From positions 1 through 36,450 of IMG/VR virus record IMGVR_UViG_3300020045_011376: a stretch of DNA of 36,450 bases. One strand, 5' to 3'. Position 1 is the stretch's first letter. Each line of letters begins with the position of its first letter. Below are positions 1 through 36,450 of the stretch, in pieces. The notes under the pieces are model-generated. The model worked only from the letters and a program-made list of their open reading frames with translations. It made no database searches and was not told the DNA's origin. Origin of the DNA: a virus. Taxonomy: Duplodnaviria > Caudoviricetes. Made by a program: the position numbers and the translations under genes.

Positions 1-121
1 AAGACAATTAGGGAGACGTTCAATGTCGGAGAAATCGATTCAGGCCAATTCGCAGAGCATGCTAGCTCACCTTCAGGCAGCCGAGAAGATGATACTGGAT
101 CACTTCCCGGCGTCTAATGAG
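1..121. repeat. Terminal direct repeat, left copy (circular assembly overlap)
   Basis: 1-121 is identical to 36330-36450, implying a circular or circularly permuted unit of 36,329 bp. Confidence 0.95.
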
Positions 122-298
122 CAGCGAAAGGAAGCCCAACGGCTAATCCACCAGCTTTGGGCAATGCTCTTTCTAGGCTACAGCAGCGCGCCCGCTGTAA
201 ATGCTGAAGCGCCGTTCAGCCTAGAGCCTTCCATCCCACCGGAAGATAGCGTTCCCGCTAAGAAGCGTGCTAAGGCGAAAAAGAAGGCGAAGAGATAG
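23..298 (+). CDS. Hypothetical protein with basic C-terminal tail; last gene of the Bet operon
   Basis: GGGAG upstream of ATG; converges on 301..2259; in the circle it overlaps the end of 35982..36446. Confidence 0.65.
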   Translation: MSEKSIQANSQSMLAHLQAAEKMILDHFPASNEQRKEAQRLIHQLWAMLFLGYSSAPAVNAEAPFSLEPSIPPEDSVPAKKRAKAKKKAKR

Positions 299-300
299 CC

Positions 301-2259
301 TCAAATGTCCTCAAGGAAGCTGTGCAAATCCGCTCGATCTTCCTTGGGGAGCTTTTTATATTCCTGCCTGCTCGCCTCGGCTTCCCCTGCGTGCCACATC
401 ACCGCTTCTTGCAACGTCCTTGCCCTGCCATCGTGGAGCATATCGATCCTATTGGAGCGCACCGCGTCCCATGCCGATGACCAAAGGATCGATATGTCCC
501 CAGGCCTGAACTGGTTAGGCCGAGAGTCGGTCGACGCTCGCTTAGCTGCAAAGCCTATGAGTGGCGCGGTCCTCCACATCGACGATAGCTTGCCGCCCAT
601 GGAATCCTTCAGCCCTTCGCCCATGTCGTGCAAAAGAAAATCGCTAAATAGCTGGACGTCCTGATTCATCAGTTCGGTGAAGCGGTGCCCGCCCGTCCGA
701 GCACTTGGGATGTGGCATTTCGCGCAGCCGATCTTTCTGAAAGTCAGGCCTCCTCTCATGATGCCATGGCCTTCGGGGTTCATCCTCGGAGGGGGACCTA
801 AGAGAGCTAGATAAGTCGTGATGTCATCAATAGCTGGCTGAAAGAGCTTTCCTTTGCCGCCTTTGCATCCGTTTGAGCAATCGAGCATTGAAAACTTCTC
901 AGTTTGGACACCTAGGTCTGTGGTCATAGCTGACTGGACTTGATCTTCTATTGTGGCTCTTTCTGCCTTATGCCCGAATCTTCCGACTCTCCATTCATCA
1001 TTAGAGACGGTTCCTCCATTATCTTTAGCATACCCCCTAATCGTGTCATCAGGGATTGCCTCAATGAGTCCGAGAGCAACCCACGGCAATGGCCTTCTAG
1101 GACTTGTTCCGAGATTTGATTTATCAAGACCCGAAAGTATATCAAATATTGGTTTCCGTAGTTCAACGCTTTCTCCATCTGAAAAGGCTTCCTTCGAGTA
1201 TTCCCACCTGACGCTAACTGTTCCCTCGGCTTTAGCGCCAGAAGTTTGGACTTGAGATCCAAAGGCCTTGTGTGCGGTAAGGTCGCGGCTATCGGCTGTC
1301 CTTAGGATCGTTGTATCGGTTCGCCCGCTTCCGAGTAGCGCCGATCCGTTGTTAAGGTGACAGCTGACGCAAGCGCCTTGGACGTTATAGGCGGTGCCCT
1401 GATAGCCAGCCCGGTAAGCCCGGTCCCCCTCGAAGAAGAGGCTAGGCTTATCGTCGGACACCTCGCCTACGTGCTGGCCAGTTGTAAAGTCTGTGTGAGC
1501 CCACGCCCTGCCGAAAAGGAAGGCTTGAGCGTTCTCAGCCCTGAGGTTTGTAGCGGCTTGCTCCAAGGCCTTCCACGGCTCGACCCTCGTCGTCACGGTC
1601 GTCATAGAGCCGCCCGAGTAGCGCTCAGGCGATGCCTCGCCGTTGGCTTGCGTCGGATGATCGATCTTCAGGCCAGGCTCGCCTAGCTTGATCCTCACGA
1701 ACTCCGAGTAGTACGCCGATAGATTGTGACCGTTGGCCTGCTTTTGTTTCTTCCAGTCCGGGAAGGATTCGTCGAGAAAAAACCTAACCTCCATCGTAAG
1801 GATCTTGCCCGGCTTCATCGCCTCGCCCGCCGCGTTGAAAGCGCCCTCATCTAGCGTGGCCGTGAAAACCCTGGAATCGCGAACGTGGGTCATTCGGATG
1901 TTGAATAAGAACTTCGAGCGGAGGGTTTCATCTCGGCCCAAGGGATCGCCCGTATAGACCGCGCTGAAATCAGGCCCTCGCGTTGGGATATAGTTCTGAG
2001 GCCACTCAGTCGTGAGGGTGACGGTCAGGCGTTTTTTCCCGGCAGATGTAAAGTCTTCGATCTTTACGGTCGTGCCTCTTCCTTGCCAGTAGAAGGGGTT
2101 ATATTTCGAGAAGTCCATATCGTTCTCGTGGCGTCTTCGTTGTCTAGGCACGAAATCGGTGACCGATACTTGCCCTGTCTGGGCTGGCAGAGGCACGAGG
2201 ACAGGCGTTGAGGCGAAGGCTAGGTCGCATAGAAGTAGGCTCAAAAACAGCAGACGCAT
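301..2259 (-). CDS. Exported di-heme cytochrome c protein, DUF1111/DHOR-like
   Basis: Signal peptide MRLLFLSLLLCDLAFA; two CxxCH motifs (CVSCH, CAKCH); family-like motifs GRFGHKA, FSDFLLHDMG, WRTAPL, LHDGRARTLQEAVMWHAGEA; ATG at 2259 has a GGAG RBS and is preferred over TTG at 2277. Confidence 0.85.
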   Translation of the reverse strand: MRLLFLSLLLCDLAFASTPVLVPLPAQTGQVSVTDFVPRQRRRHENDMDFSKYNPFYWQGRGTTVKIEDFTSAGKKRLTVTLTTEWPQNYIPTRGPDFSAVYTGDPLGRDETLRSKFLFNIRMTHVRDSRVFTATLDEGAFNAAGEAMKPGKILTMEVRFFLDESFPDWKKQKQANGHNLSAYYSEFVRIKLGEPGLKIDHPTQANGEASPERYSGGSMTTVTTRVEPWKALEQAATNLRAENAQAFLFGRAWAHTDFTTGQHVGEVSDDKPSLFFEGDRAYRAGYQGTAYNVQGACVSCHLNNGSALLGSGRTDTTILRTADSRDLTAHKAFGSQVQTSGAKAEGTVSVRWEYSKEAFSDGESVELRKPIFDILSGLDKSNLGTSPRRPLPWVALGLIEAIPDDTIRGYAKDNGGTVSNDEWRVGRFGHKAERATIEDQVQSAMTTDLGVQTEKFSMLDCSNGCKGGKGKLFQPAIDDITTYLALLGPPPRMNPEGHGIMRGGLTFRKIGCAKCHIPSARTGGHRFTELMNQDVQLFSDFLLHDMGEGLKDSMGGKLSSMWRTAPLIGFAAKRASTDSRPNQFRPGDISILWSSAWDAVRSNRIDMLHDGRARTLQEAVMWHAGEAEASRQEYKKLPKEDRADLHSFLEDI

Positions 2260-2275
2260 AGACGGCTCTCCAAGC

Positions 2276-2314
2276 AAAAACCCTGCCCAAACATAGACGC
2301 TCGGGCAGGGTTTT
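2276..2314 (-). terminator. Intrinsic terminator-like hairpin between the two cargo genes
   Basis: AAAACCCTGCCC...GGGCAGGGTTTT inverted repeat; T-run follows on the minus strand. Confidence 0.7.
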
Positions 2315-2333
2315 AAATAGTTTTGGTAATTCC

Positions 2334-3629
2334 TTAAAGCTTCACCGAAGGGCTCTCGGCGTTAGGTGCGAAGAAGTTCCAAAGCTGATTCCGCTGTCCA
2401 GCAGGATTGCATACCCATTGTACGATCCTTCCCGAGCCAACATCAAGGTCAAGGCACTTGCCAGAATTGACGTTCACGATTTGAAGGTTACCGGCGCCCT
2501 TGTCGACGAGACGGAATTTCTGGGCTGGGCTAGAGTTCCAATCCCATATTTGCATCAAAGCACCGTCTGCCAGAGAGCTACCGGGGACATCGACGAATTT
2601 ATTAGAGCCTGCGCCCTGGAACATGTGCTCGCCCGGGGCGCCTGGTCGCGCGTAGAAGGCTTGAGCGACTGTTTTGTTGCAAGCGTAGATTTGCAGCTTA
2701 AGGCCGTTGGCATTGCCGTTGGACGGGACATCGATGCACTGGCCGTTATAAACCGATCGGATTTGATAGCTGCCAGCAGGCTGGTTACCACCGCCAGCTG
2801 GCGGTGGATTAGTAGGGGGAGGATTGGTAGGGGGGGGAGTAGTGCCGCCACCGTTGTTGGGATAGAGGGAATTGAGACCGATAATATCACCAGCCGAAAG
2901 GCTGTTGTTATTGGCGGGGTCCTTGCAATAGTTCATGACGCTAAAGCGATCGTAAGCAGTGACGAAACGATACTGACCGCCGTTCGGCAATGTCCCCCTC
3001 TGATCGTTGCAAATGGGAGCATCGTTTCTCTCCTGCTCGTGCGCTAGGCCTAGCGCGTGCCCAAACTCGTGGACGACCGTGGATAGCGTATAGTCCACGA
3101 ACCAGGCTGGACGACCTGCTGGCCAGTCGTTTCTGTCGCGACAAACTCTGATCGCCATTGTGCCCGGTCCATCAGCACCACCTAGCTGACCATTGACGGG
3201 ACCGAGGTAGCTAACCCCTCCTCCTGCGCTTCTAGGCTGAGGATTACACGCATGCTCAGGACGAAGGTACATCCTGATTTGCTGAGGCGCATTCATGCCT
3301 TGGCATTTGCCTTGAAAGTTAAAGCCGATGCCAGCCTTGGCGTATTCCTGCGTCAGCTTAGCTTTGAAGTCTTCGATTAAGACCGGGCCTTGCTCAGGAT
3401 TCACGAAACAGACGTTAATGGCTTTAGGGTTCTGCCAGCGTCCTCCGCCTTGGTAGGTGATGGAGCGGCCTTTGATTTCTGTTTCGGGTGCCTTGAAGCC
3501 TTCGCCGTCTTCGGAAAGCTCCTCGGTCCCGCCGATCGAGATAATGGGAGTTGGAGCTTCTGGGATCTTGGGCTTTGCTTGGAGCGATAACGGAAGGAAT
3601 GCTAATGCCAGTAGCGAGATTTTGATCAT
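2334..3629 (-). CDS. Secreted metzincin Zn-metalloprotease with Pro/Thr linker and C-terminal ricin-B lectin domain
   Basis: Signal peptide; HEFGHALGLAHE zinc motif; Met-turn SVMNY; (PPPTN)n linker; QxF/QxW beta-trefoil repeats with CIDV and CLDL. Confidence 0.9.
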   Translation of the reverse strand: MIKISLLALAFLPLSLQAKPKIPEAPTPIISIGGTEELSEDGEGFKAPETEIKGRSITYQGGGRWQNPKAINVCFVNPEQGPVLIEDFKAKLTQEYAKAGIGFNFQGKCQGMNAPQQIRMYLRPEHACNPQPRSAGGGVSYLGPVNGQLGGADGPGTMAIRVCRDRNDWPAGRPAWFVDYTLSTVVHEFGHALGLAHEQERNDAPICNDQRGTLPNGGQYRFVTAYDRFSVMNYCKDPANNNSLSAGDIIGLNSLYPNNGGGTTPPPTNPPPTNPPPAGGGNQPAGSYQIRSVYNGQCIDVPSNGNANGLKLQIYACNKTVAQAFYARPGAPGEHMFQGAGSNKFVDVPGSSLADGALMQIWDWNSSPAQKFRLVDKGAGNLQIVNVNSGKCLDLDVGSGRIVQWVCNPAGQRNQLWNFFAPNAESPSVKL

Positions 3630-3764
3630 CTAATTCTCATCCTCTTTATTTGTTTTTTTCTTTCGAAATGATCTAGAAACGAAATCCCACACGAAGCGAG
3701 AAACCAGCCCAGCGACCATAATGATAGCGCGTCCAATAAGCTCATCTTTCGTGTCCTTGTCCAT
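3630..3764 (-). CDS. 44-aa membrane peptide, holin candidate (not in ORF track)
   Basis: MDKDTKDELIGRAIIMVAGLVSRFVWDFVSRSFRKKKTNKEDEN: hydrophobic segment plus charged tail; near the endolysin; its stop abuts the next ATG. Confidence 0.55.
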   Translation of the reverse strand: MDKDTKDELIGRAIIMVAGLVSRFVWDFVSRSFRKKKTNKEDEN

Positions 3765-3766
3765 CC

Positions 3767-4057
3767 TCACTCCCTTGCGATTAGCGATCCGTAGGAAGCC
3801 AAGACTATCTCGGTTAACTCCATCAAAATAAGCCCGAGTTCCTCGCCGTTCAAATCTTTAAGCTCATTTGGGACTTCGCTAATTCCCTCTTTCGCTTTCT
3901 TCAAGGCTTCGAATGCCGGGACTAGTCTTTTTATATCAGATAGCCCTACATGCCCCGCAGCAAAAATCTCTTTATGCTGAGCGATTAGAAACCTAATGGC
4001 TCTAAGTACGTCGGTCGTCTCTTCGATTCCTACCGTTTTTTGCTCTAATACTTCCAT
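3767..4057 (-). CDS. Hypothetical helical protein in lysis region
   Basis: ORF tiles between endolysin and holin candidate. Confidence 0.7.
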   Translation of the reverse strand: MEVLEQKTVGIEETTDVLRAIRFLIAQHKEIFAAGHVGLSDIKRLVPAFEALKKAKEGISEVPNELKDLNGEELGLILMELTEIVLASYGSLIARE

Positions 4058-4086
4058 AGATCTTCTCGCTTCTAGCTAAGAAATGT

Positions 4087-4572
4087 TCAAGCCCACTCAC
4101 TTGAGAGAGCCTTGTAGCGCGCCCGGAATTTGTCGACGTATTCCTGATTTCTATAGTAGCTCGGCGAGATCTTGTCGGCAAAGCCAGAATTATAAGCGGA
4201 TGCCTGATCGTCAAGGGATACGTATCGCTTTTGGTTCTTCGACAAAATTTGACAGACAACCTCAATGTTCCGCTCGGGTATCAAAAGCTTAGTAAGGTGA
4301 TCGCTATAGCCGCCACTCCTAGCCGTGCCGCCCATCACTTGCCCTAGGCCAAATGACATTTTCTGGCAGTTTAGCTCTGTTTGAAGGCTAATGCCTAGCT
4401 GCCTAGCATGCTCGGAAGCCTTCTCGAAGTACTTCCAATTCTGCTCGTAGCGCACTGCCCACGGGTTCCAAGCCGACTCGATGTGAATTATAGTATCGAC
4501 GAAATGAGGATCCAGGCCATGCTCGTTGGCTAGGACTTGCATATAGCCTAGGTATTTACTGCGTTCTTTCAT
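4087..4572 (-). CDS. Lytic transglycosylase (SLT domain), probable endolysin
   Basis: Catalytic IHIESAWNPWA, GLGQVM and AYNSG motifs. Confidence 0.88.
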   Translation of the reverse strand: MKERSKYLGYMQVLANEHGLDPHFVDTIIHIESAWNPWAVRYEQNWKYFEKASEHARQLGISLQTELNCQKMSFGLGQVMGGTARSGGYSDHLTKLLIPERNIEVVCQILSKNQKRYVSLDDQASAYNSGFADKISPSYYRNQEYVDKFRARYKALSSEWA

Positions 4573-4581
4573 TTTAATCTC

Positions 4582-4908
4582 TCAAAGTGAGGCAGCTTCC
4601 GCCGCTAGAGTGTCTTGAGTATCCCAATAGATATAAACCATAGGTGAAGAGCCCGCATGAGCCGGTGAAACGGTGAAGCCGTTCGCTGTAAGGTATTTCT
4701 GCCCTTGCACCGTTACGATAGCATCATAGAGAGGCTTATCGTTTATGCTGTAAACCTCAAGATAGATACCGCCCTTCTTTGCTACGACTAAAGCCTTGTC
4801 TTTCAAGGTCTGTAGGCTAGCCTGAATCCCCGAAAGCTCTTCTGCTCCCTTCGTCGTTCTGTAGGTTTTTGCAATTGCCGCAAGTTGAGCCGCTGCGCTG
4901 TCTGCCAT
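4582..4908 (-). CDS. Hypothetical protein
   Basis: Probable ATG at 4908 (MADSAAAQ...) directly after the upstream stop; the longer track version overlaps the previous gene. Confidence 0.7.
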   Translation of the reverse strand: MADSAAAQLAAIAKTYRTTKGAEELSGIQASLQTLKDKALVVAKKGGIYLEVYSINDKPLYDAIVTVQGQKYLTANGFTVSPAHAGSSPMVYIYWDTQDTLAAEAASL

Positions 4909-4909
4909 G

Positions 4910-5785
4910 TTATTTGACCTCGTATTGGAATGTGAAGGAGCAGTTATTGTTTCCCGATGCAGCAGCGTTAAAGTTGACTGCGACACGGTTGTTTCCTAGA
5001 GTCGTGTCAGCAGAAATATAGCCCATCGAAAACGCTGTACCGCTTGCTGCCGATCTAACAAAAACCCCGCCTGCGTCTTCGGAAAGTGATAACGACGAAG
5101 GGACTGGGATCGGGATATAGAAAATTGAGGCCGTATTAGCGCCCGTTGTGCAGTTTACGGTACAAAACCCGCTGACCGAAACGATGTTGCCGACTCTGCT
5201 GTAGGGAGTCGAAAAACCCACACATGCCGAAACATTGGTGCTGTTAGCAAGCGTTGGTGTGTATCTCGTGCCAAGTAAGTTCGTCGCCGCAATGAACGAC
5301 TGAGCGGTATAGCCAGACACCGGAACAGTAAAGCGAACGATAATAAAATCACCCGTAGCGAATGTCATCGGAGCGGCTTGGGTCACTGGGTTTATAACAG
5401 AAAGAGCAGCAGCAGCATCGTCGAGGAAGTAAACTGCAACAGACGTGCTGTTCACATAGCCTACCGCTCCCACGTAGGAAGCGGTACCAGCATCCCTTAT
5501 CGTGACATTGCTGTTCTCAAGGATGTTACCGCTCGATGTGTCGGTACTGATCATCCTAGTGGTGTCAATGGTGAAGGGAAGGTTTAGCGTCAAGCTTGCA
5601 GACGTGGGAGCACCTGTTAGCGCAATCCTCACTTCTACGTGAGCCTTAACGCCCGCTTGCTCAACAAAGCCAGTGTATGTTGTGTTAGCCGACCATGATC
5701 CCGTAGGCGTGAAGGCGACAACATCCGATAGGTTCGGAAGGGAAACAGGGACGCCAACAATCTCGTCAACTAGCTTAATAGCCAT
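4910..5785 (-). CDS. Tail fibre / receptor-binding protein, probably two beta-sandwich domains
   Basis: Thr/Ser/Val-rich beta-type sequence; YTPTL...YSRVGNIVSV module typical of fibre tips; position after other fibres. Confidence 0.7.
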   Translation of the reverse strand: MAIKLVDEIVGVPVSLPNLSDVVAFTPTGSWSANTTYTGFVEQAGVKAHVEVRIALTGAPTSASLTLNLPFTIDTTRMISTDTSSGNILENSNVTIRDAGTASYVGAVGYVNSTSVAVYFLDDAAAALSVINPVTQAAPMTFATGDFIIVRFTVPVSGYTAQSFIAATNLLGTRYTPTLANSTNVSACVGFSTPYSRVGNIVSVSGFCTVNCTTGANTASIFYIPIPVPSSLSLSEDAGGVFVRSAASGTAFSMGYISADTTLGNNRVAVNFNAAASGNNNCSFTFQYEVK

Positions 5786-6615
5786 TATGCAATCCTTACA
5801 GCAAAAAATTGAGAGTAGTCCGAACTTGCAAAACGCACGTCCCCTGAGCCGGTTCCAGCTATGTCTTGTTTTTGAACCATGATCTTATATGTAGTGCTAG
5901 CGCTTATGTTTAAGATCCCAGAGAAAGGAATAGGAGCGAAAATACGCGCTGTTCCAGTTGACGGCTGAGTTACCGATATGCGTTTGTCCCAGTTGTTTAT
6001 GGTTGTCCCGCCTGAATCCGTTATGACCACCCGCGCAGTCGTCTGATCGCCGAGCGTGGTTCCGCAAGTAGCGCTTGCCTGGATGCTAGCGTAAAGCATC
6101 CATACTCCTGCGCTAAGGGTAAACGTGGCGTTGGTCCAATCGGCAAGCGTTGTCGTTGTCGCTTGGGAAGCCGGTGCAGTCGTCCATGTTATCGTTTCGC
6201 CGATCATACCAGCCGGTATTGCCGAGCCACCTGTATAGCCTGGGACCTGGCCCGGCGTGCTGGCCAGCGTTGCAATATCGAAATCTATTTGCCAATCACT
6301 GGAGCCAAGCTCTCTGTAGAAATAAGCTGAAAAGTTCGGGTACCTAAAGCGGTAGGTATCCGCTGCGCCTCGGATCGTTCCACCGGCACCCGGCGCCACA
6401 TCGAGATAAAGGGTAGCGCTGGCCGTTCCGTTTTTGTTAACGACACCAACTAGCGCTGCTGTGGTCCCAGTTGGTAGCGTGAGAGTGTATGGGCCTGATG
6501 TCATATCATAGACATAAACAGCGTTTACTACAGCAGGATTTAGAGAGCTTGCCTGAGCCTGAATATACTTTGGAGACGGGAAGCCAATTTTGGACGTGAT
6601 GTCTATGTTTGCCAT
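5785..6615 (-). CDS. Tail fibre / receptor-binding paralog B
   Basis: Full-length similarity to 6617..7450; ends FFAVRIA. Confidence 0.75.
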   Translation of the reverse strand: MANIDITSKIGFPSPKYIQAQASSLNPAVVNAVYVYDMTSGPYTLTLPTGTTAALVGVVNKNGTASATLYLDVAPGAGGTIRGAADTYRFRYPNFSAYFYRELGSSDWQIDFDIATLASTPGQVPGYTGGSAIPAGMIGETITWTTAPASQATTTTLADWTNATFTLSAGVWMLYASIQASATCGTTLGDQTTARVVITDSGGTTINNWDKRISVTQPSTGTARIFAPIPFSGILNISASTTYKIMVQKQDIAGTGSGDVRFASSDYSQFFAVRIA

Positions 6616-6616
6616 A

Positions 6617-7450
6617 TTATGCGATCCTCACTGCAAAGAATTCCGATGCATCGCCCGATGCGTTTCTCACTTCAGCAGTACCAGTTCCGGTGAAGTTACC
6701 GCGCTGAACCATGAGTTTATAAACCTTGGTGCTGTTCACCGTAACTACTGCATAAAAAGGCATGTTATAGACAACCTTTGTCTCTGCTGCCGCTGGCGTT
6801 GATATCAAAGTTCTGTTGTCGAGAAACTGAAGTAGTGTCCCATCCGATTCCGTGACCATGACTCGTGCGGCTCGCGTGTTGTTGACTGCTGAACCTGACC
6901 TTACTTCTACGCAAACGCTTGCGCTTATGATCCAAACGCCTGGGGTTACTGTAAAGAAAGCGTTCGTCCAGTTCACGAGACTAGCGCCAAGGGTTTGCGT
7001 AACGGGAGGGGTCGCCCAGGTTACCCTTTCACCTCTATAACCAGGCGCAATAGGGACACCATTGCTAGCTCCTTTCACTAGCCCAGGAGTAGGGGTCAGG
7101 TTAAAATTAGCCGAATTAAAATCTATCTGCCAATCACTAGAGCCGCCTTCGCGATAGAACATGGCTGAGAAGTTAGCGGTTCTAAAGCGATAGGTATCCG
7201 CTGCGCCTCGGATCGTTCCTGAGCCTGCAACGACATCGAGGTATTTCGTCAAGCTTCCCGTTCCGTTTTTGCACAAGACGCCAATTTGCTCCGCTGTTGT
7301 TCCAGTTGGTAGCGTGAGAGTGTAGGGTCCGGAAGTCAGATCATACTCATACATCGTATAAGATGCTGCCGGGTTTAGAGACGCTGCAATCGAAACCGGG
7401 TTTATAATCGGTGCAACTTGAAGTTTTTGCGCTGTATCAATATTTGCCAT
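6617..7450 (-). CDS. Tail fibre / receptor-binding paralog A
   Basis: Shares MANID, TSGPYTLTLPTGTTA, GTIRGAADTYRFR, GSSDWQIDF and FFAVRIA with 5785..6615. Confidence 0.75.
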   Translation of the reverse strand: MANIDTAQKLQVAPIINPVSIAASLNPAASYTMYEYDLTSGPYTLTLPTGTTAEQIGVLCKNGTGSLTKYLDVVAGSGTIRGAADTYRFRTANFSAMFYREGGSSDWQIDFNSANFNLTPTPGLVKGASNGVPIAPGYRGERVTWATPPVTQTLGASLVNWTNAFFTVTPGVWIISASVCVEVRSGSAVNNTRAARVMVTESDGTLLQFLDNRTLISTPAAAETKVVYNMPFYAVVTVNSTKVYKLMVQRGNFTGTGTAEVRNASGDASEFFAVRIA

Positions 7451-9555
7451 TAGGCCACCCTTGTCGCGCCGATAGTCCCGCCAGCAGTTGAGTTAGCGCC
7501 CGCCGTACTTGCTGTCAGATAGTAAGTCGTCGTTGACGAAAGGTTCAGACGGTAGGGAGGGATCGAGCTATTCACCGGGACCGATGCACTAGCTAAGCCT
7601 CCGCCCGCTGATTTGTTGGTGATCCAACCCGTAGCGCTGTTGGTCGTCGTCGCAATACCAAAGTCGAAGAAAGCAAGAGATGCTGCGTTGACTACCCTAA
7701 CAAAAGCGCTGAGGTCCCATGTCCCAGCAGTCAGCGTGATTGATGCAATCGTCGCATAGCTGGAAGTCGTAACAGACACGCCTGATGCCGTGGATTCAAT
7801 CCGCTCGCCAACCATACCAGAAGCGATAGCCACGCCGCCCACATAACCAGGAACTGAACCAGCAGGAAACTGAGTTCCTGCATACTGATAGGAGCCTATC
7901 CAATTGGTTCCGCCTGCGAACTTCGTATAACTTACTTGGTAGAGGCCGTACTTAAAGTCTTCTGTATCACCAATAGCGTTACTGTCAATCGTATCTGATC
8001 CGGAAGCTACGACTCGCAGAAAGTTGGTTGAATTTGAAGCAACCTTAGCAACGAAACTGCACGTTGCCGCAATGGCTGTCGCTGGAAGGGTCGCGACGAT
8101 AGCGCCTCCTGAGGAGTGATCAACCTGATTCAACTCGTTTACCACAGCAGTGAAAGCCGATGTCTTCGCCACAGGGGTTAGCCCGCCGCTAGTCGGAGCT
8201 TTCCATGCGAAACCAGAGGTGGCGGTTGAATCGGCAGTGAGGATAAAATCGTTTGTGCTGACCGCGACTCGGACATCGTTTGTTCCATCGTTTCCGATGA
8301 GATCGCCTTTAGTAGTCATCGGAGATAAAGCGTTGAATCCCGCTAGTGCTGTTGTCTGGCCGGTTCCGCCGTTGTCGAGTGGAAGGATGCCGGTAACTTT
8401 ATTTCCTGCGAGGTCAATTCCACCGATCTTGATGGAGTAGGTACTGCCAGAAAGCGTCAAGGTCACTTCGTCAGCCTGTGTGAGGCCCGCTCCAAAGTTT
8501 TGCGTCCAGACCTGGTTGCTAGCTAGCGATGCAAGCTCAGCCGTCTGCTGGAAACCTTTGTCAGCGTTGACAGTCCCCTCCTGAACGAGAGCGACCGCAC
8601 CATTTAATTCAGTGAACGTATCGCCATCCAGCGACCTAGTCCAAGCGCCAGCCGCTACGAGATATATGCCGTTGTCGGAAGCTGTCGACTGATTCTTAAC
8701 CAAGACCCTATCGGCAGCAATTACCGCGATACCGTCGATGGTTTGAGGCGCGGACAGGGTAATGTTCGCAGTGGTTGCAGCGCGAACCGGAGCTTTCCAT
8801 TTCAGGCCATTGCTTACAGCGTCAACATAGGCCTTGGTGGCGGCACCTAAAGCTAGGGTGGGGTCAGCATTTAGGATGAGATCGCCGGTCATTGTATCGC
8901 CAGCCTTCAAAAGCCTAGCGTTCATCTGCGTTTGAATCGCGGAGGAAACTCCTGAAAGGTATTCAATCTCGGTCGATGTCGTAGCTGACTCTATGATCGC
9001 GCTACCGTTCGATACGATGGCCTTGTTACCTGCTAGAGCCGAAGAGGAATTGGTCCCTCCGTTGGCAACAGGAAGAGTCCCTGTAACCCCGGTCGTCAGG
9101 GGAAGGCCAGTCATGTTGGTCAAGATGCCCGAAGCTGGCGTGCCGAGAGCAGGAGTAACAAAGGTTTTGTTTATCAGCGTTTCGACGCCTGTAAGCGTGG
9201 CTAGCGTCCCGCTGTAGTCAGGGAAAGTATATGTGCGGTTTGCCGTGTTGTTGAAATCTAGCGTTGAGCTAACCCCGGTCGAGTTCCCTGCGCTATCGAT
9301 GAGAAATGTTTTCGTAGGGTCCGATAGATCGCTTTCAGGGACCGAGTTGCGCCAGGCCGTGAGGAAGTATCTGAACTTACCTAGGGTCGAATTGAGATAG
9401 ACCGACCCATTTACAGCCGCGCCTTCGCTGGATACGAATGCTGCATCGTTTGCGAAAGGGCTAATCGTCGTGCTAGATGTAGCGATAGAAAGATCGGTCG
9501 GAGGACCAACCGCCACCCCTTCTGAAAACTGTAATTTCTTTACGGTTCCAGCCAT
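7450..9555 (-). CDS. Long tail fibre protein
   Basis: VTGxLPxxNGGT repeats; AATKAYVD and [12 protein letters not shown]...DRVLVKNQ...NGIY fibre modules; C-terminal tip related to the two downstream genes. Confidence 0.85.
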
Positions 9556-9556
9556 G

Positions 9557-11632
9557 TCAGAGCCCTTTCAAATCGCTTGCGCGTATGGATATACTTTCTG
9601 GTGATTTCTCAACGGATATAATCTTAAGATCGACCGAGCCCGAACCGCCTAGGGCTATGCTGTTGGCTAGCTCAATGTCTTGCCCTAGCTCGCTGTCAAT
9701 GTCTTCGGTGGCCGTCCTAAGGCTGTAGGTGGCTCGTCTCGAAGAATTGATTGCCATATGCCTATCTATGTTACTCGTTATTTCCTCCAGAACGTGACGA
9801 AATCTATTCACGTTCACAACCCCTTGCAGCTTCGCGGCCTTCTGGTTCTGCCTCGTCTCCGAGGGAGAGCTAGCGCCGTCAATGGCTTGCTGCGATTCGT
9901 GGTGAGGATTGTAGGCGATGATGGAGGTAACTATGTCAGCATATTCTAGCTCGCACGATGTCCCGCCGTCCAGTGTAAGGGATACGTCCCGTACGCTGCT
10001 CGATGATGGAGCGGCTAGGATGTGATACTCGACCTCGAAGCTAGTATTGACTTTCAGGTATCCCAACGAGCTTCTCAGAACGTCTTGAGCCGTCTCGAGG
10101 TAGCTCTTGTAATCAAGCTCGTCGAAGTTAGGGATGTGAAACCTAGCATTGACAGGTAGCTCGGTGGCAGCAGCCGTAAATGATGCCGTGTTGGCCGTTA
10201 GCCCAGCCTTCTCGGTCATCTCTTTAAGTATGTCCGCGTGGGTTTGGACGACATCGTTAGTTGCCCTGAAGAAGACAAGGTGGGCATTGGGGTCTAAAGG
10301 CTCGCCGCCAAACTCCGAGAAATTTGTCTCGAAGTCATTTACAAATTCAATCTCTATATAATTATTGCCGCCCGATGTTGCCGTCTCATTGATTGTGTAA
10401 TCTCGATCGATTCGAGGATAGATAAACGTTCCTTCTGGTAATTGTATGAACACGCAGAAGCTTTGCAGAGGGTGAAGCGTACTGACAACGTTGAAGGGAG
10501 TCGATGGCCCTGAAAATATTATATTCATATCAAATCCGAAGAAATCAAAATCCCCGACGTAGTTCACGATGCTGTGATAGGTGGTGGATGTCTCGGTCCA
10601 TTTAAAGGTATCACCAACCTCGACGTTGCTCATGTCATTTATTAAAGCCACCGAATAGCCGTCTAGGGTGAGAATAGAATTTGCTATGGACCCGTAAGCC
10701 TGGGCCCTAGGAGAGCCCTTCATTCGGCATGCACCGAAGGTCCTGTTCACCGATGTGGATAGGCTTGCACTGTAGGATGTGCAAGGCGCAGGCGTTCCAA
10801 CCGATACCCTAAACAGGTCCGGGACACCCGGCTCAGTCGAAGCGAAGGCTTCCGTCTTATAGCGAGAGGAAGAGCCGACTATATAGGGCAGTACGGTATC
10901 GTGGAAGTTAGGATCTAATGAAGGAAAGCCTGAAGCGCTTCTCCTAAAGAAGCATTCCTCTGTGCTATCGCCCATCAAGGCTGGCCTTACAAAACTATTA
11001 AAGCTATCAAGGCACCTAAGGCTAATGCTTTGCGTGTCGATCGATAGCGATTGGATAGTCCCGGTGAATACCTTTTGGATGTTGTCGACAGAGTTGATGC
11101 AAATCCAGATATCAACCTGCTTATTATAAAAGCTGTCCTCGTCGGTAAGATACTGCTGAAAGACGCTATCGGTATTGATGATCTTCACGGTCGTATCGGA
11201 TATGGAGAATACCCCAGCAAGGATATCCTCGAAGCTTTGGGTAAAGCTTGGGTAGTTGGACAGCCTAGGTTCCCAGCTTCTGATCTTATTCGATGGCACG
11301 CTAGGGTCTTCGCCAATATCTCGGTATATCGTACCCGTATAGAAGAGGTAATAGTAGCAAATGAGGATATTATCAGTATCGTCAGGCGCGCTGGCAAGCT
11401 TCAGCCTGATCTCGAGCGCGTCCCTATCGTAATACCAGTGGCCATTGACGCTAGGGTTTGCCTCGTCTTCGGTGAGAAGGACTCCGTTAAGCTCGACCTT
11501 ACTTGGGATGAAAGGCATATCGGCAATGTAGTAGGTCAGATCGAAAGTTGGCATTAGAAATCGCCCTGGATTCAGCCGAACCAGGAGAAAACGCTCAGAG
11601 GCATTAGCCTGTTTTTCAATTGCTATGCTCAT
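9557..11632 (-). CDS. Tail tip / baseplate hub protein
   Basis: Size and position between tape measure and fibres; [12 protein letters not shown]...ISLRCLD hub-like motif. Confidence 0.65.
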
Positions 11633-12093
11633 GATTTTCCTAAAAGGCGAATTCTAGCGCCAGCTTGTGTGGGAGTAACCGCTTCGTTCACCGGAAAATA
11701 CCAGTCTAGGTTAACCCCTACGTAGAAATCCTCTCCATCTTTAGCGTAGCCATCGGTTTCGCAGGTAATGAAATAATCGTGGTTCGGATTTAAAGGCACT
11801 CCCTCGAAATCAAAGTAGACGTTCCCAAGCCAGCCATCGGTATAGCTAGGCTCGAGGGTATCGGAGGATATGACCGCACGATTTGAGGCGTATATTGGAC
11901 CTTCCAGCCTGTCATTCCCATATATGTTCAGCCACATTTCAAAGGGGGAATCGATCGCTCCCTTGACGTATATGGTCAGCATCGCATGCCGTAGGTCTGT
12001 CCCGTCAGTCAGCGTGAAATACCCAAGCTTGGAGTTGTCATCGGTATCTAGGACCACAAAATATTGAAGGTCTGGGAACTGCTCGAAGGCCAT
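11629..12093 (-). CDS. Minor tail protein (acidic, beta-rich)
   Basis: Synteny; ATGA overlap with next gene. Confidence 0.6.
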   Translation of the reverse strand: MAFEQFPDLQYFVVLDTDDNSKLGYFTLTDGTDLRHAMLTIYVKGAIDSPFEMWLNIYGNDRLEGPIYASNRAVISSDTLEPSYTDGWLGNVYFDFEGVPLNPNHDYFITCETDGYAKDGEDFYVGVNLDWYFPVNEAVTPTQAGARIRLLGKS

Positions 12094-12192
12094 TTTGTGT
12101 TGCCTCTCAGCACGCTTGTGCGATAGTAAATGGAAGCCTGGAAATGAGTAAATATAGATTCAGGGGGGAATGGTTCATTCCTCCTCGTTTTT

Positions 12193-13296
12193 TTAAAATG
12201 CCTCTTTCATATCCCAGTCCAAATCATAATAATTTCGAAAGACATGGTTGAGCTTTGGCGCGCGGGTCATGATCATATATCGCGTTAGCTCTTCCAAATC
12301 TTGGCTGACCTCTACCCCTGGATCGATCGACACGAAAAAAGGCGTCCTTACCCCAACATCATAGAAAAGCTGCTCGATATCCCTCTGCTCTTGGCCGTTC
12401 AAAAGCTGTATCACGCAGTTGCCAATCGATAGAAACCTAGGACGGGTCTGAAAGAAGGTGGCGCCGTTTTCGCTCTGCAATGCTATGGACGGGTCGTTCA
12501 ATTCCTTTGAAAACCCCCTAGCGATATTGGTAGCCGTGACGGTTTGATGGTCCCCGATATAAGCTACAGCCAGGCGAAGGCCCTCTGGTCCTAGGTAGTT
12601 CAAGCGGTCGATTATTTCCATTCGGCCATAGCGATACGAGCCTAGATCTTCCATGACCGAGAAGCAGCCTAGGGATGTGACGGGGACTTCTTCGTCGACA
12701 GGCGGAGAAACCCAATAATCGATGTTATTAGCCTGGATGCGAACGACCGCACTTTCAGAGAGCGGGAAGATTTCGTCGATCCCTGACAGCAAAGCGAAAA
12801 AGGTAAGCTCTTGGGGAACTCCAAGATCATATTTGACCCACTCCGAAGTGTGGTTCCTCTGCTCATCGGCTATGAACGGGGAGACGCTAAGGTCTGTCTC
12901 GCCTACGTAGCCTAGCATGTCCCAAGATGCATTAGTCGTGACGGTCTTCTTTAGGACAGCCGTCCCGCTCGACCTGGCTAGGGTGAACTTATAGGTTAGC
13001 GAGCTATCATAGACGCATGTCCAATTGGAAGATGAAGCGTTCAGCTGCGTTTGGATATGCGTGGCGAGGCTACCGTATAGGTAGCTCCCTACGGTAAGCG
13101 TGATGGTCTTGTCTGATCCATCGTTCACATAGATCTTGTTATTCAGTGCGGTAACCTCAAAATTACCGGCTGGCTTCCAAATCTTGGAGCGCGACGGGTT
13201 ATAGATGTTGGCCGCCGCGAACTCTGATACCTCCGACGAGGAGGAGAAGCCTCTACCTATAAAGTTGTTGGTCATAAGCCTAACGTTTTTATTCAC
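12193..13296 (-). CDS. Distal-tail-like protein with discoidin-like N-domain and an inserted domain
   Basis: Directly after tape measure; SSSE...AAANI...W and EWVKYDLGVP motifs. Confidence 0.6.
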   Translation of the reverse strand: MNKNVRLMTNNFIGRGFSSSSEVSEFAAANIYNPSRSKIWKPAGNFEVTALNNKIYVNDGSDKTITLTVGSYLYGSLATHIQTQLNASSSNWTCVYDSSLTYKFTLARSSGTAVLKKTVTTNASWDMLGYVGETDLSVSPFIADEQRNHTSEWVKYDLGVPQELTFFALLSGIDEIFPLSESAVVRIQANNIDYWVSPPVDEEVPVTSLGCFSVMEDLGSYRYGRMEIIDRLNYLGPEGLRLAVAYIGDHQTVTATNIARGFSKELNDPSIALQSENGATFFQTRPRFLSIGNCVIQLLNGQEQRDIEQLFYDVGVRTPFFVSIDPGVEVSQDLEELTRYMIMTRAPKLNHVFRNYYDLDWDMKEAF

Positions 13297-16200
13297 GCCG
13301 ATAGCCTCGCATTGTTTCGATTCAATTGGAGGATGATTTGAGCAAGCGCTCTCCCATCAAGCTCGGCTGTCGCGTTGACGGTTTGCGGCTGAGCTAGTAG
13401 CGCTGCAATTCTTCCAAGCTGAGTGAGCATCGCGACCATTGCCTCTTCGTTATTACCCCCAAGCGATCCGTTTCGAATCAGGTCTTGCATGCCTTGCGAG
13501 ATGTCGGGAGGTAGGATCATCTCGTTGGATGTAAGGCGGGCATTGGCCGTGTCGTTTGGAAATCCAGGGGGGACAATACCTCCACCAGCGAATTTGAATC
13601 CCTTTGTCAAACCGCCGAGCGCTTTATTAAGTCCGCCCGTAGCGATGGTGACTAGGCCATCGACCGCCTTATTAGAACTCTTCCCGCTAATAATCTCGCC
13701 AGCGCTACCACCGATTTCTGGGAATTTGAACTTGGAAAGAAACTCGATGAGCCTATTGATTGGCTCAAACAGAAAGTTCTTTAGATTAGTTCCGATTGTT
13801 TTGAAAGCATCGCTCAGTGCGGTTCCAAGCGTAGTGCCTATCGTCCTAAAGACGTTGGTTATCGCGGTCCCAGCATTCGTAAAGGCTGTCCCAATTGCCG
13901 CTCCTACGTTTGTTACCGCTGCTCCAAACACCGCCGTGATGTTAGCGCCGATCTTGCTGAAGGCGCCCGTAAGAGATACGCCGATGTCTGCTATGATCCT
14001 GCCAAACACCTGCTGAAATCCCTCTCCTATGGAGGCAAAGGACTCTCTAACGGCGGTCGTGAAGGCCGTTCCTATCGCGCCGAAGGTAGCCTTGAACGAG
14101 TTGGATAGGGCTAGACCTATATTGGCAAACACTGTCGTGAATTGCTGGCCTATGCGGGTGAAGAAAGGCCCTAGGTTCAAACTGAATCCGGAAAACACTT
14201 GCTTGCCAGCCGCTTGAAGGCTTGTGATGCCCAGCATTGCCTTGCCGATAGCTACGCCAATCTTGATTGCACCGCCCTTATTGACGAGCGTTTCGACAAG
14301 AGCATCGACGAAGGCTGGCGCGCTCTCAGCAATAGCCGTGATTACCTCGGGCAAGGCCGCGACGAAATCCTTTACGAGAGCCTTGACTGCTTCAGGACCT
14401 TGCGCAAAAACGCTTAGTAGTTGGCTCACAGCAGGACCAATGCCAGGGATGAAGGCATCGGCAAATGCTCCCCCTATTCCTGCAACCAATTCCTTAGCGC
14501 CTTCCTTGCCCTTAAGGATTTGATTTATCGCTCCAAGGCCGCCAGCTATCTGTTCGCCTAATCCGCTGACAAGGTCAGGAGAAATCTCAATTTGGTCGAC
14601 AACTACCTTGAATGGAGTCGAAGCGATTTCTTGGATGTTTTTCTTATAATCATCCAGCTGCTGCTTACGTAGTATATTTTCTTTATTAAGAGTGTCTTCG
14701 TGGATTGCAATTTCAAGGTCAGCAGCTTTCTGACCAATGATGACGCCAGCGTCCTTATATTTTTGAAGCTCGGCCAGGTCGCGCTCTCTTTCGATTTGAA
14801 TTTTCTTCAGGCCGCTCGACTCTTTCGATAGAACTCGATCGGCATAGGCCTGGGCTTCCTCGGCAAGCTTTTTTCGTTTCTCACCGTTTTCTTTTTCATC
14901 TTCCAGCGCCTGTGCTTTGGCCTTTGAAGCTTCCACGGAAGCTTTGACAGCCGCTTGTCCCGCAACTGTCTGCGCTATTCCAGCTTCTTTTGCTGCCTTA
15001 GCAATTTCTCCATCTGCCTTGGATATCTTAGCAGCAGCTTCTTTTGCAATTTTGGCAACAGCCTCAATCCCTGACTGAGCGCCATCAAAAGCAAACTCAG
15101 TAGCGATTCCAAACTCAACCGCACCATCTTTAATGTCGTCAAAAGCTTTTATGGTTGGTTTAAAATCTATCTTTTTGTCTGAGAGATCTTTGAGATTTAC
15201 GCCAGTCTCAATGAGAGAAGCTGAAACCTCATCGATGTCAAAGCCCAGAGCTTCGAATGCTTTCCCTGCGCCTGGAATTTTTTTAAGGTCTCGAACCAAC
15301 TCGCCAAGTTCATTTATAAGCGAGCCGATCGCATATTGGACGCCCGATACCGAGGCATTGATGATCGCCTGAACCGTTTCAAATTCTAAAAAGCCAGCAA
15401 TGGCGTCGGCTGTGACGGCAGTTAGTGCGGTTAGGCCTTTGGTCAATACCCCGACGACCTTCAGAAATACCCCAAATGATTCGATGACAACAGGAATCGT
15501 GGCCACCGCAAGCTTGACGAGAGCCGAAATATAGCCAGTGATCTCGGCTTTATTTTCCTCAACAATGCCAGTCAGCTTTTGAAATGATTCATTTGCTACG
15601 CGGATAGCAGCGATCAGAACCGGGTTTTGGGTGATTGTGGATCCGACAGCTTTTTGAAAGTCCTCCTGCGCGTTCTGTAGCTGGATCATCCCGCCAGCAT
15701 AGGTTTGAATTGCATTAGAGGCAGCGCCCTTAAGTCGCTCGGCGATGAAATCGACTGCTGCGCCAGCCTTAAGCTGCTCTTCCGTAAAGGATTTGACCTC
15801 AGGGATGACCTTTCCAAGCGATTTGACCTGGCCCACATAGGAGTTAGTAAGGTCTGTGACTGCGCTCTCTAGGCTGTCGCCTGTCACCGATGCAAGATCG
15901 GCAGCCGTCTGGACGAGCTTTTTTGCATCGTCATTGGTAAGCCCAAGCTGCTTTGCAAAGGCAAGCTGAGCAATAGCGGCATCGTCGGAAAATTTTGATG
16001 TCGATTCGAGTTGGTCGGCAAATGCCTTGAAGTCATCGACTACCTCCGGAGTAAAGTCCCCAAGGCTTTTCAGGGATGCTTCGAGCTTGGCTACTTCGGC
16101 CTCGTTGGCAGCAGCAGCATCAGTGCTATCTTGGAGGAAGCTTATAAAGCCCTTAGCACCGACAAAGGCCAGCGCAGCAGCAGCCGCGCCAGCCAGTAGT

Positions 16201-16322
16201 TTAAAGCTCCCCGTTATCGCTCCAATCGATTTTTCGGCAGATTTTTCAAACGAGTCGAGAGACTTCTTAGCAGATGAGGCGTCTACTACTAAATCTAACT
16301 CAACTTTATTATCATCTGCCAT
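13293..16322 (-). CDS. Tape measure protein
   Basis: 1009 aa Ala-rich helical sequence; periodic Phe repeats; C-terminal FAGGGIVP...DT..ARLTSNEMILP and ELDGRALA motifs. Confidence 0.93.
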   Translation of the reverse strand: MADDNKVELDLVVDASSAKKSLDSFEKSAEKSIGAITGSFKLLAGAAAAALAFVGAKGFISFLQDSTDAAAANEAEVAKLEASLKSLGDFTPEVVDDFKAFADQLESTSKFSDDAAIAQLAFAKQLGLTNDDAKKLVQTAADLASVTGDSLESAVTDLTNSYVGQVKSLGKVIPEVKSFTEEQLKAGAAVDFIAERLKGAASNAIQTYAGGMIQLQNAQEDFQKAVGSTITQNPVLIAAIRVANESFQKLTGIVEENKAEITGYISALVKLAVATIPVVIESFGVFLKVVGVLTKGLTALTAVTADAIAGFLEFETVQAIINASVSGVQYAIGSLINELGELVRDLKKIPGAGKAFEALGFDIDEVSASLIETGVNLKDLSDKKIDFKPTIKAFDDIKDGAVEFGIATEFAFDGAQSGIEAVAKIAKEAAAKISKADGEIAKAAKEAGIAQTVAGQAAVKASVEASKAKAQALEDEKENGEKRKKLAEEAQAYADRVLSKESSGLKKIQIERERDLAELQKYKDAGVIIGQKAADLEIAIHEDTLNKENILRKQQLDDYKKNIQEIASTPFKVVVDQIEISPDLVSGLGEQIAGGLGAINQILKGKEGAKELVAGIGGAFADAFIPGIGPAVSQLLSVFAQGPEAVKALVKDFVAALPEVITAIAESAPAFVDALVETLVNKGGAIKIGVAIGKAMLGITSLQAAGKQVFSGFSLNLGPFFTRIGQQFTTVFANIGLALSNSFKATFGAIGTAFTTAVRESFASIGEGFQQVFGRIIADIGVSLTGAFSKIGANITAVFGAAVTNVGAAIGTAFTNAGTAITNVFRTIGTTLGTALSDAFKTIGTNLKNFLFEPINRLIEFLSKFKFPEIGGSAGEIISGKSSNKAVDGLVTIATGGLNKALGGLTKGFKFAGGGIVPPGFPNDTANARLTSNEMILPPDISQGMQDLIRNGSLGGNNEEAMVAMLTQLGRIAALLAQPQTVNATAELDGRALAQIILQLNRNNARLSA

Positions 16323-16551
16323 TCGTCTTCCCTTTTTTCGTATTTCTCGCCTTGTCTATTTCGACATCGATGATCATAAAGCATTCGGCCTTGAATACGG
16401 AAAGCTCAGAGAAAGGGGACGTGTAGCCTAGCTTGACCATCCGTAACCTAGTCAGATACTCCTGAAATATTTCTATCCCATCGATCTCAAGCGTCTGCCC
16501 TCTGACAGACGATCGAGCAATCGAACGAAGCGAAGCTCTCAGCCGTTTCCC
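16312..16551 (-). CDS. -1 frameshift extension of tail assembly chaperone (gpGT-like)
   Basis: Slippery G GGA AAC at 16551-16545 just before the chaperone stop; the -1 frame is open for 79 codons (GKRLRASLRS...KTNGR) and ends overlapping the TMP start. Confidence 0.8.
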   Translation of the reverse strand, partial: GKRLRASLRSIARSSVRGQTLEIDGIEIFQEYLTRLRMVKLGYTSPFSELSVFKAECFMIIDVEIDKARNTKKGKTNGR

Positions 16552-16907
16552 AGCTTGAAACCGTTGAGCATAGCTCCAGCGATTTCCGTTATGATCCCAT
16601 GGCCGATGTCGTCTGAGTCAAGATCGTCGTAGCTCTTGTATTCCGTTCCACTCGCTTTATGCTTGATGTCGATCTTCACATACTTTGGCTTAGCTGTTTT
16701 GATACAGCTTACAAGGAACTCCATGTTCCCCTTTTTGCCTTTCATCTGCGTCTCGCCATCTTCCCCGACGTCCACGCCTTGGTCGGAGAGGAGGGTTAGC
16801 TTCTCTTCGATCCCAAGCGATTTGATCTCAACGCTCCCCTCGCAGGTAGCATCTTCGCCTTTGCAGCATTTTGGAACATAGGTGATCGTCTTCATTGGTG
16901 CTTCCAA
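16539..16907 (-). CDS. Tail assembly chaperone (gpG-like)
   Basis: Between tail tube and TMP; ends in a slippery heptamer. Confidence 0.8.
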   Translation of the reverse strand: MEAPMKTITYVPKCCKGEDATCEGSVEIKSLGIEEKLTLLSDQGVDVGEDGETQMKGKKGNMEFLVSCIKTAKPKYVKIDIKHKASGTEYKSYDDLDSDDIGHGIITEIAGAMLNGFKLGNG

Positions 16908-16910
16908 TTC

Positions 16911-18428
16911 TTAGAGAAAGTTAACGTACACTTCGCCAGAGCCCGAAGAGTTGACGAAAGCGGAGAGGGTAAGGTTAAGCTGAGCTAGGCCATCGTTATC
17001 GTCGATGGAGAATTCCGATATAGTGCAAGTAGGGTTATAGAGAGCGCCGCACTTGCCTGCTACCCATTGCCCGCCCGACTTGATGCCGAATGAGTATTGG
17101 AATTTGATCTCATCGCCCGATCGGTAATTCTTGAACTTCTCAACTTGGTATTGATCGAGAGGCGCAGAGATCTCAATCGTCACTTCTCGAGAATTGATGA
17201 CCGAACCTGATTTGCCCGACTGAGCGCAGATACTGAGGATGTCCGTCTTAGGTGTGTCGATCGATAGGGTGACCGAGTTAGCCTGAAAGCAGACATAGTC
17301 GTCGGCTTCGCCCACCATGACTTCGTTGTCTTTCGCGGCCAAAGGATCGGAGTTGTCGAAGGCCGGTGTGTAGGGAGGCGTGAAGACCTGCGCGTTGTCG
17401 GCAGTGTATCCAGTCGAGCCTGCTACGCCCGTATCGTCAGCTGCGATGAGGAATCCAAGCTTGTCGCCAATGGTATTTGCGGTATTAGCACCGGTATTCC
17501 AAAGGAGGGAAAGAACCGTAGATGTGGATGTAATTTTGAATTTGCCGCTCGAATCCACGTAGGTCACGGTATATGTCTCGGTCGATGCGGTATCGTTCAT
17601 CGCTTGCTGAAGCGCCGAGGCTAGCTCGTAAGGGTCCTTATACATCTTAGCTGTAACAGAGGCCGCGAAGGTGCCATCGTCATCGGTGAAGTCGATGAAT
17701 CGATCCGCTGCAAGGATGTTGATCGGATTAAAGCTATAGCTGAGGCCTTCGATATCAAAGCTAGCATTGATCAAATCGCCAGCCGCTATATCGATGCTAG
17801 CCGATGTCACGCGGCCACCAGCGACCATCTGAACCGCACCGCCTGATCCTAGGTAGTGCCATAGGGTTAGGGTTGGATGGCTTGAGTTTGCAGGGTAATA
17901 GAGCACCGACCGGCCTAGGTTTACTCCTGTTCCCGGCGCCGTCGGAACCTGGAATCCAAGATTGAGATCATCGGTAGAAACAGAATCGATACAGCGGATT
18001 CGGTAGCCGTTGGTGGCGTCTTTAATAAGCAGGGCTTGTCCTCTTTGGAACTGGACGCCTTCGCCTGTATCGACCTTGACGGCTGAGATGGTCGATCCGA
18101 CGATCGTATCGTACTCAGTCGAAGCGCTTGCAACTGCGCCGATTGCAGCCTTGAGAAGTAGGCCGTAGTTAGGCGCTTGCCCGACGACGCCCGATGCCCT
18201 GATGTAGTGGGACATGGAGGCAGAGGGTGACTCTGCTCCAAGGATTGGCTTTGCTCGTCCGATGGAGGATTTGAGTTCTGCATTTTCAAGAACCTCAAAG
18301 CTTGGTTCCATGGTGAAGTCATCTTGAAGCGCGACGAAGTCAGTCGCTGACGCTGGGATTACAGCAGTTCCTTCGGTAACCTCTTGCATGATCGACAGGA
18401 CACTAGATCGCGTTTGGATAACAGCCAT
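16911..18428 (-). CDS. Major tail tube protein with inserted domains
   Basis: Synteny; tube-like N- and C-termini (SIMQEVTEG; LYNPTCTISEFSIDDNDGL); long at 505 aa. Confidence 0.8.
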   Translation of the reverse strand: MAVIQTRSSVLSIMQEVTEGTAVIPASATDFVALQDDFTMEPSFEVLENAELKSSIGRAKPILGAESPSASMSHYIRASGVVGQAPNYGLLLKAAIGAVASASTEYDTIVGSTISAVKVDTGEGVQFQRGQALLIKDATNGYRIRCIDSVSTDDLNLGFQVPTAPGTGVNLGRSVLYYPANSSHPTLTLWHYLGSGGAVQMVAGGRVTSASIDIAAGDLINASFDIEGLSYSFNPINILAADRFIDFTDDDGTFAASVTAKMYKDPYELASALQQAMNDTASTETYTVTYVDSSGKFKITSTSTVLSLLWNTGANTANTIGDKLGFLIAADDTGVAGSTGYTADNAQVFTPPYTPAFDNSDPLAAKDNEVMVGEADDYVCFQANSVTLSIDTPKTDILSICAQSGKSGSVINSREVTIEISAPLDQYQVEKFKNYRSGDEIKFQYSFGIKSGGQWVAGKCGALYNPTCTISEFSIDDNDGLAQLNLTLSAFVNSSGSGEVYVNFL

Positions 18429-18438
18429 GTTTTTTCCC

Positions 18439-18903
18439 TCAAGGAACGATTGTTAGGTCTTCGGTGTATTCAGTTTCCAGGCTCATCTCTAAGCCTAAGA
18501 ATAATAGATCGCCAGCAGCTATGAAGCTTATGCCCTGATCGCTTGGGACGATGGTCAGGTATGCAACCCCTCCGAGAGTCGAATCAAGGTAGAACTGCTT
18601 TCGAAGTATGTTGTGCTTTTCAAGTAGCTCTTGCTCGATAAGCGCCCGACGTGTGACATCGTTTTCAGTCGAATAGACTTGGTTCAAAAGGATGATCGTG
18701 AAAGCTCTTCTCCAAGAGACCACGCACCCAGTCGTTCTCTGCGTGTCTTCTCCTGGTCCAACGGCTAGGCCGTAGCCATTCCTTAGAATGGGGAATGCGT
18801 TGACTTCCGGCGCGTAGGGGTTTGACAAGCGCGTATACCCAGGAAGGTTAACCTCCAGAATATTTGTTATCGCATTATAGACGTCCGTTATTTTGGTGGT
18901 CAT
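18439..18903 (-). CDS. Tail terminator protein
   Basis: Size and position before tail tube; DSTLGG motif. Confidence 0.65.
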   Translation of the reverse strand: MTTKITDVYNAITNILEVNLPGYTRLSNPYAPEVNAFPILRNGYGLAVGPGEDTQRTTGCVVSWRRAFTIILLNQVYSTENDVTRRALIEQELLEKHNILRKQFYLDSTLGGVAYLTIVPSDQGISFIAAGDLLFLGLEMSLETEYTEDLTIVP

Positions 18904-19718
18904 CTTCTCATAAAGTCCGTTTTAAAATACCGCTCCTCAGGGTCAAGCCTGCCATCGCCATTGATGTCAGTATTGAAGAACTTAAGGTTCATCGCCTCGG
19001 TATATTTTTCACGCGCCTGCTTAACGTGCTCGAAGTATGGCTGACCAAAGGCTCTATATGCAAGCTCTGCTACCATGTGGCAGGCGGCATCCGTAAATAA
19101 GCTATAGTCGAGCAGCTGAGCCCTACTCTTGATGATGTCTTTTTTCTTAAGGTCGCGGACTATATTAGCCGCTGCCATGTAATGCTGCTCGTTCCAGTTT
19201 GTCTTGCCCGTCTTGAAAGCGTCCATCACCCTTGCGAGCAGAAGGTCAGGGTAGAAGCTTTGCAGCATGACATCGTCGGAGAATTTCTGGCCGATGTAGT
19301 TCAGTGCGGTAGTCCCGGTTAGGTTAACATTCCAGGAAAAACGCATCCAATACATGTTGTAGATCGACTTCGTCTCAAGGCCGGTCACATCCCTAGATAG
19401 GTATTCGAAGTTCCAGCCCTTGTTTACATCGGTGTTCCATTGAATCCTACCCGATGCTGTAAGGCCAGCCGTCTCATCGATCACGTCAACTGCGTCTGTC
19501 CAGCCATCGCCGCCGCCAAACCATATCTCAGGACGCACGGTCGCAGCTATTAAGTTCGGGACGTTCAGGTCAACATAGATGGTATTGAATGGGAAAACAG
19601 AGGCGATATAAAGGTATTGCCCGGCTTGGTATGGGAAAACATACTGGCCAGACCGGAAGTCATTGATGACAGCCGATATATCTGTCAGGCCGTGCAAGAC
19701 GCGCTGGTCTAGGATCAT
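18900..19718 (-). CDS. Head-tail adaptor-like protein with extra N-terminal domain
   Basis: Synteny; C-terminal helical part ending in a DINGDGRLDPEE Ca-binding-like loop. Confidence 0.55.
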   Translation of the reverse strand: MILDQRVLHGLTDISAVINDFRSGQYVFPYQAGQYLYIASVFPFNTIYVDLNVPNLIAATVRPEIWFGGGDGWTDAVDVIDETAGLTASGRIQWNTDVNKGWNFEYLSRDVTGLETKSIYNMYWMRFSWNVNLTGTTALNYIGQKFSDDVMLQSFYPDLLLARVMDAFKTGKTNWNEQHYMAAANIVRDLKKKDIIKSRAQLLDYSLFTDAACHMVAELAYRAFGQPYFEHVKQAREKYTEAMNLKFFNTDINGDGRLDPEERYFKTDFMRR

Positions 19719-19729
19719 CAGGACACCTT

Positions 19730-19767
19730 AACAAAAGGGCAGAGACCTCGTTGAGAAGCACTCTGCC
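19730..19767 (-). terminator. Intrinsic terminator after capsid and decoration genes
   Basis: GGCAGAG...CTCTGCC stem followed by CTTTTGTT on the minus strand. Confidence 0.6.
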
Positions 19768-19789
19768 ACATGCACCAATGAAGAAAGCC

Positions 19790-20218
19790 CTATGCCTCGT
19801 AGTATTCCAAGACGTACTCGATCACGCCAGCCGTGAGAGCCGCCGTGCCGATTGTCTGGAGTACTTTTGCAGCCGACGCTAGCTTGACAGGCAACGCGAG
19901 GACGTTAGGCGTTCCTTCTACCAAAGGAGGCAGGAGAACCGCGTTAGCCGTGAGGTTTGCAACCGCACCTTGCGTGGTGTTAAGGAACAAATCATCGTCC
20001 GCTGTAATTCCGATTTTCAAGGTGGCTGAGCCGCCTGATGTGCCGGCTGTTTTTACAACGGCAGAGAATGCAGTGATGATGATGTCACGGCTTGCTTGGA
20101 AGATATCTAAGGCGCCAGTGGCGCCAGCATCTTTAGAGAAGTCATAGCGCGCCCGAACGATGACTTTTTCATTTTTAAACGTAGAACCTACGATCTTAAC
20201 GTCTGCAATAGCTGCCAT
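19790..20218 (-). CDS. Capsid decoration / cement protein
   Basis: Small beta-rich Ala/Thr/Gly protein downstream of the capsid gene. Confidence 0.6.
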   Translation of the reverse strand: MAAIADVKIVGSTFKNEKVIVRARYDFSKDAGATGALDIFQASRDIIITAFSAVVKTAGTSGGSATLKIGITADDDLFLNTTQGAVANLTANAVLLPPLVEGTPNVLALPVKLASAAKVLQTIGTAALTAGVIEYVLEYYEA

Positions 20219-20395
20219 TTATTTTCCCTTTTTTTTCTGTGCGGTATTGACCACGATGTAAGCGCTCGCCTTGGTTCCAGTGTGGATGAATTGAACTATT
20301 TTCATAGGCTCTTTCATCCGTTGGAGCGCCTCGATGAGCAACTGCGGGGAGTCTTCAGTTATGCACTGAAGACCCGCTAATGATTCATTGTCCAT
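20219..20395 (-). CDS. 58-aa hypothetical protein (not in ORF track)
   Basis: MDNESLAGLQ...AQKKKGK; ATG overlaps the capsid TGA and TAA abuts the next ATG. Confidence 0.65.
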   Translation of the reverse strand: MDNESLAGLQCITEDSPQLLIEALQRMKEPMKIVQFIHTGTKASAYIVVNTAQKKKGK

Positions 20396-21249
20396 CAAGA
20401 GCCGCGGACCCTGATGTGTTTGACAGCGCCGCTGATGCCGAGAGCAGCACCAAAGACCATGTCAACCGACATCACGATGCCGAATTTTTTCTGAGAATGA
20501 AGATCAGAGATTTTTACTTGGACTGCTGTTTGCGAAACCATGTGCATAAAGTCAGGATGGAACAGTAGACCGTAATCGACTGCTCGGCTGTTATCTTCGA
20601 AGATGTTGAAGCCGAAGCGCTTCAGACCGATTTGACCAGAGATGACAGGAGCGTCTTGCGCGCCGTAATCGCTTGAAGTCAGCGTCTGAGCATTCATAAG
20701 GTCAGAGTAATAGGACGGATCAAGGAGAGCATACCAGCCTGGATTCTGAAGCCACTTAGCTTGTGCTGCCAATAGACGGCAAGAGGCAAGCTGAGCCGCG
20801 TTGAAATCGGTGCTGACAAGCTCGTGGTCTGGCGCGGATGTGCTAGGCGCGACGAGCGTATAGAGATAATCATTGATCTGCTTCGCCATAGCAAACTTAA
20901 GGGATTCCATGACTTCAGGATTGTCGCTAGAGATTTGACTCTGTAGCTCGACGAGGTCCTGGAATTCATAGGCCGCTACCGCACGCTTGTTAGCGACGAT
21001 GTCGATCTTGGAAGTGGAGACCGACTCGGTTTGGAAGCTGTCAGCGTTGACGCCAACAGTAAGCAGCTGGCCAGTTGGAGCATTTATCTGCGACACGCGA
21101 ACGGTATCGCCTTGACGCCTAATCTCTCCATCGTATTTTTTGTCGACGAGTGAGCCTAGTAGAAGGCTTTCACGAAGCTGCTTTGTGAAGATCGGTGACC
21201 AATACTTTTGAATCTGATCCGCTACTGCTACCAAATCGGTCGAAGCCAT
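20395..21249 (-). CDS. Major capsid protein (HK97 fold, P22-coat-like)
   Basis: KYWSPIF...VDKKYDGEI..QGDTVRV motif; follows scaffold. Confidence 0.9.
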   Translation of the reverse strand: MASTDLVAVADQIQKYWSPIFTKQLRESLLLGSLVDKKYDGEIRRQGDTVRVSQINAPTGQLLTVGVNADSFQTESVSTSKIDIVANKRAVAAYEFQDLVELQSQISSDNPEVMESLKFAMAKQINDYLYTLVAPSTSAPDHELVSTDFNAAQLASCRLLAAQAKWLQNPGWYALLDPSYYSDLMNAQTLTSSDYGAQDAPVISGQIGLKRFGFNIFEDNSRAVDYGLLFHPDFMHMVSQTAVQVKISDLHSQKKFGIVMSVDMVFGAALGISGAVKHIRVRGS

Positions 21250-21273
21250 GCAATACCCCTAATTATTTGTTGG

Positions 21274-21858
21274 CTAGTCGGATATCTGATCCGGTCGCCA
21301 TTTAGTCATTTCTTTAGATGGAAGTTTCATCCACTCTGCCCGCGAAATGCGGTTCGCTCCCCCGCCAGGAGCATCATTAGGCAAGCCTGATTTTTTCGTC
21401 TGTATCCACTCAGGATATTGCTTACGAAACTTCTCGGCAGCCCTGTTAACAGAGACCTCATCGACTTCCCCGGTCTCGGGGTTAACGACGATGTCATCTA
21501 TTTGATCTATGAATTTGTAGAATTTTGGGTCAACAGTTCCCGGCAATGCCTTGAGTAGACTTGAAAGCTTCAGGCGGTCGGTCTCGCGTTGAGTGAGTTC
21601 GTGGAGTTTCGAATTTTTATCGGCAAGTTCTTTTTCTTTTTGCTCGATAATCTTTTGATACTCGCCCTTCTCCTCAAGTGCTTTCAGCTTCCGAGCTTCC
21701 TCGGCAGCCTCTAGCTCAGCAAGCCTTGCGCTAGCTTTCTTCTTCTCATCGAGCAGCTTCGCATGGGTTTCATACGAGACTGTCTTGGGCTTCGGGTCGT
21801 CGTTCCCACCGGGATTGACGTTTGGATTCTCAGAATCCGGCGTGGTGTTGTCTTCCAT
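21274..21858 (-). CDS. Scaffolding protein
   Basis: Coiled coil with LEEKGEYQK motif; short C-terminal helix pair; precedes capsid gene. Confidence 0.82.
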   Translation of the reverse strand: MEDNTTPDSENPNVNPGGNDDPKPKTVSYETHAKLLDEKKKASARLAELEAAEEARKLKALEEKGEYQKIIEQKEKELADKNSKLHELTQRETDRLKLSSLLKALPGTVDPKFYKFIDQIDDIVVNPETGEVDEVSVNRAAEKFRKQYPEWIQTKKSGLPNDAPGGGANRISRAEWMKLPSKEMTKWRPDQISD

Positions 21859-21894
21859 TCAATTCTCCATGAGTTATCGGTGCATGTCAATATA

Positions 21895-22395
21895 TTACCT
21901 GATGAGCTTCCGTTTTTTGAGAAGGTCACCAAATTGCCTGCGATAGAAGCGGAGGACCTGTTTGTATTCAAGCTCGCTCACGCGGTTGAAAGGTCTGCCC
22001 TGGTCTTCCTGGTAGCCAGCGACCTCGGCGTTTGTCAGCGATGAGCCGCGTCTTGTCCCACTTGGTCCGATAGCTACGCGCCCGTTCTGAGTTCGAAGGG
22101 TCTTGACGCTTTGGAGCATCTGCCCTGTCCGGGTCAGGTTTGATTTGCCTGCCGTGGTCGTTGGGGAAAGCCCTTTGAATTTTTTTCTGGATTCCTTGTA
22201 AGGCTCAGAAAGCTTTTTAAGGCTGGCTTTACTGCCGAAATCTTTCGCTACGCCATAGCCTAGGCGCGTTCGCTTGACGATAAGCCCTACCGTGAAATCG
22301 CCAGTGGCCTTCATTACCGAGGCTTTCCCTGCGTCCTCGGTCGCCTTACGGATGCGATCCATGATCTTGCCGAAACTACGAATTGGATCACTCAT
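21895..22395 (-). CDS. Virion morphogenesis / neck-like protein, paralog 2
   Basis: Basic; LSEPYKE...NLTRTGQML...AGYQED.GRPF motifs. Confidence 0.65.
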   Translation of the reverse strand: MSDPIRSFGKIMDRIRKATEDAGKASVMKATGDFTVGLIVKRTRLGYGVAKDFGSKASLKKLSEPYKESRKKFKGLSPTTTAGKSNLTRTGQMLQSVKTLRTQNGRVAIGPSGTRRGSSLTNAEVAGYQEDQGRPFNRVSELEYKQVLRFYRRQFGDLLKKRKLIR

Positions 22396-22576
22396 CGTCT
22401 AGATCTGCAATTAAATCCCATGTTTTGTCCCTAGCCTCTCGCCAATCAATTCCAAAAAGGACGCCAATTATATTCTCGATTGTCCCGCGTCTGCCGTCCC
22501 ATTCGTAATTTTCGTGGATCAGGGACACCCACTCTTCCATAGTCTTTCCATCGACCTTAAGAATTGGATCTGACAT
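22388..22576 (-). CDS. Small acidic hypothetical protein
   Basis: Tiles between neighbours with short overlaps. Confidence 0.6.
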   Translation of the reverse strand: MSDPILKVDGKTMEEWVSLIHENYEWDGRRGTIENIIGVLFGIDWREARDKTWDLIADLDDE

Positions 22577-22988
22577 ACCGCACCAACTCCTTCAGTTTGC
22601 CAGGTTGAATTCCAAGGAAGTCACGCGCCTTCTTTCGGTTAGGCTCGCCCCCGTAGCTGCCTAGGATGTTTCCCTCTGCCTTGTCGTTTTCATCGCTACC
22701 CCTTTCGAAGCCAATGCGAACCGATCCCTTAGCGTCTTTCAGTAGCTCGATCGCTGCGAGCATGTCGCCCGATAGCTCGAGGTTGACGTTCCCCTTAGAT
22801 TTGCCAGCGTTTTTGAAGTCGAGGGATTTGAGGTAGCTCTCCGAGTAGCCAGGGAACTTCTTGCCTGACTTGTCCACGCCGCGATTGGTGCGGTCATAGA
22901 TGTGCTCAATGATCAGGTCGCCTAGCTCTCGCCTTTGGGCTGGCTTGAATTCTGGCGGTATTTCGATGTCTATCTTTTGCCAGGCCAT
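22557..22988 (-). CDS. Virion morphogenesis / neck-like protein, paralog 1
   Basis: GVDKSGKKFPGYSESY...VNLELSGDML...ARDFLGI motifs. Confidence 0.7.
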   Translation of the reverse strand: MAWQKIDIEIPPEFKPAQRRELGDLIIEHIYDRTNRGVDKSGKKFPGYSESYLKSLDFKNAGKSKGNVNLELSGDMLAAIELLKDAKGSVRIGFERGSDENDKAEGNILGSYGGEPNRKKARDFLGIQPGKLKELVRYVRSNS

Positions 22989-23097
22989 TGCATCCCTCTC
23001 CTGTCTTGCACGTTGGATCTTCCCAGTCGTTTGGGTTAGTAGCGAGAAAGGCGAGACGACCGCACTTTACGCAAATCACCTTGTGGGCTTTTTCCAT
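22906..23097 (-). CDS. Small Cys-rich protein
   Basis: GGAG RBS after the portal stop; CVKC...C...C; overlaps the next gene by 83 nt. Confidence 0.45.
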   Translation of the reverse strand: MEKAHKVICVKCGRLAFLATNPNDWEDPTCKTGEGCNGLAKDRHRNTARIQASPKARARRPDH

Positions 23098-23106
23098 TGA
23101 TCTCTC

Positions 23107-24516
23107 CTATGCGGAAAGTTCCTTATCGTCTTGAATAATTGGATCGGCAACAGCTTCCGGCTCGACAACAGGCTCAGCTGCTCTCTCCTCGGCAATCTCA
23201 GCGATGAGCATGTCAACCTCGGTCTCAGTCATCTCGGGATTGAGCTTGATCATTGCCCTGCGCTTCGAAGTAAAGCCTGCAACATATTCCTCGTTCATAT
23301 CCTTCACAACCTGCCCGCGTGTCTGTGATGGCAATTGGATTGCAAACGTGGTCGACACGGTAGCATTAGGAGAGAAGTTGGCAATCTGATCAATCTCTTT
23401 CCGCGACTGCCAATAGGGAAGCATGTGGTGCATGATCAAATCCCAAAGGTCGCGCTCGGCATGCTCGAAGTATGAAACCTGTTTTTCCCTGGCCTCATAG
23501 GTATCCATTTCGTCGATCACCTTAGAGATGCCGCTGGCCATTTGCGAAGGGTCAAGGCTACCAATCGAGCCTGCGCGGATGCCTTTGGTTCCTAGCCACA
23601 TCGAAAGCTCGGATTGGATAAGGTTTAGGACCTGGTCGTAATCGACGGTCGGTTTGATTTGCCCAATCTCTGGCTTCTTCTCAGATGCTGGGTCAGATGT
23701 GAATCGCCAGAAGGCGTTTGGTGCCATGACCAAATTCTCGTCATTCATATCGATACCGTAGAGGATCGAGAAGGACTGGAACATCGCGGCAACGTTTAGA
23801 TCGGTCAGCATCACCGGCAACAGCTTCACGATACGCAGCGTGTCGGTATCAAGCTTAGGCTGGACGCGGTATTTCGATTCGTTCACATACACGAAGGGGA
23901 GACGACCGATAGGGTTAACCCCTTCCTCGTTATCCGCTTGGACCATTAGCTCTCGCTCGATTTCCCCCCTTGCGTTTGAAATCATGAAGCCGTCTTTTGA
24001 ATACGTGAAATAGATTTGCTGCTCGTTATGGAAGCCAGCCTTGATAATGATATGCGTGGGCTTCTCTGGGCAGACCGGGTCTGTGGAATAGGCGATGAAG
24101 CGGTCGTTTAAGATTACCCTAAGCCCAGGTTTACCATCGTGGACGTAAGGCTGGATGAGAGTCGCTTTCGATAGGTTGAATAGCTCATTACCTGAATTCA
24201 TTTGGGTATTGGCATCGATTTTGTCAACGAACCAACTCAATAGCTTAGCATCTGAATCCGTTCCATCGAGGATTTCACGCGTGACGCTCGTCTGGTAGAT
24301 GTTCGTAAGCTTGTCCACGTATTTCGGTAGGACATTGATCGGGCAAAGCCGCGCTAAGGCATGCGTCAAGGTCTGGCCGCTAAGCTGCTTCGATAGATCG
24401 TCTTCGATGTAGGAGGTCAATTCCCCCTCGAAGATTTCGATTAACTCTTCATTCATGGCCAAATATTTGGCATTTTTTTCAACGATTGCTTGCACGTTCT
24501 GAGGCGAAAGCATCAT
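23107..24516 (-). CDS. Portal protein (SPP1-like)
   Basis: 469 aa after TerL; NPIGRLPFVY and ASGISK motifs; acidic tail. Confidence 0.9.
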   Translation of the reverse strand: MMLSPQNVQAIVEKNAKYLAMNEELIEIFEGELTSYIEDDLSKQLSGQTLTHALARLCPINVLPKYVDKLTNIYQTSVTREILDGTDSDAKLLSWFVDKIDANTQMNSGNELFNLSKATLIQPYVHDGKPGLRVILNDRFIAYSTDPVCPEKPTHIIIKAGFHNEQQIYFTYSKDGFMISNARGEIERELMVQADNEEGVNPIGRLPFVYVNESKYRVQPKLDTDTLRIVKLLPVMLTDLNVAAMFQSFSILYGIDMNDENLVMAPNAFWRFTSDPASEKKPEIGQIKPTVDYDQVLNLIQSELSMWLGTKGIRAGSIGSLDPSQMASGISKVIDEMDTYEAREKQVSYFEHAERDLWDLIMHHMLPYWQSRKEIDQIANFSPNATVSTTFAIQLPSQTRGQVVKDMNEEYVAGFTSKRRAMIKLNPEMTETEVDMLIAEIAEERAAEPVVEPEAVADPIIQDDKELSA

Positions 24517-24527
24517 CCTTGATCCCT

Positions 24528-25892
24528 TCAGAGTATCGTTGTGGATTGCTTCGGTCTTGATGTTCTATTTATGCAGAATACAATAGCATATCCGATAGCG
24601 GTAGTAATATGCTGAAAGGCCTTGGAGTCATCTTCAATATAGTTCCCGCCCGCTTTCAGCTTAACCAGCCTCATGCCTTCATCTGCTACCGCACAGCCTC
24701 TATAAAAATAGAGGCGCCGGTCGCCCACAGCGTTCTTACAGTACGCATTTACGCGGTTGTGTCGAGTTCGAAGCGGTGGGTTTGCCGGTGGGACGCCGTA
24801 AATATATTTTAAACCCCTGTCCGATAACTCTTTCATAATGATGTCATAGTCGGACCTGGTCGACCGCGTGTCCCTGTTCTTACCCGCGCTATCGCCAGTG
24901 ATCAGGTATTCGTACTCTGGCTTGAGAAGGCCGCGTCCGTCCCAGTCTTCTATAATCTGTGCGGTTCTCGCGCCGTGGATCACCGCTTCCCCAAAGCCAT
25001 GGAACTGGTCATCGATGTGCTGGAGCATGATCGCCGACATCGGCTTGCCGTCCCCGATGTTGAAGTCGAAGGCCAATATGACTTGATGCTTTGGATCGAT
25101 TTGGTATTCAACCGTCTTTCGATACTGGGCTTGGGAATCGTACTCGTAATAGATGACCTCGCCCTTAAGCTCATTCCATTGCCCATCGAGGTAGCGCTCG
25201 GCTTCCTTTGGAGACATGTCCTCCCTCAGCTGGCGAACGTAGGTCGGATCGAGGAAGGGATTCTGCTCGGTCTTAGAATAGAAGACGTGCCGATATGGAT
25301 GTTTTGATCCGTTAGAGTTCGGCTCTATGAAGTACTTCCATACCCAATGCCCAGGCGCGTCTGGGTTTGTTGCCGCCATGAGGATGTTCTCTGGGACGTG
25401 CGGTAGGCGGCGCAGACGTGCTTTGAGTTGCTTGAAGGCTTCCTCGTCCTGCTCATCGTTCTCAACGATCTCCTCGATGACGAGCATCGATAGCTTTAGG
25501 GATCGGAACTTCTTATAGCGCTTGTCTGCCCAGGTAGCCGTGATCATCTCAGAGCCGTTTTTAAAGCGCAGGGTATTCGAGGAGCGGTTGATGCGGTAGT
25601 GCCGTCCCTCGATGAAGTCCAGTTCCATGTGCTCCAGGACTTCCTTCCATATCGTCCGCTTCAAGTCTGGCAACGATCGACGGGCAATGCAGACCCTAGC
25701 ACCTGGGTATTCCACGCAGTGACGGATGAGAAGATGAGCCATCAGTGTCGATTTGGCGCTTCCGTAAGACCCTGATAGCAAGACTTCCAGGTTTCCCTGC
25801 GAGAAATCAAAGCGATCGATCAAATCGCAGACCGCCTTTTGATAGGGGATCACGTCCGGCGAGAACTTCGTGAAGAACGGCTCGGAATTCAT
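24528..25892 (-). CDS. terL: Terminase large subunit (PBSX-like)
   Basis: Walker A GSYGSAKS, Walker B LVIEE, ATNP coupling motif, nuclease AFDFN. Confidence 0.95.
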   Translation of the reverse strand: MNSEPFFTKFSPDVIPYQKAVCDLIDRFDFSQGNLEVLLSGSYGSAKSTLMAHLLIRHCVEYPGARVCIARRSLPDLKRTIWKEVLEHMELDFIEGRHYRINRSSNTLRFKNGSEMITATWADKRYKKFRSLKLSMLVIEEIVENDEQDEEAFKQLKARLRRLPHVPENILMAATNPDAPGHWVWKYFIEPNSNGSKHPYRHVFYSKTEQNPFLDPTYVRQLREDMSPKEAERYLDGQWNELKGEVIYYEYDSQAQYRKTVEYQIDPKHQVILAFDFNIGDGKPMSAIMLQHIDDQFHGFGEAVIHGARTAQIIEDWDGRGLLKPEYEYLITGDSAGKNRDTRSTRSDYDIIMKELSDRGLKYIYGVPPANPPLRTRHNRVNAYCKNAVGDRRLYFYRGCAVADEGMRLVKLKAGGNYIEDDSKAFQHITTAIGYAIVFCINRTSRPKQSTTIL

Positions 25893-26272
25893 CCCGCGTC
25901 TTTCGATCGAGAGTAATTCATATTGAAGGGATCCTCTGGCGTTAGATCGCTTTTAGGCTCTGCCCAACCGAGGCGACAACGAAGCCAAAACGTAGTCATA
26001 AACGGATGTTTTTCAGAGATTGCCATGTTGAAAGCAGACATCATAACTTTTGAGGCAGCTTGAGCGCGACCCTTCTCTAGTGCCTCAGAAACCTTTGGAT
26101 CTTCGGACATTCGGCGATCGAGTGTCGCTTTGGATACATCGAGCATGTGAGCTATCTGCTTGATCGTGAGACCGATACCGGCGAGCTTGGTCGCCATCTT
26201 AAGCTGGTCGTCCGTAAGCTTGAGCTTAGGACGACCTTGCGGACGCGCCGAGCTTTTCTTTTTGCTGGCCAA
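25889..26272 (-). CDS. terS: Terminase small subunit
   Basis: GRPK plus HTH (GLTIKQIAHMLDVSKATL), EALEKGR, FWLRCRLGW; overlaps terL start. Confidence 0.85.
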   Translation of the reverse strand: MASKKKSSARPQGRPKLKLTDDQLKMATKLAGIGLTIKQIAHMLDVSKATLDRRMSEDPKVSEALEKGRAQAASKVMMSAFNMAISEKHPFMTTFWLRCRLGWAEPKSDLTPEDPFNMNYSRSKDAG

Positions 26273-26301
26273 GAAGCACCCCGTTTGTAATTGCTTCCCT
26301 G

Positions 26302-26310
26302 ATTATAGCA
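26302..26310 (-). promoter_or_regulatory. Extended -10 promoter element upstream of terS
   Basis: TG-C-TATAAT in a 40-nt intergenic gap; no good -35. Confidence 0.55.
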
Positions 26311-26312
26311 CT

Positions 26313-27266
26313 TCAGACGCCATTCCAGTACAGCTTCTCACGACTGTTGTTCGCTGATTCCTTGGACTGTCCTTTGCTTGACAACTTCACGGCCTTGCCG
26401 ACCGAATAAACAAGCTTGAAACGTTTGTCAGGGATGTTGTATTCGGAGACGTAGACTGGGAAAGGACGAGACATAGCCCAGTCGTAGAATGCCCTGTGAT
26501 CGAATTCCTTAATGTAACCAGCTGTGCCAGCATAAGGGATATCACAGTAGACGACAGAGTTCGGTTTGATCTCTACCTGACGATAGTCTAGCGATGAAAA
26601 TGTCAACCGCTCCAACTGCTGCAAACGCTCCAACTGCTGCAAACGCTCCAACTGCTGCAACTGCTCCAACTGCTCCAACTGCTCCAACTGCTGCAACTGC
26701 TGCAACTGCTGCAACTGCTCCGCGTCAAGCATTTTCCTATCGACATCAAGACCATTCTTCTTTCTTAAGAATGTCACCCTTTGCCTTTGATAAAATCTCC
26801 GATCTTTAATCGATCTGACTTCATTGGGCCAAACAGAAAAACCTAGAATCTCTTTCGCCAAAGCATCGAACTGATCGAATACGACAGCCATGTGCATGGA
26901 TTTTTTAAGAGGCTCGACATCTTTCCCGAAAAGATAATTTTTCTGATTGTTTCCGAACGACCATATCAACCTAATATAAGCGTCAGAGTTTTTTTCTGCA
27001 AAAAACCTCTCTCTAGAAATCCATTCGGGTCTATAGTCGCCGCCATATTCCCCCGCGATAGCTCTCTTTACTAGGTCTGCTGTCGTTGATTCAATCTCGT
27101 TATAATGAAACGTTTTATATTTATGAGACCTATGCTTAAGCATGAAGTGTGAGACAGAAAAACCACCCCCGAATAGGTCGTAGAAATTATCGGCTGTAGG
27201 CAGGTTCAAGGCGATAGATTCAACGATGTCAGACTTTGATCCCATATAAGGAATACCGAACTTCAC
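26313..27266 (-). CDS. DNA adenine methyltransferase (Dam/D12-like) with LQQ/LEQ/LER repeat insert
   Basis: PYMGSK, DLFGGG (SAM binding), YCDIPY (DPPY variant), VYVSEY. Confidence 0.88.
   Translation of the reverse strand: MKFGIPYMGSKSDIVESIALNLPTADNFYDLFGGGFSVSHFMLKHRSHKYKTFHYNEIESTTADLVKRAIAGEYGGDYRPEWISRERFFAEKNSDAYIRLIWSFGNNQKNYLFGKDVEPLKKSMHMAVVFDQFDALAKEILGFSVWPNEVRSIKDRRFYQRQRVTFLRKKNGLDVDRKMLDAEQLQQLQQLQQLEQLEQLEQLQQLERLQQLERLQQLERLTFSSLDYRQVEIKPNSVVYCDIPYAGTAGYIKEFDHRAFYDWAMSRPFPVYVSEYNIPDKRFKLVYSVGKAVKLSSKGQSKESANNSREKLYWNGV
26608..26720. repeat. In-frame 9-bp tandem repeat in methylase
   Basis: CTCCAACTG / CTGCAACTG / CTGCAAACG units. Confidence 0.9.
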
Positions 27267-27892
27267 GCTTTCACCTTGAATCCTCGATCACGTAGCTCTA
27301 GAAAGAGAGCCTCCTGATCGCCAAGACTTTCAAACGTGACCGTAATGGTAATGGCTTGATCTTTATTCGGATCGACATCGGAAGGCGGGCTGTATTCAAA
27401 CTCGATCGATTCTTCCTTAGGCCTCCTGTCGTCTTCCCCAATGACCTGATGATCCTCGTTTCTATATTCGTTGCCAGCTGCTGCCTTGAGAATCCCAGTC
27501 CCTAGAAAGTCTAAATCAAAGCCCGTAAGCTCGATGTCAAACTTCATATCGGCCAGGTCGGTGAGTTCTCCAATCAGGAATTCCTTGTCCCATTCGGCAA
27601 ATTCAGACGAGCGGTTATCCATGATCCGATAGGCTTTGGCGTCTTCCGCTGACATGTCCGAAGCGATATGCACAGGGACCTGCTTCATCTTCAGCTTTTT
27701 CGCCGCAAGAAGGCGGGTATGACCGACGACGATAATCATGTCCTTATCGACAACAATGGGCTGTCGCCAGCCGTATTTGCCCAGGGACTTCACGACCTGG
27801 CCAATAGCCGCCGTGTTCTTTCGCGGGTTCTTCTCATAAGGCTTAAGCGCGTCAATCGGAAGCATTTCGATTTTCATCGGAATTCCCATCAA
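27263..27892 (-). CDS. ParB/Srx N-terminal domain protein
   Basis: LKPYEKNPRKN, GWRQPIVVD, GHTRLLAA, AYRIMDNR; this type commonly sits beside methylase and terminase genes. Confidence 0.9.
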   Translation of the reverse strand: MMGIPMKIEMLPIDALKPYEKNPRKNTAAIGQVVKSLGKYGWRQPIVVDKDMIIVVGHTRLLAAKKLKMKQVPVHIASDMSAEDAKAYRIMDNRSSEFAEWDKEFLIGELTDLADMKFDIELTGFDLDFLGTGILKAAAGNEYRNEDHQVIGEDDRRPKEESIEFEYSPPSDVDPNKDQAITITVTFESLGDQEALFLELRDRGFKVKA

Positions 27893-27938
27893 GGAAGCCC
27901 ACCTCGTCCATAGGATCGAGGTGACTTGGATTCAGTGA

Positions 27939-28097
27939 TTACTGGACCGGAACTTCAGTACTGACATGCTCTCCAGGAGCTTGAATAGGCGCGTGGAGCT
28001 TCGCATCGACCCAGGCCCACACACGGTCACGAGTCGATGAATCAAGCTTTGAGAGCGTTCCTAGGATGGATGACATTGCTTTCAGTTCTGCGTCCAT
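27939..28097 (-). CDS. 52-aa hypothetical protein
   Basis: AAGGA RBS before ATG 28097 (MDAELKAMSS...). Confidence 0.6.
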   Translation of the reverse strand: MDAELKAMSSILGTLSKLDSSTRDRVWAWVDAKLHAPIQAPGEHVSTEVPVQ

Positions 28098-28227
28098 GGA
28101 TTTTCCTTCATTGGGTAGGTGAGGGAAAATGATAACAGGATGGCGCGAGATGAAAAAGGCATATCTGTTTTGACTGTAATTATTTTTAAGTGGGCTTTTT
28201 GAAAGTTTTGGTGCATGCAAGTAGCAG

Positions 28228-28276
28228 AAATAAAAAACCCCCAGACACCGACAAGCACTTGGGGTTTTTATTTTTA
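28228..28276. terminator. Bidirectional terminator-like hairpin; may instead be the first stem of the ncRNA
   Basis: AAAAACCCC...GGGGTTTTT flanked by A- and T-runs; its loop is complementary to 28488-28495. Confidence 0.55.
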
Positions 28277-28790
28277 TTCGACTCAGCTACGGAATAACTT
28301 CGTCTTGCTTTTAATGCATCATGCACGACCCCTAAAGCAAGCGAAATCCATCCAAAGGCTATATCGAAACGAGCGGAATTAGCCTATCTCGTGAAAAACT
28401 CAGGCTTCCCTTGGTAACTTTCCCCCCAAGATAATTTACAGGGAAAGACAGTGAACCTCATTAAAAGCAAAAGGGTTCATCAAGATGGTCGGTGTGAGCT
28501 TGTGGGTTAATAGACAGGGCTGACGTACACGAGTAAAGCAAATGAAAGAAACCCCGCTCAGTTAACAGCCCCCTATCGATTCACGTCCACGCTAGTAAGA
28601 GCGGTAAGCACAAATCTAGGATTGAAGATCCGGCATTTGTTTGTTTGCTTTGGTCATGTAATTGCCTTTTGAATACTCCGCTGGCAGGAGGAGGATAAGG
28701 CTTACCGCTCAACGCTGGTCTACATAGTCCCACAACGATGCGTCGGAAAGAGGCAATCGTAATGGGGTTCTATATCTTGAAACTGCAAGA
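28230..28790 (+). ncRNA. Putative large structured non-coding RNA (~550 nt); boundaries approximate
   Basis: No ORF of 60 aa or more; over ten complementary segment pairs, including perfect 11-12 bp long-range ones; G-U pairs favour the + strand. Confidence 0.7.
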
Positions 28791-28914
28791 CTTATAATAG
28801 TCAGTCAATTATTACTTTTCTGTAAGCGCATAGCTATCTACTAAAGGTTTTTCGAGATTGGCCGATAAGCTTTGTATGGAACCAATACCGGGACCAAAAA
28901 CAAAGGAGACGAAA

Positions 28915-29094
28915 ATGCTGCAATTCATCGACCACGAAGGAAACTGGATCATGATAAACCCATCTCACATTACGAGCTACAATGCGGTAATAAGCGAAGC
29001 CTTGGGAGCGGTCATGTATAGGCTTCGACTTTTGAATGGCGATTCATTCATAGTCGAGACTGAACACAGCTTCTTTAAAGCGATGAATGGCTAA
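28915..29094 (+). CDS. 59-aa protein, FlbD/SwrD-like small beta fold
   Basis: AAGGAG RBS; WIMINPSHITSY...LRLLNGDSFIV pattern; only convincing + strand gene in this part of the genome. Confidence 0.65.
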   Translation: MLQFIDHEGNWIMINPSHITSYNAVISEALGAVMYRLRLLNGDSFIVETEHSFFKAMNG

Positions 29095-29312
29095 GGCCTG
29101 GGAGGCCGAAAGGCCTTCTGTTCCGTCTTGACCTTGTCCCTTGGCTTCATCTTAAGACAAAGCTTGCACGTCACCTGCTCCCAGTCATCCGTCAACTCCT
29201 TCGAGGGAAGGTGACAGGCCGCTTGATTTCTGTCCTGGCGAAACACTCCAAGTGCGGTTGAGCGCTTATGGGTCTTGGGTTTGTGGTATCGATTGTTCTC
29301 TTTCACCCACAA
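29091..29312 (-). CDS. Small putative zinc-finger protein
   Basis: H...C...VTCKLC. Confidence 0.6.
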   Translation of the reverse strand: MWVKENNRYHKPKTHKRSTALGVFRQDRNQAACHLPSKELTDDWEQVTCKLCLKMKPRDKVKTEQKAFRPPRP

Positions 29313-29491
29313 AACCTCTGCTGTAGAACTTCCCTATGTGCGATCACGTAGGCCTTAGAAGCGTCCAGTGCGGTCTTGAACCCACCCTTTCTATACCTTA
29401 CCCCCTGGCTCTGAAATCGATACTCATAGCTCTTTCCCCCCTCATAAGAGAGGAAGACGGACTTGAATCCTGTCGCAGTTTTGCCTTTCAT
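29303..29491 (-). CDS. Stand-alone AP2-like DNA-binding domain
   Basis: TGFKSV...YRF...GGFKTALDASKAY resembles AP2 SGxKGV...GxFxTxEEAARAY. Confidence 0.65.
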   Translation of the reverse strand: MKGKTATGFKSVFLSYEGGKSYEYRFQSQGVRYRKGGFKTALDASKAYVIAHREVLQQRFCG

Positions 29492-29540
29492 TCCGCCTTA
29501 ACCTCAGCCAATGCAATCAAGGTTTCCTTCGGACTAAGCA

Positions 29541-29753
29541 TCATATCTGATCTTCTCCATAGATCCTATCGAGCGCTGCGATTATAAACCCGATATCGGA
29601 GCCCTTGCCTTGTGCTAATGCACGGTGAAGTTCGTCGCGGGTGAATGCGAGCCGTTGCTGGCCATCATCGGAGAACAACAGCGGGATCATCGCCGTAACC
29701 CCCACGCTGCCGACCTTATCGTTTCCGCCGTTGGCTAAATAATTCTTTTTCAT
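29541..29753 (-). CDS. Hypothetical protein
   Basis: GAGGTG RBS; ATGA overlaps. Confidence 0.6.
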   Translation of the reverse strand: MKKNYLANGGNDKVGSVGVTAMIPLLFSDDGQQRLAFTRDELHRALAQGKGSDIGFIIAALDRIYGEDQI

Positions 29754-29911
29754 TTATCACCTCGAAAAATAATTCGATTACCTTGAATCTCGCCGCCCAT
29801 ATCTTTGATTTTTTGTCTCAATAGGCTATGTTCTCGAAACAAGTATAAGATTTGGATCATGAGCATTATAAATAAAAGCCACCACCTGTGGCGGGAAAGG
29901 AATCTTTTCAT
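29750..29911 (-). CDS. Small single-TM membrane protein
   Basis: GGAGGAG RBS before ATG 29911; WWLLFIMLMIQILYLF. Confidence 0.65.
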   Translation of the reverse strand: MKRFLSRHRWWLLFIMLMIQILYLFREHSLLRQKIKDMGGEIQGNRIIFRGDK

Positions 29912-30126
29912 TTCTCCTCCTCCGGCATCACGCCGCATGCAGCGCGGGCTTTTTCCATGTTCTCCCAAGCGGGATTAATTTTTCCACCCGTACCATCTTC
30001 GGAGTTAATAGCCGCTTCCCTCTCATCATAAGCCCTCACGAATTCGATCAATTCTCTTAGGTCAGGCATACTCATCTCTTCATTTGACATGTAATCGGCG
30101 AACGTAGGAAGCCTATCCCAACTCAT
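29908..30126 (-). CDS. Hypothetical protein
   Basis: Translational coupling at both ends. Confidence 0.65.
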   Translation of the reverse strand: MSWDRLPTFADYMSNEEMSMPDLRELIEFVRAYDEREAAINSEDGTGGKINPAWENMEKARAACGVMPEEEK

Positions 30127-30308
30127 CCCTCCCCCAATCCCTGAGCTTTGAGTTTATCGAGTTCATGTTTTTTCTTTCTGTTTGCCTTCGGTTTGCTCAA
30201 AAAAATCTCCATAGGTGAAAGATTAGGTTTGAATTGTTTTTCAACCCAAGGAATAGCGTCCTTGATTGACCCCTCTATTTTGGAGCACGATCTGCATTTA
30301 CAGCTCAT
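30123..30308 (-). CDS. Small basic Cys-containing protein
   Basis: CKCRSC N-terminus; ends GLGEG. Confidence 0.6.
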   Translation of the reverse strand: MSCKCRSCSKIEGSIKDAIPWVEKQFKPNLSPMEIFLSKPKANRKKKHELDKLKAQGLGEG

Positions 30309-30460
30309 CCCTCCCCCAATCCACGATAAAGAGGTTTCGAAGGTGCCTTAGTCTCAATCTCAATATCTCTTGCGATCATGTCCAATATCGCAGACTTTAG
30401 TTCGTTCTTTCCCCAGGAGTTTTTAGTTTCGATCATGTCGAGTAGTTCTTTTAGTTTCAC
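30305..30460 (-). CDS. 51-aa hypothetical protein (not in ORF track)
   Basis: GTG start overlapping the upstream TGA; MKLKELLDMIETKNSWGKNELK...GLGEG. Confidence 0.6.
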   Translation of the reverse strand: MKLKELLDMIETKNSWGKNELKSAILDMIARDIEIETKAPSKPLYRGLGEG

Positions 30461-30755
30461 CGCTCCCCCTTGTATTTCGCGATCGCCAACCTGACGCCAT
30501 GAAACGGGTCTGTTGTATTTATCTTGTCAATCTCGTCAATTAGTTTATTGGCCTGCTCCAATTTCTCAGCGCACCGTTCATTGACATAACTCTCCAATGC
30601 CCTATCGAAAGTATCCCTAAGACGACTTATATCCTCGCCTCTAAGAAAGGCATCGAGAAAGTCTGTAACAAATCGCTGTCGCATCCAATAGGTCTGCATT
30701 GAGCAACGTTTTAAAAGTGCAGCTTTAACCTCAAGCTCACCAATATTTATTTTAT

Positions 30756-30768
<13 letters not shown>
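30457..30768 (-). CDS. Hypothetical protein
   Basis: Tiles in early operon. Confidence 0.6.
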
Positions 30769-31621
<853 letters not shown>

Positions 31622-31625
<4 letters not shown>

Positions 31626-31894
31626 TTTATCTCTCCCTGCGCCCTAGCGCTGCGATACGCTGCATCTGCTTTCAGAAATCTTGCTTCATCCGCCAGCACC
31701 TCAAGGTTTCCCTTGTCCTGGTAATACAAATCCATTCCGCATTCGTGTTTTACAAAGTAATTTTCAACTGAGGCACGATATTCATCAGCCGCCGATACAA
31801 GGGCCTCGAGAGCTTTTATGCGATCCGCAAGACGCTTAATCCTCGCCTCTGGATGGCTGCCAGTTTCGAATTTCGGGAAATCGTCAAAGATCAT
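31622..31894 (-). CDS. Hypothetical protein
   Basis: GGAG RBS; ATGA overlap. Confidence 0.65.
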
Positions 31895-31936
31895 ATCTCG
31901 TCTCCAATCTCACGCTCTAACCTCCTGACCGATCGC

Positions 31937-32113
31937 TTAGTCCTCCAAGCTTTCATAGGTTCTCGTGCAGGCGATCTTCCCGCAGCTACCGCACTCAAGG
32001 GGGAAGGATGCTGCGACAGGGAAAACGGCGATGTGCCGCCGCCAGCAATTTTCGCATTGAACGATTGCCGCCTCGTGCGGTCTTCTTTCGTTGATGTCGA
32101 TGATGTCGATCAT
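31937..32113 (-). CDS. Small zinc-ribbon protein
   Basis: Likely ATG 32113 (MIDIIDINERR); CENC...CGSC. Confidence 0.65.
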   Translation of the reverse strand: MIDIIDINERRPHEAAIVQCENCWRRHIAVFPVAASFPLECGSCGKIACTRTYESLED

Positions 32114-32340
32114 TTCTTTTGCTCCAATAGCTTTAGGCGTCGCTTGAAATTTTCCCTCGCCTGGCTCACCTGCATGTTGAAGCCAGGACGCTGGTAGATG
32201 TAATCCCACAGAGGGAAAAGGATGGCATCGTATTCCGCGAACCATCGATGCGCGTAGAAGGTCCTCTGCGCGATCCGCTCGAATGCCCTAAGCGCTTCGT
32301 AATCTTCTCGCCTAACGATCTCCCACTTGAAAAACTTCAC
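32110..32340 (-). CDS. Hypothetical protein
   Basis: Coupled at both ends. Confidence 0.65.
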   Translation of the reverse strand: MKFFKWEIVRREDYEALRAFERIAQRTFYAHRWFAEYDAILFPLWDYIYQRPGFNMQVSQARENFKRRLKLLEQKK

Positions 32341-32615
32341 GGCTTATCTCTTTCTTTCACGAGCGTCAACTTTGCATGTCTGCTATTCCTAGTTATAATG
32401 ACATCTCTGTCCCGCTTGTGCCCTCCTTTGCTCTCGCCTCTTACCATTGCCCTGAGCGCAGAATCGACGCCCTCCATGTTGCCTTTCGCGTATTCCGTAG
32501 CCAAATGATGAATAAACTCATGGTTTCCCATGATGACGAATCCGAAGAATCTGAGCATGCAAGGCCTCGTATAGATATGTCCGAGAACAGTACGACCTCT
32601 CTCGGAGGTTTTCAA
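32337..32615 (-). CDS. Hypothetical protein (start uncertain)
   Basis: Tiles in operon. Confidence 0.5.
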   Translation of the reverse strand: MKTSERGRTVLGHIYTRPCMLRFFGFVIMGNHEFIHHLATEYAKGNMEGVDSALRAMVRGESKGGHKRDRDVIITRNSRHAKLTLVKERDKP

Positions 32616-32630
32616 CCTCGTAATCCAAGC

Positions 32631-33059
32631 CTAGCGCTGAATTTGCAGGTATTCATCCATCGCCGCGCGCACGAGAAAGGGAAAGGCAACATCGATGTCG
32701 CCAGGCCCATAGAGGCTTCCGCGAGGGTAGCGCGAAGCCGTCCGCTTGTAGGCCGCCCGGAAGCGATTGCTGAGATGAGGCATTGAATTGAAACCGCACA
32801 TCCCGCCTAGCTCCGTCAGGTTGGTCCCATGCGTCTGCTGGAGAAGGAGGCGGAATAGGTGAAGCCTAAACCCCCAGGCCCATCGCATCGGCGGTAATCC
32901 GAATACCGCGGTAGACCTCCGAGATATGGCAAACTTGGTCATTTGAAAGTGATCGGTAAGCTCGTCCCCGTCGAAGTCTTCGGCGAGGTTTGAGATCAGG
33001 TATTCGACCATGCCGTTTTTGAATTCGTCTAGGTAGGACTGGGATAGTTTCATTTGCAT
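32631..33059 (-). CDS. Stand-alone AraC/XylS-type DNA-binding domain
   Basis: Two HTH: DELTDHFQMTKFAISRR..AVFGLPP and NLTELGGMCGFNSMPHLSNRFRAAYKRTASRY. Confidence 0.8.
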   Translation of the reverse strand: MQMKLSQSYLDEFKNGMVEYLISNLAEDFDGDELTDHFQMTKFAISRRSTAVFGLPPMRWAWGFRLHLFRLLLQQTHGTNLTELGGMCGFNSMPHLSNRFRAAYKRTASRYPRGSLYGPGDIDVAFPFLVRAAMDEYLQIQR

Positions 33060-33490
33060 TCGACCGCACTTGCTTTTTTCATTTCCTCATCGAAACAAAC
33101 ATCACATGATTCAAAGGCATCTCTCGCAAATCCAACTCGCTGAGGAGTAGTAAACTGAAACCATTTTTTCCAAGATGTTTCCTCGTCATATCGGTCGGGA
33201 TTAGCGAGGACAAATAGAGTTCGTTCACACCAATCTCTAAGCTCTGCAATTGATCTTTGACTAAGTGCGTGACGAATCGGATTTCTGTCCCCGCTATATC
33301 TGCCGCCCTTGTATTCCCTGATTGTAACGGTTGGAATTCCCCCATCATGCTCTATTGGGGGAGTCATAAAATGCAGCTCGATTCCATCGAGATCCTCTTG
33401 CAATTCTTCTCCACTCCAGATCATCGCCACACTGGCACGTTCAGTTGGGAAATACCTAGGCCGCTCTAAATCGCTCTCAGTTCGCTTCAT
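33050..33490 (-). CDS. Hypothetical protein downstream of initiator
   Basis: ATGA overlap with the initiator; no Walker A seen. Confidence 0.7.
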   Translation of the reverse strand: MKRTESDLERPRYFPTERASVAMIWSGEELQEDLDGIELHFMTPPIEHDGGIPTVTIREYKGGRYSGDRNPIRHALSQRSIAELRDWCERTLFVLANPDRYDEETSWKKWFQFTTPQRVGFARDAFESCDVCFDEEMKKASAVECK

Positions 33491-34320
33491 TGCATTAACC
33501 CTTCCTGGTCTTCGTTAAGCCTATTTGATCGCCACAGAACAAAGGTTTTGTCCCTCTCAGCGGCACTTAAGAATCTCACTTCGTGTTCTTCAAACTTGGA
33601 AATGAATTCGTCGATGTCTTTTAGGGGAATTCGGCTTTTGATGAGTTTCATTACCCACGCCTGCGAAAATGAAAATTCCTTGTCATTGGAAACCTTGTTA
33701 ACTCGACGCGCCATTGATTTGACATCCTCTGAGATATCCACAGAATTTTCGCAGTAGGGAATTCTTCTAGGGAATAACTGGGATTCTTTAGGGATAGAAT
33801 AGGGATCTTCTATATAAAGATCACTGTCATCAGATTGATGACAGTTCTTACTCAAAATGATGACAGTGGTGTCATCAGATTGATGACAGTTCGTATTCAA
33901 AATGATGACAGTGGTGTCATCAGATTGATGACAGTTGGATTTTCTATTCACAGGCCTGTGGACAACAAAAACCTGCCTGAAAAGCTGATCAGCAAATATT
34001 GGATGGAGAAAATAAGTCTTTTCTGCGCCTATATCGCCAAATGCCAAAATCAACTTTTTTGCCACTAGGCTGTCAAACAATCTAGTCAGGTTGTTTCTTA
34101 GAATACCCGTCGCATCCGACCAGTCGGTAAAACTCCGATTTATTCCGGCAGTCAAATGAGTGATATATTTTGGCCTAGGCATAAACTCGACGAAGCAATA
34201 CATCAGCATCGCTTCGTTGCCAGTCATCTTGTAGGCTTTTTTTGATTTGATTATTTGCCTGACCACGTCCCCATAACTGAGAAACATAGCGCCTTGCTGC
34301 ACTTGACTTTGAGAAGTCAT
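33487..34320 (-). CDS. Replication initiator (lambda O-like, N-terminal winged HTH)
   Basis: SFTDWSDATGILRNNLTRLFDSLVAKKLI wHTH; internal repeated NCHQSDDTTVIIL linker corresponds to iterons. Confidence 0.75.
   Translation of the reverse strand: MTSQSQVQQGAMFLSYGDVVRQIIKSKKAYKMTGNEAMLMYCFVEFMPRPKYITHLTAGINRSFTDWSDATGILRNNLTRLFDSLVAKKLILAFGDIGAEKTYFLHPIFADQLFRQVFVVHRPVNRKSNCHQSDDTTVIILNTNCHQSDDTTVIILSKNCHQSDDSDLYIEDPYSIPKESQLFPRRIPYCENSVDISEDVKSMARRVNKVSNDKEFSFSQAWVMKLIKSRIPLKDIDEFISKFEEHEVRFLSAAERDKTFVLWRSNRLNEDQEGLMQ
33823..33936. other. Putative replication origin (palindromic iterons, 45-bp period)
   Basis: TGTCATCAGATTGATGACAGTT at 33825, 33870 and 33915, plus two intervening TGATGACAG. 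Confidence 0.78.
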
Positions 34321-34370
34321 GAGGGTAGACCTTTATTTACCAGATTATAAGTTTTCAAGTGTCTTTCGAT

Positions 34371-34406
34371 GTCCTCACATTTCGCCGTGTGAGGACTTCT
34401 TTTTTT
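34371..34406 (+). terminator. Intrinsic terminator on + strand in the divergent intergenic region
   Basis: GTCCTCACAT/GTGTGAGGAC stem followed by TTCTTTTTTT. Confidence 0.65.
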
Positions 34407-34557
34407 GTAGTAAGACACTTGAGTTATAGCCTATTTACGCCCTTGACCTGCCTAAGTAAAGAAAAACCTACATGCATCAAAGCAATCACTATCGAAATGA
34501 CCTGAAGGGCTTGCACAGCATACGTTTCGATCACCGCGCGATACGCAGCAATGCATG

Positions 34558-34593
34558 CGCGTAAATGGACGCGTAAATGGACGCGCAAATACT
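34558..34593. repeat. 12-bp direct repeats, possible operator
   Basis: CGCGTAAATGGA twice plus CGCGCAAATACT upstream of the RHH gene. Confidence 0.6.
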
Positions 34594-34672
34594 GCGCGTC
34601 AGCTATCTGTTTGCGTCTTTGGTGTAAACATGTAAATACATATTGGTGCGTTTAGACACTTCAAAGTGAGGA

Positions 34673-34855
34673 ATGAAAATGGAAGAGATGGTGCGATTTA
34701 GCGTGAGTTTACCAGCATCCACGCAGCGAAAGCTCAAGGTGATTTCGATACTGAAAAAGAAGAACATGTCAGTCGTTGTTGCAAAGTTAATTCTAGGATA
34801 CGTGAAACGGCACGAAGGTATTATCTCGAAGTCGGAGGTAATGGCCAATGGCTGA
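34673..34855 (+). CDS. Ribbon-helix-helix regulator (Arc/CopG/ParG-like)
   Basis: VRFSVSLP strand followed by two helices (NMSVVVAKLILGYV). Confidence 0.75.
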   Translation: MKMEEMVRFSVSLPASTQRKLKVISILKKKNMSVVVAKLILGYVKRHEGIISKSEVMANG

Positions 34856-35765
34856 TGAAAAGGTTTTGCTGCACGTCGATAATTTTTCGTCTGAGAAAAT
34901 CGACCTAATCAAAAGGACTATCTGTCGCGATGCAACTGACTCCGAACTTGAGCTATTCATCTTCACGGCTAAGAGCCTGGGGCTGAATCCCTTCGCTCGT
35001 CAAATATTTGCGGTCAAGCGTTGGAATAGCAAGGATTCCCGAATGGAAATGTCCACCCAAGTCTCCATTGACGGATTCCGGTTGGTAGCTGAAAGGACAG
35101 GCAAGTACGCCGGTCAGCTAGGCCCTTTCTATTCAAAAGGCCAGGTCGTTAAGAACGACATCACAGGCCTTCACGAGCTTGTCTGGTATGATGGGTGGCC
35201 TTTCGATGAAGCGCCAAAGCTGGCTAAAATCGCGGTCGTTCGCAAGGATTTCAATGAGCCGCTTTGGGCACAAGCTAAGTTATCCTCGTATGGGCAGACT
35301 GACAAGTCCGGGAACCTCACGCAGATGTGGCGAAAGATGCCAGAAATTATGCTGGCCAAATGCGCAGAATCGCTAGCCCTGAGGAAAGCTTTCCCCAATG
35401 AATTATCAGGCGTCTACACATCCGATGAAATGGGACAGGCGAGCGAGCCCGAGGAAGGCCTGACGCAAGTCCCTTCCCCTAGCCAGCCGCATCAAGCTAA
35501 GCCTCAGCAGCAAATAGCTCCCAGGCCATCCAGGGAAGTATCCCAGGCAGCGGAGGAAATCAAAAGGGTCGAGCCTATCAAGGACTACTTCGATTCTACC
35601 GATGAGGAGCATCTGAACCGGCTCGAAGGCCTTCTCGTTAAGCTTGATGTCCCCAAGGATCTATATAAAAACGTATCTGAAATTCTGCACGGCAAGACCA
35701 TGACTGCTGGGACAGTGTCTGCAATCCTGAAATCTCTTGGAGAGAACCAGCGAGCGGAGAATTAA
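34848..35765 (+). CDS. bet: Single-strand annealing recombinase Bet (RecT family)
   Basis: GLNPFARQIFAVKR, QVSIDGFRLVAERTGKYAG, WRKMPEIMLAKCAESLALRKAFP, GVYTSDEM. Confidence 0.95.
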   Translation: MADEKVLLHVDNFSSEKIDLIKRTICRDATDSELELFIFTAKSLGLNPFARQIFAVKRWNSKDSRMEMSTQVSIDGFRLVAERTGKYAGQLGPFYSKGQVVKNDITGLHELVWYDGWPFDEAPKLAKIAVVRKDFNEPLWAQAKLSSYGQTDKSGNLTQMWRKMPEIMLAKCAESLALRKAFPNELSGVYTSDEMGQASEPEEGLTQVPSPSQPHQAKPQQQIAPRPSREVSQAAEEIKRVEPIKDYFDSTDEEHLNRLEGLLVKLDVPKDLYKNVSEILHGKTMTAGTVSAILKSLGENQRAEN

Positions 35766-35769
35766 ATAG

Positions 35770-35985
35770 ATGGTTTTTGAGAGAAAATTAAAGCGACACA
35801 AGGCGAGATGCGATGAGGTTGACGAGGAGATCATGAAGCTGCATGGTACGGGATTGAGGATCATCCAAATAGCCAGAACGATCCCTATCGGCGAACGATG
35901 CGTTCGAAATTGTCTTCGTGAAAGAGGCCTCGTGCCACCCTTAAAGCCTAGAGACATCACCGGACAAATGGAGAGAGTAAAATGA
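35770..35985 (+). CDS. Small HTH protein
   Basis: IMKLHGTGLRIIQIARTIPIGERCVRNCLRERG. Confidence 0.65.
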   Translation: MVFERKLKRHKARCDEVDEEIMKLHGTGLRIIQIARTIPIGERCVRNCLRERGLVPPLKPRDITGQMERVK

Positions 35986-36446
35986 TAGGACAAACGGTTA
36001 CCAATCTTAGTGACGTTAGCTTTCTTTCGATCGTCTACACTGTCAACGGGATCTATAAGGCAGAAGAAATAGCAGCTGGCAAGAGCCTCATGATCCCTTT
36101 AGAGGCTGTCATCAAAAGTGCCCGATACCCGACAGGCGTCCCCGCCTCTATCTCGGTCGCCCAACCGTTCAAGGAAGAGGTCCAGTCGTGGGCAGACATC
36201 CTACTTGAGCACATCGCCGTCTATGAAGCTAGGGTAGGGACACAAATGTCTGTCCTTAACCGCTCTAAGCAGATAGAAAAAGACACGGGTATTTGCGAGG
36301 GTCAGCTTCGTGCTATAGATTTTTTCAGAAAGACAATTAGGGAGACGTTCAATGTCGGAGAAATCGATTCAGGCCAATTCGCAGAGCATGCTAGCTCACC
36401 TTCAGGCAGCCGAGAAGATGATACTGGATCACTTCCCGGCGTCTAA
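35982..36446 (+). CDS. Hypothetical protein
   Basis: GGAG RBS; ATGA overlap. Confidence 0.65.
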   Translation: MIGQTVTNLSDVSFLSIVYTVNGIYKAEEIAAGKSLMIPLEAVIKSARYPTGVPASISVAQPFKEEVQSWADILLEHIAVYEARVGTQMSVLNRSKQIEKDTGICEGQLRAIDFFRKTIRETFNVGEIDSGQFAEHASSPSGSREDDTGSLPGV

Positions 36447-36450
36447 TGAG
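36330..36450. repeat. Terminal direct repeat, right copy
   Basis: Identical to 1-121. Confidence 0.95.

Follow-up and report, generated by a model that had tools for sequence, protein, structure and literature searches.

The window analyzed here is an entire virus record of 36,450 nucleotides, a complete 36-kb genome with direct terminal repeats whose layout, judged from PHROG and Pfam matches, is siphovirus-like. By the same matches, the minus strand to the left of the element under study carries tail, tape measure, capsid, terminase, methyltransferase, and ParB-like genes, and to the right lie small open reading frames (ORFs), an AraC-type regulator, and RecT; in the window, the element is therefore flanked by packaging and structural genes on one side and by small early, replication, and recombination genes on the other. 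As the original prediction held, the interval at 28221-28857 is the longest stretch of the window without ORFs of at least 65 amino acids. ARAGORN found no tRNA or tmRNA genes in the window, and tmRNA was rejected as an identity for the element on that basis.

Other features of this genome deserve mention. Two accessory genes at 301-2277 (-) and 2334-3629 (-), missing from every relative tested, encode a di-haem oxidoreductase (Pfam DHOR, E value of 4.9e-35) and a zinc-peptidase-like protein that carries lectin repeats of the ricin-B type. The gene at 26313-27266 (-) encodes an adenine methyltransferase of the D12 class into which a low-complexity Q/L/E repeat is inserted. To the right of the element lies ORF 28858-29094, a lone plus-strand ORF with a strong ribosome site, for whose product no homolog of 42 to 137 residues was found among 5.8 billion proteins. 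The perfect match upstream of it to the sigma-28 (FliA) promoter consensus (Table 1) is the sole exact match in the window; no match with up to 2 mismatches was present in L078, 20 kb of the contig that holds the second copy of the element described below. The match suggests a flagellated host. Where the plus-strand ORF meets the early operon, a GC-rich hairpin with a GAAA loop was seen by eye at 29100-29120 and is likely a terminator. A putative replication initiator is encoded at 33487-34320; its repeated peptide likely reflects origin iterons, and short tandem repeats lie nearby (34540-34600).

All 16 pairings of the original prediction were recovered in the sequence, although two of them (28299-311/28334-45 and 28500-15/28718-35) form only with a bulge or internal loop. 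The prediction had missed a hairpin of 9 bp (28233-41/28261-69) as well as two candidate H-type pseudoknots, at 28369-28406 and 28410-28447. The element contains 20 perfect Watson-Crick helices of at least 7 bp, whereas dinucleotide shuffles have 8.05 ± 2.8 and none of 150 reaches 20; it also has two helices of at least 11 bp, a number matched by 0 of 150 shuffles. This helix density is unexceptional within the genome: of 66 segments of the window, the one at 34161 is higher for 7-bp helices and the one at 33601 is higher for 8-bp helices, the latter also with two 11-bp helices. The segments covering the putative replication initiator and its neighboring repeats top the helix counts of the genome. 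Minimum free energy (MFE) folding gave z scores of -2.11 on the plus strand and -2.49 on the minus strand, so that the element folds better than shuffled sequence, but only modestly, and the single sequence does not fix the strand. With equally helix-rich segments elsewhere and z scores of this size, the single sequence suggests an RNA without proving one. Both observations would also suit an explanation in which no RNA is involved and the locus holds conserved DNA signals (promoters, a terminator, an origin) together with chance complementarity.

A homolog was identified at positions 947 to 376 of locus L002 (record G001; nhmmer E value of 8.5e-44), among 17 loci found with the terminase. Its phage is the closest relative known, with a capsid protein 86% identical to that of the window and the next proteins at most 80% identical. 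In a hand-anchored alignment, the two copies of the element are ~61% identical overall, 75% in the left half and ~50% in the right half; the value for the left half, over 281 nt, exceeds that of the capsid and terminase gene blocks (71 to 72%). Indels of 1 to 2 nt are spread along the whole alignment, so the copies have no reading frame in common, which argues against a coding function. The homolog sits elsewhere in its genome: one flank carries an inverted helix-turn-helix (HTH) gene, a small ORF resembling a repressor, and ERF, and the opposite flank carries small ORFs. The two phages share no gene next to the element. The position between early and late regions, to which the original prediction had drawn attention, is thus true of the window but not conserved in the homolog. 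The two halves of the element remain adjacent, with about equal spacing, at both genomic sites. The HTH gene (L019 2466-2714) is 61% identical to window positions 35770-35985 but inverted; its similarity stops at residue 57, the boundary of the RNA, and its frame continues into the element.

The predicted helices had been named before the homolog was known and can therefore be used as predictions. Six of them (PK-A, P8, PK-C, PK-E, P12, and PK-D; Table 1) are kept in the homolog with compensatory changes, whereas 28356-61/28380-85, 28500-15/28718-35, and the perfect 12-bp pairing 28305-16/28459-70 are not. In the hand-anchored alignment, these same six, all from the original prediction, are the Watson-Crick helices of at least 5 bp with two-sided changes. 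Exact-register helices of at least 6 bp with at least 2 two-sided changes numbered 5, whereas 60 shuffles gave 0.13 (maximum, 1). Of the 27 pairs in the four long-range helices (PK-A, PK-C, PK-D, and PK-E), 11 have changed between the copies, and every one of these can still form (20 of 200,000 random redraws); with a cautious register for PK-E, whose register is ambiguous, 9 of 9 changed pairs still pair (115 of 300,000 redraws). Anchors and registers of this alignment were set partly by hand, from the helices, and two copies are too few for covariation statistics in the proper sense. A curated set of 112 pairs comprises 81 identical pairs, 20 with two-sided changes, and 1 broken pair, together with 7 one-sided changes and 2 invariant wobbles valid only on the plus strand and 1 pair valid only on the minus strand; this set leans to the plus strand because it was drawn from plus-strand folds. 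When each copy is folded independently by MFE, with no hand choice involved, the agreement between the folds is 0.65 on the plus strand (null, 0.16 ± 0.09; 0 of 60 shuffles) and 0.33 on the minus strand (4 of 60).

With an automatic alignment, a blind test of all 16 predicted helices was modest and favored the minus strand (reached by 26 of 1,000 shuffles on the plus strand and 1 of 1,000 on the minus strand), and PK-A was the only one individually significant (P value of 0.004); it was in this test that the three helices listed above as not kept failed. RNAalifold gave z scores for the left half of -7.0 on the plus strand and -5.5 on the minus strand and, on a mis-anchored alignment, -0.5 for the right half. 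A loose test of helix sharing did not reach significance (4 of 40, plus strand), and pair shuffling (78 of 500) has no power with two alignment rows. The folding z scores of the homolog were weak (-1.85 on the plus strand and -0.64 on the minus strand), and a loose three-pseudoknot descriptor proved too unspecific, with chance matches in many fetched loci. That last result, like the modest z scores, sits comfortably with conserved DNA signals and chance complementarity; two-sided changes in helices named in advance, fold congruence far above that of shuffles, and G-U-tolerant changes do not, and we consider an element without RNA very improbable. The element is very probably a real structured RNA. 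The features of the model are collected in Table 1.

Table 1. Predicted RNA features of the element and the neighboring promoter match (window coordinates)
Feature	Position	Strand	Remarks
Large structured RNA (predicted), ~553 nt	28226..28778	+ (likely)	Ends from conservation
P1 hairpin, 19-nt loop	28228..28273		Terminator-like on both strands
PK-A, P1 loop 28245-52 with 28488-95	28245..28495	+	Closes left domain; 2 adjacent two-sided changes
P2/P3 long irregular hairpin, core 28304-08/28337-41	28277..28368	+	Predicted independently in both copies
Predicted H-type pseudoknot 1, 28369-73/28388-92 crossed by 28381-85/28402-06	28369..28406	+	A-rich loop 3
Predicted H-type pseudoknot 2, 28410-14/28426-30 crossed by 28418-24/28441-47	28410..28447	+	
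P8 hairpin, stem 28452-58/28473-79, A-rich 14-nt loop	28451..28480	+	2 two-sided changes, one U-G to C-G, one invariant G-U
P9-P11 long irregular hairpin	28501..28585	+	Predicted in both copies
PK-C, loop-loop, 28535-41 with 28645-51	28535..28651	+	3 adjacent two-sided changes in 7 pairs
PK-E, 28550-56 with 28763-69	28550..28769	+	7 bp in both copies; 1 to 4 two-sided changes by register
P12, 28599-609/28700-10	28599..28710	+	Closes junction with hairpins 28619-31 and 28674-97; ~4 two-sided changes; register hand-set
PK-D, 28661-66 with 28752-57	28661..28757	+	2 two-sided changes in 6 pairs
Sigma-28 (FliA) promoter match, perfect	28842-28868	+	Upstream of ORF 28858-29094; outside conserved element

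The model would comprise two domains, a left one (28226-28497) closed by PK-A and a right one (28500-28778) locked by PK-C, PK-D, and PK-E. The left domain contains P1, whose loop supplies one strand of PK-A, a long irregular hairpin, the two predicted H-type pseudoknots, and P8. In P1, 11 of 12 pairs are identical in the homolog and the remaining one is A-C there, which corresponds to G-U on the minus strand; the adjoining U-tract is invariant on the minus strand. The core pairs of P2/P3 are invariant and show no covariation. In pseudoknot 1, the second stem has one two-sided change and one G-C to G-U change, and the first stem is invariant. Pseudoknot 2 lies within the longest invariant block; its 12 pairs are all invariant and so show no covariation. 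The originally predicted helix 28406-11/28440-45 is an equally invariant alternative to it. In the right domain, P9-P11 contains one broken pair, one two-sided change, and three one-sided changes that only the plus strand tolerates, and its apical loop (28535-56) supplies the 5′ strands of both PK-C and PK-E. The spacing of PK-D to PK-C and PK-E is identical in both copies. PK-E competes with a predicted 3′ hairpin (28724-73), and in both copies the 3′ end is predicted to form either PK-D and PK-E or else a long local hairpin, alternatives that in the model may perhaps act as a switch.

The assignment of the RNA to the plus strand in the original prediction is likely to be right. Fold congruence for the whole element was 0.57 to 0.70 on the plus strand versus 0.21 to 0.37 on the minus strand, and that for the right half was 0.58 to 0.69 versus 0.33 to 0.38. 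The left half gave 0.94 on the minus strand (0 of 100 shuffles) versus 0.52 on the plus strand (13 of 100), a plus-strand value that may be depressed because MFE folding cannot combine P1 with PK-A. Covarying helices found by Watson-Crick pairing only are extended by wobble pairs 5 times on the plus strand and once on the minus strand; invariant helices (6 versus 9 wobble extensions) prefer neither. Conserved bases of the left half outside the tabulated helices are A-rich on the plus strand (45 A, 30 T). The homolog's folding z scores (-1.85 versus -0.64) likewise speak for the plus strand. No plus-strand promoter or 3′ terminator was found for the element, and no promoter was identified on the minus strand either; P1 is terminator-like although it stands at the presumed 5′ end of the plus-strand RNA.

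The main rival to a plus-strand RNA, which we regard as unlikely, is a minus-strand, cis-acting leader. Transcription started in upstream genes would cross the element and be terminated by P1 with its U-tract, and PK-A, by engaging the P1 loop with 28488-95, would allow the polymerase to continue into the late operon, in the manner of an attenuator or of a put-like antiterminator RNA. The strand evidence that points to the minus strand (the blind helix test, the left-half congruence, the invariant U-tract that follows P1, and the orientation of the operons around the element) bears directly on this reading. The one change in P1 is G-U compatible on that strand, either left half folded on the minus strand has its 5′ segment paired into the terminator hairpin, and in both phages the minus direction heads into a series of genes, the last of which serve packaging and structure. 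HK022 put RNAs, EAR RNA, and riboswitch-type attenuators resemble the minus strand of the element in having a terminator hairpin before a long operon and an alternative pairing, but they are far smaller, the element has no Rfam match, and most of the strand evidence favors plus. A leader also fits poorly with the congruence of the right half and the whole element on the plus strand and with the wobble extensions of the covarying helices. On the minus strand, pseudoknot 2 would, from its geometry, need a 3-nt loop to span a 7-bp stem. Moreover, the next gene differs between the two phages, and at least 49 related records lack a match to the left half.

The opposite strand preferences of the two halves in fold congruence could instead mean that two elements lie side by side, a minus-strand terminator or regulatory RNA at 28226-28497 and a plus-strand three-pseudoknot RNA of ~280 nt at 28500-28778. 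The halves also differ in identity (75% versus 50%), and among the top helices no covarying pair joins them. We nevertheless find two elements improbable: the halves are adjacent with near-equal spacing at two sites, there is no room for promoters between them, and RNAalifold scores the left half better on the plus strand than on the minus strand.

Known families do not account for the element. Against Rfam 15, the check proposed with the original prediction, neither copy matches any family at the gathering score; at E values up to 10, the copy in the window has only three weak leader or lncRNA matches, at the left edge, and the homolog has none. Core models of group I and group II introns, HEARO, RNase P, OLE, and small ribozymes in Rfam matched neither copy. 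Comparison by eye with motifs of the group II domain 5, group I P/Q/R/S, HDV-like, preQ1-I, and ToxI kinds led us to drop the resemblances considered. An intron was likewise rejected, since the element is intergenic in the window and, by eye, abuts a gene without a second exon in the homolog. These results weigh against a catalytic or mobile RNA (a new ribozyme or an intron-like RNA) that moved between sites, a reading to which we give little credence. Its attractions are the nonsyntenic placement in two close phages, a compact three-pseudoknot core, and the right end of the homolog, which abuts the inverted HTH gene where the similarity of that gene ends and its tail reads into the element. 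Yet no gene is interrupted in the window, no reverse transcriptase, transposase, or integrase occurs among the 44 window proteins scanned, no Rfam ribozyme or intron matched at E values up to 10, and the group I, group II, and HDV-like motifs do not, by eye, suit both copies. With six predicted helices kept through compensatory changes and no Rfam match, the claim of a large, multi-pseudoknotted RNA of unassigned class stands.

Searches for a third member found none; the homolog, in the closest relative, was the only further copy. Exact-pattern scans of viral contigs with 4 patterns returned 1, 3, 10, and 61 loci, of which nhmmer supported only the homolog's contig; 1 pattern gave 12 loci in metagenomes, and 1 gave 2 loci in GTDB genomes, without a new member by nhmmer. 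One locus that looked similar (L094) was rejected as antisense to a coding gene. BLASTN against GenBank phages and plasmids gave two 38-nt chance matches and otherwise none. Among relatives found by terminase or capsid, 1 of 36 records had a long BLAST match, and 5 others had matches of merely 14 to 22 nt. A left-half covariance model found only the two known copies in 49 sources (696 kb) and 50 records (of 58 loci), with no match in at least 49 related phage records, 14 of them near-complete; nhmmer over 223 loci (1.98 Mb) also returned only the two. ORF-free gaps of the relatives showed no similarity to the element, and the 52-amino-acid neighbor used as a query yielded no confirmed locus. 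An ORF-free contig end (L088 1-833; record G017) has 12 perfect helices of at least 8 bp, several of them long range; it has no Rfam match, is unrelated to the element, and is possibly another structured RNA. No antisense targets of at least 10 nt for the five invariant blocks were found in either phage. What is new here is the family and its setting, known from two copies in uncultured phages. Literature searches turned up no description of the element, nor did the portion covered of the supplements to the virus RNA catalogue PMC10690425, where a listing is possible.

A divergent ROOL or GOLLD RNA, suggested in the original prediction, gained no support. The ROOL model (RF03087; gathering score, 99.1 bits) had no match at E values up to 10 in the genome or in either copy, and a true ROOL used as a control scored 130.4 bits. 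The GOLLD model (RF02032), against which a conserved 3′ domain should score (150 bits), matched neither copy and 0 of 31 related records, a comparison run without a known GOLLD scored as a control; phage LBR48, sought as that control, gave no match. ROOL nevertheless resembles the element (PMC5737381; PMC12286853): it is phage-borne and of similar size (~580 nt versus ~553 nt), has several pseudoknots and few invariant bases, contains long, irregular helices whose loops interact, and has a function that is unknown. The size class agrees, but the topology differs, with three pseudoknots in ROOL and four covarying long-range pairings here, and the ends of ROOL are joined by a long closing helix (Rfam consensus), whereas the element has no long end-to-end helix common to both copies. 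GOLLD (PMC12286853; PMC12990946) is likewise a phage-borne ornate RNA with separate 5′ and 3′ domains and kissing loops, but it often exceeds 800 nt, and its 3′ domain is the more conserved, whereas in the element it is the 5′ half on the plus strand (75% versus 50%). ROOL and GOLLD often, though not obligatorily, lie beside tRNAs, of which the genome of the element has none. By analogy, the element likely behaves like ROOL and GOLLD while being a member of neither as defined, and it is probably a new class of large ornate phage RNA.

The reading that we prefer, though tentatively and at somewhat less than even confidence, is that the conserved noncoding element is a stand-alone plus-strand RNA of two knotted domains that self-assembles into a ROOL/GOLLD-like oligomer and serves as a scaffold or decoy. 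The element would be transcribed from the plus strand as an RNA of ~550 nt. The copies share no neighbor gene, lack antisense targets, and have selected loop-loop pairs, so a free RNA whose fold is its function is most likely; differing flanking genes in the two phages are as expected of such an RNA. We moderately favor action in trans. Self-assembly is possible but doubtful, being drawn from analogy: ROOL and GOLLD form protein-free cages, in which pairs once read as pseudoknots are intermolecular (PMC12286853). Loop-loop pairs could similarly drive protein-free assembly of the element into an oligomer, with some of PK-A, PK-C, PK-D, and PK-E forming between copies. Purely by the same analogy, a stable particle might act during infection as a scaffold or as a decoy that soaks up host antiphage nucleases or RNA-binding factors. 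A quite unlikely extension of the preferred reading would make the element a third, unrelated phage RNA cage class and a movable module of a small tRNA-less siphovirus, with a 3′ end that switches between the long hairpin and the three-pseudoknot core and an opposite strand that is a terminator gating the late operon, both strands being selected for structure.

Large ornate RNAs are rare in bacteria and phages, and what they do is still an open question; PMC12286853 asks whether cage formation is common among them. If the element proves to be a new class of different topology, carried by a tRNA-less phage of 36 kb whose relatives do without it, it would put that question to a direct cryo-EM test and would weaken the view that the purpose of such RNAs is to hold tRNAs. 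Should the element instead be a leader of 550 nt gating late genes, phage development would have an RNA-based switch of unusual size.
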